The translations under genes were made by a program, and so were the position numbers. A model generated the notes under the pieces. It ran no database searches. It was not told where the DNA came from and saw nothing but the letters and a program-made list of their open reading frames with translations. Shown here piece after piece: positions 1 to 64,000 of a DNA stretch of 64,000 nt. Location: IMG/VR virus record IMGVR_UViG_3300010163_000005, positions 117,781 through 181,780 of that record; one strand, 5' to 3'. Every line of letters starts with the position of its first letter. The first letter of the stretch is position 1. This DNA is from a virus (lineage: Duplodnaviria; Caudoviricetes).

Positions 1-294
1 ATTACATACATATCATATTCGATATATAAAGAATTTTTAAAAGTTAATTCTGATGTAATATTAGAAAAAACATTATCATTTAAAGATTGAAGTAATCGTT
101 TAAGTATATTGTCTGTTTCACCTACCTTATCAAAGTCTAAACTAACAGTGATAAAATATTTATGCCGTTCAATAAATTGCCAAAAATCTTTAATTAAAAA
201 TTTTTTCAACTCACTATTTTTTACATTTTTTGTATTAATTCTCATTGGTATATCCTCCTTTATATCTTCAGTATATTTATAATAAAAGTATTTT

Positions 295-711
295 TTAAGA
301 TTTATTTATATGATAATAAATTGTATTTAAATAATCAAAATCAATTAATGTATTTAAAAAATGTAATTTATAATTTAAAGAAAATATACTATTATTAAAT
401 CCAATGATATCACGTCTATGATAAAGAAAATATTCTAAATCTAAAATATCTTGTTTTTTAATAATATCCAATAAATTTAAAAAAATGTTTATATTTAATT
501 TGTTCATAGGCAAAATGTCTCTTATTATTAAATCACTTATTTTAAACGATTTAATAGGTAATTTTATATTGTTAAATCCACAATATACTTTTATTGATTT
601 TGTAATTTTTACTATTGGTAACGGTATAATTTTAAAATGTTTATTCATTTCTTCTATTATATCAGAAGTTATATTAACATTTATTTTGTTAGGTAAAATT
701 TTAAAAATCAT
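295..711 (-). CDS. Hypothetical protein, small paralog family A (with 2657-3058 and 50279-50740)
   Basis: Shares a KII-x-LP-x-(V/I)-K/Q-(I/V) segment with the two other ORFs; AGGTGA RBS upstream. Confidence 0.6.
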   Translation of the reverse strand: MIFKILPNKINVNITSDIIEEMNKHFKIIPLPIVKITKSIKVYCGFNNIKLPIKSFKISDLIIRDILPMNKLNINIFLNLLDIIKKQDILDLEYFLYHRRDIIGFNNSIFSLNYKLHFLNTLIDFDYLNTIYYHINKS

Positions 712-811
712 TATTGCTCACCTTCTGTACTTAATATTTTATCCATTTTATAAATTTTATATTTTATTAAAATGTTGTAATTATTTACCCTCTCCTTATT
801 TTAATAATTAT

Positions 812-840
812 ATTATATAATATTATTCAATATTTGTCAA
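812..840 (-). promoter_or_regulatory. sigmaA consensus promoter
   Basis: TTGACA (835-840), 17 nt, TATAAT (812-817). Confidence 0.8.
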
Positions 841-937
841 TAATATTATTATATAATTTACAAATATTTATTTTTTATACTATATCATTATTAACTAATA
901 GAGAAATACTACATAAATAGTATTTTTTTATTAGTAT

Positions 938-2566
938 TTAATCATTTTGAGTTATTTTAAGTAAATCATTTGTATTAAGATAATAGTTTTTATTTCGATA
1001 TACTTTATTATATTGTTCTTTTCCCTGAAATTCATCTACAACTTTTTGTTCCTCGGCAGGCATATCATCATATTTAACATTACCATAATAAGGGGGCAAC
1101 CAGTTTTTATTTTTACCTACATAAATATTAAATTTATCAATAAGTTCTTGGTTTGTAAATGTTATATGGCAAGTACCTTTTTTATAAAAAGTAACCTTAA
1201 AGAATTTACATTCAATATTTTTAGGATTGTTTTGAGATTCTTCAATAACATATTTTAAATCAACTTGTTTTGTCATATTACCGTCCAAATAATTCAATGT
1301 TTTTTCAATATCTTGTAATAAATCAAGAGCCTTAGAAACACAAAAATCCATACGATTACTAAAATATTGTTTTTCAAATGCATGACAAGGAATAATGACC
1401 TTATAGTTTATTTTATGAGCAATGTTTGTTTTCCAACCGTTATAATAATGAATATTACCATCACATTCAGGATAATAACTATATTTATGAGTTAATGTAT
1501 CAAATAAACTAACAATTGTTTCTTTTACTCCTTGTTGAATAGAAGCATTCATTTCAACAATAAGATTATTGATATTAAATTCATTAAAATCATACTCTTG
1601 CAATTTATCAACTTTTTCTCTGAATTCATCTTGCATATTACTTGTTAATTTTGACATAAACTTAGGATTAGAAAATAATGCTTTCCAATATTTTAATCTT
1701 ACTTTTTTTAAATAACAATTTACAGTAGCTGTATCATATTTATCATCAAATATTGTCAATTTTAATATAGGGTTTTCAAAATGCAAATCACTAACCATAT
1801 CAAAATTGATATGTTTTTCTAGTGTTTGATAATGCTTTATTAATTCTAAAGAAGATTTCACTTCTATATTAAAAAGTTGAACAGCTTTTTTAATATAATC
1901 ATCAATAATAATTTCTGTCTCGTCCTCTTTAGAACTATATTTGTATTCTTCTGCTTTTTGAAATTGCTCCCACCATGGATTTTCCTGTTGAGTAGCTTCA
2001 ATATGAATTTTTATTAATGCTACTTCTACATCAGTTTTTCTTTCCGCTTTAGAAAAAGTATCATTAATATATTTAATATCAGCATTATGCTTATTTAAAA
2101 TTTGCAATAACACTTTTCTTTTATTTGAATAAGGATTTTTAATTGTTTCAGCATTAAGAATACAAACAATGTCTCCTCCATTTTTTTGTAAATCTAATGC
2201 TTTTAAAAGATGTTCCTCTCCATCTTTAAATGGTGGATTCATTATGATTAAATCATATTTCTTAAACGGATTGAATGTTAAAAAATCGTCCCAAACAACT
2301 TTATATTGTTTGTTTTTTAAAATTGCCTGCAAATTTTTATCAATTTCAATACAATCCACATCCAAGTCAACATTTCTACAATAATAACTAATTATAGAAT
2401 TATATTTCTTCATAAGACTTTCCACTATATTACCTTTACCCGCAGACGGTTCAAGAACGCTTGCTACATATCTTAAATCCAAACCTTCAAGCATTTTATC
2501 AATTAATGCTTGCGGTGTTGGATAAAATTGATTGTCTTTCTCTGTATAATTTACCATATCATTCAT
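938..2566 (-). CDS. N6-adenine DNA methyltransferase with DUF4942-type C-terminal domain
   Basis: QFYPTP, VLEPSAGKG (motif I), IIMNPPF (motif IV), C-terminal FFKVTFYKKGTCHITF. Start moved to MNDMV (2566), which has an AAGGAG RBS; a promoter lies at 2603-2632. Confidence 0.88.
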   Translation of the reverse strand: MNDMVNYTEKDNQFYPTPQALIDKMLEGLDLRYVASVLEPSAGKGNIVESLMKKYNSIISYYCRNVDLDVDCIEIDKNLQAILKNKQYKVVWDDFLTFNPFKKYDLIIMNPPFKDGEEHLLKALDLQKNGGDIVCILNAETIKNPYSNKRKVLLQILNKHNADIKYINDTFSKAERKTDVEVALIKIHIEATQQENPWWEQFQKAEEYKYSSKEDETEIIIDDYIKKAVQLFNIEVKSSLELIKHYQTLEKHINFDMVSDLHFENPILKLTIFDDKYDTATVNCYLKKVRLKYWKALFSNPKFMSKLTSNMQDEFREKVDKLQEYDFNEFNINNLIVEMNASIQQGVKETIVSLFDTLTHKYSYYPECDGNIHYYNGWKTNIAHKINYKVIIPCHAFEKQYFSNRMDFCVSKALDLLQDIEKTLNYLDGNMTKQVDLKYVIEESQNNPKNIECKFFKVTFYKKGTCHITFTNQELIDKFNIYVGKNKNWLPPYYGNVKYDDMPAEEQKVVDEFQGKEQYNKVYRNKNYYLNTNDLLKITQND

Positions 2567-2656
2567 TTTAAACGCTCCTTTGTATATTTTTTTATTAATT
2601 ATATTATATAACAATTACTATAACTATGTCAACAATATTATTGTTTATTATACAAT

Positions 2657-3058
2657 TTATTTTATAATACCATACCATTTTTTTAAATTTTTCATTTGAT
2701 AATTATAGATATAGTCATAAAACCCACAATCTTTTCTATACACTATACTATAAGTAGATATATCTATAAAAGTTAGAAATATTGGATCATCAATATCATC
2801 ATAAATTACCATATAATAATTATTTTCTATAATGTATTCTTTTCTTATTAATTGCAATATTTTAGCACTAACATCTAAAGTTAAACATTGTAAATCAATT
2901 ATATTATTGTTATTCATATTATACATTTTAGATAATTTTAAATAAAATTTTAATTTTACTGGTACTTTAATAGTAGGTAAATTAATAATTTTATATTTAT
3001 TTATTAATGAAAAATTAATATATGGTACTTTTATATTGACTAAAACACCTACACTCAT
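2657..3058 (-). CDS. Hypothetical protein, paralog family A
   Basis: YKIINLPTIKV matches 295-711 and 50279-50740; AAAGGA RBS. Confidence 0.6.
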   Translation of the reverse strand: MSVGVLVNIKVPYINFSLINKYKIINLPTIKVPVKLKFYLKLSKMYNMNNNNIIDLQCLTLDVSAKILQLIRKEYIIENNYYMVIYDDIDDPIFLTFIDISTYSIVYRKDCGFYDYIYNYQMKNLKKWYGIIK

Positions 3059-3605
3059 ATTTTATTATCCTTTCATATATAAATTACTTTTATAATAAAT
3101 TGTTAATTTAATTTATTCAGAATACATTTTACATTATCGTCAATATGAAGTTCTATATCATTAACCTTTAAATCATCATAAGTATTATGACAACAGCACT
3201 TAGAACAAGATAAATCATTGTATGTTAAATTTAAATTAACAACATCTTGTTCAAACATTGAATTAGCTATTGTTTTAGTTTTTTGATAATCCATATAATT
3301 AAAAAATGTATTCATTTATATTCACCGTTCCTTTCTTTTATATAATATAAATACACATTTATTAAAATAATATAAATTTATAAGCTATAATTACTTTAAT
3401 TTATATTTTACAATGACACTACTCCTTATATAGGGTAATTATAGCCTATATTCCCTTTATTAAGAGATTTACACAATTATTATATATAACACTACTAATT
3501 AATTTCATTTGCCTAATATCGGTTTTTAAAGGCTTTTACAGTAGGTATATAAAACATTTAATCAAAATATTTATATTAACTATTTTATTATACCGATATA
3601 TAATT

Positions 3606-3995
3606 TTATTTACTTATTCTGCTCAATATTTCTTTTGCTTTATATAAAGTTTCTTTATCAAACCAACCAAAATGACATTCATTAACAGGTATATCAAGAA
3701 GTTTAGCTAACATTTTATAAGCATCTGTTCTCTTAATATTTTTATTGTTTTGCCATATAGGATCAAATAAAGTATGACATTCTTTTTTTAATTCTCTCAA
3801 TTCTTTATTTGCCAATATACCTAATGGTATATTAGTACCTGTATGAACTCCAACATATGAATCACAATTAATACACTTATAACACATTCCATTACCATAC
3901 TGTTTACCATATATCGCAACATTTGAAGTAAAAATAACAGGAGAATTACAATATGGGCAAACTGTTGGAATAGGATAATAATTAATTTTTTTCAT
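3606..3995 (-). CDS. DUF3268-like zinc-finger protein
   Basis: CPYC...CINCDSYVGVH..T..PLG.LA..ELR..K..CH..FD..W, ECHFGWFD. Confidence 0.8.
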   Translation of the reverse strand: MKKINYYPIPTVCPYCNSPVIFTSNVAIYGKQYGNGMCYKCINCDSYVGVHTGTNIPLGILANKELRELKKECHTLFDPIWQNNKNIKRTDAYKMLAKLLDIPVNECHFGWFDKETLYKAKEILSRISK

Positions 3996-4082
3996 ACATT
4001 ATTCACCCTTTCATTGTGATTTATCTATAATACTTTTAATCTATTAAAATTTATAAATTTTAATAAATATTTATGCATCCTA

Positions 4083-4592
4083 TTAAATCTCTCTTACATC
4101 AAAATCTGTATACAAAGAAGTTGCTGAACAATTATCTATATATGTAATAAATTGTTTAGCTACAAATTCATACACAAACAAAATTTCATTATTATGGACT
4201 TCATTGTTTTTACTTAAAACTTCTTTTATTCTAAGAAAGTCATTGTTTAAATTATTATATTCCATAAATCTTTTATTAAAATAAAAAGTATATTTGTATT
4301 TATAAATACTTCTATCACAATCAACCATATCAATAAAAAAAGATTTATTATAATAATTAAACATTTCTTTAAGAGTGCTTGCAAACAATATTCCTTTTAT
4401 TTGATTTAAAGTCATATCAGAATAAACAATATAATTAAATATTATGTCATATTTCTGTATAAAATGCGATATATTCTTAGAGAAATGTTTTATTATCCAA
4501 CTATAAGTCAATGGTTGAAATTCTTCTGTAGACAATGTATCATAACAATTACGATAAAATATTGTATACATTATTATATTCATTCCTTTCAT
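4083..4592 (-). CDS. Hypothetical protein
   Basis: 169-aa ORF on the coding strand. Confidence 0.55.
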   Translation of the reverse strand: MKGMNIIMYTIFYRNCYDTLSTEEFQPLTYSWIIKHFSKNISHFIQKYDIIFNYIVYSDMTLNQIKGILFASTLKEMFNYYNKSFFIDMVDCDRSIYKYKYTFYFNKRFMEYNNLNNDFLRIKEVLSKNNEVHNNEILFVYEFVAKQFITYIDNCSATSLYTDFDVREI

Positions 4593-4737
4593 CTATAATA
4601 ATTACACTACTAATGATATAGTTATTTTATAATCCACATTAACAAGATTAAATATTTTATTTGTTTTTATAAAAAATATTTTTTTATTATATAACATTTT
4701 TTATATTAAGTGTATTATATATTATAAATATAATTTA

Positions 4738-4777
4738 AAAAAAGGGAAGGGAACGTTTTCTCTCTCCCCTTTTTTTA
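4738..4777 (-). terminator. Intrinsic terminator
   Basis: Imperfect GC-rich hairpin flanked by A and T tracts, just after 4781-5962. Confidence 0.6.
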
Positions 4778-4780
4778 CAA

Positions 4781-5962
4781 TTAAGCTATCACTTTACATC
4801 TGGTCAGTTCAGTTTGTTTTACTGAATTAAATTCATTATGTGCTTTTACAGTACCTATAAGTTGATTTACATTATTTATACACTTGGTAGTTTTCCAAGT
4901 ATAAATATTTTTATTTTCATCAGTAAACTTATATACATATGTCATTCCAAATTCTGTCAGCCAACTTGTTATTTTTTTAGTATCAATAACAGTAATTGTT
5001 ATACGATCTTTTATATTTCCAACATGTTGAGAAATTAATTTTTGCTTTCGTTGTTGTTGTATTTGCTGTATTCTTTCATTTTCAGTTTCTATTGCTCTTG
5101 TATAAGTAGGAATTAAACTTACTAATATACCTATATTATTAAAGGTTATATAAGGTGTCTCACATACAACCCTTAAATTGTTCATATAGTTATTAATTAC
5201 TTGTTGTTTTTTAAGCCACTCTAAGGCTTTAGCTGACAAATTAACCGCATAATTAGATTTATAATTAAAATTAACTTTTTGCATTAACTCTTTTATATAT
5301 TTTTCATCAACTCCGATTGGAATATTATTATCAATATAATAAAACTTCTCTGTCATATTTCTTGTAGAATCTGCATTACCAGATTTAACATAACCAAAAT
5401 GTCTAACTGTTTCAGCGGCATATTGCAAAACAATTTGTGTTTCAACGTAATATTGAGGATATGAATGTAAATTATCTATTGTTTCTCCCTGAATTAATGT
5501 ATCAAAACAACTGATGTATTCTGCTACACTTTCTGCACTCATACCATTTGTAAAATCTTTTAAGCAAGTCTTACCAACTTGTTTAAAATCACCTGTAACA
5601 ATATTATAAACCAAATATGTGAATTTTCTACGTCTATGGCTATTACAATGTTCACAAGAGGTATCTGTTGTATAGTATTTTTCTGGAACTTCAATATCAC
5701 AACATTTTTTTATAATGTTACCATTATCGGTATGTTCGATTACGCCGACAAACTGCCAATTATTAATTATTGCTTTACCTTCAACGTTTACAACAATGTA
5801 TTTTACAATTCGTTTGTTATGTCTTTCATCTTCCACTTCAACAAATTCTTCTCCTAACTTTTCATACAAAAAATAGTTTCCATATTTTTCACATTTACGC
5901 TTTATTCTGTTCAACTTTTTTTCAAGTCTTTCCATATTGCCCTCAAAGATTTTAAATTTCAT
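4781..5962 (-). CDS. Conserved phage/plasmid hypothetical protein (CxxC/C Zn site, C-terminal OB-fold-like segment)
   Basis: CEHC..HRRR...QVGKTCLKDF; C-terminal GTVKAHNEFNSVKQTELTRCKV; strong RBS and its own promoter. Confidence 0.7.
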   Translation of the reverse strand: MKFKIFEGNMERLEKKLNRIKRKCEKYGNYFLYEKLGEEFVEVEDERHNKRIVKYIVVNVEGKAIINNWQFVGVIEHTDNGNIIKKCCDIEVPEKYYTTDTSCEHCNSHRRRKFTYLVYNIVTGDFKQVGKTCLKDFTNGMSAESVAEYISCFDTLIQGETIDNLHSYPQYYVETQIVLQYAAETVRHFGYVKSGNADSTRNMTEKFYYIDNNIPIGVDEKYIKELMQKVNFNYKSNYAVNLSAKALEWLKKQQVINNYMNNLRVVCETPYITFNNIGILVSLIPTYTRAIETENERIQQIQQQRKQKLISQHVGNIKDRITITVIDTKKITSWLTEFGMTYVYKFTDENKNIYTWKTTKCINNVNQLIGTVKAHNEFNSVKQTELTRCKVIA

Positions 5963-6071
5963 ATCAATCGTCTCCTTCTATCTTAACGTATTTAGACTTT
6001 ATGTATATCTTTAACTTAATTATATTATATCAAATATTTAAAACTTTGTCAACAATTATTTTTAAAAAATA
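5956..6071 (-). repeat. 116-bp promoter-leader-RBS-start cassette, copy 1 (copy 2 at 57991-58106)
   Basis: 6 mismatches in 116 nt by manual alignment; contains TTGACA-17-TATAAT (6024-6052) and AAGGAG. Confidence 0.92.
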
Positions 6072-6115
6072 AAAAAATAGGTTAATTAATATATAATTAA
6101 CCTATTAGAAAAAGA

Positions 6116-8371
6116 TTACAGATATTCGCTTACAATAATGTCAATATCAAAAGGTGTAATAATAGTTTTATTTTTAAAATCATTTTCTTCTATATTAGTT
6201 TCTTCAATACTATTTTTTTCCATATGAGTTTTTTCTATATTATTTTCTACATCAAAAATAATGTTAGCACTTTCTTTATTATCTACCTTTATTCCTCTTA
6301 CTATAGCATTTAACTCAAATAAATCATATAAATTAGGTTTATTCATATTTACTATACTATAACAAGTTGCAATAACATTATTTAATTGACTTTCAACATT
6401 ATAAAGACAGTACTTATTATTATAATATAAATAATTCTCTAATGGCAATGATATATCACACCAAATAAATTCTTTTTTAACAAGATCAAAAATTACTGGG
6501 ACACAAGAAGCACTTTTCATTGTCAAGTCCATTTTTTGTTCTACTGTTTTTGGCTCATATATTTCACCTGAATTACAATCTCGTCTGTTCATCCACCCAA
6601 ACATAGCATTAGGTAATTCATTAAAATTATTACCATTAAAACTATATACTTGATAAACCACATAGCGTACTCCGTTATCAATGTTACTCTTTATATCAAT
6701 ATCAATAAATTCACTAACACCTACACCATTTGGATCTCCACCATTAGTTATATCTCCCGAATGATACGATTTATATAAATCAGATTTTAAATTAGTATAT
6801 GATATATGAGTTAAATATTGCCATTTTTCATCAAACATTACTGCCGACAAATCTAAATCTATTACATCTTTATTAAATGTATTAGTCCACCAAATAAACG
6901 CTCTTAATGTTGTAACTTGTTCATCAAGACTTACTCTTGAACCTTTTGTTATAGTTTTTAAAGCCTTACTTGCACTTCGTTGACTAAAAGGAATTATATA
7001 ATTCTTTAACTTTTCCGATATATATACATTACCTAATAGACTTCTGCCCTGATATTTACTCATTAAAGCATTTTTACATATTAAAACAATCATATTACAA
7101 TACTTATTTTCAATTTCTTTTAATGTATTATCAATATAATAACTTTTAGCCATATTACCTTTTGGAAAAAATACTCTATATTTTAAATTTTCATTTCTAT
7201 GTTCAAAATGATTTTTTACCTGCCATAAAACAGGTGTAGAAATTTGATTAGCAATAGTTTTAAAAATATCGACAATTAATTGTTTATCATCTATATTCCT
7301 TAATAAAAAGTCTAATTTTCTTGCAAATTCTCCTGGTCTATCTTTTAATATATTAACTAAATCTTTATACTTTTTATTAGCAATAAATGCTTCAACCTTG
7401 CTATTAAATGTTTCTATTTTTATGTTATTACGCAATTTATCAAAAGCCTTGACAACTTTGTCAAATTGTTTATATTCAAAAGGATGTAATTTTTCACCAA
7501 TACGAATCCATTTATTTTTATATCGTTTCATATCTTCTTCAATATTATTGCAATTATTTAACAACAATAATATTAATTTCCGCTCTTTACGTTTAAAGTT
7601 TCTATATTTAGTATTAGAAGCTAAACTAATATCTCCATTTGACATAGCCGTTATTAATCGCAATACATCTGTTGCTGTTTTAATAAATTTTGATATTTTA
7701 TTAAACGAATTTAAATTAGGCACACTATAACATTCTGAATTTAAAATATTAAATATTTCTTGATGATTTTCTATATATATTTTGAGGATAAAAGCAACAT
7801 TTTCCTTTAAAGGTATTTCGTTTGGCAACGAAATATCAACATTTTTAAAAATTTGTGATATATCTTCTTTATCAATATTAGACAAAGAAGTTTTAGATGT
7901 ACACAAATTATTAAATATATTATATATATCTGATATATTCCCTAAATCAATCATTTTTACTTTATCAATATCAAATAGAGGTAATCGTTCATCTTTTTGT
8001 TCATTAGGATATAAGTTTCCATTTGACCAATAATGAGCAATTGCATTAAAATATAATTCACTTTCTTCCCTGCTCATTATAGACATAGGAAAATTAGGAT
8101 ACATAGGATTATAAGTCACATTTGCTCCAACTAACTTTTTTAATATAGGAATTAAATTTAAATAAAAATTTTGTAACTCTTGTATGTTGTATGTACATAA
8201 TAAATCAACAACATTTTTAGATAAAGTATATCCTAATTTTTCTATATTTTTTAAAATAGTAGATATGTACTCTTTATAATCTAATGATGGATATACGCTT
8301 GAACCTAAAATTAATTTATTTTTTCTTCTTAATAAAATCTCATTTAATAAAAAATTATCTGCTATATTCAT
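6116..8371 (-). CDS. ROT/TROVE-like helical-repeat protein with C-terminal TerD domain (Prok-RING_4-type architecture, no obvious RING finger)
   Basis: N-terminal YNPMYPNFP; TATDVLR; KLHPFEY; RPGEFARKLD; TerD-like IDLDLSA...HSGDITNG...SEFIDID; GGAGG RBS. Confidence 0.78.
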   Translation of the reverse strand: MNIADNFLLNEILLRRKNKLILGSSVYPSLDYKEYISTILKNIEKLGYTLSKNVVDLLCTYNIQELQNFYLNLIPILKKLVGANVTYNPMYPNFPMSIMSREESELYFNAIAHYWSNGNLYPNEQKDERLPLFDIDKVKMIDLGNISDIYNIFNNLCTSKTSLSNIDKEDISQIFKNVDISLPNEIPLKENVAFILKIYIENHQEIFNILNSECYSVPNLNSFNKISKFIKTATDVLRLITAMSNGDISLASNTKYRNFKRKERKLILLLLNNCNNIEEDMKRYKNKWIRIGEKLHPFEYKQFDKVVKAFDKLRNNIKIETFNSKVEAFIANKKYKDLVNILKDRPGEFARKLDFLLRNIDDKQLIVDIFKTIANQISTPVLWQVKNHFEHRNENLKYRVFFPKGNMAKSYYIDNTLKEIENKYCNMIVLICKNALMSKYQGRSLLGNVYISEKLKNYIIPFSQRSASKALKTITKGSRVSLDEQVTTLRAFIWWTNTFNKDVIDLDLSAVMFDEKWQYLTHISYTNLKSDLYKSYHSGDITNGGDPNGVGVSEFIDIDIKSNIDNGVRYVVYQVYSFNGNNFNELPNAMFGWMNRRDCNSGEIYEPKTVEQKMDLTMKSASCVPVIFDLVKKEFIWCDISLPLENYLYYNNKYCLYNVESQLNNVIATCYSIVNMNKPNLYDLFELNAIVRGIKVDNKESANIIFDVENNIEKTHMEKNSIEETNIEENDFKNKTIITPFDIDIIVSEYL

Positions 8372-8387
8372 AAAATCCTCCTAAAAA

Positions 8388-8454
8388 AGAAATTAGCAAC
8401 AGTAACTCTATGTTTTCAACTTAATTGATCAAAGAAGGAACTGTTGCTATAGCC
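8388..8454 (-). ncRNA. Y-RNA-like structured RNA, unit 3
   Basis: GG-CUA-UAGCAACAGU-UCCUUCUU...ACUGUUGCUA-AUUU-CU; perfect 10-bp stem. Confidence 0.75.
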
Positions 8455-8465
8455 TTTATATAACA

Positions 8466-8569
8466 AAATGGGAATTACAAAACCTATAAGTATTTCTCAA
8501 AATACGACTAGGAAAATCAAAATATGATTCGCCTAGTAACAAAGAAGGAAGGCTTTAGTATAACCATTT
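8466..8569 (-). ncRNA. Y-RNA-like structured RNA, unit 2
   Basis: AAAUGG-UUA-UACUAAAGCCU-UCCUUCUU...two inner hairpins...AGGUUUUGUA-AUUC-CCAUUU. Confidence 0.75.
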
Positions 8570-8576
8570 ATTTTAA

Positions 8577-8651
8577 ATAGGCAATTAAATATTCTATTTA
8601 TACTTACTACATTTGTAATCATTAGAAGAAGGAAGAATATTTATATCCTAT
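8577..8651 (-). ncRNA. Y-RNA-like structured RNA, unit 1
   Basis: AUAGG-AUA-UAAAUAUUCU-UCCUUCUU...AGAAUAUUUA-AUUG-CCUAU; begins at the predicted TSS. Confidence 0.75.
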
Positions 8652-8660
8652 ATAAAAACT

Positions 8661-8689
8661 ATTATACTACATAATAATCTTTATGTCAA
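8661..8689 (-). promoter_or_regulatory. sigmaA promoter driving the ncRNA array and the TROVE-TerD gene
   Basis: TTGACA 8684-8689, 17 nt, TATAAT 8661-8666; predicted TSS ~8654. Confidence 0.85.
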
Positions 8690-9109
8690 CTATAATTTTT
8701 ATAAAATGATTTTAAAAATAAAAACACCATAGAATAATATTTTCTATAATATATTTATTGTAATTTATAGTAATATTTAATATTTTACTTAACTCTCTCC
8801 CTCTCTTTTATAAATTATTTAACAACCCATTTGTCAATATATGGCATATTTTTTATCTATCTTTTTTAATTCTTCTGTTTTCTTTTGTGATGAATATACT
8901 CCTTGTACAAATAAATCACCCATACAACCCCACATTATTACATATATATTTTTATTAATCCTCTCCTTTTTATAAAAATTTTCCTATCTCTTAATATTAA
9001 TTATATTATAATAAATAATTTTAATATTGCCAATAATTTGTAAAAAATAAAAACACCACAGATAAACACGTCCGTGATGCCTCTATATTAATAAGATCTT
9101 ATTACTTAT

Positions 9110-9480
9110 CTAATACATTTTTTTAATGCAATTATTTGCTAAATATATGATTTTTTTAATTATATATTTATGTTTCAACATAATTTTTTTAAAATAAATT
9201 CTCATTTCCTCTCTTGAAATTATTTTATTTAAAGTTTTTCCATTTGAAGTAACCTTTACCCAATGAGTTTCTTTACATATTTTATTTCTTAACGCCAAGC
9301 TGTATATATGCCAAAAATTTCAAAACCCTGTTCTGATAAGTTTTTTATATTGTTATCATTATTTATTTTGTCTATTGATTTTTCATCATATTCTAAATTA
9401 TAAGAATTATTAAAATTGTAATAAACTTCTGTTACAAAAGGGCCATACTCCTATGCAATAATATTTTCATCACTCTAAAT
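9110..9480 (-). pseudogene. Panacea/SocA (DUF4065-like) antitoxin pseudogene
   Basis: DENIIA*EYGPFVTEVY (TAG at the conserved Trp), then FGIYTAW, a frameshift, and ALRNKICKETHW...IISREEMRIYFK. Confidence 0.65.
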
Positions 9481-9562
9481 ACCACAAATAATTAAAAATA
9501 AATAATAATTTTATATTAGCTATTATCAATTCTATATAATACATTAATACTTATATACTTTA

Positions 9563-9805
9563 TTATTTATCTAATTTATATCTTTCCCAATCCAAAGTGG
9601 TAACATATAAAGTTGTTTTACATTTTGAACAATAAGTTATCTTAAACCTATCATTATCATTTGTTAATAAATTCCATTTATGATTACATTTTGTTGTATC
9701 TTCTAATTGTTCTATACTATCTATTGAAAAATAATATACCAAAAAAAGTGACATAAAAAATAAAAATAAGATTATCATAATAATTGCTAAAATTTTTTTA
9801 CTCAT
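9563..9805 (-). CDS. Small membrane-anchored protein with Cys/His motif
   Basis: N-terminal TM helix, C.H.W...CSKC. Confidence 0.55.
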   Translation of the reverse strand: MSKKILAIIMIILFLFFMSLFLVYYFSIDSIEQLEDTTKCNHKWNLLTNDNDRFKITYCSKCKTTLYVTTLDWERYKLDK

Positions 9806-9832
9806 AAAATCTCTCCAATATCCATTATAAAA

Positions 9833-10612
9833 TTATTTTATGTATTTAAATAATTTTTCCGTTGTTCTACTTTTATCATTAACTTTTATACTTCTACTTA
9901 TTTCTTTTTCCCATATACATTCAAAATCATTGGGAGCAGTCAATTCACTTATAAAAACTATATTATTTTTAGAATACTCTCTCATTACTTGCCAAAATTC
10001 ATCATAGTTAAATTCTAATGAATTTTTAAATTGTTTTGTGTTATTATAGGGTGGATCACAATATATAACACAATTATGTAAATCATAATTATCTCTATAA
10101 TCTTTAACTTGAAAAATAATATCTTTTAGATTAGATGCTTGATTTAATAAATTATTTTTAGCTTCGTTATAATAATTTCTAAATCTCAATCCATTCTTTG
10201 TTTTTTCATAACCGCTTTTTGCATAACCACCATCAAAAAACCTACCATTAAAAGATGCTAAAAATCCGATATTACCTATTTCCCAATCTTCAAAAATAGG
10301 AACATCTTTTATGTTATCTTTTTTAAATTGTTCATTTTTCAAATTCATATAATAAAAACTTCTTGCTTTATCATATAATTCTTTAGGTACACTTTCATAT
10401 AAAAGTTTATCGTCTTGAACATATTGCAATAAAGCAATTAAATATTTATTTAAATCATAACCATATTTTTTATTACAATGTATTTTATCAATAACATTCG
10501 CTCCACCTACAAAAAGTTCATAATATTCTGTAATATTATTATCATCTATATATTGCTGAATAATAGGAACTATATATTTAGCAATCCTTGATTTACTACC
10601 CATATACTTCAT
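9833..10612 (-). CDS. Dam-like (D12 class) DNA adenine methyltransferase
   Basis: MKYMGSKSR, YELFVGGAN, IYCDPPY. Confidence 0.9.
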   Translation of the reverse strand: MKYMGSKSRIAKYIVPIIQQYIDDNNITEYYELFVGGANVIDKIHCNKKYGYDLNKYLIALLQYVQDDKLLYESVPKELYDKARSFYYMNLKNEQFKKDNIKDVPIFEDWEIGNIGFLASFNGRFFDGGYAKSGYEKTKNGLRFRNYYNEAKNNLLNQASNLKDIIFQVKDYRDNYDLHNCVIYCDPPYNNTKQFKNSLEFNYDEFWQVMREYSKNNIVFISELTAPNDFECIWEKEISRSIKVNDKSRTTEKLFKYIK

Positions 10613-10633
10613 ATATTAACACACTTCCTTTAT

Positions 10634-11008
10634 TTAATTAATTTTAATAAGTTCATTACTTACCCTAATCCCTTGAATTGTAAAAGTTTCTATATTATTA
10701 GAATTTTTTGTATACAAAACAATACAATCTACAACCGTATTTAAATTATCTATAGCATAATTATATAGATTTTTATTATTTATTGTTATTAATTTATTTT
10801 TAAACAAAATAACCGTTTGATGTTTTGCAGGTATTGTATCTGCAATTATAGTATTCCCTATAAGAGAATAAGAATTTTCTTCAGGTACATAATAAACTTC
10901 TTTTAATTCACATTTATCAAATAAATTTTTTTGCTCAATAATATCATTGCAGCCACATAAAAATATTGATAAAAACATTAATATAAAAATTTTTAACATA
11001 TATTTCAC
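10634..11008 (-). CDS. Putative lipoprotein
   Basis: Signal peptide with lipobox LCGC. Confidence 0.55.
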   Translation of the reverse strand: MKYMLKIFILMFLSIFLCGCNDIIEQKNLFDKCELKEVYYVPEENSYSLIGNTIIADTIPAKHQTVILFKNKLITINNKNLYNYAIDNLNTVVDCIVLYTKNSNNIETFTIQGIRVSNELIKIN

Positions 11009-11055
11009 CTTATTTAATAAGTTCTACTATTATCTATATAAAAAATAATTTTTTA

Positions 11056-11358
11056 TTAATTATTTTCTAAATCAGAAGCAATACTATTAGAAATATTCTC
11101 TAATAATTTATTTTTGTTATTAAGTTGTTTTGTTAAATCTTCAACCTCATATTCTAAATCATCTATTTGGTCTTGATAAGATTCAATTTCGGCTAATAAA
11201 TCTTCTATGCATTCTGTATCTTGTTTTTGTTCAATTATTGTGTCTCTTAATATATAGGCTAAATCTTTATTAAAATTACTTTCTATTATATTAAATATGT
11301 CCTCTATACTATCAACTATTTCATATTCGTTATTTATATAAATAATTTTTCTTTCCAT
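11056..11358 (-). CDS. Acidic coiled-coil hypothetical protein
   Basis: Heptad pattern, D/E-rich; RBS. Confidence 0.55.
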   Translation of the reverse strand: MERKIIYINNEYEIVDSIEDIFNIIESNFNKDLAYILRDTIIEQKQDTECIEDLLAEIESYQDQIDDLEYEVEDLTKQLNNKNKLLENISNSIASDLENN

Positions 11359-11373
11359 ATTTATTATCCCTTT

Positions 11374-11676
11374 CTATAATATATATTTACCTGTTTTTCG
11401 TATTGTGGGCAATAGTTCTTCCATAATCCAATAATCTATCGTTGGATAAAGAAAATACAACAATCTATAAATATCTGATTCAGGAACAAAAACTTTATCA
11501 TTATAATTTATATTATTTTTACATAATAATATAAAATTATCCTCGCAATGAAGAATATTTTTAATATCGTCAAAACAAAATAATTGTTTGCCATCTATAT
11601 TTATTGTTTGTACCTTTAATAATATCTCTTTATTAAAAAATTCAAATATATTCATTATGTAACCCTCTCTTGTCAA
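11374..11676 (-). CDS. Degenerate BRO-N domain protein
   Basis: FVPESDIYRL...WIMEELLPTIRKTGKY. Confidence 0.7.
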   Translation of the reverse strand: MTREGYIMNIFEFFNKEILLKVQTINIDGKQLFCFDDIKNILHCEDNFILLCKNNINYNDKVFVPESDIYRLLYFLYPTIDYWIMEELLPTIRKTGKYIL

Positions 11677-11962
11677 TTTTTATATTACGAAAATATATTT
11701 TAAACTATTGGTCTAAAACTAAACTTTTATTAATATAATATATAAACAATAAATTATTGTTTATATATTTTCATCAAATAAAACATTAGCAATATTTAAT
11801 AAATTATAAATAACCTATTAAATATTGCTCAATTATAACTTTTTTTAATAAACTACTTTCTTAAAAACAATGATATTTATTTTTAATCAAATCATTTTTA
11901 TGAATATTATAGTCTTTATACTATAATAAATATTTTATAAATTTCTTCCAATTATCATATTA

Positions 11963-12784
11963 CTAATTTTGTTTATTTAAAAAATTAGTAAATAAATCAA
12001 ACATTTCATTTGTTTGCTTTGTTTGTTTTTGTTCCATTAAAGGTAAAATGTTATCTTTCTTTAATGTTTCATAAATAAACAATCTACCTTTTTGTGTCCA
12101 ATATGTACAAACATTACTTTGTTTACTGCCTTGTGAATTTTTACAAACATTAGTTTTTGTACTTGTATAACCCTTACTTGCATATTGTTTATATAGTAAC
12201 CATATATTTCCTTGTTTGTATTGTATTTGTTTATCTTTTAACATTTTATTCATTTGTTGAGCTGTCATACCATAATCTTTGGCTATTATATTTATTGGTA
12301 TTAAATCTTTGCATTGTAAAACTAAATCATAATAATCAGCCTTTGGTTTCATTATTTTTATCTCTTTATTTTGTTGCTTAATTGTGTCTCTTTGTTTTTT
12401 ATTTTTAGATGTTAATGAATCAATAGTTTTATTTGCTAAAATTAAAGCCCTTGCCATAACTTTTTCAGGAGTATTCCAATCCTTTTGAACTTTAATAAAA
12501 TATTGACGTGCTTGTTTGCCTCTTTCATTACGTTGTATCATTGATAATTCCTTTGCCATATCTAATTTTATAGCGTGGTCTATTGCAGGTCTGCCACCTT
12601 TTGAGTTTTCGTCATTTTTGACGAAAACCTCTGTAAAGTCTATATTTTCAATAAAACCATATTCAATCATTCTTGAAAACCATTTTGCATATTCTGTTCC
12701 AATTCCTAAAAACTCATGTAACATTCTGCCGCTTACGATAGGTTCCTGATTATCATTTAATTCTACTTTAATTAATTCTTTCAT
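11963..12784 (-). CDS. Phage antirepressor (AntA/AntB N-terminus plus KilAC)
   Basis: VSGRMLHEFL...WF.RM.EYGF...DHAIKLDMAKELSM; KPKADYYD; WTQKGRLFIYE. Confidence 0.92.
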   Translation of the reverse strand: MKELIKVELNDNQEPIVSGRMLHEFLGIGTEYAKWFSRMIEYGFIENIDFTEVFVKNDENSKGGRPAIDHAIKLDMAKELSMIQRNERGKQARQYFIKVQKDWNTPEKVMARALILANKTIDSLTSKNKKQRDTIKQQNKEIKIMKPKADYYDLVLQCKDLIPINIIAKDYGMTAQQMNKMLKDKQIQYKQGNIWLLYKQYASKGYTSTKTNVCKNSQGSKQSNVCTYWTQKGRLFIYETLKKDNILPLMEQKQTKQTNEMFDLFTNFLNKQN

Positions 12785-12808
12785 TGTCTTTTTCCTTTCT
12801 TATAAAAA

Positions 12809-13006
12809 TTAAACATTATTGTTTATAACACTGTTGATATCTTCATCTTGTATATCTTGCAAATATTTTTTTAAAACGCTCTCTACTATTTGTTTTCGAG
12901 AGGTTCTTTTTTTAATTGCCAAAATAGCAACACTATCAAGTATATCTTTGTCAATTAATATTGTTCCTGTTCTTTTTTTGCTTACCTCCAATTTTGCTTT
13001 CGCCAT
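12809..13006 (-). CDS. Ribbon-helix-helix DNA-binding protein
   Basis: KRTGTILIDKDILD...TSRKQIVE..LKKYL, upstream of the antirepressor. Confidence 0.6.
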   Translation of the reverse strand: MAKAKLEVSKKRTGTILIDKDILDSVAILAIKKRTSRKQIVESVLKKYLQDIQDEDINSVINNNV

Positions 13007-13223
13007 AATAACAAAACTCCTTACTTATAATTTTTTATACATTAAAAACATTTTTTATATACTAACTATACATCAAATAATAATTTTATGCAACTATTTT
13101 TTTAAAAAAAATAATTTTTGTTATTTTATACAAAAATAATATATTAATTTTATATAATAATAATAAATAACTTTTACATAAATCAAAATAATAAAAATAT
13201 ATAAATAATATTTTATGTAAAAA

Positions 13224-13251
13224 TGGAGAGGGTATTTAAATACCCTCTCCC
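13224..13251 (-). terminator. Palindromic terminator
   Basis: gagagggtatttaaataccctctc perfect inverted repeat. Confidence 0.65.
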
Positions 13252-13264
13252 ACATTTTTAATAA

Positions 13265-13807
13265 TTATTTTATCTTTTTTTCTACCGTTACTATTGTATC
13301 ATTATGCCAACCACCATGAGCCACTAATAAAATTTCTTGTATTTCAAAACCATATTTCTTACCTATCCCACCGCTATTCCAACAACAACTAATTACTATG
13401 CCATCTTTTTTAACTATTCTTCCTATCTCTTTTTTTTGTTTTGTCCAATAAGAAGATTGTGTTGTTGCTTTATTTACAGTTTTATCCAGTTTTTTATAAC
13501 ATTCTACTACCTGACGTGATGAATATGGAGGATCATACAATACTAAATTTATTGAGTTATTATCAAAAGTTTTTAAAAAATCAGTAGCATCTAAATGATA
13601 GTTAGTATTATAATTTTTATCTAAATCATTAGTTATTTTTGCTATCTTACTGTTATTAGCAAAAGGATCAATACTAATTAAATTACCCGCTCCAAATTCA
13701 TTTATTAACATTTGATTGTATTTTTTTATTAGTTTTTCTATGGGTTTTATGCTAAATGTATTTTTATTTGGCATACTCCAAACCCTATTAATCTTCATTT
13801 TTATCAC
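13265..13807 (-). CDS. Small phage adenine-specific DNA methyltransferase
   Basis: RVWSMPNKNTF, IDPFAN, VLYDPPYS.RQ, HGGWHNDTI. Confidence 0.85.
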   Translation of the reverse strand: MIKMKINRVWSMPNKNTFSIKPIEKLIKKYNQMLINEFGAGNLISIDPFANNSKIAKITNDLDKNYNTNYHLDATDFLKTFDNNSINLVLYDPPYSSRQVVECYKKLDKTVNKATTQSSYWTKQKKEIGRIVKKDGIVISCCWNSGGIGKKYGFEIQEILLVAHGGWHNDTIVTVEKKIK

Positions 13808-13836
13808 CTATTTTTAAAAAATATTTTTTTAATTAT

Positions 13837-14496
13837 TTACTTTTTATAAGATATAAATTGGACAATAATTTGTTTTATAACGTTAAATATTTCTTCTTTT
13901 GTTTTAAAAATACCATTATTAGAACATTCTATTACATTCCATTCTTTTAATTTAGCTACAAACATACCCACTAAATGTATTCTTTTTAAATATTCTATAT
14001 CTTTTTCAATTATATCTTTCTTTAATCCTCGTGCATTAATTGATTTAATAGATAAATCTACTGGTAAATTGAGATATATAGTACAATCTGGTATAGGTAA
14101 TTTTAATGTTTTGTATAATTCATCTAATTTTATTAAAAAGTCTATTTTTTTATCTTCAATTGGTAATTTTGCAGTCTGATATATCATACTACTACCTATG
14201 TATCTATCAAATATTATAAAATCTATTTTTTCATAATCAGCACTATTTTTTATTTTATTAAACCAATTATATATGTCATATACAAAGAATGTTGCCACAA
14301 TATATTGATTGTCTATATCATATTCTCCATTCAAATATTTTCTAACAAATATAGAACTTTCATTATTATAATTTGGAAATGACATTCTTAATACATTATA
14401 TCCTTTATTTTTTAAATATTCTTCTAATAATTTAGAATTAGTTTCTTTAAACGCTCCATCTATACCCTCTATTTGTATTATTTTTGGTTTATTCAT
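13837..14496 (-). CDS. tmk: Thymidylate (dTMP)/dNMP kinase
   Basis: IEGIDGAFKET variant P-loop, SFPNY, IFDRY..S.M.YQ, LPIPD. Confidence 0.8.
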   Translation of the reverse strand: MNKPKIIQIEGIDGAFKETNSKLLEEYLKNKGYNVLRMSFPNYNNESSIFVRKYLNGEYDIDNQYIVATFFVYDIYNWFNKIKNSADYEKIDFIIFDRYIGSSMIYQTAKLPIEDKKIDFLIKLDELYKTLKLPIPDCTIYLNLPVDLSIKSINARGLKKDIIEKDIEYLKRIHLVGMFVAKLKEWNVIECSNNGIFKTKEEIFNVIKQIIVQFISYKK

Positions 14497-14577
14497 TTGC
14501 CTTATATTCCTTTCTATAGATAGTATTCTAAGTTTATATAATACATAATAATATTTATATATTAATAAGTCAACAAA

Positions 14578-15465
14578 TTAATAATTAGTTATTAAAATTT
14601 CCACATCTTTACTTTTATCTTTTTTCTGATAGTTACAATTACTATAATTATTGTCCAAATAATAAACATTATATTTATTTTTCCATTTATCTAAAATAAC
14701 ATTATTGTATTTTAAATTATTAGATAATGCAAATTTAATATTTTTATCATTTAATTTATCCAATATAATTAATAACATTTTTTCATCCTGTTCGCTCCAC
14801 ATTTTGTTATATGTTGCTATTGAATTTAAATATGGTGGATCGCAATAAACAAAATCATTTTTATCTAAATTTGAAAAATCATATTTATCATAACTACAAG
14901 AGGTAAAAGCACAATTTTGTTCCTTCAACTTATCTATAAAATTAGATAATTTTTGTTGTATGTTGCTATTAAAATCTCTTTTACCAACAGGCATATTAAA
15001 TCGACCTTTATTATTAAACCTTATTTGGTTATTAAACGCATAAATAAGAAGAACATAAAATTTTAAATAATATTTATAATCATATATCTTTTGATTATTA
15101 ATCCATTCTCTTAATTTCAAGTAATATTCCTTATTATAACTTCCTACTCCTTTATCACTGGTACATTTATAATAATCATATCCTTTTATATCTGTACGAG
15201 ATAACATATATTCATTAATTATTTGAAATATATTATCAAAAATATCCTGTTTATCATACTTTTTAAAAGCATCAAAAATACCTATTATTTTACTCTCTAT
15301 ATCATTATAAATTATTTTTATAGCATTTATATTAATACCGACATTACCACCACCACTAAATAAATCTATAAAATTTTTTATATTGTTTGGCAATAAAGGT
15401 ATTATTTGATTTAATAATTTATATTTTCCACCAACATAATTTAATGGTGATTTTATGTATTTCAT
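14578..15465 (-). CDS. Dam-like (D12 class) DNA adenine methyltransferase
   Basis: KSPLNYVGGKYKL, FIDLFSGG, NQIRFN..G.FN.P.G, VYCDPPY; start at MKYIKS with AAGGAG RBS. Confidence 0.9.
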   Translation of the reverse strand: MKYIKSPLNYVGGKYKLLNQIIPLLPNNIKNFIDLFSGGGNVGININAIKIIYNDIESKIIGIFDAFKKYDKQDIFDNIFQIINEYMLSRTDIKGYDYYKCTSDKGVGSYNKEYYLKLREWINNQKIYDYKYYLKFYVLLIYAFNNQIRFNNKGRFNMPVGKRDFNSNIQQKLSNFIDKLKEQNCAFTSCSYDKYDFSNLDKNDFVYCDPPYLNSIATYNKMWSEQDEKMLLIILDKLNDKNIKFALSNNLKYNNVILDKWKNKYNVYYLDNNYSNCNYQKKDKSKDVEILITNY

Positions 15466-15482
15466 TAATACAACTCCTTTTT

Positions 15483-16334
15483 CTAAATATTTAGAATATT
15501 TAACCATTCTTCTTTTTTAATTTCAGTATTTCCACTTATACCACCTTTTGTACTGCTAATTTTTAATTGTATCGCTTTATTTGTTATTTGCTTTTTCTCT
15601 GATATAAAAATCGGACTTGTTGTTATTTTTAATAATTCATTTATAAAATTAAATATATCAAAACTATCCTTATATTTAGTTGTATTCATATAAGGCGGAT
15701 CAATATAAATAATATTATTACCATTTTTTAATTGTTTATTGTTTAAAATTTTATATATATCTGTATGGTAACATTTTATGCCTTTTAACTTATTTGCTAT
15801 ATAAATTACTCTTTGTTCTAAAACATCTATCATTGGCTGCATAGGATTAACCACACTCTTACGTTTACTTGTTTTAGTAGGTTGCCAATAACTTCTAAAT
15901 GATGTATTTTTCCAAACACCATTATCATTATAAACTTGTTTACCACCAAATGCAGAAGCTTGTAATAGAATATAATAATATTCTTCATCTATATTAGCGT
16001 TCTGTTTAGATATTTGTTTCATATAATTCTGTATTTTACTTTTATCTCTTGGAACTTGCTTTGATATATCTAAAAATTTATTTATATTAAAAAATCCATC
16101 TCCTATACTTTTATAAAACAAACCAAACGAGCCTTTATCTAACATAATAATATTAGGAATATCAATTCCTCTATTAATTAAATTAAGCGTAATTGTTCCT
16201 GAACCACAACATAAATCATAAAACATAGTATCTTTTGTTATATTAACATTATTAAATATGTAATCTATAATTTGTTTTACTACGGCTTGTTTGCCGCCCT
16301 GATATGAACAAGGAGGAATTAATTCAATATTCAT
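15483..16334 (-). CDS. DNA adenine methyltransferase (D12-like)
   Basis: PPCSYQGGKQ, FYDLCCGSG, IYIDPPY. Confidence 0.85.
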   Translation of the reverse strand: MNIELIPPCSYQGGKQAVVKQIIDYIFNNVNITKDTMFYDLCCGSGTITLNLINRGIDIPNIIMLDKGSFGLFYKSIGDGFFNINKFLDISKQVPRDKSKIQNYMKQISKQNANIDEEYYYILLQASAFGGKQVYNDNGVWKNTSFRSYWQPTKTSKRKSVVNPMQPMIDVLEQRVIYIANKLKGIKCYHTDIYKILNNKQLKNGNNIIYIDPPYMNTTKYKDSFDIFNFINELLKITTSPIFISEKKQITNKAIQLKISSTKGGISGNTEIKKEEWLNILNI

Positions 16335-16494
16335 TCTTTTTCCTCTCTATTATTAATGAATTTTTCGAAATTGTAGTAATACAATTACAAATATTATCAT
16401 TTCTTATTTCTAAATGTTGTTTTGTTTTCTTGTTTGTATTATTTTTATATCTACCTCGTAGGCTTGCACATATAGGAAATCGTAAATCATACAT
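16324..16494 (-). CDS. Free-standing C5-MTase TRD-like mini-protein 4 (56 aa, absent from the ORF track)
   Basis: MYDLRFPICASLRGRYKNNTNKKTKQHLEIRNDNICNCITTISKNSLIIERKKNEY; AGAAGGTG RBS 6 nt upstream; stop overlaps the next start. Confidence 0.7.
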   Translation of the reverse strand: MYDLRFPICASLRGRYKNNTNKKTKQHLEIRNDNICNCITTISKNSLIIERKKNEY

Positions 16495-16590
16495 TATTAT
16501 CACCTTCTATAAACAATTTTTCTTTATATTTATAATACATAAGTTTTTTAAAAAACATATTCATTCTTAAAGCCATTAATAGTAAAATAA

Positions 16591-17499
16591 TCAGCTATGA
16601 TTATTTTGTAATCTTTCATAAGCTGTTTGACAATATTTTTCATTTATTTCAATTCCAATATATTTTCTATTTAGTTTTTTTGCTGCAACCAATGTTGAGC
16701 CACAACCACAAAAAGGATCTAATATTATCTGATTTTCTATGGTAGTTAAACTTATTAAAAACTCCATAAGTGCTATTGGCTTTTGAGTAGGATGTAAACC
16801 TCTGTCTGTCGTTTCTGTTTTACATTTAATAATATTTGAACAAACTTCTATTCCTGTATTATTCAATGGATTTTTTTTAATATATGTTTCATTGAATCCA
16901 CCAACATTATATTTAACAATATTATCAGTTAATGTGCTGCCGATTGGATATGGCTTTATAAACCATAATATTGGTTCAAATAAAGGGCGTAAATTACCTA
17001 TTTTCCAACCATTCCATTTTTTTATATTTTCATCATCACCTCTACGCTTAAAAATATTTTTTACATTTTGAGCACGATAAGCCGCTAAATCTTTTTTCCA
17101 AGCAATCATATCTTTAAAAATAAAATTTGAATCTTCCATAGCACAAATACACCTATGAGAAAATCGTCTGCCAGCAAAAATAAAACAACTTGCTCCAGGT
17201 TTTAAAACTCGAAACCATTCAGATGTCCAAGATAAACACCAATTATAATATTCAAGCGGTATTTTTTTATCAGCTTTAGACCAACCATTTAAAGGTTTTC
17301 CTCTGCTTTTAAAAACAGAAGATTTTTTTTGAGAGGGACTTGTACCAAGTAACGCTGAATTTTTATTGCTATGAATAACATCCCATGTATCTATTGATAT
17401 ACCATATGGTATATCGGAAAGTATAAGGTGAATAGAATTATCATCTATTTCTTTAATTTTTTCAATAGAATCCCCACACATTACATAATTTGTTTCCAT
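16591..17499 (-). CDS. Beta-class N6-adenine MTase, M.HindIII-like
   Basis: HLILSDIPYGI...WDVIH.N.NSAL.G.SP.Q...RGKPLNGWS.AD; HPTQKP; ILDPFCGCG; start at METNY with GAGGT RBS. Confidence 0.85.
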   Translation of the reverse strand: METNYVMCGDSIEKIKEIDDNSIHLILSDIPYGISIDTWDVIHSNKNSALLGTSPSQKKSSVFKSRGKPLNGWSKADKKIPLEYYNWCLSWTSEWFRVLKPGASCFIFAGRRFSHRCICAMEDSNFIFKDMIAWKKDLAAYRAQNVKNIFKRRGDDENIKKWNGWKIGNLRPLFEPILWFIKPYPIGSTLTDNIVKYNVGGFNETYIKKNPLNNTGIEVCSNIIKCKTETTDRGLHPTQKPIALMEFLISLTTIENQIILDPFCGCGSTLVAAKKLNRKYIGIEINEKYCQTAYERLQNNHS

Positions 17500-17527
17500 A
17501 TAAAAACCTCTTAATTTACAATAATTC

Positions 17528-17719
17528 TTAATAATCATTTTTTTCTATTATATAATTATCTTTTACTATTGTTGTTATTGTATTAATTATTCCATCATTT
17601 CTTATTGTATACTCTTTTAAGTTACATCTTCTTTCCTTAATATTTCCATTTTCATAATCTTTTCTTATTCGTTTTGCATATTCATTTCGTTGTGTTTTTA
17701 ATATATAAAACTTTTTCAT
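17528..17719 (-). CDS. Free-standing TRD-like mini-protein 3
   Basis: RNEYAKRIRKDYE.G.IKERRCN...IRNDGIINTITTIVKDNYIIE; AGGTGG RBS directly after the upstream stop. Confidence 0.7.
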   Translation of the reverse strand: MKKFYILKTQRNEYAKRIRKDYENGNIKERRCNLKEYTIRNDGIINTITTIVKDNYIIEKNDY

Positions 17720-17730
17720 ACAATCCACCT

Positions 17731-17940
17731 TTATTTATAAATTAAATATAAGCCTCCATTTCTTCCTATTCCAGAACCTTCAGCCATAATAGTTTGTATA
17801 ATACCTTTACTATCATAAATTCTATATCCTTGTTTGTAATTTCTTGAAATATTTTTTTTATTGTTTTCTTTAATTTTTATACCACCTATAAATATTAATT
17901 TATTTTTTGATTCCATATAAATAGCTGTTACCTCCTGCAT
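17731..17940 (-). CDS. Free-standing TRD-like mini-protein 2
   Basis: LIFIGGI...YKQGYRIYDSKGIIQTIMAEGSGIGRNGGLYL; start at 17940 or 17916. Confidence 0.7.
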   Translation of the reverse strand: MQEVTAIYMESKNKLIFIGGIKIKENNKKNISRNYKQGYRIYDSKGIIQTIMAEGSGIGRNGGLYLIYK

Positions 17941-18082
17941 TTCCTACTGGTTGTGATAAAAGACACATTATAATATGTTCTGATGAATAACTTCTATTAC
18001 CTTGCCTATATTGCTTACCAAAATTTTTATCTCCTATTCCACCAATTAATAAAGATTTATCTTCTGTAGTTATTGAAAATTT
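17900..18082 (-). CDS. TRD-like module 1 without a start codon, in the -1 frame of the C5-MTase
   Basis: 60 open codons: KFSITTEDKSLLIGGIGDKNFGKQYRQGNRSYSSEHIIMCLLSQPVGNAGGNSYLYGIKK; begins at the A-AAT-TTT heptamer (18076-18082). Confidence 0.65.
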   Translation of the reverse strand, partial: KFSITTEDKSLLIGGIGDKNFGKQYRQGNRSYSSEHIIMCLLSQPVGNAGGNSYLYGIKK

Positions 18083-19125
18083 TCATCATAACAAATATAA
18101 CTATTATCATATTGTGCTTTATATAAATGCTCCATTATTAACTCTATGCAATTTGTTATTATTCCGTTTCCCGCCTGTTTTGCTATGTTATTATCTGATA
18201 CACATACTTTTTTTATTTTATTATAATCTTCATTAGTTAATCCCATAAATAACAACATTTCTTTTTCTGTTAATCTTCTAACTCTAATATCATTTATATC
18301 AACCTCTTTTGCAAAATGAATATTACTTAATGTTTTTTCTGTTAAATAATATTTTTCATCTACTTCTTTTTCTAATAAATCTTCCGCTCTTAAACCATTA
18401 TCAAACGGTTTAGGAAAAGTAAATAATTTTGTATCTATATCTTTTTTTATACATACAGCAAAAACTCTTTCCCTACTTTGTGGTATACCACAATCTTTGC
18501 CATTTAATATTTTCCAATATATATTATAACCTATATTTTCTAATATGTCTAATAAATCATTAAAATCATTGATAAACTTTTTACTTACCAAAGCTTTAAC
18601 ATTTTCAAACATTAAATATTTAGGTAATTGATTATCTATTTTAGCCTGATTTAATAATCTGATACTCTCCCATAATAAACTACTTCTTGTGTTACTATCA
18701 ATGTTAAAACCTTTCATTTTACCCGCATATGATATATCAGTACACATAAATGATATAGTCCATAAATCTGCATATTTTAATTTATCAACTTTACATATAT
18801 CACCTAAATTATTAGATAATTTACAAGCTAACCAATATTTTTTTATGTCCTTACATCTGCTCCAATTAAAAGATTTTTTATTTTTAAAATTATATCCTAT
18901 GTTTTTACTTTCTAATTCTTTTATCATTTCTTCTTTTGCTGGATATTTATATTCTTCTATTAATTCATTTGTTAGATTATTATGTATAGCAGCATATGAC
19001 AAAGTAGAATCTTTGTTTATTTCAGACGTATTTACAACTTCTAAATCAAATAAATTAGTATTTAATATCCCTCTCTCTTGGCAACCTATGCCTGAAAAAA
19101 GAATGTTCGCTGTTAATTGTTCCAC
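18070..19125 (-). CDS. DNA (cytosine-5) methyltransferase with a very short variable region
   Basis: Motif I LFSGIG, motif IV SFMCTDIS (MC instead of PC), motif VI FENV, motif VIII PQSRER, motif IX RRLT.KE, motif X KQAGNGI. Confidence 0.9.
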   Translation of the reverse strand: MEQLTANILFSGIGCQERGILNTNLFDLEVVNTSEINKDSTLSYAAIHNNLTNELIEEYKYPAKEEMIKELESKNIGYNFKNKKSFNWSRCKDIKKYWLACKLSNNLGDICKVDKLKYADLWTISFMCTDISYAGKMKGFNIDSNTRSSLLWESIRLLNQAKIDNQLPKYLMFENVKALVSKKFINDFNDLLDILENIGYNIYWKILNGKDCGIPQSRERVFAVCIKKDIDTKLFTFPKPFDNGLRAEDLLEKEVDEKYYLTEKTLSNIHFAKEVDINDIRVRRLTEKEMLLFMGLTNEDYNKIKKVCVSDNNIAKQAGNGIITNCIELIMEHLYKAQYDNSYICYDENFQ

Positions 19126-19172
19126 AATATCATCTCCTTTTATAAAATATAAAAAAAATACTTATTTTTCAA

Positions 19173-19976
19173 CTATTTTATATTAGGAATATATTTTTTT
19201 AAAACATCTACAATATGAAATTGTTGTATTTTTTTCATAGCAATACAATTAACATATTTTTTCCAATTAAACGTATTAAATAAATTAATTATATTTTCTT
19301 TTAATTTTTCATTATTAACTTTTATTTTATACTCTGCTGAATAATGTTCATTATTATTTAATATTTTACCTGCTGTTCCATCTCCCCAATAGCACATTCT
19401 TATATCAAAATCCTTATCATTATAATTCTTACTATCTTGACGATATATAGTTACGTCTTGTAATTTTGATATAGGTTTATTATTTAATTTATTTATAGGT
19501 CTTTTATAAATATTAAAACAACAATGTAATTTTCTATCGGTATATGTATGTATTCCTAAATCTTTACTATAAATTAAATCAAATTCATACATGGAGCGGG
19601 AATTATTTAATTGACTAATTGGTAAAATAAACGCTATATAATCTGCAATTTGTATTGATTTTTTATAAAATTTTTGTGCTAAGTTCAAACATCTTCCATA
19701 AGGTGGATTGCCAATAATCAACCTACCATATAAATATGTAATATCAGCAGATAAATAATCTTGTTTAAATATTTTAGTTTTAGTATTTTCAATACAAGGT
19801 TCTATATCATATCCAAAATGAATAAATAATTTATTGTGATGTGTAAAACTTCCATTACCTATACTTGGTTCAATAACTTCTGAAATATTATTTGTTCCAA
19901 TAATATTACAAACCTTATCCATACAATAATTAGCTAAATCAATAGGTGTATAATATTTATCATTTTTTATTTTCAT
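19173..19976 (-). CDS. N6-adenine DNA methyltransferase (gamma-type order)
   Basis: DKYYTP, IEPSIGNGSF, IIGNPPYG. Confidence 0.85.
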   Translation of the reverse strand: MKIKNDKYYTPIDLANYCMDKVCNIIGTNNISEVIEPSIGNGSFTHHNKLFIHFGYDIEPCIENTKTKIFKQDYLSADITYLYGRLIIGNPPYGRCLNLAQKFYKKSIQIADYIAFILPISQLNNSRSMYEFDLIYSKDLGIHTYTDRKLHCCFNIYKRPINKLNNKPISKLQDVTIYRQDSKNYNDKDFDIRMCYWGDGTAGKILNNNEHYSAEYKIKVNNEKLKENIINLFNTFNWKKYVNCIAMKKIQQFHIVDVLKKYIPNIK

Positions 19977-20329
19977 ATTATTCTCTCCTTTTTAAACTTT
20001 ACAAAAAAAAGAAAGGCATTTAATCCTTTCTTTTTTAATACACCTATTTTAATTTAAAATTAGTTTAAATTGCTTGTAAAAAATTTTTCCATACATTAAA
20101 AGTTGCCTTTACTGCTCTTTCTTGAATATTTGAAAGATTTTTTAAACAATCTACCATATCAGAAATATCATCTTGTATCATTTTTTCTATTTCTGATATA
20201 GAAAAAATTTCTTCTCCATTAACATTTGTATATTTAAACTTACAGCCTTTACAATTATTACAATTATTATTACATTTTTGTATATCTTTCAAAAAATCTC
20301 TTATGTTATTCATATAAGCACCTCTTTTT

Positions 20330-20749
20330 TTAAAGTTTTTTCATAATATTGATAACAAAATGTGGCAAACCATTATATAAATAATCATCAAATGCGTTAT
20401 CAATTTCCTTTCTAACACTATCATAATTAATATATGTGTCCCATTCATAAGCCGAATTATTTTTAAACCATTCATTAAATGACATTTTTTCTTCCAAATC
20501 ATCTGGCATAAGTTTTATTATGTCTTTAATTTCAAATTCTGTTTCACTTTCATCTACCCAATTTAACCTCCATTCATTATTATATAAATAATATATCGCT
20601 ACACCACCATTACTTTCCCAACCTGATGTTGCAATTTTTTGATTTGTTGTAGTATCATATCCAAACCAAAAATTAGGTTGCAATATAAAATCATAATAAT
20701 TTTTATTTGTCTTTCCTGTATGTCTTTCTAATTTTAACACATTAATCAT
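20330..20749 (-). CDS. Hypothetical protein
   Basis: RBS; promoter at 20782-20810. Confidence 0.6.
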   Translation of the reverse strand: MINVLKLERHTGKTNKNYYDFILQPNFWFGYDTTTNQKIATSGWESNGGVAIYYLYNNEWRLNWVDESETEFEIKDIIKLMPDDLEEKMSFNEWFKNNSAYEWDTYINYDSVRKEIDNAFDDYLYNGLPHFVINIMKKL

Positions 20750-20781
20750 TCCCCTCTTTATTTAATTTATTATTTAATTAT

Positions 20782-20810
20782 ATTATAGCAATTAATTTTA
20801 TCTTTGTCAA
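20782..20810 (-). promoter_or_regulatory. sigmaA consensus promoter with extended -10
   Basis: TTGACA-17-TATAAT, TGC before -10. Confidence 0.8.
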
Positions 20811-20888
20811 CATCAAAAACATAAATATTGTTATAATTTTTAATAAAAAAATATATTGTTTACATACATCTTTTTTATAAACATTTTT

Positions 20889-21131
20889 TTATAAATAAGT
20901 TATAAAATCTGAATATTTTTCTTGTACTTCCTTTTCTTCTTCTTTTGTTACTCTTTCACCGTAATCATATAATAATGCAGCAGTTTCATAATCTTTGTTC
21001 CTTAACGCTCCCATAATTAACGAATGATTAACATTAAATAAATTCACTCTTTTATTTACTTCTCCACCATTATGAAAATATTCATCAATAAATTTTATAT
21101 TTCCATTACATGCCGCTGTCCATATATTCAT
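20889..21131 (-). CDS. Small ankyrin-repeat-like protein
   Basis: IWTAACNGN...GGEVN...SLIMGALRNKDYETAALLYDYG. Confidence 0.6.
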   Translation of the reverse strand: MNIWTAACNGNIKFIDEYFHNGGEVNKRVNLFNVNHSLIMGALRNKDYETAALLYDYGERVTKEEEKEVQEKYSDFITYL

Positions 21132-21184
21132 TTTAAATTCCTCCTATATATAATTAATTTCAATATGTTATTATCAAAATGTTT

Positions 21185-21570
21185 TTACTCAAAGATAATA
21201 GTATGAATTGTAGTATCACAAATCCTTTTTTGTTCTTCTAATGATAATTCTGCAAAAGTATGCCCTCTCCAATTTTCGTTAATAACTTCATTATTGGAAA
21301 GTTTAAATGATTTTTCGTTACCGCCAAAAGTTCCTTTTATAAAATCGTGGACAGTCATAATTCTTTGCAATTCATCAACAATAAGTAATTTTTCATCTTT
21401 TTCTTTAGCTAAAAAAATATTAAGGACAAGCAAACCCAATAAAATAGAATCAATAAACCGACTATCCTTAATTTTTGACTATGAATACTTCTGCTGTAAT
21501 TCTGGCTTTAATAAACTTTCTTTGTCATACATAGAGAGCAATTCTTTGAAAGAGAAATCTGCTTCCTAAG
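21185..21570 (-). pseudogene. DUF262 (GmrS/ParB-like) pseudogene
   Basis: S*EADFSFKEL...KPELQQKYS*...SRFIDSILLG...LIVDELQR...TTIHTIIFE*; stops at expected Trp/Gln codons, DGxQR motif degraded. Confidence 0.7.
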
Positions 21571-22701
21571 AGTTAATTTTATATAAATCATTAATTTTAT
21601 TTAATTTATAATTTCATATTTATATTTTCTGATAAATTATATCTTTGACATAATTCAGAGAAAGGAATAATTTTCTTAACTTCGTCATAATTAATTATAT
21701 AACATTCACATAAATAATTCAAAATAGAATATGATAATTTATGTTGGTTTTTTACTATATATTTCACCAAAGATAAATCAGATTTGTTTTGTGATAAAAC
21801 AAAATAAAATATTTCTTTTTGTACCATAAACAAAACATTTATAAAGTTATATGTTTATGGTTGTTCTAAAATATCTTTAATAACCTAATTCATTTAAAAA
21901 ATTAATTAATTCTTTTTCATTTAATTTGCCTAAACAAGAATAAGAACATTCTTCATTATGTTTTAAAATTCCTAAAGATGTATAATTATTAACAATACTA
22001 TCTTTACAAAATTTATCTAAAGCCTCTGTTCCATAATTATCTTCTACATAATCCATTAAATCTAACATTATATGATTTACCTCAAACAATTCCAAAAATA
22101 ATGTTTTTACTATGCTTTCCATTTTAATTGCCTCCTATATATAAAATCCTTTAAAGGAAAATTACAAACATAATAATCGCATATATCTATATTTTGAAAA
22201 AAAATTAATAAAATTAGTAACATATTTTTCTTTTTCAAAATATAAAATATTATTACACAATATATCAAGTTTAAAATTTAAATCTATTGCCTTTTTAGTA
22301 ACAAGTATATATTCTTCAAAAGATATAATATTATCATTAGCAACAAACATTAAAGTTTTATTGTTAAATAAAACTTGATAAAAATATTTAGAACAAATAT
22401 ATACATCTTTATATTTAATCTCTATTCCTTTTAATCTAAACAAAAAAACATATTGTTTATTTCTTTACTATTTAATTGTTTTTTTAAAAAATATTATTAA
22501 CATAAATCAGAATGTTAATTTTTTACAAAACTGCTCACTTAATTTAGTACCTCAAAGTTTTTAAATGTCGACTTTACTTAAATACATATCATTTTTTAAT
22601 TTTATACTTCAAAATGTCATTTTAACTCCTCTTTTTTATTGCTTTTATATATTATTTTTAATAAAAAGAGAATGGGATATTTTTTATATCCCATATAAAA
22701 A

Positions 22702-23826
22702 TCACTTATATCGAGGATTAACCCCGATTTTAGAATAAATTTCTTTTTCTACATCTAAATAACATTGTTTAAATTTATCAATTCCATTTTGATTAATAGT
22801 TTCTTTTAATTTATTAAAAATCACTGTTTTTGTTTTATCACTTGTTACAATACATCCAGAAGTCGCACAACAGAGCGTATATAAATCATTTTGTTTTTTT
22901 ATATAAAATTCCAATCCATATTTATTATATGGTTCTGCTAAAACTTTACTCCAAACAAGATTATTATTATCGTCTTTAATAGCGTCATAAAATTCTTCTT
23001 TTATAGCCGTTTTATTTTTACGAGGTTTAAAAACAACCATACCTTTAAAATCTTTACTTTTTATAGAATATAAAAATTCTATTCTTTTTTTATAGGATTT
23101 AGGAAGTTTTAATCCTGTTAAATGTTCAAAAGCCTTTATGCTAGCTTTATTATCATTGTGTAATAACTCCATAAGTTTTTGTTTAAATATTGGTTCATCA
23201 AAATGATTTACCAGTATAATCAAATCATAAAAACCTTGATATGGTTCTTTATTATATGTGTAAAAATAAATATCATACATTATTTTTTTAGCTTCTTCGC
23301 TTATTTCTATTATTTCTTGTTTAATAGCCTGTATTATTTGCTCTGCTTTTTCTTTTTCCATATCTAATGCAGTATTAAATATACTACATATTAATTTTTG
23401 TGTTTGTTCATTTACTGTAGATAATTCTGTTTTAATAATTTCTTGAATTTTTATTCTTTTTTCCTGTTTTTTTATATTTTCTTCCTGAATTTTTTTTTCT
23501 TGTTCTTCTTTTTGTCTCAATATTTCTTGTTCTTGCTTAATGTAAGCATCAATTGCTTCTTGAGTAATAAAACCATTATCATAACAATATTTACAAAAAT
23601 TATATTCTGTCTTATTTATTGAATACCACCATTTTTCTGTTTCATTATAAAGCATATATTCATCTTTATAAACAGGAATTAAACCGCTTATTATTTGATT
23701 AACCAAATAAGTTTTTACATCATATATCCCATCTTCATGTTTATAAAGTTTATTCAATACCTTTTCTGCTCTTGTTCTTTGTATGGGTTTTATAGTTTGC
23801 AAAAAACCAAAATCTGTATTTATCAT
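22702..23826 (-). CDS. Hypothetical protein with coiled-coil middle
   Basis: 374 aa, AGGGAG RBS, terminator at 22671-22695. Confidence 0.7.
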   Translation of the reverse strand: MINTDFGFLQTIKPIQRTRAEKVLNKLYKHEDGIYDVKTYLVNQIISGLIPVYKDEYMLYNETEKWWYSINKTEYNFCKYCYDNGFITQEAIDAYIKQEQEILRQKEEQEKKIQEENIKKQEKRIKIQEIIKTELSTVNEQTQKLICSIFNTALDMEKEKAEQIIQAIKQEIIEISEEAKKIMYDIYFYTYNKEPYQGFYDLIILVNHFDEPIFKQKLMELLHNDNKASIKAFEHLTGLKLPKSYKKRIEFLYSIKSKDFKGMVVFKPRKNKTAIKEEFYDAIKDDNNNLVWSKVLAEPYNKYGLEFYIKKQNDLYTLCCATSGCIVTSDKTKTVIFNKLKETINQNGIDKFKQCYLDVEKEIYSKIGVNPRYK

Positions 23827-24169
23827 TTAAATTACTCCCTTTCTGTTTAAAATTGTCTTATATTTAAATGTAGGATAATCTACTAACATTTATTCAACGA
23901 TTGAAAAACAATTATAAATAAATTATTCTGTATCTTTCAATTTTCTTACTTTAAATTAAAACTGGTGCATTAGTTTATTCCATATATCTTGGACATTTTT
24001 TTCGCCTCTTTAGCTATGTTGACTTCGACATTGATAATCCAATCTTTGTAACTATTTTTCTTTATCATAAATGTTACCTCATAATATTTTTTCATAATAA
24101 GTCAGTTTCTTTGTTTTTTTTAATATCTTTATGTATTTTAACTTTTTACCATCTCTTAACTTCAATTAT

Positions 24170-24198
24170 ATTATATCAAATATTTTTAACTATGTCAA
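24170..24198 (-). promoter_or_regulatory. sigmaA consensus promoter (TTTGATATAAT subfamily)
   Basis: TTGACA-17-TATAAT. Confidence 0.8.
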
Positions 24199-24567
24199 TA
24201 TTTTTTTTAAAAAATAATTAAAAATAATTATTTTAATTAAATATATAATCTTATAATGATATATTTAAATCTTATATCCTAAAGAATAAATGTTGTTAAA
24301 TAAAAATATTAAAACCTTATAAATAATATGGAGCGATAATTAATGATTAAAAGTATAAACGCTATAAACCTATTTTCTTCATCACTAAAGTTGAAAGTAA
24401 ACCTACCAACTAAAGTTGATAATATTTTAATTTTTAATAAGAATCTTTATGTAGTTGTCCTATAATTCGCATATTATTAATAAATATTTTTAGTTATAAG
24501 GTTTATAACAACATATATTGTTTAGTTATTAATTTTTATAGAAAAAATAAGAAATTGAGGTGAATAT

Positions 24568-26751
24568 ATGCACTTTAATAATAACATTCCTTTTGAAGAT
24601 TTATATCAATCATCATTAAAAGAAGCAAGTAGAAAAAAACCCGTATTTTTTATTCATAAATACTTTGCTCGAAGAATTACAACCAACTTTAGAATAGCCT
24701 TACTAGATTATATTTATGACGATAATCAAATTCTCCAACATTTTTATGAATCTTCATTAGAAAAAGGTAACAATTTAACTGTTTTAGATCCCTTTATGGG
24801 TGGTGGTACAACAATTTTTGAAGCACTAAGATTTGGGTGCAATGTAATAGGTAATGATTTGCAACCACTATCGCTATTTGTGACAAAAGCTTTAATAACA
24901 CCAGTTGATGAAAATTCGATTAATAAGGCTGTAAATAGTTTAGAGAAAACAGTTGGAGAAAAAATAAAAAGTTATTACAAAACAACATGCCCCCACTGTA
25001 GAAAAAAAGCAGATAGTATGTATATCTTTCATGTAAAAAAGACATCAACTCACAATAAATGTAACTGTAACCACCACCGATTATTTTCAAGTTTTATTAT
25101 AGCTTATAAAAAAGATAAGTTTACTGTTGTATGTCCAGAATGCGGAAAACTGCACAAAACAAAATTTGAGAATGGCAGATTTGTTTGTGACTGTGGTTGG
25201 ATTCTAAACTCACCAAAAGACAGTTACATAAAAAATGGAGTGTTTGAGTGTCCAAATTGTCACGAACGAAAAATATTAACTGAATATGGGCCAGAAACTG
25301 GATATCCTTTTGCTACTGATATTATTGCAATTGAATATTACTGCCCATATTGTAAATCACATGACTATAAAACTCCTGATATTGAAGATATGACTTTACA
25401 GAAAAAAGCCATTGAAGATTTCAAAGCACTTGAAACTTCACTTCCAATACCACAACAATCCATTCCACAAGGTTATAACACAAATCAAATACTTAATCAT
25501 GGTTATAAAAAGTTTAAAGATTTATTTAATGAAAGACAACTTTTGTGCTTAGGTCTTCTATTAAAAGAGATTAATTATATTGATGATAAAAATACCCAAT
25601 TATGGTTTCAATTAGCTTTTTCTGGAATGCTTGAAATGAATAATATGTTTTGTCGATATCAACAAAACGCATGTAAAATATGTAACATTTTTTTTAATCA
25701 TGCGTACGTTCCAATTTCAATGCCTATTGAAAATTGCGTTTGGGGGACTAAACTTGGAACAGGTACTTTTAAAAAAACTATTCAAAAAATACTACGAGGA
25801 AAAAATTTTAATAAAAACATTTATGACTTAACTGTAAAACAAATGCCAAATGGTCGATTCGATTCGGTTCAAATTAGAAATAATGATGTAGTACAAGCCA
25901 TTCCAATTACAGATATTTCAAAAATAAATAGTAACAATCCTGTTCTACGTTGTTCTGATTCACGAGATCTTTCATTTATTCCTGATGAATCCATTGATTT
26001 AGTGCTAACCGATCCTCCTTATGGAGCCAATGTGATGTATTCAGAATTAATAGATTTTTTTCATGTTTGGAATTATCAAAGTAGTATATCAGAACAAATA
26101 GGTTTTACAACAGAGCTCTCCCCAAAATTCAACGAAATAATCGTAAATCCAGTAGCAGGTAAAGATTTCAATTATTATAAAAATGGTATTACATCAGTCC
26201 TATCAGAGTGCTACAAAAAATTAAAAAATGATGGATACCTTGTATTTTCTTTTCATGATAAAAATCTTAACAGTTGGCTTGCTGTATTAGAAAGTATAAA
26301 TAATGCGGGATTTGTTCTAAGCAAATGTTATCCTGTTCAGTCAGAAACACGTACAGGAGCACATACATCTGGTAAAAATTCCATAGGTATAGATATTATG
26401 CTTGTTAGTAAAAAAATAAATAGTCAACCAACACAAACAACATTAGTAACAGAAGATACTATTAAAATAGCTTTGAACAATACTCAAAATAAAATAATTG
26501 AAATATTAGACCGTTTTCAAAAAGTTTCAGCAGAACTCACCGCTCTAGACATACAAAATATCGCAATTGCAATTTTATTTACTGAATTACCAAATTATTA
26601 TATTTTTGATGCAAATTCAAAAAAAACTATCATTAAAAAATTGCAAGGATTACTTGACAATATTGAAACCATAACAGGAAATTTTGAAATAACAAAAAAA
26701 AGAAATGGTTGGTGGTCGGAATTATATTGTCAAAAATGGAAAATCAAATAA
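24568..26751 (+). CDS. Zn-ribbon-containing adenine-specific DNA methyltransferase (DUF1156/COG1743-like)
   Basis: IHKYFARR, VLDPFMGGGTT, multiple CxxC, VLTDPPY..N..YSEL.DFF; GAGGTG RBS; the only convincing plus-strand gene. Confidence 0.88.
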   Translation: MHFNNNIPFEDLYQSSLKEASRKKPVFFIHKYFARRITTNFRIALLDYIYDDNQILQHFYESSLEKGNNLTVLDPFMGGGTTIFEALRFGCNVIGNDLQPLSLFVTKALITPVDENSINKAVNSLEKTVGEKIKSYYKTTCPHCRKKADSMYIFHVKKTSTHNKCNCNHHRLFSSFIIAYKKDKFTVVCPECGKLHKTKFENGRFVCDCGWILNSPKDSYIKNGVFECPNCHERKILTEYGPETGYPFATDIIAIEYYCPYCKSHDYKTPDIEDMTLQKKAIEDFKALETSLPIPQQSIPQGYNTNQILNHGYKKFKDLFNERQLLCLGLLLKEINYIDDKNTQLWFQLAFSGMLEMNNMFCRYQQNACKICNIFFNHAYVPISMPIENCVWGTKLGTGTFKKTIQKILRGKNFNKNIYDLTVKQMPNGRFDSVQIRNNDVVQAIPITDISKINSNNPVLRCSDSRDLSFIPDESIDLVLTDPPYGANVMYSELIDFFHVWNYQSSISEQIGFTTELSPKFNEIIVNPVAGKDFNYYKNGITSVLSECYKKLKNDGYLVFSFHDKNLNSWLAVLESINNAGFVLSKCYPVQSETRTGAHTSGKNSIGIDIMLVSKKINSQPTQTTLVTEDTIKIALNNTQNKIIEILDRFQKVSAELTALDIQNIAIAILFTELPNYYIFDANSKKTIIKKLQGLLDNIETITGNFEITKKRNGWWSELYCQKWKIK

Positions 26752-26759
26752 TAACAATT

Positions 26760-26789
26760 AAAAAGGCATTTAATTAAATGCCTTTTTAT
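26760..26789. terminator. Bidirectional terminator between convergent genes
   Basis: aaaaaggcatttaattaaatgccttttt perfect palindrome. Confidence 0.8.
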
Positions 26790-27168
26790 ACTTTTATATA
26801 TAAACAAAAAAAATTAATAAGTACTTAAAAAACAATTACTTATTAATTTTTTTGTTTATATTTTAATTATACATTCGTCTGTTTTATCACAATCAGCTTT
26901 TTCAGATTTTCCTGAAAGATAATACAGTGACAAATCATCAAATGGAACAGAAATGAAATTTTTATCTAAGAAAGAATTATTGAATACTATTTCTGTATCT
27001 TCTATTTCCACAATATTTACCTCCTTAAAATATTTTAAAAAACAATAATTACAAATTTCTTTTGTCATTATATCTCTCTGTTATTTCTCCACACAAACTA
27101 AAATCATACTCTTCTAATAATTCAATAATTTTTTCTGATAATCTCGTCCTTTCTTTAAAAGACAAATT

Positions 27169-27972
27169 TTAAATACATTTTATTTTCTCCAAGAACTTAC
27201 ATCCTTTAAAAATTTTAAAAGATTCAGGTGCATCTAACAGTTTCGCAAGATGCCTCTCACCAAGATTCCAATTTCCATTTTCATCTGTAATTTCTGTATC
27301 TTCATATGTCCACAAGCTTGGATAATCATCCTCTGGCCAAAATGGATTCTTAATATCTTTCATAATGTTATTAATCCATTTAAGTAAATCATATCCATTA
27401 TTTTGCCTTACCAAATTAAATACAGTCATATTTTTGCTTCCAAGCTCTACATAACCACAACGATTAAAATTAAAAACACTTACTTGTGGACAATATACAT
27501 CAATAGCATTAAATCCTACTCTGTTACTATCTTCCCATTTAAATGTTTCAGCAACAATAACTACATTATTTTTTAAATTGTAAGCATAAATCTGATGTTC
27601 CTGAATTTCATTACCACTATTGTATCTATGTATAAAAGTCCTATCAAATCCAATCTTAAATCCATGCAATGGCAATACAGCAATAAAATCATCATAATCA
27701 ATTCCAGAATATATATCTTTAACAATATGATCTGCCATAACAAGGAAATAATTTCCTTTATCCTCAACTGATTTAATTTTGGCATATCCCAATGGAATTC
27801 TATGTTTACAAAGAATTACTTTTCCTATATCCGTATAAGCTACTGGTCTATCCTTTTTCCCTTCAAAAAAACATACATTTGTTCCAACCTCTAATTTTTT
27901 TTCATAACTCATATTGTTTTCCTCCAATCTGTAGTAATAAAATATGAATTTTATTGCTTTATCAATTATCAA
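27169..27972 (-). CDS. Hypothetical phage protein (likely start MSYEKK ~27912)
   Basis: GGAGG RBS before the internal ATG. Confidence 0.65.
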   Translation of the reverse strand: MIIDKAIKFIFYYYRLEENNMSYEKKLEVGTNVCFFEGKKDRPVAYTDIGKVILCKHRIPLGYAKIKSVEDKGNYFLVMADHIVKDIYSGIDYDDFIAVLPLHGFKIGFDRTFIHRYNSGNEIQEHQIYAYNLKNNVVIVAETFKWEDSNRVGFNAIDVYCPQVSVFNFNRCGYVELGSKNMTVFNLVRQNNGYDLLKWINNIMKDIKNPFWPEDDYPSLWTYEDTEITDENGNWNLGERHLAKLLDAPESFKIFKGCKFLEKIKCI

Positions 27973-28673
27973 GAATGAAACTTATAAGCAATCATGTAAT
28001 TTACATCTTCTTCTGTAAGATTATATTTTTTTACAATTTCATTTTTCTTTTCAAATTCATTTTCTGACATCCAATATTTAATACATTCATTAGGACGATT
28101 AATCACATCACATAAACTGCATAAATGCTTTTTATCAACACAAGATAATTCTTCAGACTTATCAATAATTTCCCTTAGTTCAAGTATTCTCTTATACTCG
28201 TTTGATTCCTCACCCAACTTTATCTTTTCAAACCTATCATTCCGATTAGGTACACATCTACTCCATACAGTTTCCATATTTTTTTCAAATCTCAATAAAG
28301 AATCATTTATTTTGTTAAATTCTTTCTGTTGGTAGTAGTAAGAAGTCTCCCTACACATGGCAACCGTTTCTTTTGACATATTTAATAATTTATTAAATTC
28401 TTTCGTAATTATATCCATCCGCTTTTTAAGTGTTTCCAAGTTAATACAAATACCTTCTGGTATTTCAGAATTTTTCAGTCTACAACAAGCAAATAACAAC
28501 TCTCTTGTCATTTCTAACGAATGATGTAACATTACATCAAATGGATTATCGTTTACATCATTATCCTCTAATTCTAAACGCATTTCTTTTTCTAACATCT
28601 TTAATATTCTCCATTCTTTTCTATATAGTCTTAAAATTATCATTTTATCTGGTTTGTTAAAATTTGAATCCAT
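27969..28673 (-). CDS. Hypothetical protein
   Basis: Overlapping operon organisation. Confidence 0.55.
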   Translation of the reverse strand: MDSNFNKPDKMIILRLYRKEWRILKMLEKEMRLELEDNDVNDNPFDVMLHHSLEMTRELLFACCRLKNSEIPEGICINLETLKKRMDIITKEFNKLLNMSKETVAMCRETSYYYQQKEFNKINDSLLRFEKNMETVWSRCVPNRNDRFEKIKLGEESNEYKRILELREIIDKSEELSCVDKKHLCSLCDVINRPNECIKYWMSENEFEKKNEIVKKYNLTEEDVNYMIAYKFHS

Positions 28674-28912
28674 TCTTTTGCACCCAAAATAGGTTTTAAG
28701 TTACATCCGATAACATAAATACTACTATAACTTCCATGCAAAATTTCATTCTGACCGTCCTTGTCAAAATCATTTAACGCATATCCACATTCTCTTGCAA
28801 ATCTAAGATGTCCTTCTTCTCCGTAATATATGCTATCAGGATTTATTAACTTATCTCCTATAGTATTTCTCATATTCTGTATATATACCTGCGCATCCGC
28901 TTTATTCCCCAT
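28640..28912 (-). CDS. Hypothetical protein
   Basis: GGAGG RBS. Confidence 0.55.
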   Translation of the reverse strand: MGNKADAQVYIQNMRNTIGDKLINPDSIYYGEEGHLRFARECGYALNDFDKDGQNEILHGSYSSIYVIGCNLKPILGAKEWIQILTNQIK

Positions 28913-29441
28913 CCCATTTCCTCCTTTGTTGGAATTCCGATTTTATTTACTTTTAAAATTCCAATTTATACTCACTCCACAACAAAGATATTGTTTTGTT
29001 CCTTTTTGAAATTAAAATCTAATAAATCATTTATCTTTGTCATTATCATCATCTGAATAAAAAGGAAATCATTATTCTACACTCTTTGCAAATTGTTCAT
29101 ATATTGGACAACTATACTTGATATAAGGTTCTTCGCTTGTATTTTCATAATGATGTTCATTTGGTCTTAATTTTACTTTTTGTTTATATCTATCTCTTCA
29201 ATATTTTATACATAAAATAAATTTTTCTATTCAAGATAAGCATTAAACAATTCTGTCTCACTACATCTCCATTCTTTATAAGCAAATTTAATTAAATTCT
29301 TTTTACTGAATGGAGATGTATCAGAAACAATATCAATTTTACTACTTCTCAAAATATTAATGATGTATTGAGTTATTTCGTCAATTTCATCTATATTTAT
29401 ATTTTTATAATTACAGCATTCAATACCTAAATTCCCGCCGT

Positions 29442-29723
29442 TTATTCTTCCAAAGAATTTATAGTTGGAAAATATAAAATATATTTAAGTCCCATGTTAT
29501 CAGAACGATAATTACCCAATATTTTCTTTGCTTGTTTTATGCTTATCTGATTATTTTCAGCAATAAAATCAATTAAATCCACCATTGTATCTGTTACGTT
29601 ATTGCAGACAATTCCAACACATTTTTCTCCAAGCATTCCACGTCCAGAATATCTGTCATAAAATGTAAAATCATTGTCATTGCAAAAATTCTCAATTGTT
29701 TCTCTTATTGTTATTGTATCCAT
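29442..29723 (-). CDS. Conserved small phage protein (YSGRGM motif)
   Basis: YSGRGM.G..C.GI...DNMGL..ILYFP; own promoter at 29774-29802. Confidence 0.7.
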   Translation of the reverse strand: MDTITIRETIENFCNDNDFTFYDRYSGRGMLGEKCVGIVCNNVTDTMVDLIDFIAENNQISIKQAKKILGNYRSDNMGLKYILYFPTINSLEE

Positions 29724-30193
29724 AAATATCGGCTCCTTTTTAAAATTTATTTTATAAGTTATCTGTTAATTATATTATATAATATATCTTTAACTTTGTC
29801 AATCATATTTTTTAAAATTTTTTAAAAAATATATAATATCACTTAAAGTGATATTAAAATTACATTATAAAATAAATTTTTATCATTATGTACTATTTTT
29901 TATAGAATAATAAATATATTAGTTCATCAATTCCCACTATCGTTCATAGACATTTTTTCAATTAATTCATTATTAATACTTTGTTTATTTATTGTTGGTG
30001 CATATACAATACAAAATATCATAAATGTCCATATAATACACATAATTATATTAATAATTATATACATTAATTCTTTTATAACCTGTTTCATATTATTTTA
30101 TAACAATCCTTTCTTTTAGATATTTTCATAAACACGCTTACATAAATACGTATACATTATTATATCACATTTTTATTAATAAAAAAAGAGGAA

Positions 30194-31132
30194 TTATTCT
30201 CCTTTTTTTAAAAATCCAGCACTTAACTTTAATAATATACCTAAATTATCTCTATATTGTTCTATTAATATCTCTTTATAATTTTTAGGAATATATGAAA
30301 AAACATAAATAGGTAACCTATCTATAATTTTATTTATGCTGCCTAACATTAGAGCTGACATTAATGTTTTCATATAGTCTTTAGTACAAAAATCTGATAA
30401 CATTAAAATTATACTTTGTATATTAGCTTGCATACAATCATGTTCTAATAATTTATTATTATTTAATTTACAATATTGTATAATATACATACAATATTGT
30501 ATAACATTATTTTTATAACTTATATCATACCAATCATAACATTGTTTTATAGCAGTAGACAATATTTTAATATCAGTTATTGTATATATATTTTTTTTCA
30601 AAATTTTAATTTTATCAAAACATATATCTATTGTTGGTAGAATAATAACAGTATCATTACTATAATCATTACAATTTACTACATCTTCTTCAATAGTTAA
30701 ATTATAAAACTTAACCAACTCGTCATTTTTATCCTCTACGAATATTTGCTCTCCTATATTAAAAAACATTGTATCATAATCTCTGTAACTTATACATTTA
30801 TAATATGTTAATTCACTATATAAATCTTTTACAAATTCTCTTTTGTCAGCATATACATTATAATTAAATTCTATAATTTCAAATAATGCGTTATAAATAA
30901 TTACATAATGATAATCTTTAATACTTAAAATATTTTCCTTTAAAAAAATAAAGTTGTCTATCTCTATATCTTTTTTGACAGCGGTAAATGGAACATCTTT
31001 TATTATATTATAAAATTTTATATTAAAATAACTCATATTTTTATATGGTTTTAAAATTTCTAATATTTCTTTTTTTATTTTATTTACATTATCTTGTGAT
31101 AGCATTAAATTTATCCTCCTCTTGTCAAACAA
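30194..31132 (-). CDS. Paralog family B protein
   Basis: LKPYKNMSYFNIKFY...VVNCNDYSND. Confidence 0.7.
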   Translation of the reverse strand: MFDKRRINLMLSQDNVNKIKKEILEILKPYKNMSYFNIKFYNIIKDVPFTAVKKDIEIDNFIFLKENILSIKDYHYVIIYNALFEIIEFNYNVYADKREFVKDLYSELTYYKCISYRDYDTMFFNIGEQIFVEDKNDELVKFYNLTIEEDVVNCNDYSNDTVIILPTIDICFDKIKILKKNIYTITDIKILSTAIKQCYDWYDISYKNNVIQYCMYIIQYCKLNNNKLLEHDCMQANIQSIILMLSDFCTKDYMKTLMSALMLGSINKIIDRLPIYVFSYIPKNYKEILIEQYRDNLGILLKLSAGFLKKGE

Positions 31133-31152
31133 TACATAGTATCATTTACAAG

Positions 31153-32061
31153 TCAATTATTTTTTAAATAAACGCTCAAACATATCATTGTCTTAAAATC
31201 AATACTACGACTGTTTAATATAATAGGAATAAACCGTTTTTTAATATATTTAAAATATTTTGTAGGCAAATCATTTATTATTGCCAATAAACATTCAGCA
31301 TTTGCTCTTTTAACCAATATAGGCATATACATATATTTTTGATTTTTAATAAATATGAATATAAAATTTTTAGTTATTTCTTGCAATTTACTATTACTAT
31401 ATATTTCTTCTCCATAAAAATTACATATATATTTATAATATTCAAGTATTTTACAATAGGTACTTGCAATATCACTACTTCTCATTAAATAATTTACAAT
31501 TTTATGTAAAATATTAATATCATTATTGTTATAAGAATTTTTTTTAATTATAGATATATTATTTGTATCATCTATGTAGCCGCCAAAATTAACAATATCG
31601 TTAGTCTTATCTTCACAAGCTATAACATCATTATTTACATACAAATCGTATTCTAAAAAGTAACAATTATCTTTTTGTTTATTAACTTTAAAAATTGGTG
31701 CTTTCCAAACACTCATATTACGAAATATACTTTCAATCTTAACATTATTATCAATTCTTATTTTTGTTAAACGATAATAATAATCTTTTACAATATTTAT
31801 ATTATAATCACAATTAAAACTTACCCAATTATCTAAAATAGAAAAAATTAATGCCAATTCCATTGTTAAATTTTCGTTTTTTAATTTTTCTATTACTTCC
31901 TCGCTGTCACTATACATAACTGCTCCACTAGGAGATATTTCAAAATGGTCTCTGAATTCATTGTTTATAAAACCTAAAGCTCCTATCCGCTGATAAAAAG
32001 CTATATTAAAATATCCGTCATTTTTATATGGTTCTAAAATCTTTAGTATTTTATCATTCAT
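31153..32061 (-). CDS. Paralog family B protein
   Basis: LEPYKNDGYFNIAFY...VIACEDKTND; promoter at 32105-32133. Confidence 0.7.
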   Translation of the reverse strand: MNDKILKILEPYKNDGYFNIAFYQRIGALGFINNEFRDHFEISPSGAVMYSDSEEVIEKLKNENLTMELALIFSILDNWVSFNCDYNINIVKDYYYRLTKIRIDNNVKIESIFRNMSVWKAPIFKVNKQKDNCYFLEYDLYVNNDVIACEDKTNDIVNFGGYIDDTNNISIIKKNSYNNNDINILHKIVNYLMRSSDIASTYCKILEYYKYICNFYGEEIYSNSKLQEITKNFIFIFIKNQKYMYMPILVKRANAECLLAIINDLPTKYFKYIKKRFIPIILNSRSIDFKTMICLSVYLKNN

Positions 32062-32247
32062 AAGTATATTTTATCCTTTCAAATTTTGTAAACTTTTTAT
32101 TTATATTATATAATAAATAATATTGTTTGTCAATTTTGTAAATAGTAAAAATAAAAAAATAACTCTCTTATTACAAGCATTATCAAACAACTTATGATAA
32201 TTAGTATAAATAAATCTTTAAAATTAAAATCCATTTTTAACACCGTT

Positions 32248-32541
32248 CTATTTTTTTATCATTGTTTTTAAATCTTTCATTAAATTAGCTGGAATTTGTA
32301 ATACAGTAATTAATGTTTCTCCAGTAAAAATAAATGCTTTATCTCCATATAAACGAATATTGTTAGCAGACTTGTTATTAAAATATAATGATGTAATCCA
32401 TTTATTTAACCTACCTTTAGTCTGGTCGTGTCTTATACCCTCATTAAAAGCCTTTTTTGATACTTTTTCAAATGACTTAACATTTAAACCGTTCCGCTCT
32501 TTTAGTCTCTTTTTAGCATGTTTAGATATATATATACTCAT
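32248..32541 (-). CDS. Conserved small phage protein, possibly DUF4258/BECR-like
   Basis: ISKHAKKRLKER...LITV. Confidence 0.55.
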   Translation of the reverse strand: MSIYISKHAKKRLKERNGLNVKSFEKVSKKAFNEGIRHDQTKGRLNKWITSLYFNNKSANNIRLYGDKAFIFTGETLITVLQIPANLMKDLKTMIKK

Positions 32542-32610
32542 TAATATATTACCTCCCTTACAATTTTATTATTAAATAAATTTTATTGTAAAAGTTATCT
32601 ATTAAACTTT

Positions 32611-32643
32611 AAAAAAAAGAGAGGTAAATTACCTCTCTTTTTT
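32611..32643 (-). terminator. Terminator of the tRNA operon
   Basis: aaaaaaaagagaggtaaattacctctctttttt. Confidence 0.75.
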
Positions 32644-32743
32644 GAAGCTTAACTATGAAAGAACAATACCTTGAAAAAAAATTAGAGTAACAGTTAAACA
32701 TATCTAACATTATATATATCTAAAAAATATTTTTTAGATATAA

Positions 32744-32826
32744 TACCCAAAGTGGGACTTGAACCCACACGATATTTCTATCAGGGGATTTTAAGTCCCC
32801 AGCGTCTGCCATTCCGCCATTTGGGC
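32744..32826 (-). tRNA. tRNA-Leu (anticodon TAA)
   Basis: GCCCAAA acceptor stem, GGGGA-CT-TAA-AA-TCCCC anticodon arm, long variable arm, GTTCAAGT T-loop; CCA not encoded. Confidence 0.95.
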
Positions 32827-32836
32827 AAAAAAATAA

Positions 32837-32922
32837 CGGAGAGGGTGGGATTCGAACCCACGGCCCCTTGCGGAGTCACTGATTTTCAAAACCAACTCCT
32901 TAAACCACTCGGACACCTCTCC
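32837..32922 (-). tRNA. tRNA-Ser (anticodon TGA)
   Basis: GGAGAGG acceptor stem, TTGGT-TT-TGA-AA-ATCAG anticodon arm, long variable arm, GTTCGAAT T-loop, discriminator G. Confidence 0.95.
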
Positions 32923-33062
32923 AAATTAGTATATGCCTATATGTACTTTGCCCACATATAGGCATAATAACTTTTAAGGGAGCATTTCCATATGCTGTCA
33001 GCCTTGATACAATCATTAAATCTAAGGTTATAAACCACAACAAGCAATCTTGTTACATTCTT

Positions 33063-33091
33063 ATATTACACCATTTATTATGTCTTGTCAA
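33063..33091 (-). promoter_or_regulatory. Promoter of the tRNA operon
   Basis: TTGACA-17-TAATAT. Confidence 0.65.
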
Positions 33092-33736
33092 TACCTTTTT
33101 AAAATTTTTTAACTAAAAAATTTAATAAAATTATCAACATCATTTATATCCACAAAATATATAGTAGAATAATAAAAAAAATTATCATTCATATTATTTA
33201 TTTGTTCTTGTATAAAAAATAAATCTTGTTTTGTTACAAATAAATTAAATTTTATTTTGTATAAAAGACAACTTCATATAAATTTTCATTAAAAAATATT
33301 CAACAATATTCTATATTAATTCCTTTTAAATTATATAAAAGTAAAACTTGTTTAATATTATTAATCTACTTTGTATTTATAATAATATCAAAAAAAACAA
33401 AATATTTTATATCTATAATAACATTTATTAGAAACACATTTAGATAAATTAAACATTTTTCTAAAACATTTTTTGTCTATAACATTATCTAAAAGATACC
33501 AACGTTTATCATCACATATAAAATATAATTTATATAAATTCATCTTTTTATTTTTCCCTTATTATTAAAAAATAAAATTTTTAATAATAAATTTAATCTA
33601 TTAATGTTTACTTTATAATTTTATTGTATTATATGTAATTTATTATATCACATATATTTATTATATATTAATATAATTATTTATTAAAATCTGTTATTAT
33701 ATTTAACCCCCCTACTATATTTAATTTTTATATTAT

Positions 33737-34612
33737 TTATTTTACCCACCAATTAAAAACATCTTCTCCCGTTGCCCAATTTTCTTTAACATCCTTTCCG
33801 TTCTTTTTTCGTTCTTCAATCATTTTATCAAATGCTCGTGTGTAATTTTCTTTATATATTGGATACCTATTAAAATGTTCTTTTCTTGCGGTATCGCTTG
33901 CCATAGGACAACCTATACATCCAATTCGTTTATACCCCCCCCCACATTCATAAAGAGGATTACTTTTACAATTATAATAATTAAGAAACTCCCAAACATC
34001 ATTATCAGTCCAATCAATTATAGGATTAACCATTGTTTTTCTCGTTCTATAACATAACTCTACCATTCTGCGACTTTCATCATTATCATCATTTAAAATT
34101 ACTCCATTCAGATTACCAATTTTATAATCTACATTCATTTGTTCTGCAAGTTTTTGAGTACCTTTAGGTTTTCCTATAAATTTAACTACTCCTCCGTTTT
34201 GTTTTCTTTTTGGACTTTCTGCCCAACGAACTCCAGTAATAACAAGTTTACCGTCCCCACTATTTTCTTTTAATTTTTCACAACAATAACGCATTGTTCT
34301 AAGTGGAGGCATACCAATTTTTACAATTAAATTCCACATTGTTATTTGACTACCATCTTTATATTTAGGTTTTTCTATTCTTACATCTTTTTGTGATTTC
34401 ACATATTGTACCGTTTCCGGTGCATCAACAGTAATTAAATGGTGAACAGCTTCATATTTTACATTAGCAAGATTCGCTAATATTTTTATACAATCACTAT
34501 CTTTGCCACCACTATAAGCAAGATAATAACCATCTTCTGGTTCAAAGGCTTTTAATCTCTCAATAGATTTTTTAACTTTATTTTGTAATGTTGTATCTAA
34601 ACTTTTAACCAT
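33737..34612 (-). CDS. PAPS reductase family protein
   Basis: AYSGGKDS PP-loop, RYCCEKLKE, TGVRWAES..R, NPIIDW, RIGCIGCP. Confidence 0.88.
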   Translation of the reverse strand: MVKSLDTTLQNKVKKSIERLKAFEPEDGYYLAYSGGKDSDCIKILANLANVKYEAVHHLITVDAPETVQYVKSQKDVRIEKPKYKDGSQITMWNLIVKIGMPPLRTMRYCCEKLKENSGDGKLVITGVRWAESPKRKQNGGVVKFIGKPKGTQKLAEQMNVDYKIGNLNGVILNDDNDESRRMVELCYRTRKTMVNPIIDWTDNDVWEFLNYYNCKSNPLYECGGGYKRIGCIGCPMASDTARKEHFNRYPIYKENYTRAFDKMIEERKKNGKDVKENWATGEDVFNWWVK

Positions 34613-34896
34613 ATTATCATTCCTTTATTTTTTATTTAAAATAAACATATTAAACTTTTTAATAATAAAATTAATTCATTAAATCTATAATTGTGTTTTT
34701 CATACAATCAACAGACGGTTTTACTTTACATAATGAGTTCGCCTGTTTTAAAACATATGCCTGATTTGAATGTTTTTTATCAATTTCAAAGGGTCTTAAA
34801 ATATATTCTAAATTATCTTTTCCAAAATTTTTCATATCACTATTTATTGAATTTTTTATAAACATAATTACTATCCCTCTCTTAAAACAAAAAATT

Positions 34897-35412
34897 TTAT
34901 TCAAAATCATAATCTAATGTTATATGAAAATTATATCTTTTATTTAATAAAATACAATTATCTGGAATTATTAATTTTGTTTGTATAATACAATGATCAC
35001 CCTCTCCTGAAAGTATATTTTTTTCTGGATGTATATCCCCCCTAATAGATAGTTTATTTTTATTATTTACTAATTGATATTCTTCATCTCCTATCCTTTT
35101 AGCATAAAAAAATGGTATATCATATAATTCTTTATAAAATTCATCATCATTATGTAATGGTCTATCAAACTCTATTCCCAATTTCATATTTTTAGCATCT
35201 TTACATTTAACTTCATATGTTCTATGATTAAATGATGGTTCATTATTCCATATATCATACTCTATTATAAATTGACTTTCACCACCATATTCACTATTTA
35301 TTTTACCATAAAACCATAAATTATTATCCATTGCTATTTTATAATTAGTTATATCCGCTCCTGTTAAATTATCTATTACCTTTGCATAATATGTTATTCT
35401 TGGCACATCCAT
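34897..35412 (-). CDS. Hypothetical protein
   Basis: 171-aa ORF with RBS. Confidence 0.6.
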   Translation of the reverse strand: MDVPRITYYAKVIDNLTGADITNYKIAMDNNLWFYGKINSEYGGESQFIIEYDIWNNEPSFNHRTYEVKCKDAKNMKLGIEFDRPLHNDDEFYKELYDIPFFYAKRIGDEEYQLVNNKNKLSIRGDIHPEKNILSGEGDHCIIQTKLIIPDNCILLNKRYNFHITLDYDFE

Positions 35413-35551
35413 ATTTCCACACTTCCCTTTACTGAAATCTTTTTATTTTTTAATAAATTAATTTTCTTCTTTTAATATACTTTATAATAAAAAAGATGAT
35501 TTATTTTATAAATCATCTATCTGTTTCATTTTATTATAATAATTTATATAT

Positions 35552-36040
35552 TTAATTAAAAACTTCATCATATATTTTTTTGACATTTATATTACTATCA
35601 ACTCTATCATAAGGTATATTATCACAATCATTAACATCAATCCACCCACCAAAATGTAATAATAATTTATATATTGGTGTTGCAATTACATTTGATATAA
35701 AATCAAATATTAAAAATGTTTTTTCTGATTTTACCATTTTACTTAAATTATATTTTTCATAGTATTGTAAATTTTCATATGAATTAATATTACTGTAATA
35801 ATAAAATATACTAACATTTCCATTATAACCGTCATTATAATCAATGTAACAAGTATTTACTTCCCAATTATTACTATTACCATAATGAGCTTTTATAAAA
35901 TCATATTCAGATAACTTCCCCATATTTTCATTATCATATAAACGAATACGAGCATTTTTATCAATATTATTTTTTATAACGTTTAATATTGTTTTAGGTA
36001 AGATATGTCCATCCAATAAAATTTTTGTATTAACCGACAT
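35552..36040 (-). CDS. Hypothetical phage protein (HFGGW.D.NDCD family)
   Basis: Paralog of the split gene at 38549-39083. Confidence 0.65.
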   Translation of the reverse strand: MSVNTKILLDGHILPKTILNVIKNNIDKNARIRLYDNENMGKLSEYDFIKAHYGNSNNWEVNTCYIDYNDGYNGNVSIFYYYSNINSYENLQYYEKYNLSKMVKSEKTFLIFDFISNVIATPIYKLLLHFGGWIDVNDCDNIPYDRVDSNINVKKIYDEVFN

Positions 36041-36265
36041 TCTTAATCACTCCTTAGTAGATTTAGTAACTTCAACATATTTATTATGTTCATATTATGA
36101 ATATAAACATTTATATTCTTTTAACATTTTTTATATGTTTCATCTATCCAGTTTGCATTACAAACATCATAATAACAAGAATAAATACACTCAAAACAAT
36201 TCATAAACACCACTTTCCAACATTATAATATTTTTTAACAACTGCTTATGATTTTTAAATACTAC

Positions 36266-36544
36266 TCATACTTCTGCATAAATAATTCTTTTATTATTTT
36301 CATGTGAATATAATTCTTTACCATTAAAAAATAAATTACAATCATATACTGTTATATCCATTCGTTCAATATCAAATTTAATATCAAAATAACCGTCTTT
36401 AGTTACCTCTATGTTTAATATCTTAGTACCTTTTTTAATGATAACAGACTCAAAGTAAAAATCACTTAATAAATAATTACCTATTAATCTTTTTAACAAT
36501 TTGTCCATTTTGATTTTTAATTGTTCTTTTTTTGTTTCTTTCAT
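36266..36544 (-). CDS. Hypothetical protein
   Basis: RBS; promoter at 36581-36610. Confidence 0.55.
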   Translation of the reverse strand: MKETKKEQLKIKMDKLLKRLIGNYLLSDFYFESVIIKKGTKILNIEVTKDGYFDIKFDIERMDITVYDCNLFFNGKELYSHENNKRIIYAEV

Positions 36545-36647
36545 ATTTTTAAATTCCTTTCTAAATTATCACTTAATTGCATTATAATACATTTTAATAT
36601 AAGTTGTCAATAATGTTTTAAAAAATTATAAATATTAATAACAAATT

Positions 36648-36682
36648 AAAAAAGCGTAGTTATATATATAACTACGCTTTTT
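36648..36682 (-). terminator. Palindromic intrinsic terminator
   Basis: aaaaagcgtagttatatatataactacgcttttt. Confidence 0.8.
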
Positions 36683-36854
36683 GAAGATATCAGAAAATAA
36701 AAGAGAAATATAGATGCTATAAGTATATTATAGCATAATATAAGCAAAAGTCAAGCATTATTAAATATTTTTATTATGGCTGTTCCATCAATTTAATAAA
36801 ATATATATCTTATTATAATTATTTATTACATAATGGTTATTATAACTGAATTTA

Positions 36855-37682
36855 TTAATCTGCAAATTCTGTATCTTCTGTTACTGTATTATTATCTACA
36901 ATTTTCACATATGTGTTGTCTGCTGGTGTAATTACAACATCTTCATTATCTAAACCCCAAAAAGAAATTTGATGTCCTTTAGCTTTAATTATTGTTCCAT
37001 CCCATTCTAATATGTCATTATTAAGTTGCACTTTACCAGGAAGTAAAGTTTTTACTTTAGCATATTTACCAACATAGTTTATATTTTGAATTATATAATC
37101 AATATCTGGATAAAGTTTTTTCACCTTTTCAAACATATCTGGCATATATCGCTTTAATTGACTACAGAACATAGGAACATTTTCTTGTTGATAAGAAGTT
37201 ATCTCCCCGCCCATTAATGCTCGTGGCTTAAATTTTAACAATTCTACAATAAATTCTGGGGTAAAATCTTCTTTTTTAATAATATCTCCGTCACCTTTAA
37301 AAAAATCCTTTTCTCTGATTGAATTTTTATAATTAAGTAAATGAGGTAATGGTAAATAAACATAATCTCCAATATAGCATACAAACTTTAAACTTTTTTT
37401 AGAATATTCAATATCACCATATTCATTTTTTCCTTTTTGAATTAATTGACCGCATTTTCTAGAAACTTTTGTATACCCTTCTTCTATTTTAGTTTTTCCA
37501 TATGGACAAGAGTGAGAAAATAATCCATTTAACATTACACATTTATTATTTTTATACGCATCACAATTTTGTGCATTACTGCAAGTAAAAATTACTACTC
37601 TTTCTCTATCGCTCCTTCCTGCTTTAAATAAACTATTTTTTGGGTTATAGTATGTAAAATTTATTGGAATATAATCACTCAT
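36855..37682 (-). CDS. Conserved phage hypothetical protein
   Basis: AAGGAGG RBS before MSDYIP; Cys-rich N-terminus. Confidence 0.7.
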   Translation of the reverse strand: MSDYIPINFTYYNPKNSLFKAGRSDRERVVIFTCSNAQNCDAYKNNKCVMLNGLFSHSCPYGKTKIEEGYTKVSRKCGQLIQKGKNEYGDIEYSKKSLKFVCYIGDYVYLPLPHLLNYKNSIREKDFFKGDGDIIKKEDFTPEFIVELLKFKPRALMGGEITSYQQENVPMFCSQLKRYMPDMFEKVKKLYPDIDYIIQNINYVGKYAKVKTLLPGKVQLNNDILEWDGTIIKAKGHQISFWGLDNEDVVITPADNTYVKIVDNNTVTEDTEFAD

Positions 37683-37827
37683 ATTAAAAACCTCCTTATT
37701 AGATTTTATCAATATATGTAGTAAAAACTTATACCTAATTTACAAATAAAATTTTTAAAAACCTACAAATGTATGTAGGTTTTTGTTTAATAACAAGAAT
37801 GATAATTTTTATAAAAATGATATTTCA

Positions 37828-38496
37828 CTAAACTATATCAATGATATTATTTTTAGCTAACATTTTCAACAAATTTACATCTTTAATAACCCAGTGTAAA
37901 TTATTAAGTTCGCTATTATATGATCTATGCTTTATTTTTAAATCATCAAGTATACCTTGAATTTTTAATTTATCTATAGCCTTAATCACATTAAATCTTA
38001 TTTTTACACCATTTTGCTGTATTTTAATATACGTTACATTTCCTAAAAACACTTTACTATTATTAACAAATAATGATGGCATATTTTTAATTTCTTGTTG
38101 TGATTTATCATCTAATACAGCAAACCTTTTAATATCGCCATTACATTCATTTAATGCTTTATCAATTGGCATTATAAATGTATTATTCTCCATATCATCA
38201 TCTTCTAAAACAAATAAATTATAATATTTTAAATTATAATTTATAGTATTATTAATACCCCACATTATATCTTTAGTATTATTATAAGTTAATGTAATAT
38301 TGTTTGTTTTAAAAAATGCTTCAATCATTTTATAACAATCATCTGTCAAATTTATGATACAACTCTTTATAAACATAGAATTTGCAGGAACAACTTCAAT
38401 ACTTGACATTGTTTTATCAAAATCAAATTTAAACATACAACCTAAATTTGCAAATATTAAATTTAATTCATCTGTCATTTCTTTGGTAATTTTCAT
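37828..38496 (-). CDS. Hypothetical protein
   Basis: 222 aa, AAGGAG RBS. Confidence 0.6.
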   Translation of the reverse strand: MKITKEMTDELNLIFANLGCMFKFDFDKTMSSIEVVPANSMFIKSCIINLTDDCYKMIEAFFKTNNITLTYNNTKDIMWGINNTINYNLKYYNLFVLEDDDMENNTFIMPIDKALNECNGDIKRFAVLDDKSQQEIKNMPSLFVNNSKVFLGNVTYIKIQQNGVKIRFNVIKAIDKLKIQGILDDLKIKHRSYNSELNNLHWVIKDVNLLKMLAKNNIIDIV

Positions 38497-38548
38497 TAAT
38501 TATAACTCTCCTTTTTAAAAATTTTATATTTTAAAACAATATATATTT

Positions 38549-39083
38549 TTACTTATCCTTAATAACAACAATACAACCAAATTTATCATAAATTTCTTTC
38601 ATTGTAACATATTTTACTGGTTTAATTGTACTGTCAACATTCAACTCAATGGGATAGAATGATATATCATCACAATTATTTTCATCTAACCAACCACCGC
38701 CAAAATGAGCAATCATTTGCTTTATAATATCAACATTATCAGTATCACAAAATGATATAATAGTTGTTGTTTCTGATAATACCATATTTTCTAAATGTAA
38801 ATTAGAATAATATGATAAATCTTCAAATATGTTAATATTACTATAATTATAAAATATTGGTATTATTATATTTAAAAACAATAAAACCACTATATTTGTA
38901 CTAAATTTCATCATTATCAGAATGTTCATTAATTTGATACTTAAAATTAATTTCTGATAATGGTTTACAATCCTCCCTTGTTACAAATTCTTTTACATTA
39001 ATATCAAATTTTTGTTTAATATAATTAAAAATTTCTTTGTGCGACACAAAACCTTTAATTTTTCCTACTATTTCTATTGACAT
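38549..39083 (-). pseudogene. Frameshifted paralog of 35552-36040
   Basis: N-terminal half (38901-39083) and C-terminal half (HFGGGWLDENNCDD) lie in different frames. Confidence 0.6.
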
Positions 39084-39382
39084 AATATTTTCCTCCTTAT
39101 TGTATAAAATGTTAATTTCTATTTATTATTTTCATAATTTTATTAACATCATTTTTCTTTATATCATGAATAACAATATCATCACAATTCAAATCGTCAA
39201 AATAAAATTCAATATTATTTTTATCTAACGCATCAATTTCTGATTTTGTAATATCTTCAACAACCAACTCCATACACAACACGCTTTCTATTATTTAAAA
39301 AATGTATTACTATTCTTTTTTTATGTAAAAACATTTTTTATTATTGCATAAAATATAAATTATATTATAAATTTTTTATTTT

Positions 39383-39607
39383 TTATAAATTCATTACTTC
39401 TTGTTTAATTAAATCTTTTACATTTTCAAAAAATTTATTGCTGCATTCGTCACAATCCAAATTATTGCAATCCATTTCATTTCTTTCCATATTGCTATAT
39501 GTTGGATAATATGCAAGTGGACAATGCCCTGTTAGTACTTTAGTTCGTAATAAGTCTATTTTTAATTCAACAATGATTTCCTTTAACTCCTTTTTGGTTA
39601 ATGACAT
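39383..39607 (-). CDS. Small Cys-rich hypothetical protein
   Basis: HCP...C...DCDEC; promoter at 39667-39695. Confidence 0.55.
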   Translation of the reverse strand: MSLTKKELKEIIVELKIDLLRTKVLTGHCPLAYYPTYSNMERNEMDCNNLDCDECSNKFFENVKDLIKQEVMNL

Positions 39608-39784
39608 ATTAATACCCTCTCCCCTTTTTTTATTTAACTTATAACAATTATTTTTAATATAATTATATTATATAATATTTTATTATTATTGTCAATAATA
39701 TTATTAAAATTAAAAATTATTATTTTTACAGTCGCTCCATACAAAATTTTTCAACTTATAAAATAAATATAATAATTATTATGT

Positions 39785-40744
39785 TCAAGCATTTAAAACA
39801 GATGTTATTTTTACAAAATAACCAAAATTTTGTTCAATATTTTTTTTATCCTTTTTTAATATTTTTAAAATTTTTTTTAATAAAGATTTATTAATATATT
39901 TATAATATTTATACGGTATTTTTTCTATCAAAGAAAATATCGCCTCATTATAAAAAACAAAATGTTTTATCAACTTAATTAAAACATCACTAAATAATTG
40001 TCTATTAAATATTATTGATTGTTCCGTAAATATATTATCATTTAATAATTCAATCATAAGATTAATAATTAAACATATATTATTTTGCATTTTTGAACTA
40101 TTTATTAACGAATCATCTTGATAATTAATTATTCTTATACAGTATTCAATTATTATTTTATTATTATCCACTTGCTCTGAAATAAATAATGGATTACACA
40201 TTTGAGCCAATATTTTAACATCATTCATAGTATATATATACTTTGGTTTTATCCTACCCTCAATTGTAATGCCCAAATATTCAAAATAAACCTCGTCACT
40301 AGAGCAATCATTGCAATTTATAACATCAATATCAATATTCATTGAATATCTTTTTATTATACTCTCCTCATAAAAAATCATAACTATAGAACAACAACCT
40401 TTATATAATAATAAATTATCTGTTTGAGTATTTATAATATTACCATCTATATTATTATGTGTTAATTGATAAAACAATTTATTAATACAATTAATATAAA
40501 TTTCTTTTTCAACATTTACATTACCACAAATATCAATTAATATGTAAAATATTAATTGATATTCATCATAATTATCTAAATTTATAAATTTCTCATTAGA
40601 CATAACATTATCCAAATTTTCAATAATATCATAAAAAAATAAATTAAAGTAGCTGTCATTTTTATATAGATATAATTTTGTTAATATATTGTCTTTTATT
40701 TTGCCAATTTTTCTTGTTAAATTCGTATATATCATCTCAATCAC
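39785..40744 (-). CDS. Paralog family B protein
   Basis: LYLYKNDSYFNLFFY...FYQLTH...VINCNDCSSD. Confidence 0.75.
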   Translation of the reverse strand: MIEMIYTNLTRKIGKIKDNILTKLYLYKNDSYFNLFFYDIIENLDNVMSNEKFINLDNYDEYQLIFYILIDICGNVNVEKEIYINCINKLFYQLTHNNIDGNIINTQTDNLLLYKGCCSIVMIFYEESIIKRYSMNIDIDVINCNDCSSDEVYFEYLGITIEGRIKPKYIYTMNDVKILAQMCNPLFISEQVDNNKIIIEYCIRIINYQDDSLINSSKMQNNICLIINLMIELLNDNIFTEQSIIFNRQLFSDVLIKLIKHFVFYNEAIFSLIEKIPYKYYKYINKSLLKKILKILKKDKKNIEQNFGYFVKITSVLNA

Positions 40745-40849
40745 CCTGAAAATATTTATTTATCCTTTTATTAAATATGTTCAATAATATAAAATCAAAA
40801 TTCATAACTAATATATATTTTATCTATATAAAATAACTAATTATTATAT

Positions 40850-41818
40850 TTAAGCATTTAAAAAAGATGTTATTTTTACAATATATCCAAAATATTGTTC
40901 AATGTTTTTTTTATCCTTTTTTAATATTTTTAAAAATTTTTTTAATAAAGATTTATTAATATACTTATAATATTTAAATGGTATTTTTTCTATCAAAGAA
41001 AATATTGCCTCATTAAAAACAACTAAATGTTTTATTAACTTAATTAAAATATCAATAAACAACTGATTATTAAATATTATTGATTGTTCTGTAAATACAT
41101 TATTATTCAATAAATCAATCATCATATTAATAATAAAATATATATTGAATTGCGTTATTAATGTATATATCAATAACCCGTCTTGGTAATTAATTATTCT
41201 TATACAATATTCAATTATTATTTCATAACCATGTGTTCTTATTGGATTATACCAATAAGAACACATTATATTTAATATTTTAGTGTCATTTATAGTATAT
41301 ATATTTTTTGCCTTTATCATGCCTTTAATTGTATTACCAATATATTTAAAATTAATCAAATCATCAGAATAATCAACACAATTTATAATATCAATATCAA
41401 TATACATTGTATATTGTTTTACTATGTGCTCTTTATAAGAAATCGTGACTATAGAACAATAATCCGCCTCTAATAAATTATCTGATTGAACAATTATATC
41501 ATTTATAATATCATTATCTAAATTAAAATGCGTTAATTGATAAATCAAATTATTAATATAATTTATATAAGTTTCTTTTTTAATATCTATATTAATACAA
41601 ATATCTATTAACATTTTACATATTATTGAGTATTCATTACACCTATTCGATTTCATTAATTCTTCATACCGAAACCAAAGAACAATTCCATCTAATTTTT
41701 TAGCAATATCATAAAAAAACAAATTAAAATAACTATTATCCTTATATGGATATAATTTTTTTAATATATTATTTTTCATCTCTTTAATTACTCTTATTAA
41801 TTTTTCCTCATGTATCAT
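40850..41818 (-). CDS. Paralog family B protein
   Basis: LYPYKDNSYFNLFFY; C-terminus near-identical to 39785-40744. Confidence 0.75.
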   Translation of the reverse strand: MIHEEKLIRVIKEMKNNILKKLYPYKDNSYFNLFFYDIAKKLDGIVLWFRYEELMKSNRCNEYSIICKMLIDICINIDIKKETYINYINNLIYQLTHFNLDNDIINDIIVQSDNLLEADYCSIVTISYKEHIVKQYTMYIDIDIINCVDYSDDLINFKYIGNTIKGMIKAKNIYTINDTKILNIMCSYWYNPIRTHGYEIIIEYCIRIINYQDGLLIYTLITQFNIYFIINMMIDLLNNNVFTEQSIIFNNQLFIDILIKLIKHLVVFNEAIFSLIEKIPFKYYKYINKSLLKKFLKILKKDKKNIEQYFGYIVKITSFLNA

Positions 41819-41913
41819 TTTATTCTCCTTAAAAACACTGATTTATCTCTTTTTTAAAAAATTATAATAAAATAAAAAATTTATATTCATTAAGCACTAT
41901 TAAAACCCAGTAA

Positions 41914-42714
41914 TTATATATATTTAGATACATCTATATTATGCAACAAACCTAATCTTATTTGCTCCATTTGATTCCAGTCATATATAGGATTAGCATA
42001 TATAGAAACGTTTAATTTATCTTTTAATCCTATTAATAATTGTTTCATTTGTTCTTTATCATATTTAGGATTTGCATATATAGAAACATCTAATCTATAT
42101 TCCAATCCTTTTCTTATTAACTCCATTTGCGTACAATTATATTTAAGATCAGCATAATGGGAAACGTCTAATCCTTTTTCTAATCCCTCTCTTATTTCTT
42201 TTATTTGCATCCAATTATACTTAGGATTAATATAAGAAGATATATCTAAATTCTTTTTCAATGCTTTTTTTATTTCATCTATTTGTAATTCATCATAATC
42301 AGTTACATATAAAGATATATCCACATTATCTAATAGTCCTAACCTTATTTGTTCCATTTGATATGTGTAATATTTAGAATCTGCATACAAAGAAACATCT
42401 AAATTTTCTTCTAAGCCTAATCTTATTTGTTCCATTTGTTCACAATTATATGTAGAGCTTACATAATAAGATACATTTACATTTTTTTCCAAACCATATC
42501 TTATCTCTCTCATTTGTTTCCAATTATATTTAGGGTTTGCATAATAAGATACGTTTAATTTATCATTTAATCCATATTTTATTTGTTTCATTTGTTCTAC
42601 ATTATATTTAGGGTCAGCGTAATAAGACACGTCTAATCCTTTTTCCAATCCATCTCTTATTTGTTCCATTTGGTTACAATTAAATTTAGCCTTAATAATA
42701 GAATTATTATTCAT
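41914..42714 (-). CDS. Tandem ~26-aa repeat protein
   Basis: About 10 repeats of YA.PKYNW.QMEQIR.GLE..LDVS. Confidence 0.8.
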   Translation of the reverse strand: MNNNSIIKAKFNCNQMEQIRDGLEKGLDVSYYADPKYNVEQMKQIKYGLNDKLNVSYYANPKYNWKQMREIRYGLEKNVNVSYYVSSTYNCEQMEQIRLGLEENLDVSLYADSKYYTYQMEQIRLGLLDNVDISLYVTDYDELQIDEIKKALKKNLDISSYINPKYNWMQIKEIREGLEKGLDVSHYADLKYNCTQMELIRKGLEYRLDVSIYANPKYDKEQMKQLLIGLKDKLNVSIYANPIYDWNQMEQIRLGLLHNIDVSKYI

Positions 42715-42749
42715 TTTAATTATCTCCTTTATAATATTTTATTATACAT

Positions 42750-43723
42750 TCAAGCATTTAAAACAGATGTTATTTTTACAAAATAACCAAAATTTTGTTC
42801 AATATTTTTTTTATCCTTTTTTAATATTTTTAAAAATTTTTTAATAAAGATTTATTAATATATTTATAATATTTATACGGTATTTTTTCTATTAAAAAAA
42901 ATGTTGATTCTTTATAAAGAATTAAATATTTTATTAACTTAATTAAAATATCATTAAATAATTGATTATTAAATATTATTGATTGTTCTGTAAGCATATT
43001 ATCATTTAATAATTCAATCATCAGATTAATAATTAAACATATATTATTTTACGTCTTTAAACTATTTATTAACAAATCGTCTTGATAATCAATTATTCTT
43101 ATACAGTATTCAATTGCTACTATAATATTATCTATTCCTTTTAATCTTATATTACTACATATTTGAGCCAATATTTTGACATCTTTCATAGTGTATATAT
43201 TTTTTAATACTATTACATCATTGATTTTTTCATCATTATATACAAAAGAAACATTATCATTAGACGCATCAATACAGTTTATAACACCACTACTAATATA
43301 CATCTCATATTGTTTCTTTATATATTTTTCATAAGAAACCTTAACTATAGAACAATAACTTTTAATTAATAAATTGTCTAATTTATTGTTTAAGGCAACA
43401 TTTTTTATGATATTATTTGCATCTAAGTGTGTTAATTGATAAAATAAACTATTAATATAATTTGTATAAATTTTTTCTTCAACATTTATATTAATACAAA
43501 TATCAGTCAATGTTTTATATATTATTTGATAACTATCATAATTACGATTTATCAATTCATAACATTTAAATATAGTATCATTTTTATTATCTAACATATC
43601 AATAATATCATAAAAAAACAAATTAAAATAACTATTGTTTTTATATAAATATAATTTATATATTATATCGCTCTTAATTTCTTTAATCTTTTTCATTAGT
43701 TCTTCGTACATTATCTTAATCAC
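42750..43723 (-). pseudogene. Paralog family B pseudogene
   Basis: Premature TAA at 43049 (CAA in the 39785 copy) and a 1-nt homopolymer deletion near 42835; the 3' ~300 nt are nearly identical to 39785-40090. Confidence 0.75.
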
Positions 43724-44125
43724 CCTTTAAAATATATAGCAAATATATTTTATTAACATACAATAAATGCATATATATTAACTTTTTTAATTATATTGTA
43801 TAATATTTTAGCATTATTGTCAATGATATTATTAAAATAATTATTTACTAAACTTTTTATTTTTACAAAATAAACCTCCTGATTTAAAATATCTACAATC
43901 ACTATTTTTTTATTCATATAATACTACTTTTCATTTATTCTAACAAAATGTTTATAATACCTCATCCTCTATATATTATTTAATGTTATAATTAGCAATT
44001 TTTAAACAATATAAAAAAGAGAATAACTTATCATTATTCCCTCAAAAATCATTTAATTTACCATTTTAATTTAATATTATACATTATATAAAAATCATTC
44101 TATAACCGCTCTAAACTATTTTTTA

Positions 44126-44608
44126 TTACAATATTATTTTTGATAATTTATCATAGGATAAAGTTTGTTTTATATATTCTTTAAAATCAATCTCTATTAT
44201 TTTTTTTATTTTATTATTTATTACTTTATCTAATAGCTTATAATTATTAAATTTTATATATTCATATAATGTCCAATAATCATGAGATACCGCATTTCTT
44301 AATTTATCATTTGTAAATGAAGTATTCATATTTTTATAATTTTGTTTTACATATTCATATACTAATATATATGTTGTTTTTTTAAATTCACTACTCAATA
44401 ATAAAAAATGTATATATCGCTCTATAAGTTTATCATAAGTATATATTTTGCTAAATTGTTTAATATAATGTTCATCTTTAACATTTTTATAAACATCTTT
44501 ATTTATATTTTCGATATACCTTTTAAATTCTTTCTTGTTTATTTTAATTTGTTTTGTTATTTTTATATCTATTGTAAACCGACCTATTTGTTTTATCAAA
44601 GCATTCAT
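44126..44608 (-). CDS. Hypothetical protein with RxxxxH (HEPN-like) motif
   Basis: KLRNAVSHDY. Confidence 0.45.
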   Translation of the reverse strand: MNALIKQIGRFTIDIKITKQIKINKKEFKRYIENINKDVYKNVKDEHYIKQFSKIYTYDKLIERYIHFLLLSSEFKKTTYILVYEYVKQNYKNMNTSFTNDKLRNAVSHDYWTLYEYIKFNNYKLLDKVINNKIKKIIEIDFKEYIKQTLSYDKLSKIIL

Positions 44609-44624
44609 TTCCTTTCCCCTGATA

Positions 44625-45653
44625 TTAAGAATTTAAAATATTTGTTATTTTTATAAATTCCTTAAAATAAAAAGACTTATTTCTTGACATACTTAATGTA
44701 TTACTTAATTCTTTTACTTTATCTTTATTAATATATTTATAACAATAACTTGGCAAATCCATTATAATTTTTTTAATAAAATCTACATATAATAAATAAG
44801 GCAGCAAATTTTTTATATAATTTTCATTTTCATATTGTTTATTATTTAAAATAACCTGAATAAGCTGCATTATGTTTCTTTGCATAAGTATATCTTGAAT
44901 AAATTGTTTATTATGATTAATTATACTAATACAATAATTAACTAATTTCAATATATATTCATCTTTTTTTGATAAAGAGAAAATTACATTAAGTAACGCA
45001 TTTAATATTTTAACATCATTTTTTGTATATTGTTTCTTGTTTTTTATTTTATCAAATATTGTATCTACATCACCATTATATTTAAATTCAACTTCATCAT
45101 TAGAGTTATCTATACAATTTATTACACTCGAATCTATATCAAGACAATATTTTTTTCTAATTTTTCCATTACTTGTACAAATTATTGAATAACCTTGCGT
45201 ATTCGTTATATAAGTCCACTCTAATTTCTCAAAACCATAATCTTCTCTATTTAATATAATATTAAAGTCTTTTTTATACTCAACTAATTCATAAAAAAAT
45301 TTTTTAATAAAATCCAATATATCAGTTTCTTTATCTTTATTAGATGCTAATGTACTAAGTGTCACTATATTGTCAGGCGATATTATAAACATAAAACTTA
45401 CAGACAATATATCATATATATACATATACTCATAATATTTTACCTTACTATTATCACAAAATGGTTGTTTGTTTTGTAAACATTCCAACAACGCTTGTTT
45501 TGTCAATACATAATCTATTAATTTATAAAAGTATATATTAAAATAACTATCATTTTTATGTTTTTTTAATTTGTTTAATACTCTTTTTATTATATTTTTA
45601 CTATTAGATTTATATGTAGCATATTGTTTTTCATCCATCATTATGTTGTTCAT
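44625..45653 (-). CDS. Paralog family B protein
   Basis: LKKHKNDSYFNIYFY...VINCIDNSND. Confidence 0.7.
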   Translation of the reverse strand: MNNIMMDEKQYATYKSNSKNIIKRVLNKLKKHKNDSYFNIYFYKLIDYVLTKQALLECLQNKQPFCDNSKVKYYEYMYIYDILSVSFMFIISPDNIVTLSTLASNKDKETDILDFIKKFFYELVEYKKDFNIILNREDYGFEKLEWTYITNTQGYSIICTSNGKIRKKYCLDIDSSVINCIDNSNDEVEFKYNGDVDTIFDKIKNKKQYTKNDVKILNALLNVIFSLSKKDEYILKLVNYCISIINHNKQFIQDILMQRNIMQLIQVILNNKQYENENYIKNLLPYLLYVDFIKKIIMDLPSYCYKYINKDKVKELSNTLSMSRNKSFYFKEFIKITNILNS

Positions 45654-45673
45654 TCCTTTTATAATTAATTATA

Positions 45674-46723
45674 TTATTCATTTGAATATTTACAATATAC
45701 ATCATTTATATACATACTACTATTATTTTTTTCTATTTTACTAATTTTATCAATTTTTATATTTGTTTCTTGCTTTGTTTTTACCAAAAAATTATATTGT
45801 TTATTTATATAACATTTTTCTTTTTTTTCATCTGATAGTGTTTTAATAAATTCAATATGATTATTAATTCTTGTATCTATAATTTTATTTAATTTTTCTG
45901 AATTAATTAAAAGATTATCAATGGCTATATTTAAAATATTTTTATCAATGTCTATTCCTATGCTATTTCTATTAGCCATCATACAAGCCAAATTTGTTGT
46001 TCCTGTTCCGCAAAATGGGTCTAATACTACATCTTTTTCTATGGAATACATATTAATTAAACGATATGGTATTTCTAATGGATATGCTCCACTTCGAGTT
46101 CTTGAATTATTCTTATTTAAAGATTTTATCTTTTGATTAATTCCTTTTATTTCCCATAAATCTGAAAACCATATATTTCGTTCTTCCCAAAAATAAGCAC
46201 TCTTTCGCCTTAAATATTTTTCATTTTCTGAAAATATTCTTTTACCTTTTCTGAAAATTAATATGTATTCACATTCATAGGTTATATATGCTCCACAAGG
46301 ATACATACCAGAACCCATAAATTTATTCGGTGCATTAGATTGTTTTCTCCAATGTATATTAGGCAATACATCATATCCTAATGATACAAAATAATTAATA
46401 ATCATTGTATGATTTGAATATAATTGAAATTTATTATTTAATGTTCTTGTTGCATCACCTATATTTATACAAATAAATCCATCATCTTTAAGAACTCTAT
46501 CACATTCTTTCCATACTTTATTTAATATATTGTGCATTTTTATAAACGCTCTATACCCCCCCCTTATAAGATTTTCTTTTATTTCGTTATCTTGTTCTAT
46601 AAACATTTCATCCCACATATTTATCATAGGATACGGTGGAGAGGTTACTATTAAATTTACTGATTTATCTGGTATAATATCTATTTTTTTACTATCTATA
46701 TTTATCATTCTATGTTCTGTCAT
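45674..46723 (-). CDS. Beta-class N4-cytosine/N6-adenine DNA methyltransferase
   Basis: LIVTSPPYPMI, VLDPFCGTGTT. Confidence 0.88.
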   Translation of the reverse strand: MTEHRMINIDSKKIDIIPDKSVNLIVTSPPYPMINMWDEMFIEQDNEIKENLIRGGYRAFIKMHNILNKVWKECDRVLKDDGFICINIGDATRTLNNKFQLYSNHTMIINYFVSLGYDVLPNIHWRKQSNAPNKFMGSGMYPCGAYITYECEYILIFRKGKRIFSENEKYLRRKSAYFWEERNIWFSDLWEIKGINQKIKSLNKNNSRTRSGAYPLEIPYRLINMYSIEKDVVLDPFCGTGTTNLACMMANRNSIGIDIDKNILNIAIDNLLINSEKLNKIIDTRINNHIEFIKTLSDEKKEKCYINKQYNFLVKTKQETNIKIDKISKIEKNNSSMYINDVYCKYSNE

Positions 46724-46758
46724 ATTTTGCCCTACCTTTATTTTTGATAAAATATATT

Positions 46759-47250
46759 TTAATACAAAACCCTTTTTAAATACCCTAAATATTCTCCTCT
46801 ATTATATGCTGCAAAAATGGATACTTTGCAATATTCTACTATTTCATTTGTATTAACTGTATTTTCTATAGTATATCTATCCATTATTTTTTTATATTCA
46901 TATTTGGGCATTAATAATGCTAATGCAAATCTATTCGCTTGATATTCTTGTATTACATCACTTGAATAATATTTATCCATACTGTTATATAATTTATTAT
47001 CTATTTGATAACTCATATGTAAAAATAAATGTTCTAATCCATTTGCTATAAAAATTTTTTCTTCATTTTGATACGAAGGAATAACAATAACAAATCCTTT
47101 ATTATTTTTATATATAAATCCTAATGTTTTATTATCTGTTTCTACACTCTCGCCTAATTTCATAACTACATCTTCTATATCTATTATAGGTATTTTTATA
47201 TTAAAAATATTAATTATATCTTCTGCTATGTTATCTATTAAATTATTCAT
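46759..47250 (-). CDS. ImmA/IrrE-family metallopeptidase, HExxH degenerate
   Basis: IANGLEHLFLH in place of IAHELGHLFLH; EYQANRFALALLMP. Confidence 0.7.
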   Translation of the reverse strand: MNNLIDNIAEDIINIFNIKIPIIDIEDVVMKLGESVETDNKTLGFIYKNNKGFVIVIPSYQNEEKIFIANGLEHLFLHMSYQIDNKLYNSMDKYYSSDVIQEYQANRFALALLMPKYEYKKIMDRYTIENTVNTNEIVEYCKVSIFAAYNRGEYLGYLKRVLY

Positions 47251-47336
47251 AAATTTATCTCCCCATTTAACAGCACTAATCTATTACTTAAATAAGTATA
47301 ATTTTATTTAATTAAAATTGAATAGCTATAAAAACC

Positions 47337-49889
47337 TTATTTATTATAAAGCAACTTCATATCTACCGCTCTTAATTTAGCTATAAAGTTTTCCATAAAA
47401 TCAAAATCTATTTGCCCGTCCTTTATAGGAAGTTGAATATAATCATTTTTTATCTTTTCCCAACTTGCTTTATTTGTCCACTCATATTTGCCATAAATAG
47501 TTTTAGAAATCGCATTTACCAAAAATAAATAATGATTATCATTTAAAATATCATTATTAAATTTCCACTTAATTACATAGGCATCTTGTAAAACTGTAAA
47601 TTCTTTATTTTGATAAAATGTAGCACCTGTATTTGTTCCATTTGCTGATATGGAAATTACATTTTTAAGTATTGTAACATTATCCCTTGGAATATAATTA
47701 TTTAAACCTTGATTTTGTATTCCTGCTGTTAATGCGGGTAAAGTATAATTACCAATTTGTTCACTTGGTAAATCAGACGTTTTATAATTAACTTTTTTTA
47801 CTTTAACCTTTTCAAATAAATCACCGATTTTATATTTATCCCATTCAACATTATTCAGTTTTTTTTTAAGCAAAATATTTGTTTCTTCCATATTTACATT
47901 ATTTTTTAAAATACAAGACATTTCCCATATCAAATAATCTGTAACAGTTTTTTTAAAATCATTAAGAGTTGGTTTTGTATCAATAAACTTTGTTTGATTC
48001 CAATCTGCTCCGTTTTCTGGATTTATATTACCTTCATAATATTCATTCTCTGTAAATATATTAAGTTTGGATTTACCAAAACGCACAAGGTCAATTATTT
48101 CTTGATAACGTTCCTTTGCTCTATCATTATCTTTAAGATTATATTGAGTTTTTTTCCGTCCAGTACGTTTATATCCATCATTAGAAAAGTCAATAAATTT
48201 TACAATATCATTTTTTTTGTGAACTTTCCCAATTTCAAATACATAAATATTAGTTTGAACATTGGATTTGCCAATAAATATATCTATTGGCATTTTAATA
48301 CTCGCAAGTAAAGTGTTCTTTTTTAATATTCTTTTATTATACTCAATAGCTTTTCCAGAACCTGCGGAGCTTTGAATAATAATTGCAGCATAACCTTTAT
48401 CCATCATTGATAAAGCTTTTTCAACAAATATCATTCCATTTCCTTTTGCTGAATACGGTGGATTTAAAATAAGTGCATTTGCAGGAAATTTTATAATATT
48501 ACCATCAAAATTATAATATCCGTCAAAATCTTTTAATGAATCCTTATTTAAAATATTTAAATCTTCGCTATCTATCATTATCATATTAAGAATTGCAAGT
48601 ATGTATATATTCGGAATAACTTCAATACCAAGAACTTGACTTGATTTTATTTTTTTAGATTTAATTGCAAAATTATTAGCTGAAGTTATTTTTTGCTTGG
48701 CATCCTTTAACATTTCATCTATAGCCACAATAAGAAGTCCTCCAGTTCCCGCCGCAAAATCCCAAACATACGAATCTTTATTTATTCTTGCAAGTTTAAC
48801 AAGTAATTCAGCTATATAAGACGGTGTTAAAACAATATCATTTAATGTATCTTGTGTAAATCCAATCCATTTATACATTTCATTAAACAATATACCCATA
48901 AAATCAGTTATTAATCCTATTTTATAGTATATCCCTAAATTATCAACAACTTTTGTAAATATACGTTTTAATTTACTTTCACCATTTTCAATTTTATTAA
49001 TACTATCAGTCATAAGCGTATTCTGTAATACCTTAATGATAATTTCTTTTTTGTCTTTAGATAATTTTTTTTCATTTAAAAATGTTTTAATCTTTCTAAT
49101 AATAATATCTCCATCTGTATTGCCTTTTTCAAGTGAAGATTTTAAATCTGATTTTTTAAGAGGAGTAACTTTTTCATAAATACCTGTTGTGGCGATAATG
49201 GAAGCAATAATAAGATGAAAACAATCATTTTCATTCAAATTTTTTTCATTTTGGTATATATCATTATTTAAATCAATTAAACTTTTTCTTATTTCTGTCT
49301 CTCTTATTTTTTTAAATATTTCAAACTCCGTTTGTGATAATCTTAAATTTTTAACCCTTATAATAAAATTGTCAAAATGTTTTTTACTTAAAAATGAAAA
49401 ATTTGTATAATTACCAACTTTTTGTCCTATGCCTAAATTGCTCTTTGAAACATAATAAACTTCTATAAAATATTTTAATTCATTTTTTAATTTTGTTACA
49501 CCTATACAAATTATATCTGTATAATTTGTATAATGAAGTAATGCGTTTGCATAATATATACTTCCATTAATAGCGTATAAGTTAATATTATTAAAATTTA
49601 TTTCATTTTTTTCTGTTCTATTATAAACTTGACCATTATTATTAAGTTTAACTAAATTATTTTCATTTTCTTTATAATGAATAAGAACAGGATGATAAGT
49701 TAAATATTTATCTTGTAATAACAGTTTAACATCTGGCTTACTCTTATTCTTACTTTTGTTTTTTATAAAATATTCATTAAGAGCGGTTTCTATTTCTGTA
49801 TTTAAAGATTCTTGCTCTAATTTATAATCTAAATCATATGATTTAAACCATTCATTTACTAAATTATTAATATTTTTTTTATTACTCAT
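47337..49889 (-). CDS. Type IIG-like R-M-S fusion (N6-MTase plus HsdS-like TRD), nuclease site apparently mutated
   Basis: KPDVKLLL...VLIHYK (PD..ExK with E replaced by H), WDFAAGTGG, ILNPPYS, C-terminal EW..YKIGDLFEK TRD. Confidence 0.85.
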   Translation of the reverse strand: MSNKKNINNLVNEWFKSYDLDYKLEQESLNTEIETALNEYFIKNKSKNKSKPDVKLLLQDKYLTYHPVLIHYKENENNLVKLNNNGQVYNRTEKNEINFNNINLYAINGSIYYANALLHYTNYTDIICIGVTKLKNELKYFIEVYYVSKSNLGIGQKVGNYTNFSFLSKKHFDNFIIRVKNLRLSQTEFEIFKKIRETEIRKSLIDLNNDIYQNEKNLNENDCFHLIIASIIATTGIYEKVTPLKKSDLKSSLEKGNTDGDIIIRKIKTFLNEKKLSKDKKEIIIKVLQNTLMTDSINKIENGESKLKRIFTKVVDNLGIYYKIGLITDFMGILFNEMYKWIGFTQDTLNDIVLTPSYIAELLVKLARINKDSYVWDFAAGTGGLLIVAIDEMLKDAKQKITSANNFAIKSKKIKSSQVLGIEVIPNIYILAILNMIMIDSEDLNILNKDSLKDFDGYYNFDGNIIKFPANALILNPPYSAKGNGMIFVEKALSMMDKGYAAIIIQSSAGSGKAIEYNKRILKKNTLLASIKMPIDIFIGKSNVQTNIYVFEIGKVHKKNDIVKFIDFSNDGYKRTGRKKTQYNLKDNDRAKERYQEIIDLVRFGKSKLNIFTENEYYEGNINPENGADWNQTKFIDTKPTLNDFKKTVTDYLIWEMSCILKNNVNMEETNILLKKKLNNVEWDKYKIGDLFEKVKVKKVNYKTSDLPSEQIGNYTLPALTAGIQNQGLNNYIPRDNVTILKNVISISANGTNTGATFYQNKEFTVLQDAYVIKWKFNNDILNDNHYLFLVNAISKTIYGKYEWTNKASWEKIKNDYIQLPIKDGQIDFDFMENFIAKLRAVDMKLLYNK

Positions 49890-50278
49890 TTGTTTTCACC
49901 TATTTTATAAACCTTATCTTTTATTTTAAATTATATTTAACTACAAAAATAATAAGTCTTTTTAAAATATATAAAAAAATAATTATATTTTTTAACCTAA
50001 AATATAATTATTTTTTTATATATTTATTACTATCTTATTGAGGTTTTACTTCGTTATCCTCTAAAATAGACCTCATTTTTTTTATTTTTATTTCATTAAA
50101 TTTTTTACCTTTATCATTAAATAAAAGTAAAGAATTTCTATAAATACATAACAATTCTTTAAGAGCATAATAAATAAAAATACTTGTTATTAATATACAT
50201 CCTACTATTACAATTGTTTTAAACATAATATGATTACTCCTTATTAAATTAATAATTTATTTTATAAAGAGAGGGTTT

Positions 50279-50740
50279 TCACACATTATACAAAAGATTG
50301 TTGTTTATTTGTGCTTTATATAAATCATTAAAATAGTTAGTATGTTCATTTAAAATCGAACAATAATACATTTTACTATATAAATTTTCTGTTTGTTTAA
50401 AAAATGTTAAATATTGTTTATCGTATATAATATAATAGTTACATACAATGTCTTTTTTCGTTATATTATTAAATATGTTTATTAAAAGTTGTAAATCAAT
50501 ATCTATATAATCAGATTCATAAAACACAAAATCAAATGTATTTAATACACCTTTGTTTATGTATTGATTTAGTTTAGTATTATTTAATTTTAAGTACATT
50601 AATACATTATTTGTTATTTGTATTTTTGGTAATTGAACAATTTTATAATTTAATATATTATTATAACTAATAGTAAGAATATAATACTTTGGCAATGTAT
50701 GTTGTATTAAGTATACTATATTTCTAAATTTTATAGACAT
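50279..50740 (-). CDS. Hypothetical protein, paralog family A
   Basis: YKIVQLPKIQIT. Confidence 0.6.
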   Translation of the reverse strand: MSIKFRNIVYLIQHTLPKYYILTISYNNILNYKIVQLPKIQITNNVLMYLKLNNTKLNQYINKGVLNTFDFVFYESDYIDIDLQLLINIFNNITKKDIVCNYYIIYDKQYLTFFKQTENLYSKMYYCSILNEHTNYFNDLYKAQINNNLLYNV

Positions 50741-50759
50741 ATTAACTCCTTTTATTAGT

Positions 50760-51047
50760 TTAAATGCTTTTATCTATTCGTTTATTTAATTCGTCTATAC
50801 GATTATTTAAACGATTTTCAACTGTATTTATATGTTTTTGTAATTCGTTAATTTTATTATTTATTTGAATTTTTACTTCATTAAACTTATTATGTATTTC
50901 TTCTACTTGGATTGTTAATTCATCTACCTGTTTGTCAGTTTCACCTATAGTATGTTCTATAAGTGTTATATATGTCATAAGTGTTATAAATAATGAAATT
51001 AACATACTTAAAATAACAATATGCCGTCCTAAAAATTTTTTCATCAT
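50760..51047 (-). CDS. Membrane-anchored coiled-coil protein
   Basis: TM helix plus heptads. Confidence 0.55.
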   Translation of the reverse strand: MMKKFLGRHIVILSMLISLFITLMTYITLIEHTIGETDKQVDELTIQVEEIHNKFNEVKIQINNKINELQKHINTVENRLNNRIDELNKRIDKSI

Positions 51048-51234
51048 TCTTTCCCTTTCTACGATTTTAATATTTTTTATATAATTAATACTTAATTTTT
51101 TAAATACCTATAAAACAAATTACTCCATTTTATAAAATGGAGTAATACATTACTACTCCTAAAATTATAAATTTTTATAAAACCCTTGTTTTTAAATATA
51201 CTGATTTTAAAATCTATATTTTTTTTGATTAAAA

Positions 51235-51732
51235 CTATGAGTGTATATAGGATATTTCATCAAAGATATAATGATGTTCCTTGCCTTTAAATATATTATA
51301 AGGCTTCCCATTATGAAAAGTATCCCACGTATTATAATTTATACTATTTTGATTCCAACCTACCGCTATACAATCGTCATTTTCATATAAAGATTGTATG
51401 ACCTCTGCCTGTTCTGATAATGATGTATCTTTATAACCTTTTTGTTTAAAACATTCAACAACAGTAGGTATATCTTCTTTCTTAATTATATATCTATCAA
51501 AAGTTGTAAATAAAACAACTTTGTCAGCTATAGATACATCTTTATTACCCGCTAAATTCCATACATTTTTCATACATTCCTTAGAAAAACTAAATTGTCT
51601 ATGGATATATTTATGATTTAATTTCATCCATACTGCCATAGCACCTCTCCATGCATTCTCTATTTCTGCATATAATTCAGCATTACCCATTTTATCAAAC
51701 ATATATATATTTGTATAACTCATGTTTATCAT
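51235..51732 (-). CDS. Hypothetical phage protein
   Basis: RBS; promoter at 51779-51807. Confidence 0.65.
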   Translation of the reverse strand: MINMSYTNIYMFDKMGNAELYAEIENAWRGAMAVWMKLNHKYIHRQFSFSKECMKNVWNLAGNKDVSIADKVVLFTTFDRYIIKKEDIPTVVECFKQKGYKDTSLSEQAEVIQSLYENDDCIAVGWNQNSINYNTWDTFHNGKPYNIFKGKEHHYIFDEISYIHS

Positions 51733-51973
51733 TCCTTTCAGTTTCTTTATAAATCTTTATTTTATAAGTTATAATTATATTGTATCAAATAATTTTAATT
51801 TTGTCAATAATATTCTAAATTAATTATTAAAAATTATTATCTTTTTTGTATTAAAAACATTATTTCTAAAAACATTATTTGTTAATATTACTTTTTATCT
51901 TAATAATATTGTTTACTAAAAGTATTGTTTGTTAATTAAAGACATTATTTTATATCAAGAATACAATTTTATT

Positions 51974-53029
51974 TTAACTATTATTCCAAGAATCATTTTT
52001 ATTCTTATAAAGTTTCGACCAATCAGTATTTGCCATATCATAATTTACTTGATTGTGAATGTCTAAACTATGTTGTTCTTTACAGTTATACAAAATTGTT
52101 GTTATGTAACTTTTTTGATTGTATATTCTCACTGTCTGCTTGCTATATTGTTCTTCTACATAGCATATATCAAATACATCTAATTTAAAAATTTTACTCT
52201 TTACAATTTCAGTAGGGACATTTATTCCATTAACTCTTACATCAGATGTCGGATTGTTTACTACATCATATATAACAGACATAATACTATCAATTAATTC
52301 TCTACTTGTTTTTGGGTACATTAAAAAAATATCATTATAATTAAAATATTCTTTTAAATATTCCATAGAATATTTTTCTTCCATAACAACTGATTTTTTT
52401 TGATTTTTTACTTGACAACTATCTCCCTTTGTAGTATTATATGAATAGATAGTTGTTTGTTGAGATTGATTATCATTGTTTCCTTTGGTCTGGTGAGCAA
52501 TGTTTTCAATCTCTTTTTCTTTTGTATTAAAATTCTTTTCTGTATTAATATTTTTTTCTTTATTAGTATCCTCTCTTGGTTTAATATCCTCTTGTAAAAT
52601 TTCTTTATTTTTATTAGGAGAAGGTTGTGATTTATTTATATCGCCTTTTAATTTTTCTATTGCTTCTATCCTTTTCTTTTCTTCATATTCTTCAACTACT
52701 CCTTTGATTTCTTCAACACTTTTAACTTGCCAAATTTCATCAAAATCATATATTGTATATAAATTGCTTGTTTGAGAATTGTCTGATTTTCTATATTGTG
52801 GTGTGACTTTTATTATACATTTGTCTTTTAATTTCTTTAATGTATATCTTACTTTCCTTATACAACAACCTAATTTATCCGCTATCTTACGAACGGATGG
52901 AAAACATTCTCCCTCTTTATTACTGAATGTTCTTAATATTACCAAAATCTCTTTCTCTGCTACCGTAATTAATTTTGATGATAATAATTCATTGCTTACC
53001 ATTGTAAAACTTTTAATATTTGTATTCAT
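51974..53029 (-). CDS. Replication initiator-like protein (N-terminal winged HTH, C-terminal DUF6017-like)
   Basis: CFPSVRKIADKLGCC.R.V...L..L; SNLYTI; VKSKIFKL...YV...I.NQKSYI.T.LYN. Confidence 0.78.
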   Translation of the reverse strand: MNTNIKSFTMVSNELLSSKLITVAEKEILVILRTFSNKEGECFPSVRKIADKLGCCIRKVRYTLKKLKDKCIIKVTPQYRKSDNSQTSNLYTIYDFDEIWQVKSVEEIKGVVEEYEEKKRIEAIEKLKGDINKSQPSPNKNKEILQEDIKPREDTNKEKNINTEKNFNTKEKEIENIAHQTKGNNDNQSQQTTIYSYNTTKGDSCQVKNQKKSVVMEEKYSMEYLKEYFNYNDIFLMYPKTSRELIDSIMSVIYDVVNNPTSDVRVNGINVPTEIVKSKIFKLDVFDICYVEEQYSKQTVRIYNQKSYITTILYNCKEQHSLDIHNQVNYDMANTDWSKLYKNKNDSWNNS

Positions 53030-53047
53030 CTTTAATCATTACCTTTC

Positions 53048-53089
53048 ATCTTTAATATTGTTTATATCTTTAATATTGTTTATATCTTT
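53048..53089. repeat. 18-bp tandem direct repeat in the leader of the initiator gene
   Basis: atctttaatattgtttat x2 plus a partial copy. Confidence 0.7.
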
Positions 53090-53340
53090 TTATTATATTT
53101 TATATATTAGCAAATTCTTAATTAAAATGCAACTATTTTTTTTTATATTTTTATTATTTTTTTTATAATTGTCAATAAACCACCTTATCATCTCAACTTT
53201 TTTTATAAAAGTTTTATATCTTCTCTTTTGTGTATATCCTATCATATCTTATCGTATCTCTTATTTGCTTTGTATTTGATATTGATATGATAAAGATAGG
53301 ATTATACACATATATTATAGTATAGTTATATAGTATAGTT

Positions 53341-53410
53341 CATGCCGTGCATTATTTCGTATCCCCCTACAACTATTTTTTGTACCCCGTATGCAAATTT
53401 TTATACCCTA
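53341..53410 (-). repeat. Iteron-like 21-22-bp imperfect repeats (candidate origin)
   Basis: GGGTATAAAAATTTGCATACG / GGGTACAAAAAATAGTTGTAG / GGGGATACGAAATAATGCACG in an AT-rich non-coding stretch. Confidence 0.45.
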
Positions 53411-55231
53411 TCTTTATATCCTTATTTTATAGTGCTATTTTTATAATCTAATTAAAAAATGATGGTATTGTTATAATTGGATATTCTAATTATTAAATTG
53501 TGACGGGTTGAATTTATTAATCTACTGAATTATTGATTTAGTGAATTATTAATTTATATACTTTCTATACATTTTGAAAATAAAATTTTATGTTAAAAAT
53601 AGTTTTGTAATCTTTATCTTTATTTTAATACAATCTATATTTAACAACATCTATAATTAATAATATTTTACTTAATAAATCTTATGTATAAATTTTCTAT
53701 TTTATTTATGCTACTTATTATTTCTTTAATGAAACTTGTGTAATAAAATAATATTTATTATCTAAGCTGTTCTTAATTTAAATTTATTGATTTTTTTAAA
53801 TTGCTGATGTAATATTAAAAAATTATATTTTTTAAATTTATTTAATTGTATAAATGGTTAATTTTTTTGATGGATAAAATAAAATAATTTAAACACTTAA
53901 ATGTAATTTTTATATGATAATTTATGATTTTAAAAACTTTTCTTATAGTTCATTTTTTATAACTATTTTTCTTTATCTCTTTCTTTCCTTTGATTTATTA
54001 TATGACTTCATCATAAAAATATTCCATATCTTACATAAAAAAATTATTATAATTATAAAAATTATAACTGATATGATATCTGTTTGCATAAAATTATATT
54101 CCCCCTTTATTTTTATAATGTTATATTTTAAAAAATTATTGTATAATTCCTCTTTTTTATAAACCACCTTTTTTATTTATAAATCCTTTTCTATAAGTCT
54201 TTCTTTGTAAACCTATTATAAATGCTTTTATATGACCTTTACAGCAGTTCTATAACCTATGTAGTATTTTTTATATCTTAATTTTATTTCGTTTATTAAA
54301 TAGGCTTTTTCGTGCGTTTAAATCGTATTTAAAATTGTGTTGATTTAATATTTTTATTAAAATTAATTTTACCTTAGCCTATTCTTAATTTTATAAAATT
54401 TATTGTTTGGAATTTTAAAAGTCAATATCTTCAAAACATTTATTGTTACATTTTCTTGTTGAATTTTCTGTTATAATCTTCTTATTTACATCTATATAAA
54501 TAGAATCTGTAGTAAAGTTTATAGGGTTACTGCTCTTTTTAAATATGTGACCAATATTATAGTATAAAACACTATATTTATTATTTTTACTATATTCATT
54601 ATTTTTACTATATTTATCATTTACTTTATTCATTTATTAAATGAACACCACCTGTTATTATAATTACTGTTTTATAATTATATCTCTTATAAAATAATAA
54701 TTTTGGTATGTTAAAAATAAGTCTCTTGCTATTTTTTTTAAAACAAAAAATCTTCTATATGTTTTTTTGCATTATTTTAAAACATATACATTGACTGATT
54801 TTTTTGTATATGTTTTCCTCTACTCTTTTTAAATCCTATATATTCCTTTTAGTCACTTTAACTTGTTTACGTTCCTTTACCTTATCTTCGTTCTTAATAT
54901 TTTTTGCTTTTTATAATAAATACTTTCTTGTAATAAAGACTTTTTTGAACCGTTTATTTATTTAGAACATCCTTAATTCCCTTTGTTTTTTGTTCCTTTT
55001 TGTTCAATACTTGTTTTGTTATATAATATTTAAATAAATTTGTTTTTATCTTGTTTATTGATATAATTATTTTTTTTAGAACAGTTATTTCTTATTCGTT
55101 TCTCTTTGGAATGTTTAAAAGTTTTATGACTATCAGGATATAAGATTTAATTAAATTCATATTAAAAAATTATTATTTTATATTTTACTGGCTATTTATA
55201 AAAATATTATTTTTAATACAAAGATTACACG

Positions 55232-56185
55232 CTACTCTATATTAAAACTTATTAATGTTTCTAATAAATCTTTTTTTATTTCATTTTTTATATCAAAAAA
55301 ACCTCTCCATATTTTATTTAGAATAATACCTTTATAATCTCTATAATTATAAACTTTAATAAATAAATTTTTAATCATATCATTATTTTGTAACGTTTCT
55401 ATTATTTTTTTAATTATTTCTCCTGTAAGTTTAAATACTTTATGTTTTAAACATTTGCCTTTTGTATATTGCATTTTTATAAAATTAGGAATTTGATGAT
55501 ATGCTTCTTTTATTTTTTCATCTTGTATTTTATTAATATTAAACATTTTACCAACATAATAATTCGCCATCTGTTTAATATTTTTTTGTTCTTGTATTTT
55601 ACAATTAAATCCATATTTATTTAAAACATTATTAAATAAGTATAATAATGTTATACTTTTATCTCTATTTCTTAACATACCTTTTATTTTTTTAATTACT
55701 TTTTTATTTGTTCGTATACAACAATGATAGTGAACTTCCTTATTAGCTGAAAAATCTAAGTTGGCATAGAAATAATCAATATTACTATTAAAATGTTTTT
55801 GTAATACAATATTTATTATTGAATATATTTGCTCAACATTACTCTTATTAATATTATTAAATAATGAATAATTATCCTTATTAAAATTATCAATATTTGT
55901 TTGTTGCCTTTTGTTAGTATCTTTAATAGTTATAGTAAATCCAATAGAGTTACTAATCAAAAAATTATCTTCTATATTTTGTTTATTTTTATTGGCATTA
56001 ATTTTTAAAGTTTCTAATGACTTATAATTATTATAATTTTTAGAAATACCAAGATTACCTCTTGAACCTAAATTATGATTTTGTCCAGTACATATTGTTA
56101 TTCCATTAATATTATATTTTATATTTACCATATAATTATCAGGTAGCTTTTTTAAATTATCTTTATTTATAGCGTCTAACTTCAT
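55232..56185 (-). CDS. HUH-superfamily rolling-circle Rep-like endonuclease
   Basis: Motif 1 GFTITI, motif 2 VHYHCCI, motif 3 NYYVGK. Confidence 0.62.
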   Translation of the reverse strand: MKLDAINKDNLKKLPDNYMVNIKYNINGITICTGQNHNLGSRGNLGISKNYNNYKSLETLKINANKNKQNIEDNFLISNSIGFTITIKDTNKRQQTNIDNFNKDNYSLFNNINKSNVEQIYSIINIVLQKHFNSNIDYFYANLDFSANKEVHYHCCIRTNKKVIKKIKGMLRNRDKSITLLYLFNNVLNKYGFNCKIQEQKNIKQMANYYVGKMFNINKIQDEKIKEAYHQIPNFIKMQYTKGKCLKHKVFKLTGEIIKKIIETLQNNDMIKNLFIKVYNYRDYKGIILNKIWRGFFDIKNEIKKDLLETLISFNIE

Positions 56186-56576
56186 TTTTACTTCCCCTTT
56201 ATTCTTATTAACTTATTTATTAAATAAAATTTATGTGTTATTTTTATATTAACTTTTTACTAATTTTTTCAATTTTTAGTTATACTTCAATAAAAAAATA
56301 TATATAAAAAATAAATAAAAATTAATCATAATTTTTATTTATTCCATATTTTTTTAATTATGCAATATTTTAATATATAACTTGCACAAATATTTAATTT
56401 GCTATAGGGAAAATTTTTAAAAATTACTATTTTTTGAATTTTTTATTATTTAAAATTGCAAAATTTAGAAATAATAAAGTATAAGAATTATTTTTATAAG
56501 AAAAATCACTTATAATAAAAAATCCATTGTATATATACAATGGATTAAATTTATATTAAGGTTTATATATTAAGAA

Positions 56577-57092
56577 TTATATATTAGACATTTTATCAAT
56601 AATTGATTGAACATTAGCTAATTGTTTTTTAGAAAAGGTTTTTGCCAATTTACTTTTTCGTTTATGATTAGGAGCGGCTTTATAATATTCTAATCTTGAT
56701 ATATTTAGATCAAATATATAACCATACTCACAATCCTCACATTTTAAAAAACCTTTATTATCAGTCATATATATAAAAGTGTTGTTATTAATACACTTAT
56801 TATATATAAAGAAATTACCTTGTAGAACACGAAGCGTTTCATGCCAATTTTCAATTTGTTCATTGTTTACAAGACCAAGTTTTTTACATTGTTCAAATTC
56901 CTGTTGGTTAGGAATTTCATTTTCATCAACCATTATGATGTTGTTAAAAAAGTTTCTTAATTCTTCAACAGTATGTTGATTAAGAAATTCTATAAATTGA
57001 ACTCCTAACCATTGAGGATAACTGTCTGAATGATTATAAGTTATCTTTTCCATTCCATCATATCTAAAACCATAAATTCCTTTTGTACTCAT
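56577..57092 (-). CDS. Conserved phage hypothetical protein
   Basis: MSTKG.YG......YNHSDSYPQWLG...CEYGYIFDL. Confidence 0.7.
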   Translation of the reverse strand: MSTKGIYGFRYDGMEKITYNHSDSYPQWLGVQFIEFLNQHTVEELRNFFNNIIMVDENEIPNQQEFEQCKKLGLVNNEQIENWHETLRVLQGNFFIYNKCINNNTFIYMTDNKGFLKCEDCEYGYIFDLNISRLEYYKAAPNHKRKSKLAKTFSKKQLANVQSIIDKMSNI

Positions 57093-57143
57093 AATTAAAA
57101 TCTTCCTTTCTGTTTTATAAATTATATTAGTTATTTAATTAAT

Positions 57144-57443
57144 TTAACAATTAACAGCTTTCATTTTTTGTATAATTATATCTAAACATTCTTCAAGATA
57201 ATCTGTTATGATATTCCATACACGATAATTAGTTGTCATTTTTTTTACTTGTTCAAAGATAGCAAGACTATCACTATCATAATTTAAAATTTTATTAAAT
57301 GTTTTTTCTGTCATAGTAATATAAGGAACAAATCCATTACCATAACAATCTTTTATAAAATCTTTTTTAGTGATTTGGCTTTCTACAATTGATGTAATAT
57401 TCTTATTACCTTTAAAGTGTCCGATAGCAATATAAATTTTCAT
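57144..57443 (-). CDS. Hypothetical protein
   Basis: AAGGAG RBS. Confidence 0.6.
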   Translation of the reverse strand: MKIYIAIGHFKGNKNITSIVESQITKKDFIKDCYGNGFVPYITMTEKTFNKILNYDSDSLAIFEQVKKMTTNYRVWNIITDYLEECLDIIIQKMKAVNC

Positions 57444-57483
57444 TTTTATCTACTCCTTATATTATAAATTATTTTATTTATTA

Positions 57484-57511
57484 TGCAACCCTCATTTTGT
57501 AGAGGGTTGCA
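57484..57511 (-). terminator. Hairpin terminator
   Basis: tgcaaccctc-attttgta-gagggttgca. Confidence 0.65.
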
Positions 57512-57520
57512 CTTATAAGA

Positions 57521-57997
57521 TTAAGCTATTTGTATTTGTGGAGAAGTTTCTACTTTAGTAGAACCATAGAAGTCTCTAATTTCCTCTAAAGAAAATATTT
57601 TATTACTTCTTTTCTGAAATGGTTCACTATGAAAATACCAAGCAGATTTTTTCTTGCTCCACTTAAAACCATTTGATTTTAAAATGTTTTTAAATGGATA
57701 TGTATTTCCGCTTACCCAAATCCAACTGCCGATTATTTCAATGTCTGCTTCAATATTGATTATGTTGTTTATCTTTTCTCTTAAAATAATATCAATATCA
57801 ACATTGAAATTCTCAAAAGAATTTTCTTTATTCTCTCTTGCCTTATCTTTGAGCTGATTAAAAAGCACTTCATATTCTGCGTTAATCTCTTGTGTAATTT
57901 TTACATCTCCACCATTGTCAGGATGGAACTCTTTAACCAATTTTCTATATACGTTTCTCAATTCTCCGAGTGTTTTAATGTTTGTAAAATATTTCAT
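57521..57997 (-). CDS. J-domain (DnaJ-like) protein of mobile elements
   Basis: YRKLVKEFHPDNGG...INAEY; IIGSWIWVSG.T.P.K..LK..GFKWS.KK.AWY. Confidence 0.85.
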   Translation of the reverse strand: MKYFTNIKTLGELRNVYRKLVKEFHPDNGGDVKITQEINAEYEVLFNQLKDKARENKENSFENFNVDIDIILREKINNIINIEADIEIIGSWIWVSGNTYPFKNILKSNGFKWSKKKSAWYFHSEPFQKRSNKIFSLEEIRDFYGSTKVETSPQIQIA

Positions 57998-58106
57998 ATC
58001 AATCGTCTCCTTTTATCTTAATGTGTTGAGATTTTATGTATCTCTTTAACTTAATTATATTATATCAAATATTTAAAACTTTGTCAACAATTATTTTTAA
58101 AAAATA
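57991..58106 (-). repeat. 116-bp promoter cassette, copy 2
   Basis: About 95% identical to 5956-6071. Confidence 0.92.
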
Positions 58107-58363
58107 GAAAATTTTTATAAATTAAAGTTTTGTCCTGAATATTTAATTATTTTTAGCATTTTGCGTTATATTATTTGTGCTGCAAAATTTTTTTTAATAA
58201 AAAATACAAGGAAACTATGTCCTTGTATTGGTTATTAAATAATTTATTAATAAATTTATGAAATAATTTTACTTCTAATTACTGTATGCTTAAAAAATTT
58301 CGTAGCTTACTCATTTCAGTATAGCTATATTTTTTTTAAGCATAATAATTTACGTTTATATTA

Positions 58364-59059
58364 TTATTCACCCCCTTTTATTATTTGTTCTATTTGTTCA
58401 TCTGAAAATCCATCAATAACATATTTTGATGTATTTATATTCTCAATTAACCCATATAACACTTGTTCCATTTGGCAAAATGTTAAATTGGAATTATTAT
58501 ATTTAGATACATCTACACCGTTTTGTAAACCAAGCAATATTTGTTCCATTTATTTTGGAGTTAAATTGGGGTTTAGATAATAAGAAACATCTACTTTATT
58601 TATTAATCCACTTTTAATTAAATTCATTTGAAGAGCAGTATATTTACAATCGGCATAACATGATACATCAATTTCATTTATTAATCCTAATCCGTCTTTT
58701 ATTTCTTTCATTTGGTCTGCATCAAAACAATAATTAGCATATAACGATATATTTATATTATTTTGTAACCCTTATCTTATTTCTCGCATTTGATTTTCAT
58801 TGAATTTTGGATTAGAATAATAAGATATGTTTAAATTATTTAATAATCCAATTCTAATTTCATTCATTTGTTTGTAATTATAATTAGTTTGTGCATATTT
58901 AGATACATCTAACTTATCTAATAGACCAATTCTAATTACAAACATTTATTTCCAGTTAAAATGAAAATTTTCATATATAGAAGTATTTAAATTATTTAAT
59001 TTGCCTAATCTAATTTCTCGTTGTTGATATTCATCATATGATTTATTTTTTTTAAACAT
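58364..59059 (-). pseudogene. Decayed paralog of the 26-aa repeat protein (41914-42714)
   Basis: Q(M/R)..IR.GL..LDVS.Y repeats broken by in-frame stops (TAA at Gln positions). Confidence 0.75.
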
Positions 59060-59124
59060 TTTATTATTTTTCTTTCTTTAAGTATTAATATATTTAAAAT
59101 GATAGTTTTATAAAATTATTTAAA

Positions 59125-59895
59125 CTAAACTTTATCGACTAAATTATAAACAATTATTTTTAATTCATTTAATTCTTTTTGTATATTTTCTATTCTATTT
59201 ATAATTTCTTGTATATTGTCTAACCTTGTGTTGAAGTTAGAATTAGAATTTATAAAATTACAATTATCAGTATTTTTGCTAAAGTTTTTGAAATCATTAT
59301 CAATTCTTTGTGCAGCATTAAATACCACAATGGGTTCACCATTTGAAGCGGTCGTAAACATTGTATTACCAGAAGTTAGTAATATTTCTGTTAAGTAATT
59401 TATACGAGTACCTACAATCCATGAACAAATATCTATATTAATTTTTGTAAGAATATTATCCAACAAGTACATACTGATATATCTACACACATTAGGGTCT
59501 GTCTTATCCCAACCACCTTTATGTGATTCAGCTACTTTTTGAAACTCTTTATTATTCTTTGTATCAGTCATCAACTTATCATCTATAAATACCTCAAATA
59601 CATATTCTTGAGAATACTCGATTATCTTTCTTATAACTAAGTGATTAAATATCTTATCTTCTAAATAAGTTACTGATTCACTTAATATTTGCCCAAGAGC
59701 ATTTTTTAAAAATATTCCTAAATAAAACTTTTCTGGCATAGATGTCAACTTTTGTTGATTAAATATTTGATTAATATTATATACTTCCTTACTCAATAAC
59801 TTATGTAGATAACTTTTCTTACTATCCATTATTGGTTCAGTATATATTGTCATATATAACACATTAACATTTTTATCTCTATATAAACCTAACAT
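59125..59895 (-). CDS. Hypothetical protein
   Basis: 256 aa, RBS. Confidence 0.6.
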   Translation of the reverse strand: MLGLYRDKNVNVLYMTIYTEPIMDSKKSYLHKLLSKEVYNINQIFNQQKLTSMPEKFYLGIFLKNALGQILSESVTYLEDKIFNHLVIRKIIEYSQEYVFEVFIDDKLMTDTKNNKEFQKVAESHKGGWDKTDPNVCRYISMYLLDNILTKINIDICSWIVGTRINYLTEILLTSGNTMFTTASNGEPIVVFNAAQRIDNDFKNFSKNTDNCNFINSNSNFNTRLDNIQEIINRIENIQKELNELKIIVYNLVDKV

Positions 59896-60031
59896 AGCTT
59901 ATCTTCCTTTACTCTTTATTTTTTAAATAACATACAATTCTTTTGTATATAATATTTAAATTACTTATACATTCTATTTTCTGTACTATATTAAAAATTT
60001 ATAGCTTTTAAATCTGTAGAATTATTTGAAT

Positions 60032-60952
60032 TTATCTCAATGCACTTAGTTTTATAAGTGCTTTAAAATTATTTTTCATAGTTTTTAACAAAGGATTAAT
60101 AAATATAGGATCAATAAATTGATAATTATTTGTATTTAAGATATCTTTTTTAATTAAATAATTTAGCGTAGAATAATTTGCATACTTAACTAAAAAATTA
60201 ATATCCTCATTTTTAATACCAAATTCTTGTATAAATTCAAGTATGTGTATAATTACTTCTTGTAATTCTTCATCTTCATAAACTTCATGTTTATAAAAAT
60301 TAAATATATATTTTGTATAACTTAATATAGTATTAAAATTATGATAAGGCAATATAGTTTTATTTGTTATGATTTTTAATATTTTAATATCGTTTTCTGT
60401 ATATTTATTTTTTTTATTTACTTCGCCTTCTATTCCAGTATGATAAAACATATTAAAATGTACATCATCAAAAGTCGTATCATTACAATTTAATATATCT
60501 GAATTAAGTATATCTATATTGAATTGTAAATGATAAGTATTTATATCATTAAAATTTTTTAACCAAAAATATTCTATCTTTTCTTCAAAAGTTATTATAT
60601 TTTTATTTGGTGGTAAACCAACCAGACCAGTTAATTGATAATAATACTTGTTAATATATTGTCTTTTTATTGCTTGTTGTGCTTTATTCATATAATTACT
60701 TATATAGAAATTACTATTTAAAATCTGATATATTAATATATATTCTATATTAGGAACATTTAAATATTCCTTTTGTATACAACAAACATTATTAAAATTA
60801 AAAAGTGAGTTCAATGTAGCCAATTTAATTGTATTAGATATGCAAAAAGAATACTTTTTAATCATCTGATAAAATGATAAATTAAAATAACTATTTAATT
60901 TATATGGCTCTAATATATTTATAATGTCATTATGTAATTCTCGTATATTCAT
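60032..60952 (-). CDS. Paralog family B protein
   Basis: LEPYKLNSYFNLSFY...YYQLT...ILNCNDTTFD; promoter at 60985-61013. Confidence 0.7.
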   Translation of the reverse strand: MNIRELHNDIINILEPYKLNSYFNLSFYQMIKKYSFCISNTIKLATLNSLFNFNNVCCIQKEYLNVPNIEYILIYQILNSNFYISNYMNKAQQAIKRQYINKYYYQLTGLVGLPPNKNIITFEEKIEYFWLKNFNDINTYHLQFNIDILNSDILNCNDTTFDDVHFNMFYHTGIEGEVNKKNKYTENDIKILKIITNKTILPYHNFNTILSYTKYIFNFYKHEVYEDEELQEVIIHILEFIQEFGIKNEDINFLVKYANYSTLNYLIKKDILNTNNYQFIDPIFINPLLKTMKNNFKALIKLSALR

Positions 60953-61152
60953 TTTAACACCTCTTATTGTATATTATTTATTATATTATAATATTAATTT
61001 ATGTATTGGTCAATAGTATTTATTATAGAACATATTATAGAACAAAAAGAGAGGATTTATATAAATCCTCTCTTTAAGAAAAATTCCACATATTCAATCT
61101 TAAATTTTATAGTTATATATTCTCTTTATTATGTTTATAAATAAAATATTTT

Positions 61153-61638
61153 TTATTTAAGCATTTTACTATAAACACTATTAATATTAGTCTCAACAGA
61201 TTTCGCCCAGTTTGAATTATCTGGACAATATACGGAATTTATTTGTTGTAAAGTAAATCTTCCATTATTAAAATGAACATTTTTAATATTTCTACCAAAG
61301 GCTTTAATGCTATCACCTATGTTGTCATAATAAGCGTACCCACCTTTAACGCTTGTTAGTCCAAAAGCGTTATTACGGCTTTTTCCTGTTCCTGTTGTAC
61401 CAAAACCGGTTTCAGTTTGAGCAACAGCTAATATAAATAAAGCATTAACATCATTAGCCTTTTCAGTATCTAATATTGTTTGCTCATAACCGTATAATGG
61501 TGTTCCTTTTGTTACTTTTTGTAATTGTTCAATACTCGCATAACTATAACTATTAATGCCTTTAGTTAAATTTGCAGCATATGCTTTTGATTGAAATAAA
61601 CTTATTATAAAAAGTAAACATATTATTTTTTTTATCAT
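61153..61638 (-). CDS. Secreted glucosaminidase (GH73) domain protein
   Basis: Signal peptide ending AYA; VNALFILAVAQTETGFG, NNAFGL, YCPD..WA. Confidence 0.85.
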   Translation of the reverse strand: MIKKIICLLFIISLFQSKAYAANLTKGINSYSYASIEQLQKVTKGTPLYGYEQTILDTEKANDVNALFILAVAQTETGFGTTGTGKSRNNAFGLTSVKGGYAYYDNIGDSIKAFGRNIKNVHFNNGRFTLQQINSVYCPDNSNWAKSVETNINSVYSKMLK

Positions 61639-61801
61639 AAAACTATCTCCTTATATCGTTTCTACTTTCTTTTCGATTAATTTAAAGGAGAATATATAAC
61701 TTAAATTAATTTTAACATTTTTTTGACATTTTGTCAAATATTTTTTATATATATGAAATAAAATATTAATAGATTATTTATTACAAATTATTTATTATGA
61801 T

Positions 61802-62767
61802 TTATTCCAATTTAAGACTCATAGTTTTATTTTGTAACATATAGTATACAATCTTTCTATTGGGAATTTTAACATAATTCTTTTGATAGTTATTTATTAA
61901 TTTAATTAATTTGTTTGTATTATCCATAATTATATCTTTTTTATCACTTAAAAAACTAACAAATAAGTAATCTAAACAAATAAATTCAGTATTTATATAG
62001 TTTTCAGTGATTATATTTTGTACTATATAACTATTAAATTTATTGTAAAATTTATCAGTTAAATCCAATGAATTATTAACATCAGGCTTTAAATTAAACA
62101 AATTACTTCTAACTGGTAACTTATTTTCTAATTCATTTAATATTAGATTTAATTCATTTAATATTAGATGTCCATTATGATTAATTTTTGATAACTGCGT
62201 ATTATCAAATATATATTCTAAAACTTCACTTAGTTTTGTAAAATTTCCTATTATGTCTTTATAAATAAGAGTAATTTCTAATAAAACATGATATTGTTTA
62301 GGTTCGATAATATATTTACATATTTCATTAAGTTCAAATAATCTGGAAAAAACAATGTTATCTAAATAATAAAATAATTTACCTAAATATAAAAATTGTC
62401 TTGTTTTACCACCATAAATACCACCAATAACATATTTAGAAGTGTTTTTTGTAAATTTTTCTTGAAGTTGAAAATCTTTTATACATTTACTATAATTATT
62501 CATTTTTTTATTAGTTAAATAATTATTTCTATCTTTTGCAACAATAAATTTTTCATCTTTAAGTTTATCCATAAGATTAAATGATTTTACTATGTCTATA
62601 AAGTTGTCTATAGGTATAGATATTTCTTCTTGCCTATTGTTACTATCTTTTACACAAAAATTTACATAGCAATTGGTTTTAGAAAGTGTAAGATTTAAGC
62701 CTAAATTATCTATATCAATAGATAAATTATTATTTAATCCTTTGTATTTTTGTAGTTTTTTGTACAT
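61802..62767 (-). CDS. Hypothetical protein
   Basis: 321 aa, RBS; internal 21-bp duplication (LILNELN/LILNELE). Confidence 0.6.
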   Translation of the reverse strand: MYKKLQKYKGLNNNLSIDIDNLGLNLTLSKTNCYVNFCVKDSNNRQEEISIPIDNFIDIVKSFNLMDKLKDEKFIVAKDRNNYLTNKKMNNYSKCIKDFQLQEKFTKNTSKYVIGGIYGGKTRQFLYLGKLFYYLDNIVFSRLFELNEICKYIIEPKQYHVLLEITLIYKDIIGNFTKLSEVLEYIFDNTQLSKINHNGHLILNELNLILNELENKLPVRSNLFNLKPDVNNSLDLTDKFYNKFNSYIVQNIITENYINTEFICLDYLFVSFLSDKKDIIMDNTNKLIKLINNYQKNYVKIPNRKIVYYMLQNKTMSLKLE

Positions 62768-62886
62768 TTTTATATCCTTTCTTATTTATATTTTTTATTA
62801 TACCATAATAAATATTTATGTAATAGTCAATAATTTTAAAATAAAAAGGGTAAGCATACAATCACTTACCCTCTCCAGAAGATATA

Positions 62887-63765
62887 TTAATTATTTTTAA
62901 TACTGTTGTTTATAATTGAATACGCCTTATCCAAAAGCTGATATCCATTTACAATATTTAAAAATTTTTTTGCATAAAAGCTATTTGTTTTTCTTTTAGG
63001 TTCTAGATTGCTAATATACGAAGATACTCCCATAATAAAATTAAAAGCCGTATTACCGCATATATGTGACATCAAGGAGTTTTGTTGTTCTTCGATATTT
63101 TCATATTGTTTAGTAGATAAGTTATTTTTCATAGGAAACAGCATTTTAACAAACATAGTTTTTTGTTGCTCTGTAAATGTAATCTTATTAAGTTTATTTG
63201 TTTCTTGTATAAGCTCTTGTATATAAGAATGAGCCATAGATAAAGTGTCTTTAGCAATTTTCATTTTTGCATTGACCGATTTAGAATGTACAGCGTTCCA
63301 ATTTCTTTTATGAAAAAGATTTAAGTTCAGAGGGTTGCCCTCAATAACAGGAACAATATTAACTTTTACACTGCTTTTGCCATCATGAGAATTAGTAAAA
63401 ACCAATTTACAATCTATATTTTCTTTTAAACAGTCAACATAAATGTTTTTTAAATCTGTTTTCAAGTAAATAAATTTTCCATTGTTTAAATCACCAGCAG
63501 TTTCAGGAACAATATCATTTTTCAGCAACTCGTTTACAAAGTCAAACGCTTCATTATTTTGAACAATTTCATATCTATTCGTTACAATTCCAAGAACGGC
63601 TTTATCTGTACTGCGAAGATTGACTTTTGTATTTGGTATTTCTGTTCCATCTTCAAGAAATAAATTTTCCTGTATAACATTCCAACTTAAATTAGTAACT
63701 TCTAAAATTTTTTCAACTGTTGTAGCTTGCATTACATTAGGGTCTGTTTTGGTTAAGTAATTCAT
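62887..63765 (-). CDS. DUF932 (phage/plasmid TIGR03299-like) protein, degenerate
   Basis: LSW.V, R.TD..VLG.V..RY..VQN.EAF.F, ETAG.L..G, NSHDG; the conserved CxN is replaced (EGN); GGAGGT RBS. Confidence 0.8.
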   Translation of the reverse strand: MNYLTKTDPNVMQATTVEKILEVTNLSWNVIQENLFLEDGTEIPNTKVNLRSTDKAVLGIVTNRYEIVQNNEAFDFVNELLKNDIVPETAGDLNNGKFIYLKTDLKNIYVDCLKENIDCKLVFTNSHDGKSSVKVNIVPVIEGNPLNLNLFHKRNWNAVHSKSVNAKMKIAKDTLSMAHSYIQELIQETNKLNKITFTEQQKTMFVKMLFPMKNNLSTKQYENIEEQQNSLMSHICGNTAFNFIMGVSSYISNLEPKRKTNSFYAKKFLNIVNGYQLLDKAYSIINNSIKNN

Positions 63766-63834
63766 AGTTAATACCTCCATTTATCTTTAAGTATTTTTGT
63801 TCATAAGTTTTATTTATATGTAACTTACGTTTAT

Positions 63835-63864
63835 ATTATAACAAACTATTTATAACTTTGTCAA
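63835..63864 (-). promoter_or_regulatory. sigmaA consensus promoter
   Basis: TTGACA-18-TATAAT. Confidence 0.75.
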
Positions 63865-64000
63865 TATATTTTTATAAAATTTTATAAAAAAATTAAAATA
63901 TATTTTTAACTATACAGCTTTTATTATAATTAATTTCACTAAATAAATAATTATATATTCTATATAATTATTAACTAAATATTAATTATTATATATTTAT

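What the first reader, a model, noticed from the sequence alone, without database searches (positions are those of the whole stretch)
6116..8689. Array of three covarying Y-RNA-like ncRNAs co-transcribed with a TROVE-like/TerD protein
Seen in sequence: between a perfect sigmaA promoter (TSS ~8654) and the 751-aa gene lie three back-to-back units sharing one architecture on the minus strand. Each has 5'-GG, an internal loop NUA, a 10-bp stem starting UA, an invariant UCCUUCUU, a variable loop (with or without inner hairpins), the complementary strand, then AUUN-CC/CU-3'. The stems differ in sequence but keep their pairing (UAAAUAUUCU/AGAAUAUUUA; UAC(U)AAAGCCU/AGGUUUUGUA; UAGCAACAGU/ACUGUUGCUA), which is covariation rather than simple repetition. 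Unit 1 starts at the predicted TSS and unit 3 ends a few nt before the RBS. Established: the Prok-RING_4-type architecture has ROT/TROVE-like repeats plus a C-terminal TerD domain. Ro60/TROVE proteins bind Y RNAs, whose 5' and 3' ends pair into a bulged stem beside a pyrimidine-rich loop and which are encoded next to the ro gene. Inference: a mobile-element-encoded ribonucleoprotein with a set of interchangeable RNA partners (constant protein-binding handle, variable effector loop), possibly for RNA repair/decoy, stress response or counter-defence.
Basis: partly seen in the sequence, partly recalled or inferred. Interest (0 to 1): 0.92.

Follow-up and report, generated by a model that had tools for sequence, protein, structure and literature searches.

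The report
Y-RNA-like array with Ro-like TerD protein
Three small folded RNAs ahead of a phage gene belong to a widespread RNA family, absent from Rfam, that always sits beside one protein with a Ro60-like helical domain, so the pair probably forms an RNA-protein particle on the plan of Ro60 with its Y RNAs.

Summary
On the minus strand, a 12/12 sigma-70 promoter (8689-8661) is followed by three units (8648-8580, 8565-8470, 8454-8388), an RBS, a 751-aa gene and a terminator.

All three units share one "handle": GG-N-UA, a 10-bp helix, UCCUUCU, a variable loop, then AUUN-CC.

A covariance model built from six units found about 360 more copies in 118 loci that encode homologues of the protein. 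All but one weak match lie on the gene's strand, directly upstream and/or downstream of the gene. The helix covaries strongly.

In at least 11 loci, one long unit carries a YrlA-type tRNA-like domain in its loop.

For the protein's N-terminal 465 residues, the two best structural matches among 48,161 solved chains are Ro60 proteins (Z 9.7 and 9.5). A TerD domain stands where Ro60 has its vWA domain.

Best reading (about 0.7): a Ro60/Y-RNA-like particle with a constant RNA handle and exchangeable loops. Binding, RNA processing and function were not tested.

I found the motif neither in Rfam 15 nor in the papers searched. This scan had already noted the same system in at least 17 other genomes.

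Rating: new variant of a known kind.

The parts
8661..8689 (-). Sigma-70-type promoter TTGACA-17 nt-TATAAT; expected start near 8654
   Evidence: 12 of 12 consensus matches. A terminator-like hairpin of the preceding gene lies at 9086-9047.
8580..8648 (-). Unit 1 (69 nt): handle plus a loop holding a short hairpin
   Evidence: R1 73.7 bits, E 2e-14 (this unit was a seed of R1). The centroid fold gives the GG/CC clamp and the 10-bp stem.
8470..8565 (-). Unit 2 (96 nt): handle with one bulged U in the stem; the loop holds two hairpins
   Evidence: R1 36.8 bits, E 1.6e-5; not a seed sequence. Fold -23 kcal/mol, z -3.9.
8388..8454 (-). Unit 3 (67 nt): handle ending in a G-U clamp (CU); it ends 5 nt before the RBS
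   Evidence: R1 69.9 bits, E 2e-13 (this unit was a seed of R1). Fold z -3.7.
8376..8382 (-). Ribosome-binding site AGGAGGA, 4 nt before the ATG
   Evidence: Read from the sequence.
6116..8371 (-). 751-aa protein: helical-repeat domain with a Ro60/TROVE-like fold (about 1-465), TerD beta-sandwich (about 473-640), C-terminal alpha/beta part
   Evidence: AF2 pLDDT 92.3. TerD Z 16.1. Ro60 Z 9.7 and 9.5, ranks 1 and 2 of 48,161 chains. NF041916 partial hit and phrog_33734.
6069..6106 (-). Intrinsic terminator: perfect 13-bp hairpin followed by U7
   Evidence: Fold -13.5 kcal/mol, z -4.65. The next gene's own 12/12 promoter lies at 6052-6024.

Best explanation
The cassette encodes a ribonucleoprotein built on the plan of Ro60 with its Y RNAs. 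One promoter transcribes three small RNAs and the mRNA of a 751-aa protein. That protein has an N-terminal helical domain folded like the Ro60 (TROVE) ring, followed by a TerD domain where Ro60 has its vWA domain. Each RNA carries the same handle. The handle is a 2-bp GG/CC clamp, an asymmetric internal loop (NUA opposite AUUN), and a 10-bp helix whose middle seven pairs are free to vary. The helix is capped by conserved C-G and U-A pairs and a single-stranded UCCUUCU(A). Inferred: the protein reads the two conserved ends of this fixed-length helix. Inferred: the units are released from the transcript by cuts in the 14-15-nt AU-rich spacers. Inferred: the variable loops are exchangeable adaptors that bring other RNAs or enzymes to the protein. 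These loops are hairpins here and tRNA mimics in relatives. The likely field of action is RNA surveillance, decay or repair during infection, as for Ro60/Y RNA. Shown: the RNA family, its covariation, its strict linkage to the gene, the YrlA-type domain in some members, and the fold similarity. Not shown: binding, processing and function.
For: Linkage: R1 found 91 matches (E<1) in 45 sources and 271 (E<0.1) in 73 viral loci. All are on the gene's strand except one weak hit, and they cluster directly before and/or after the gene. My own regex-plus-pairing scan gave 309 on the gene's strand against 8 poor matches on the other strand. Genome-wide specificity: in five whole records totalling about 4 Mb, 14 of 15 hits lie inside the gene's locus. 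In the window's complete genome the only significant hits are these three units. Covariation: on 116 units, 96.7% of cells pair, 436 cells change on both sides, and the covariation score is 0.827 against 0.186 when shuffled and at most 0.19 when slid. With units picked by sequence anchors alone, the seven variable pairs match 6.28 of 7 against 3.22 when partners are swapped. Kinship with Y RNAs: long units in L049, L056, L027, L034, L096, L042, L063, L046, L030 and L061 hit Rfam YrlA at 36-44 bits (E 1e-6 to 3e-4) through T-arm, acceptor-like hairpin and D-arm. Protein: Ro60 of D. radiodurans (Z 9.7, 267 aa) and of Thermus phage phiLo (Z 9.5, 234 aa, rmsd 3.6) are ranks 1 and 2 and the only Z>=8 among 48,161 chains. 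In BFVD the first match outside the protein's own family is a TROVE protein. Five Ro60 entries align over more than 290 residues of the full model. Context: 244 tRNA/tmRNA genes lie in the flanks of 38 of 113 loci, all on the gene's strand. The rare core variant UUACUUCU is shared by all units of L027 (6 of 6) and L101 (3 of 3), as expected for a common reader. Precedent: canonical phage Ro60 binds two Y-like RNAs encoded upstream of its gene (PMC12135203), and YrlA lies within 4 kb of rsr on the same strand (PMC4201824).
Against: There is no sequence-level link to TROVE. Z of 9-10 is modest for helical repeats, and the tool warns that values below about 13 may reflect only a common arrangement. 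The Ro60-binding motif GNCGAA is absent from the handle and not enriched in the loops. The window's own units lack the tRNA-like domain and match no Rfam family. YrlA hits in relatives stay below the gathering score of 69 bits. This phage has no detectable RtcB, Rnl2-type ligase or nearby tRNA array, so the RNA-repair context is not seen here. A search for protein columns that change together with the UUACUUCU handle variant found nothing above control.
Confidence: 0.7

Rival explanations
1. Cis-acting leader only. The three hairpins regulate the downstream gene, for example because UCCUUCU acts as an anti-Shine-Dalgarno sequence that masks AGGAGGA, or as autoregulatory operator sites bound by the protein. 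No free RNAs would be made.
For: In this window all units lie in the 5' leader. The minimum-free-energy fold of the whole leader pairs the UCCUUCU of unit 2 with the RBS. UCCUUCU can pair with AGGAGGA through one G-U pair (read from the sequence).
Against: In many loci the units lie only downstream, or on both sides, for example L045 and L049 with 4+4 and L006, L009 and L012 with downstream units only. Some units carry a 95-nt tRNA-like domain. The core is invariant across hosts from Clostridia to cyanobacteria and Lentisphaeria MAGs. An orphan unit lies 145 kb from the gene in one phage. The centroid fold of the leader keeps the three units and leaves the RBS free. A feedback role in addition to the particle is not excluded.
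Confidence: 0.12
2. The RNAs act without the neighbouring protein. They would be phage small RNAs that are processed like tRNAs and act on a host factor, for instance as sponges for a pyrimidine-binding protein, as ribosome or SD decoys, or as decoys for tRNA-targeting nucleases. They would sit next to the gene only because both belong to one expression module.
For: A third of the loci sit inside tRNA gene arrays on the same strand. The core resembles the pyrimidine-rich 3' tail of 16S rRNA (my own recollection, not tested). There is no direct evidence of binding to the TerD-type protein.
Against: The linkage holds down to 22-27% protein identity (L108, L113-L115) and in loci without any tRNA gene, including this window. 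In whole genomes the units are found almost only at the gene. The protein fold points to an RNA-binding ring.
Confidence: 0.13
3. A type III toxin-antitoxin-like module, in which a repeat array of antitoxin RNAs is processed by, and neutralises, the adjacent protein.
For: A tandem array of RNA units sits directly upstream of, and is co-transcribed with, a protein gene.
Against: The units differ in sequence and length and keep only the handle, whereas ToxI-type repeats are near-identical. The protein shows no nuclease fold or family. Arrays also lie downstream of the gene.
Confidence: 0.03

Closest known systems
Bacterial and phage Ro60 (Rsr) with Y RNAs YrlA/YrlB (Rfam RF02553; Chen et al. 2014, PMC4201824; Thermus phage phiLo Ro60 with Yrl1/Yrl2, PMC12135203)
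   Same: Small structured RNAs are encoded beside the protein gene, on the same strand, with several per locus. Their 5' and 3' ends pair into a stem with an internal loop. The distal module is variable and in some members is the same permuted tRNA-like domain (T-arm, acceptor-like hairpin, D-arm). The protein has a helical-repeat domain whose best structural matches are Ro60. Both systems occur in large phages near tRNA genes.
   Different: The protein has no sequence similarity to TROVE. A TerD beta-sandwich takes the place of the vWA/MIDAS domain. The RNA handle is different: GGCUAU-helix-CUUCCUUCUA...UAG-helix-RAUUUCC instead of the bulged helix with GNCGAA. Arrays reach 4+4 units on both sides of the gene. 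Most units, including all three in this window, lack the tRNA-like domain. No match reaches the Rfam threshold.
MXAN_6230/SCO0854 family RING-domain proteins (NCBIfam NF041916; Pfam Prok-RING_4, PF14447)
   Same: They share the helical domain and the TerD domain: NF041916 E 2.7e-116 over profile positions 382-754, and an ESM Atlas cluster with 98% Prok-RING_4 members matches the N-terminal model at TM 0.66.
   Different: The window protein has no RING finger and scores 389.8 bits against the cut-off of 600. It belongs to a RING-less branch annotated only as 'TerD family protein'. I found no paper that assigns an RNA partner to this family.
TerD proteins of the tellurite-resistance (Ter) system
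   Same: The fold matches (Z 16.1 to 3ibz, 159 aa, rmsd 2.5). The acidic DxDxS and SGD motifs are conserved (D505, D507, S538, G539, D540 are invariant in 118 sequences).
   Different: Here TerD is one domain of a 751-aa protein, not a stand-alone protein of about 190 aa. No other Ter genes are nearby. The Pfam score of 23.4 bits is just under the cut-off of 25.3.

Membership tests
Rfam YrlA (RF02553, Y RNA-like) | Match to the covariance model at or above the gathering score (69 bits) | tested here: not met
   The window units give no YrlA hit even at E<=10. Long units in related loci score 36-44 bits.
Rfam YrlA (RF02553, Y RNA-like) | tRNA-like domain: T-arm, acceptor-like stem-loop, D-arm | tested here: not met
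   It is absent from U1-U3. It is present in one long unit in each of at least 11 related loci, as shown in the alignment.
Rfam YrlA (RF02553, Y RNA-like) | GNCGAAN0-1G motif near the 5' end (proposed Rsr-binding site, PMC4201824) | tested here: not met
   The 5' part is GGCUAU-helix-CUUCCUUCU instead. GNCGAA occurs in 5 of 235 loops, no more often than in shuffles.
Rfam YrlA (RF02553, Y RNA-like) | Encoded within about 4 kb of the partner protein's gene, on the same strand | tested here: met
   Met with respect to the TerD-type gene, which is not a canonical Ro60.
Ro60 / TROVE (PF05731) | Sequence match to the TROVE profile | tested here: not met
   No hit for the protein, for 101 family members, for a family profile against PDB sequences, or anywhere in the phage genome.
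Ro60 / TROVE (PF05731) | HEAT-like helical-repeat ring fold | tested here: inconclusive
   2nvo_A Z 9.7 (267 aa, rmsd 6.3) and 9l5y_B Z 9.5 (234 aa, rmsd 3.6) are ranks 1 and 2 of 48,161 chains, and the next hit has Z 7.2. Foldseek gives probability 0.99 to 9l5y_B and 1.00 to a phage TROVE protein. Z is below the roughly 13 advised for helical repeats, and ring closure was not inspected.
Ro60 / TROVE (PF05731) | C-terminal vWA domain with MIDAS site | tested here: not met
   Residues 473-640 form a TerD beta-sandwich (Z 16.1).
Ro60 / TROVE (PF05731) | Binds Y RNA and misfolded RNA | not testable with these tools
   This needs pull-down, EMSA or a structure.
TerD (PF02342) | TerD fold with conserved acidic metal-binding motifs | tested here: met
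   Pfam 23.4 bits, just under the cut-off of 25.3. Structural Z 13-16 to five TerD structures. D505, D507, S538, G539, D540, E554 and D557 are invariant.
NF041916 MXAN_6230/SCO0854 RING-domain family | Score over the cut-off (600 bits) and an N-terminal RING finger | tested here: not met
   389.8 bits, and only profile positions 382-754 in the best stretch. No Prok-RING_4 or zinc-finger Pfam hit.
Type III toxin-antitoxin (ToxIN-like) | Near-identical tandem RNA repeats next to an endoribonuclease toxin | tested here: not met
   The units differ in stem, loop and length. No nuclease family or fold was found.

The most novel reading that the evidence does not exclude
A second lineage of Ro-like particles, unrelated to Ro60 in sequence. 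In it, a TROVE-shaped ring fused to a TerD domain is loaded with whole arrays of interchangeable Y-like RNAs that share an undescribed handle. It is common in large phages of gut Clostridia and other bacteria, where it redirects host RNA decay or repair, or protects tRNAs, during infection.
Probability: 0.55. Interest if true: 0.85.

Novelty: new variant of a known kind. Interest (0 to 1): 0.82.

Why it matters
Ro60 with its Y RNAs is one of the few ribonucleoprotein plans shared by animals, bacteria and phages, and its bacterial roles are still poorly understood. This looks like a parallel system.

- **Protein:** the family has thousands of members (3,800 hits at E<1e-20; 2,822 cluster representatives). 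It is annotated only as "TerD family protein".
- **RNA:** the family is absent from Rfam. Its handle is defined precisely enough to search for and to mutate.
- **Architecture:** a constant handle with exchangeable loops, in arrays of up to eight, suggests a programmable adaptor.
- **What it offers:** a testable function for a large share of unannotated intergenic sequence in big phages of the human gut; a new use of the TerD domain; and a natural experiment on which parts of the Ro/Y plan are essential.

Tried and rejected
- **Rfam:** searches of 5000-10000 at E<=10 and of the whole window at gathering score gave nothing for the units.
- **Sequence-level link to TROVE:** none from the Pfam scan of the protein, of 101 N-terminal domains, or from a family profile against PDB sequences.
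- **Sequencing runs:** none was listed for window 6116-8700, and no RNA holder was listed, so expression and processing could not be examined and read laying was not used.
- **Protein-RNA co-variation:** I looked for protein columns conserved in 93 homologues but changed in both L027 and L101, the two loci whose units all carry UUACUUCU. Only one column (T609) turned up, no more than in control pairs.
- **GNCGAA as a hidden Ro-binding motif in the loops:** not enriched. GGNGAA is enriched (23 against about 4) but remains unexplained.
- **RNA-repair context in this phage:** no RtcB, Rnl2-type RNA ligase or TROVE match in the 181,780-bp genome.
- **Literature:** eight searches (one search was a syntax error) found no description of these RNAs or of an RNA partner for this protein family. 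The library lacks most subscription journals.
- **Complex prediction:** not used, because it takes no RNA chain and two copies of the protein exceed its size limit.
Full report
**1. What is in the window**

The minus strand between 8700 and 6060 forms one self-contained cassette.
- A perfect sigma-70-type promoter, TTGACA-17-TATAAT, lies at 8689-8661. It follows the terminator-like hairpin of the preceding gene at 9086-9047.
- The expected start is near 8654. Three units follow: U1 8648-8580, U2 8565-8470 and U3 8454-8388. They are separated by AU-rich spacers of 14 and 15 nt.
- Five U residues after U3 comes AGGAGGA (8382-8376), then the ATG at 8371 of a 751-aa ORF that ends at 6116.
- A perfect 13-bp hairpin followed by U7 (6106-6069) ends the unit. 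The next gene has its own 12/12 promoter at 6052-6024.
- Single-sequence folding reproduces these stems.

**2. The motif is a real RNA family tied to this gene**

By eye, the same units stood upstream of homologous genes in a human-gut phage contig (L001, 44% protein identity, four units) and in a Bacillus mycoides plasmid (L003, 41%, three units), with different stem sequences.

I built covariance model R1 from six units (A3, 12 base pairs). U1 and U3 were among the seeds. I then searched 118 loci that encode homologues:
- 40 loci came from species genomes, mostly Lachnospiraceae, Coprococcus, Ruminococcus and Clostridium, but also a cyanobacterial and a Lentisphaeria MAG.
- 73 loci came from IMG/VR viral contigs, many of 100-460 kb.
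- R1 found 91 matches at E<1 in the first set and 271 at E<0.1 in the second.
- Every match except one weak hit (E 0.59) is on the gene's strand.
- The matches cluster in arrays directly before the start codon, directly after the stop codon, or both. L045 and L049 have up to four on each side.
- Homologues with only 22-27% identity (L108, L113-L115) also carry units.

A separate regex-plus-pairing scan of my own gave 309 units on the gene's strand against 8 poor matches on the other strand.

Whole-record searches show the same specificity:
- In the window's own genome, a complete 181,780-bp virus record with inverted terminal repeats, the only significant matches are U1-U3.
- In five other records totalling about 4 Mb, 14 of 15 matches fall inside the gene's locus. 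The exception is an orphan unit 145 kb from the gene in a 463-kb phage.

**3. Structure and covariation**

On 116 units aligned to the model:
- 96.7% of cells form standard pairs, and 436 cells differ from the commonest pair on both sides.
- The covariation score is 0.827, against 0.186 after shuffling and at most 0.19 when the partners are slid.

That alignment was fitted to the structure, so I repeated the test with units chosen by sequence anchors only (GGCUAU-N7-CUUCCUUCU, then AG-N7-R-N-Y-U-H-CC).
- The 5' anchor occurs 166 times on the gene's strand and never on the other strand.
- The seven free positions pair at 6.28 of 7, against 3.22 when partners are swapped between units (maximum 3.65 in 500 trials). 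There are 67 different heptamers.

The consensus is GGCUAU-N7-CUUCCUUCUA...(UU)AG-N7'-R-AUUUCC. Conservation sits at the two ends of a helix of fixed length, and the helix between them is free. This is what a protein that reads two sites one helical turn apart would produce (inference).

Median unit length is 70 nt, with a second class of 120-137 nt.

**4. Link to Y RNAs**

The long units carry a permuted tRNA-like module in their loop.
- In L049 5147-5272, the Rfam YrlA model aligns a T-arm (CAGGUUCGAGUCCUG), an acceptor-like hairpin and a D-arm (GUAGCUCAGUCGGUAGAGC).
- Such hits (36-44 bits, E 1e-6 to 3e-4, below the gathering score of 69) fall inside long units in L049, L056, L027, L034, L096, L042, L063, L046, L030 and L061.
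- This is the domain that defines bacterial YrlA (Chen et al. 2014, PMC4201824).
- The part of YrlA thought to bind Rsr, GNCGAAN0-1G, is replaced here by the new handle, and GNCGAA is not enriched in the loops.
- The window's three units have hairpin loops only and match no Rfam family.
- In 38 of 113 loci the gene and its units lie within tRNA arrays. All 244 tRNA/tmRNA genes in the flanks are on the gene's strand. This window is not such a case: its two tRNA genes are 24 kb away.

**5. The protein**

- Pfam sees only a sub-threshold TerD domain. NCBIfam gives a partial match to the MXAN_6230/SCO0854 RING family without the RING. PHROGs gives phrog_33734, of unknown function.
- The family is large: 3,800 hits at E<1e-20 and 2,822 representatives at 50% clustering.
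- An AlphaFold2 model built on 118 sequences is confident (pLDDT 92.3, pTM 0.91). It shows helical repeats to about residue 441, a beta-sandwich from 473 to 640, and a C-terminal alpha/beta part.
- The sandwich is TerD (Z 16.1 to 3ibz), with invariant acidic motifs.
- The N-terminal 465 residues were folded alone (pLDDT 93.4) and aligned to 48,161 solved chains without a Foldseek prefilter. The best two matches, and the only ones with Z>=8, are D. radiodurans Rsr (Z 9.7, 267 aa) and Thermus phage phiLo Ro60 (Z 9.5, 234 aa, rmsd 3.6). Xenopus Ro60 is at Z 6.7 over 268 aa. Other helical proteins align over only about 95 residues.
- Foldseek agrees: probability 0.99 to phiLo Ro60 and 1.00 to a phage TROVE protein, the first match outside the protein's own family in BFVD.
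- There is no sequence-level signal for TROVE, and Z of 9-10 is modest for repeat proteins. The fold claim is therefore supported but not proven.

**6. How it most likely works**

Shown:
- a conserved RNA family with a fixed handle and variable loops;
- strict genetic coupling to the protein;
- a YrlA-type domain in some members;
- a protein fold whose best match is Ro60.

Inferred:
- The units are co-transcribed with the gene and released at the AU-rich spacers.
- They bind the helical ring through the handle.
- Their loops act as adaptors or gates, as Y RNAs do when they tether Ro60 to PNPase. PMC12135203 reports this for a phage Ro60 with two upstream Y-like RNAs.
- TerD would replace the vWA/MIDAS domain as a metal-binding or ligand-binding module.

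A locus-wide change of the core to UUACUUCU in all units of L027 and of L101 fits a shared reader. I found no matching protein change.

The main rival is a purely cis-acting leader. It is supported only by the position of the units in this window and by one MFE pairing of UCCUUCU with the RBS. It is contradicted by the downstream arrays and the tRNA-like units. A feedback role on top of the particle remains possible.

**7. Novelty**

- The motif is not in Rfam 15.
- Eight full-text searches found no paper that describes these RNAs or an RNA partner for this protein family.
- The jumbo-phage survey of Iyer et al. (PMC7824862) mentions ROT/TROVE proteins and stand-alone TerD genes separately.
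- Earlier notes of this scan, which I read after forming my own view, report the same pairing in at least 17 other genomes and reached the same reading. I cite them as agreement, not as evidence.
- I rate the finding a new variant of a known kind (the Ro60/Y RNA plan). It is not a member of YrlA or TROVE, because defining features of both were tested and not met.

Noticed in passing
G004 (record of L098) C1:303484-303545, + strand: An orphan unit (R1 E 4.7e-5) lies 145 kb from the only copy of the TerD-type gene (448102-450294) in a 463-kb viral record.
   Followed up: partly
L034, L058-L064, L083, L097 (units after about 5230 compared with units before 3000): Upstream units have the top pair U-A (core UUCCUUCU). 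Downstream units in these loci have it flipped to A-U (AUCCUUCU). This suggests two unit classes that differ by position.
   Followed up: partly
L027 (6 units) and L101 (3 units): All units of these two loci carry UUACUUCU or AUACUUCU in place of the otherwise invariant UUCCUUCU. No matching protein substitution was found.
   Followed up: yes
Loops of 23 of 235 distinct units, e.g. window 8535-8530 (GGCGAA in U2) and L003 2058-2112: GGNGAA is enriched in the variable loops (23 against about 4 in shuffles), often as UUUGGCGAAAUAG just before the 3' strand. Its meaning is unknown.
   Followed up: partly
L001 808-1105; L034 and L083 466-865: Phage-borne tmRNA genes sit in the tRNA arrays just upstream of the unit arrays.
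   Followed up: no
L107, L109-L112, L116, L117: Distant homologues (about 25% identity, matching residues 125-628 only) have no detectable units, yet most have tRNA genes in their flanks on the same strand (seven each in L107, L109, L111, L116 and L117; two in L110; none found in L112).
   Followed up: no
window 938-2614, 9833-10612, 13265-13807 (all - strand) and 11963-12784: The cassette lies in an accessory region with at least three DNA methyltransferase genes and an Ant-type antirepressor. The next gene downstream (4781-5962, phrog_2319) has its own perfect promoter.
   Followed up: partly
L042 1124-1289 (-) and 1363-1615 (+): A Clostridiales-1 RNA (102 bits) and a T-box leader (104 bits) lie about 1.5 kb upstream of the homologous gene in a bacterial MAG contig.
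   Followed up: no

Follow-up and report, generated by a model that had tools for sequence, protein, structure and literature searches.

C5 cytosine methyltransferases (C5-MTases) are the textbook case of target reading by a domain, the TRD, that is inserted between motifs VIII and IX of the enzyme. In the window analysed here (64,000 nucleotides, positions 117,781-181,780 of IMG/VR record IMGVR_UViG_3300010163_000005, a 182-kb phage), a C5-MTase gene is accompanied by four short open reading frames (ORFs) of two types, A and B. An earlier note on this DNA had regarded the enzyme as a TRD-less catalytic core and the short ORFs as free-standing TRDs. The locus therefore raises the question of whether the core indeed lacks a TRD, whether the short ORFs are TRDs, and how they could be produced and used by a core that does not contain them. 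The window phage is AT-rich. The features of the locus are as follows.

18070..19125, minus strand: 351-aa C5 cytosine methyltransferase core with motifs I-X and no internal TRD; GTG start, preceded by AAGGAG
18076..18082, minus strand: slippery heptamer A_AAT_TTT, in phase; covers the last base of Glu and all of Asn and Phe in the C-terminal E-N-F
17900..18082, minus strand: TRD module A1, 60 codons without a start codon; frame -1 with respect to the core
17903..17908, minus strand: A6 run at the end of A1; with one A fewer, A1 and A2 would form a 116-codon two-TRD extension ORF
17731..17916, minus strand: TRD module A2, 61 aa from ATG 17916; in the frame of the core, overlapping the end of A1
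17528..17719, minus strand: TRD module B1, 63 aa; AGGTGG, 5 nt, ATG at 17719
16591..17499, minus strand: N6_N4 amino-methyltransferase gene (PF01555, 9.5e-49), context, between B1 and B2
16324..16494, minus strand: TRD module B2, 56 aa; AAGGTGA, 5 nt, ATG at 16494
15483..16334, minus strand: D12-class-like adenine methyltransferase gene (PF02086, 1.7e-7), context, directly after B2

The Catalytic Core

The core matches Pfam PF00145 at 8.8e-43, its best PDB matches are M.MpeI and M.HhaI, and motifs I, IV (with the catalytic Cys), VI, VIII, IX and X follow one another in the canonical order of C5-MTases. Motif I, Cys128, ENV, QSRER, R283 and GN319-320 are located at alignment columns with no or almost no variation among 22 homologues, and the family-conserved columns comprise F10, G12, G14, C128, E174-N175-V176, Q216, R218-E219-R220, R283 and G319-N320. 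The spacing between motifs VIII and IX is 67 residues, the second shortest among 83 related MTases (median 238); the shortest spacing that still holds a TRD is 81, and relatives range from 81 to over 400. About 40 of the 67 residues are a conserved leader, and only ~20 residues stand at the place where relatives carry one to six TRDs. Core residues 238-280 align to residues 249-333 of M.MpeI (4dkj), with about 42 residues missing. Compared with the 83 related MTases and with M.MpeI, the core chain contains no TRD between motifs VIII and IX, as the earlier note had claimed. Two of the 83 MTases have TRD-less cores, and both are accompanied by external TRDs.

The core departs from the family consensus at two conserved positions, with M for P before the catalytic Cys (relatives show Cys there) and E and M instead of P and C in motif IX. 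These departures in motifs IV and IX favor the main rival reading, in which the locus is a decaying remnant of an ancestor with internal TRDs and a frameshift-appended TRD array: the internal TRDs were deleted, the frameshift hairpin eroded, an indel separated A1 from A2, two amino-MTase genes were inserted into the array, and what is left is an inactive core with modules that became relics too recently to have gained stop codons. The core nevertheless keeps every family-invariant catalytic residue, and decay is considered unlikely, although it is the alternative to be taken most seriously in what follows.

Identity of the Modules

Based on sequence comparison, A1, A2, B1 and B2 are true C5-MTase TRD types, and all four types occur as ordinary internal TRDs of other C5-MTases. 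The four ORFs and their division into two types were confirmed: B1 and B2 resemble each other at E 8e-5, and A2 resembles the A1 modules of relatives at E 2e-4 to 6e-4. Searches of the kind proposed earlier as a check matched the modules to C5-MTases. B1 aligns at 53% identity (E 8e-10) with a segment of the Bacteroides phage BT24 MTase located between motifs VIII and IX (residues 353-405), and stand-alone B1 homologues of 62-80 aa exist. A1 matches 156 clusters and is located directly before motif IX in many full-length MTases; 83 of the best 150 matches are shorter than 160 aa, and in GenBank phages A1 was found in only one record, the metagenome-derived Dulem virus 39. A2 matches 84 phage records, and nearly all of the matches listed are annotated as C5-MTases; its relatives were found by tblastn and exhaustive search, and a word-based search for longer relatives gave nothing. 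The A2 type is an internal TRD in the MTase of L026 (629 aa) and a frameshift-appended module in L019. B2 is the least conserved module (36-56% identity to relatives), and its type is internal in L026, L036, L042, L052 and L053 and C-terminal in L009, L014, L019 and L121. Pfam assigned no family to any of the four module peptides, and an MCM_C match on B2 was sub-threshold (17.6 bits vs. a cut-off of 27) and was dismissed.

The likeness of these peptides to variable-region segments of Firmicute phage MTases, stated in the earlier note, was supported as regards C5-MTase TRD types, but the match to the Bacillus phage enzymes is weak (A2 against the rho11s and H2 enzymes, E 0.06-0.07). None of the four TRD-type modules in the window (0/4) is inside the core ORF, and the SPR-type layout of several TRDs in one polypeptide is found instead in relatives such as L005-L011 and L026.

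With 0.107 stops per codon expected on this strand, 60 open codons have a probability of about 0.001, and only 1.3% of the window's short stop-to-stop segments attain a length of 59 codons; the four ORFs are therefore beyond chance. That five ORFs, the core included, are all intact under these conditions argues against decay. Alternative genetic codes were considered and rejected, since table 11 leaves the long genes of the island open and the modules occupy different frames. Selection on the modules appears visible in comparisons with relatives: module dN is 0.18-0.74, with all comparisons but one at or below 0.50, core dN is 0.30-0.42, and dS is saturated or at least 0.88, a dN/dS comparison with distant relatives that is blind to recent loss of function. 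Module dN does not exceed core dN, with the exception of B2 vs. L063, which again does not favor decay.

A Probable Frameshift Site at the Core/A1 Junction

The earlier note had assigned to each module its own ribosome-binding site or a stop/start overlap. For A1 this did not hold, since neither an ATG, GTG or TTG ahead of the TRD nor a Shine-Dalgarno site was found; A1 is therefore not a free-standing gene. A -1 frameshift probably attaches A1 to the C-terminus of the core. The heptamer at the junction has the form X_XXY_YYZ and is in phase, the 0-frame stop of the core is two codons past it, and the -1 frame is closed just upstream and then open for 60 codons, with no ATG, GTG or TTG before the TRD.

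The same organization was found in relatives. Among 33 unique junctions with an in-phase AAATTTT, 30 are followed by an open, start-less -1 ORF of at least 66 codons that encodes TRDs. In all of these relatives the last base of the codon before the heptamer is A, with a varying amino acid, and in most of them a spacer of 5-6 nt follows the heptamer and then a hairpin of 11-15 bp. Compensatory changes were observed in 5 of 11 hairpin pairs, with 4 of 242 cells broken, and L019, L065 and L113 carry hairpins of unrelated sequence at the same spacing; the L144 stem is weaker (-9.2 kcal/mol) and begins about 2 nt after the heptamer. Taken as a sequence pattern, the heptamer and hairpin of the relatives are a conserved -1 frameshift signal that would append TRDs after motif X. 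No paper on a frameshift in a DNA methyltransferase gene was found in the literature.

In the window, the stimulatory hairpin downstream of the heptamer is absent: the fold reaches -5 kcal/mol (z +0.38), compared with z -3.0 to -3.4 at the three junctions of relatives that were tested. Because the hairpin that accompanies the heptamer in relatives is missing, A1 may be made rarely or never. The missing hairpin is also a point in favor of decay, together with the single base that separates A1 and A2 from one ORF. This separation in the A6 run could be a mutation or an assembly error, which leads to another alternative, namely that core, A1 and A2 form one ORF as in P0013 and that the frame changes at A4T4 and A6 are homopolymer errors. 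In its favor, core and A2 share a frame, with A1 between two homopolymer tracts, and the draft genome of ASF492 (L155) differs by two frameshifts from the in-frame copy of the same prophage (L121). However, a -1 offset at exactly A_AAT_TTT is usual, being found at 30 independent junctions in many samples, and the first of the two frame changes should accordingly be real. The doubt is limited to the A6 run, and B1 and B2 are set apart by whole genes and by stops in every frame; such an artefact is very improbable. No second copy of the core-A1 junction of the window was found by exact search of viral contigs.

Separately Encoded Modules

A2, B1 and B2 have their own ATG, unlike A1, which is a start-less -1-frame extension. 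An alternative upstream ATG of A2 is at 17940. The Shine-Dalgarno site of A2, AGGAGG, is located 14 nt upstream of ATG 17916 and is a by-product of conserved A1 codons; this distance speaks against separate production of A2. The predicted starts of B1 and B2, each with a strong Shine-Dalgarno site and its own ATG, are convincing and in agreement with the ribosome-binding sites noticed earlier, and the stop codon of B2 lies within the beginning of the MTase gene that follows. Inspection of the A1-A2 and A2-B1 junctions by reading revealed no suitable -1 or +1 slip site.

External TRDs were also observed in other genomes; a comparison of homologous loci had been among the checks proposed in the earlier note. 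TRDs follow motif X in frame in L019, L121, L145, L152, P0026 and P0013, the last of which keeps an internally TRD-less core and external TRDs in one intact ORF of 504 aa. Separate TRD cistrons recur in other phages (L059/L060, L061, L063, L064, L129) and in the isolate Ruminococcus sp. YE282 (L158); they break exactly at module boundaries, nearly all start with ATG, and many have a GGAGG-type site. Separately encoded TRDs thus seem to be a recurrent architecture, common to many uncultured phages and apparently selected.

The relatives bear on decay in both directions. The nearest ones fuse the modules in one extension ORF, whereas other MTase genes stand between the modules of the window, as they would after an array-breaking insertion. 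L012, the closest AT-rich relative, has an in-frame stop in the MTase and no extension, and L155 is an example of such genes breaking. Genuine breakage in L155, however, is at random places and without an ATG, while B1 and B2 have a near-optimal Shine-Dalgarno site and an ATG exactly at the module boundary, as in the separate cistrons of unrelated phages, and P0013 is intact with a TRD-less core and external TRDs.

Neighboring Genes and Other Possible Roles

Four amino-methyltransferase genes neighbor the C5-MTase locus, one of them directly downstream of B1 and another directly downstream of B2. The likely start of the PF01555 gene is ATG 17499, preceded by AAGAGG. A scan of the island found no terminator-like sites, with about 0.9 expected by chance, and promoter-like sites were not more frequent than in shuffles. 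The modules are all in direct orientation.

The modules could also be silent spare parts or recombination cassettes for the core, DNA-binding decoys, or partners of the amino-MTases. TRD shuffling between MTases is well known, and B1 and B2 each stand directly upstream of an amino-MTase gene. However, a repeat search of 16200-19200 returned AT-rich chance repeats only and no support for a DNA cassette or inversion model; modules and core have no common direct or inverted repeats beyond AT-rich noise, and the direct orientation of the modules does not favor such a model either. In relatives, the B1 and B2 types belong to the C5-MTase extension with no amino-MTase beside it, we know of no fit of C5-MTase TRDs to amino-MTases, and the complex model described below puts A1 at the TRD site of the C5 core. 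Such roles are given the least weight of all the alternatives, slightly below the artefact.

Modelled Docking of A1 on the Core

Modelling of the core with a peptide had been suggested as a check and was carried out for A1. The complex model reached a median score of 0.79, and the best of three controls 0.00. The mark applied is reached by 58 of 80 solved complexes and by 2 of 110 mismatched pairs; these rates apply only roughly here, since the model was built on our own alignments. At least 90% of the contacts recur between runs, the partner pLDDT is 51-75, and the modelled contacts on the core are residues 215-219, 242-251, 261-285 and 315-320. The model places A1 in trans on the core at the canonical TRD site. 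In the solved folds of M.HhaI, M.HaeIII and M.MpeI the TRD is covalently attached at this same site, and the pass of the model may come from likeness to these folds. To our knowledge, no free TRD peptide working with any C5-MTase has been demonstrated.

Proposed Mechanism

Based on these results, we lean towards the locus being a multi-part, probably multispecific C5-MTase whose TRDs are supplied from outside the VIII-IX position. In the mechanism that we infer, which extends to the translation of each module in the window phage, its docking, its activity and the target specificities, the ribosome would slip back one base at A_AAT_TTT and join A1 to the C-terminus of the core, probably at low efficiency in the window phage, which lacks the stimulating hairpin. 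Loss of one A from the A6 run would append A2 as well. Translation from their own ATGs could in addition give A2, B1 and B2 as free peptides of ~56-63 aa. Whether tethered or free, each TRD would dock beside motifs VIII, IX and X, with its last strand pairing with the strand of motif IX, and since the small domain would thereby be rebuilt, each TRD would send the single core to a different target sequence. Together with the four neighboring amino-methyltransferase genes, the C5 core and its TRDs would protect the phage DNA from host restriction. The trans action, multispecificity and anti-restriction role of the modules that the earlier note had proposed are likewise what we infer. More tentatively, and as nearly an even call, the ~60-aa TRD-only peptides could be exchangeable specificity subunits for a TRD-less core, with the frameshift signal and the homopolymers setting which TRDs are tethered and which are free.

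Comparison With Known Systems and Implications

The multispecific enzymes of Bacillus phages (M.SPRI, M.Phi3TI, M.Rho11sI and M.H2I) are comparable to the window system in having one core and several TRDs of ~40-60 aa, in being phage-encoded, and in their presumed protection against several restriction systems. Their TRDs, however, are in tandem in one polypeptide between motifs VIII and IX, whereas the window has its TRDs downstream of motif X, in a different frame, or in cistrons of their own. Type I HsdS serves an adenine MTase as a large scaffold with two TRDs; as in the system proposed here, the recognition polypeptide is separate from the catalytic methyltransferase, but HsdS has no homology to the window modules, which are C5 TRDs of 56-63 aa. 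In the -1 frameshifting of the lambda G/GT and E. coli dnaX type, one gene gives a short and a long product. The relatives share its in-phase heptamer, 5-6 nt spacer, hairpin and start-less -1 ORF; they differ in that the extended product is an enzyme gaining specificity modules, and the window differs in lacking the hairpin.

C5-MTases that are naturally split include M.AquI and M.EcoHK31I, and fragment complementation was reported for M.BspRI, M.BsuRI, M.HhaI and M.SssI (PMC3404938). As proposed for the window, these enzymes owe their activity to more than one polypeptide, and a break in the variable region is tolerated. L059, L063, L064, L129 and L158 resemble M.AquI, with motifs I-VIII in one chain and the TRD with motifs IX-X in another. 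In M.AquI, however, conserved motifs are on both chains and a TRD-only chain is not described, whereas the window core is unsplit. Circularly permuted C5-MTases, among them M.BssHII, stay active with their TRD and motif blocks in a changed order, and their N- and C-termini are close together (PMC5944983); the order I-VIII, IX, X, TRD of the window is not a circular permutation and thus differs from the M.BssHII type. No published description of a TRD-less core with external TRD modules was found, and the detached-TRD arrangement of a C5-MTase is apparently undescribed.

The in-frame fusions L121, L019 and P0013 indicate only that the fused form is viable elsewhere. The window is the cleanest natural test case for external TRDs, because its core has no internal TRD to mask them. 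If TRDs work at the C-terminus or as free 60-aa peptides, the rule of insertion between motifs VIII and IX would be looser than thought, and methylation specificity could be engineered with a natural plug-in system. With free TRD-only peptides as exchangeable subunits, a Type-I-like division of labor would exist inside a Type II-style cytosine methylase. The ribosomal frameshift would then set the ratio of narrow to broad enzyme. For the phages, anti-restriction methylation would be expandable one small cistron at a time with the enzyme gene untouched, and methylation specificities would be gained, lost or switched through such cistrons.

Organization of the methyltransferase island

The virus record, 181,780 bp long and 22.8% G+C, has inverted terminal repeats, and the window is its last 64 kb. 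A methyltransferase island was found on the minus strand at 13.8-20 kb of the window, and its genes, from upstream to downstream, are as follows.

19173-19976, minus strand: 267-aa ORF with an NPPY motif, directly upstream of the C5 core, no Pfam match
18070-19125, minus strand: C5-methyltransferase (C5-MTase) core, PF00145
17900-18082, minus strand: module A1, target-recognition domain (TRD) type
17731-17916/17940, minus strand: module A2, TRD type
17528-17719, minus strand: module B1, TRD type
16591-17499, minus strand: N6_N4 methyltransferase, between B1 and B2
16324-16494, minus strand: module B2, TRD type
15483-16334, minus strand: first of two D12-class methyltransferases, after B2
14578-15507, minus strand: second D12-class methyltransferase, after the first
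last of the island, minus strand: thymidylate kinase-like gene, judged by eye from its sequence, without a Pfam scan

The NPPY-motif ORF is probably a fifth DNA methyltransferase of the island. A scan of the island for terminator-like sites found none, about 0.9 being expected by chance. A second C5-MTase of unrelated type (399 aa, G000:C1:92141-93316) lies outside the window; it has an internal variable region of its own, and small TRD ORFs are absent nearby. No further copies of A1, A2, B1 or B2 exist in the phage genome. A rival explanation, that the modules are DNA cassettes for recombination, is countered by the finding of no repeats at the locus.

The core and its modules

The core carries all catalytic C5-MTase motifs (PF00145 at 8.8e-43) and retains the family-invariant residues, and its family-wide leader is followed by about 20 residues up to motif IX. 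Motifs VIII and IX are 67 residues apart, against a median of 238 among 83 related MTases; in this set the shortest distance with a TRD present was 81 residues, and the sole enzyme below the window core was the relative P0013, with 64. In comparison with M.MpeI, 43 residues of the core stand in place of 85 in the solved enzyme. The short distance and the half-length stretch indicate that the core has no TRD, as the earlier note had proposed.

Sequence comparison identifies A1, A2, B1 and B2 as TRDs. B1 shares 53% identity (E 8e-10) with the MTase of Bacteroides phage BT24 over its residues 353-405, a segment located between motif VIII at 169 and motif IX at 444. A1 matched 156 clusters in an exhaustive search and is placed directly before motif IX in the long matches, and modules of the A2 and B2 types occur as internal TRDs in the related loci L026, L036, L042, L052 and L053. 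A2 was matched in 84 phage records, with a C5-MTase annotation under almost all matches listed; its match to the Bacillus rho11s and H2 enzymes was only weak.

Against relatives, dN was 0.18-0.34 for A1, 0.39-0.41 for A2, 0.23-0.48 for B1, 0.37-0.74 for B2 and 0.30-0.42 for the core, with dS of at least 0.88 or saturated throughout. Each codon has a stop probability of 0.107, which leaves 60 codons a chance of about 0.001 of staying open. The dN/dS figures and the improbably open frames argue for long-term purifying selection, but are blind to recent loss in this lineage.

Complex prediction for the core with A1 gave a median score of 0.79, compared with 0.00 for the best of three controls. 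Of 80 solved complexes 58 attained this mark, as did 2 of 110 mismatched pairs; these counts apply only approximately here, since the alignments given as input were our own. Contact agreement between runs was at least 90%, with a partner pLDDT of 51-75. On the core side, the modelled contacts fall at residues 215-219 in motif VIII, at 242-251, at 261-285 in the leader and motif IX, and at 315-320 in motif X; the last strand of A1 is placed beside residues 281-285, with which it is predicted to pair. The model lends support to a putative binding of A1 to the core. The docking result may reflect likeness to solved folds rather than real affinity, because A1 is placed where solved enzymes hold their TRD covalently.

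The probable frameshift junction

A1 had been described as a free-standing mini-gene, which was not borne out: no ATG, GTG or TTG precedes its TRD, no Shine-Dalgarno site is present, and it begins in the -1 frame where the C-terminal Glu-Asn-Phe codons of the core make up an in-phase A_AAT_TTT. IMG/VR contigs contain 33 distinct junctions at which a C5-MTase closes with this in-phase heptamer, and 30 of them are followed by a start-less -1 ORF of 66-222 codons with one to three TRDs. The codon preceding the heptamer always ends in A, whichever amino acid it specifies (Glu, Gly, Val, Ile, Leu or Ala). At most junctions, including that of L077, an 11-15 bp hairpin is located 5-6 nt past the heptamer, with 50-nt folding energies between -11 and -22 kcal/mol and z of -3.0 to -3.4 against shuffles in the three relatives tested. 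Among 22 distinct aligned junctions, compensatory changes were found in 5 of 11 pairs and only 4 of 242 cells were broken. Hairpins of unrelated sequence occupy the same distance from the heptamer in L019 (second junction), L065 and L113, and in L144 a weaker stem (-9.2 kcal/mol) lies closer.

On sequence grounds, the heptamer, hairpin and start-less -1 ORF of the relatives form the classic hallmark of programmed -1 frameshifting, so the family would routinely put TRDs after motif X. TRDs also follow motif X in frame in L121, L019, L145, L152, P0026 and P0013, which makes the fusion a naturally occurring protein. At the window junction the heptamer is kept and the hairpin is absent (z +0.38); since the hairpin is missing, the A1 product may be rare in the window phage.

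In L016 (7338-7350; = L120) the slippery site has T5 instead of T4, so that the MTase ends at once after it and the TRD extension is in the +1 frame; this change at the frameshift site is either natural indel variation or an error of assembly. The C5-MTases of L014 (4534-7059) and L053 (4723-7161) contain an intein-like insertion exactly at the motif IV catalytic Pro-Cys; L014 additionally carries three TRDs on a frameshift extension of 179 codons.

In the window, core and A2 share a frame, with A1 between them in the -1 frame. Shortening the A6 run (17903-17908) by a single A would join A1 and A2 into one 116-codon extension ORF, resembling those with two TRDs in L009 and L011. The run may have arisen by mutation or through an assembly error, or may serve as a switch; an assembly artefact would explain this run at most.

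Separate TRD cistrons

A second architecture, a split MTase, was found in L059/L060 (two independent runs), L061, L063, L064, L129 and L158, the last from cultured Ruminococcus sp. YE282. Motifs I-VIII are on an N-terminal chain and motifs IX-X, together with a TRD, on another, accompanied by up to six small ORFs of one TRD each. The breaks fall at module boundaries, with overlapping ORFs and changing frames; nearly all ORFs have an ATG a few codons ahead of the TRD, often with a GGAGG-type site upstream. As in the window, TRD cistrons are also present downstream of the motif IX-X chain in L129, L064 and L158. Matches to A1 shorter than 160 aa make up 83 of the best 150, and dozens begin at a Met 5-12 residues ahead of the conserved block and end just past it; free-standing homologues of B1 measure 62-80 aa. 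Hosts of the related prophage-like loci are mostly Clostridia, and some contigs were binned in Bacteroidales MAGs.

In the window, B1 and B2 have near-optimal Shine-Dalgarno sites with an ATG at the module boundary, which places both with the separate-cistron class. For A2, the boundary ATG is present but the Shine-Dalgarno site is distant.

Genuine damage takes a different form, as seen in the Eubacterium plexicaudatum ASF492 draft (L155), where a prophage MTase is broken by two frameshifts at arbitrary positions, none with an ATG; in L121 (IMG/VR) the same prophage MTase is intact, its A1 and B2 TRDs joined in frame at the C-terminus. Among the split loci, a B2-type TRD cistron contains roughly ten consecutive G (L059:3895-3915), and L060, from a different sample, differs from L059 by an indel in a G-run of the motif IX-X chain. 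An S-adenosylmethionine synthetase is encoded a few genes upstream of the split C5-MTase on a 162-kb phage contig (L064:116-1171). In-frame stops interrupt otherwise conserved C5-MTase genes at L027:6370-6390 (within motif IV) and L012:6800-6810 (leader), and L027 has a +1 frame change just ahead of motif IX (7379-7419); these could be pseudogenes, recoding or errors.

Interpretation of the locus

The main rival, that the locus is a decaying form of a formerly frameshift-extended enzyme, is considered unlikely, although several features favour it: the hairpin has been lost, A1 and A2 are split by one base, other genes are interposed among the modules, and the core departs twice from consensus, in motifs IV and IX. 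Against decay, the reading frames of core and modules are intact, the catalytic residues are kept, the module starts are well placed, and P0013 represents an intact in-frame analogue.

Multispecific phage MTases with tandem TRDs inside the chain are known, as is -1 frameshifting as a general phenomenon. Two-chain C5-MTases (M.AquI and M.EcoHK31I) and fragment complementation have been reported (PMC3404938), as have circular permutants of C5-MTases (PMC5944983). In the literature covered by our search, where absence is not proof, no paper was found that describes TRD-only cistrons, TRDs located behind motif X, or a frameshift in the gene for a DNA methyltransferase. On balance we lean towards the view that the locus encodes a multi-part multispecific C5-MTase, in which a TRD-less core would be completed by external TRDs, either tethered via frameshifting or supplied as free peptides.

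Follow-up and report, generated by a model that had tools for sequence, protein, structure and literature searches.

A probable −1 frameshift site joining a target-recognition domain to a phage C5 cytosine methyltransferase that lacks one of its own

In Escherichia coli dnaX (tau/gamma) and in the tail-chaperone genes G/GT of phage lambda (lambda G/GT), a slippery heptamer of the X_XXY_YYZ type lies within a coding gene and leads to the synthesis of a short and a long product in a set ratio. Among C5 cytosine DNA methyltransferases (MTases), the multispecific enzymes of Bacillus phages, M.SPRI, M.Phi3TI, and M.Rho11sI, reportedly the subject of work by Trautner and Noyer-Weidner, combine one catalytic core with several short, exchangeable target-recognition domains (TRDs), each of which is expected to confer one specificity; to our knowledge, all TRDs of the known multispecific C5-MTases are encoded in one reading frame, inside the variable region. 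Other C5-MTases are split or permuted, namely M.AquI (alpha/beta), M.EcoHK31I (whose beta subunit is encoded in an overlapping frame), and M.BssHII (circularly permuted), and the fold thus tolerates cuts near the TRD or reordered parts. We know of no split or permuted C5-MTase reported to supply a bare TRD, either alone or through recoding. Full-text literature searches and a review of recoding (Atkins 2016) yielded no published case of a DNA methyltransferase subject to frameshifting. The "methyltransferases" mentioned as known frameshift genes in the PRFect paper were examined and set aside: they trace to macrolide-induced ribosomal frameshifting and antibiotic resistance (Brierley 2013) and to no paper that deals with a DNA methyltransferase. 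While −1 frameshifting is itself a known process, the literature searched appears to contain no description of its use for adding DNA-recognition modules to a DNA methyltransferase.

The locus analyzed here lies in what we call the window, the whole stretch of DNA under study, which is the final 64 kb of a 181,780-bp IMG/VR phage record in which inverted terminal repeats are present. Its GC content is 22% and its minus strand holds nearly all the long ORFs. Unlike in dnaX and lambda G/GT, the putative shift would equip a DNA methyltransferase with a TRD, the slippery sequence is A_AAU_UUU instead of A_AAA_AAG or G_GGA_AAG, and the site has neither a hairpin nor an upstream Shine-Dalgarno (SD)-like stimulator. 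Compared with M.SPRI-type enzymes, the variable region is empty and the modules come after motif X, one of them via the proposed frameshift and three as mini-genes; M.AquI, M.EcoHK31I, and M.BssHII differ in that they split off or permute motifs IX and X. The features concerned are as follows:

18070–19125, minus strand: C5 cytosine DNA methyltransferase core, 351 aa (PF00145, E-value 8.8e-43)
18083–18088, minus strand: TGA TGA, two stops (TGA being read as such in this phage) that close the −1 frame directly 5' of the heptamer
18076–18082, minus strand: slippery heptamer A_AAT_TTT, encoding Asn349-Phe350 and matching X_XXY_YYZ in the MTase frame, where the −1 shift is proposed to occur
17900–18082, minus strand: TRD module 1 (TRD1), −1 frame ORF of 60 codons plus TAA, without start or ribosome-binding site, TRD of the FGKQYRQGNR type
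17731–17940, minus strand: TRD module 2, paralogous to module 1 (E = 1.1e-4) and encoded in the MTase frame, which is +1 with respect to that module
17528–17728, minus strand: TRD module 3, own ATG 5 nt past AGGTGG, same type found inside the −1 ORFs of L008 and L014
16591–17538, minus strand: N4/N6 DNA methyltransferase, between TRD modules 3 and 4 (PF01555, E-value 9.5e-49)
16324–16494, minus strand: TRD module 4, own ATG 5 nt past GGTGA, of the ..RGRY..NTITT.. type that ends the −1 ORFs of L009 and L014

The MTase core starts with a GTG located 7 nt past GGAGA and stops with a TAA at 18070–18072. Motifs I, IV (with the catalytic Cys), VI (ENV), VIII (QxRxR), IX, and X (GN) are all identifiable, motif IV having MC in place of PC. 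The AF2 model of the core (pLDDT 76.8) structurally matches M.MpeI (E-value 1.4e-18) and also M.HhaI. The one criterion that the core fails is the presence of a TRD between motifs VIII and IX, where about 14 residues separate ..VDEKYYL.. from motif IX, versus a TRD of 100–250 aa in homologs; relatives of the gene carry two to five tandem TRDs at this place. In BLASTP searches, residues 1–267 and 274–334 of the core aligned with a 417-aa MTase from an Anaeroplasmataceae phage, in which three TRD-like repeats, some 143 residues that the core lacks, lie between motifs VIII and IX. More than 6000 homologs exist; among the matches listed, all 119 database homologs are 437–598 aa long (identity 54–65%), and the 351-aa window protein is the sole member of its own cluster. 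Because weak matches to Mycoplasma phages had raised the possibility that TGA encodes Trp, we also considered this code and rejected it: the long ORFs contain 136 TGG codons, and the six TGA-terminated ORFs lengthen by just 1–14 codons on TGA readthrough. The genetic code of the window is therefore standard, with TGA as a genuine stop. A 267-aa ORF (19173–19976, minus strand) without any Pfam match, which immediately precedes the C5-MTase gene on its upstream side, contains an NPPY motif (..IGNPPYG..); together with the C5-MTase and the N4/N6 MTase, it makes up a methyltransferase island.

The earlier note on this DNA had described an in-phase A-AAT-TTT close to the MTase stop, and the minus-strand sequence bears this out, the ORF ending with ...GAT GAA AAT TTT CAA TAA. 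The −1 frame, which according to the same note is closed just upstream, lacks a start, and remains open for 60 codons, has exactly these properties: after TGA TGA it reads AAA TTT TCA... up to the TAA at 17900–17902, with no ATG, GTG, or TTG ahead of the internal ATG of ..IIMC.. and no SD sequence, so that the predicted junction of a core–TRD1 fusion is ..DENF|SITTEDK. The TGA TGA is an automatic consequence of the codons GAT GAA. The heptamer itself is not above chance in a window with 22% GC, since AAATTTT occurs 171 times where 212 ± 16 occurrences are expected, and GAA AAT TTT is the default spelling of Glu-Asn-Phe at this composition. Heptamer enrichment was thus discarded as evidence, and what gives the site significance is that its −1 ORF is intact, start-less, and homologous to TRDs and that the site is conserved among relatives. 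These two elements also weigh against a chance juxtaposition of AAATTTT, at an AT-rich gene end, with an unrelated open frame. The lack of enrichment is what such a coincidence would predict, but a −1 ORF recognizable as a C5-MTase TRD in a conserved arrangement is not, and we find this explanation scarcely credible.

Given a stimulator, motifs of the H_HH.U_UU.Y class, to which A_AAU_UUU belongs, rank with the most efficient ones for −1 shifting in E. coli (PMC4066793). No stimulatory RNA was found in the window by minimum free energy folding, by a scan of spacers of 3–10 nt, or by an Rfam search, and no SD-like stimulator was found upstream of the site. The best local hairpin near the site reaches only about −3 kcal/mol and the fold of 151 nt has a z score of −0.39, in agreement with the absence of a clear stimulatory hairpin already pointed out in the earlier note. 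Of the criteria for a frameshift site, the window thus meets the in-phase heptamer, the open, start-less, and meaningful −1 frame, and a nucleotide conservation beyond what the amino acids need; it does not meet that of a downstream structure (at 5–9 nt) or an upstream SD-like element. Because both are missing, the yield of shifted product from the heptamer alone might lie well below a few percent. Transcriptional slippage was considered as well, and was thought unlikely on reasoning alone, the A4 and T4 runs being too short.

The −1 peptide had been called TRD-like from its sequence, an identification that holds on alignment to TRDs inside full-length MTases. A tblastn search with module 1 retrieved 90 related stretches in phage contigs. 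The consensus of this TRD type is ..GGxGxxNFGKQYRQGNRxY..GNxGGxSYLY; the same type is found between motifs VIII and IX of full-length MTases in L063, L066, L067, L069, L095, L115, and L117. The window TRD1 keeps all of the 18 columns that are invariant in a 29-row TRD alignment, and its amino-acid identity to relatives is at least that of the core. Relative to these sequences, its dN is 0.20–0.47 and its dS at least 0.8 (often saturated), and its GC content by codon position (0.35/0.38/0.10) has a coding-type GC3 signature. Judging from these substitution patterns, TRD1 is kept by purifying selection despite having no start of its own.

The relatives were examined by scanning the fetched loci for places where a long 0-frame ORF runs into an in-phase AAATTTT and stops close by while the −1 frame is open. 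The scan returned 35 sites, 24 of them distinct including that of the window, hence 23 distinct related junctions. In these 23 relatives, the 0-frame stop lies 3–9 codons past the heptamer, the −1 frame opens 0–10 codons before it, and the −1 ORFs are 67–179 codons long, encode one to four TRD modules, and in several cases contain no ATG, GTG, or TTG at all ahead of the TRD. The earlier note had proposed checking whether homologous MTase ends conserve the heptamer at the nucleotide level, and the outcome is positive: AAATTTT is the sole invariant block in a 21-row nucleotide alignment of the junctions. The codon before Asn-Phe varies (E, G, I, L, Q, or V) and its third base is always A. Given the codon usage of each gene, the joint probability that synonymous choice would produce A|AAT|TTT at 20 sites is about 1e-8.6, a figure that assumes independent sites, which they are not fully. 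The heptamer is retained even in L008 and L014, where several more codons separate it from the conserved ..YKAQYD..C.DE.. end. Asn-Phe followed by at most nine residues forms the C-terminus of 111 of the 119 database homologs among the matches listed, which indicates that the heptamer-end arrangement is, as far as sequences can tell, the rule in a large MTase family. The variants that had been named beforehand as refuting are rare, amounting to one AAC for AAT in L093, the one exception at the heptamer, and one 1-nt deletion in L016, which places the TRD in the +1 frame behind an ATG.

Two further peculiarities of these relatives may be mentioned here. In L014 (1534–4059), L015 (1486–4161), and L016 (1489–4347), an intein-like insertion of about 370 aa interrupts motif IV at the catalytic Cys (..SFPC|F.....HN|CTDIS..). 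In one subfamily (L065, L074, L077, L081, L088, and L066), the C-terminal 60 aa of the MTase form an extension past motif X, with a motif-I-like ..SFFSGIGAFE.. just before the NF heptamer.

Like dnaX and lambda G/GT, the relatives display the classic spacing to a stable stem-loop: a stem of 11–15 bp is located 5–6 nt downstream of the heptamer, with energies of −9 to −22 kcal/mol in 55 nt. When this pairing is laid on the alignment, 87.7% of the cells can pair, versus 39–48% when the 3' partners are slid. Compensatory changes occur in 7 of 11 pairs, and the observed values were reached by 0–2 of 500 shuffles; it must be kept in mind that the hairpin stretch codes in two frames, which constrains its variation. 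In the window, the linker (KFS-ITTEDKS-LLIGG) is some 7–11 residues shorter than those of relatives, and the stretch that is absent corresponds to the 3' arm of the hairpin. Judging from these comparisons, what the window would specifically add to the family is a hairpin-less site on a TRD-less core.

Several loci have the TRDs fused to the MTase in frame. L073 retains both the heptamer and the hairpin, and one extra base in the spacer brings the TRDs in frame (..INF-INP-TSGLDSVCG..), so that its protein is the predicted transframe product bar two or three residues; in the AF2 model of this fusion, the C-terminal TRDs (475–589) have a pLDDT below 50, too low for the model to say anything about docking. 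L019 is fused through a different indel, which removed the heptamer and the stop, and then has another NF/KF site, which carries a separate hairpin and opens into one more TRD ORF. These hard-wired fusions join right at the heptamer position, and the database proteins P0101 and P0102 likewise have in-frame TRDs at their C-terminal end. Without proteomic or ribosome-profiling data, the fusions in L073 and L019 are only indirect support for a transframe protein. The closest relative of the window core, L012, has kept GAAAATTTT with no TRD ORF downstream. Its MTase gene contains two in-frame TAA codons (3046–3048 and 3802–3804), one of which replaces the invariant Gln of motif I, and from its sequence it is probably a pseudogene. 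Since L012 keeps the heptamer without a TRD ORF, the heptamer can persist without function.

Besides TRD1, the window contains three TRD-like mini-ORFs. A Pfam search of these gave no matches, and their identity as TRDs rests on alignment to TRDs within full-length MTases. Module 2 has ATGs at 17940 and 17916, the latter 14 nt past GGAGG, and its ribosome-binding site is weaker than those of modules 3 and 4, which are good; the mini-gene of module 4 stands beyond the N4/N6 MTase gene, apart from the other three modules. The type of module 2 is frameshift-appended in L019, and a search for related loci with module 2 as query confirmed no relatives. All four modules of the window lie past motif X, in separate frames or ORFs, so that the definition of a multispecific MTase (tandem TRDs inside the variable region of one polypeptide) is not met. 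Relatives join the TRD types of modules 2–4 in single −1 ORFs, whereas the window has them as separate ORFs. The layout of L103 is like that of the window, with the MTase followed by a frameshift TRD and then by an ATG-started TRD overlapping the preceding stop, and TRDs of the same type are encoded in other phages (L080, L122, L103, and L099) by free-standing mini-genes that have an SD and an ATG. From their sequences, then, the same TRD types would also be expressed from genes with their own starts, and fusion would not be the sole mode of module use.

At the end of TRD1 (17900–17925, minus strand), the sequence ..ATC AAA AAA TAA precedes TRD2 in the +1 frame; one may speculate that TRD1 and TRD2 would be joined (..GIK-NKLIFIGG..) if ribosomes slipped by +1 or if the A6 run changed by 1 nt. 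We also came across a second MTase family (L080, L122, L099, L103, and L087; about positions 1000–3500 of each), in which the variable region is split into many small TRD ORFs in different frames, flanked by an N-terminal half with motifs I–VIII and a C-terminal half with motifs IX–X. Some of these small ORFs have an SD and an ATG and some show stop/start overlaps; this family may represent a multi-subunit or multiply recoded MTase.

Whether TRD1 can fit the core was addressed by co-folding the two as separate chains. The ipSAE was 0.85, compared with 0.02 for the best control; 58 of 80 solved complexes attained this mark, as did 2 of 110 mismatched pairs, counts that hold only roughly because our own alignments were used. 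The runs share at least 88% of contacts, with a partner pLDDT of at least 74. Residues 31–45 and 49–60 of TRD1 contact motif VIII (215–219), the stretch 242–275, motif IX (279–294), and the GN loop of motif X (315–321), and the module occupies the place of a cis TRD. The model may however reflect memory of, or likeness to, solved intact C5-MTases. TRD1 is thus predicted to fit the empty TRD socket, and binding itself is not demonstrated. As an inference from the same model, a linker of about 20 residues (core 340–350 plus TRD1 1–11) could span the distance.

With the anatomy of the site, the family conservation of the heptamer, the hairpin, and the start-less TRD ORFs, the hard-wired fusions, and the purifying selection on TRD1 all read directly from sequence comparisons, we consider it probable that the MTase end is a real −1 programmed frameshift site giving a core–TRD1 fusion; what is inferred is that ribosomes slip, how often they do so, how TRD1 docks, and which methylation specificity results. 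The fusion by frameshift that the earlier note put forward is thereby supported, no product having been seen. Most ribosomes would read AAT TTT CAA and then the stop, releasing a 351-aa catalytic core without a TRD. A minority would slip back one base with tRNA-Asn and tRNA-Phe on A_AAU_UUU, re-pair on AAA UUU, and read on in the −1 frame to make a 408-aa core–TRD1 protein. In this protein, TRD1 would hang at the C-terminus by the flexible linker of about 20 residues and would fold back to fill the empty socket that lies between motifs VIII, IX, and X and supply sequence specificity, which would make the fusion a cis-competent enzyme. Because the hairpin is absent, the frameshift efficiency in the window is probably low. 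In the relatives, the same site with its hairpin would confer additional specificities on an enzyme already equipped with internal TRDs. The window lineage would have lost both the internal TRDs and the hairpin, and the loss of the internal TRDs would leave the frameshift as the only covalent route to a TRD. We can go further, tentatively, and see the 351-aa protein as a TRD-less chassis that owes its entire specificity to the module tethered by low-rate frameshifting and to three free mini-proteins plugging into the same socket in trans; this extension, in which the use in trans is an inference, is possible, but we regard it as doubtful.

The same observations can be accounted for in other ways. 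The heptamer and the TRD1 ORF could be a relic, inherited from a frameshifting ancestor and giving no useful fusion now, with TRD1 silent or decaying. The lost hairpin would fit such a history, as would the nearest relative, L012, with its two stops, no TRD ORF, and the heptamer still there, and the MC of motif IV. However, the residue before the catalytic Cys is also variable (P, C) among relatives that retain the frameshift cassette, the core ORF and its catalytic motifs are all intact, and a decaying TRD1 would hardly be expected to remain open across 60 codons at 22% GC with 18 of 18 family-invariant residues, a dN far below dS, and a coding GC3 signature; we therefore hold a relic to be unlikely. 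TRD1 could instead be made as a separate small protein, by non-canonical initiation (at ATA or ATT) or by re-initiation past the MTase stop, and join the core in trans. Mini-genes of the same type with SD and ATG do exist in the four phages mentioned above, modules 3 and 4 carry good ribosome-binding sites, and the co-folding placed TRD1 in the socket as a separate chain. Yet neither an ATG, GTG, or TTG nor an SD precedes the TRD in the window, the −1 peptide of the relatives is conserved from the heptamer onward, and it is at the heptamer that the hard-wired fusions join, so that we give little credence to independent synthesis of TRD1.

A sequencing or assembly indel that split a continuous core–TRD1 gene had been named in the earlier note as a possible refutation. 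Single-base indels do occur in contigs of this MTase family (L016 and L136), but the two-frame layout recurs in the 23 distinct junctions, from many samples and in many independent contigs, which disposes of the objection; moreover, the site has no long homopolymer, and its 0-frame stop lies within one codon of the heptamer, as in relatives ending with ..ENFI-stop. We judge an indel very improbable. A programmed −1 frameshift remains the reading that we favor.

If it operates as proposed, this mechanism would account for the way in which gut phages broaden their anti-restriction methylation repertoire with a single gene. Another implication is that standard annotation truncates such enzymes and leaves orphan "hypothetical" ORFs behind. 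The window would represent an extreme case, in which recoded or trans-supplied modules would be obligatory because the core has no TRD of its own, and it offers a clean test system for C5-MTase TRDs provided from the C-terminus or as separate subunits, with a bearing on the engineering of methyltransferase specificity. Should the interpretation of the core as a chassis be true, it would be the first C5-MTase in which TRD subunits act in trans, here in combination with recoding, and one core would methylate several sequences, in a mix set by the frameshift rate and the expression of the mini-genes.
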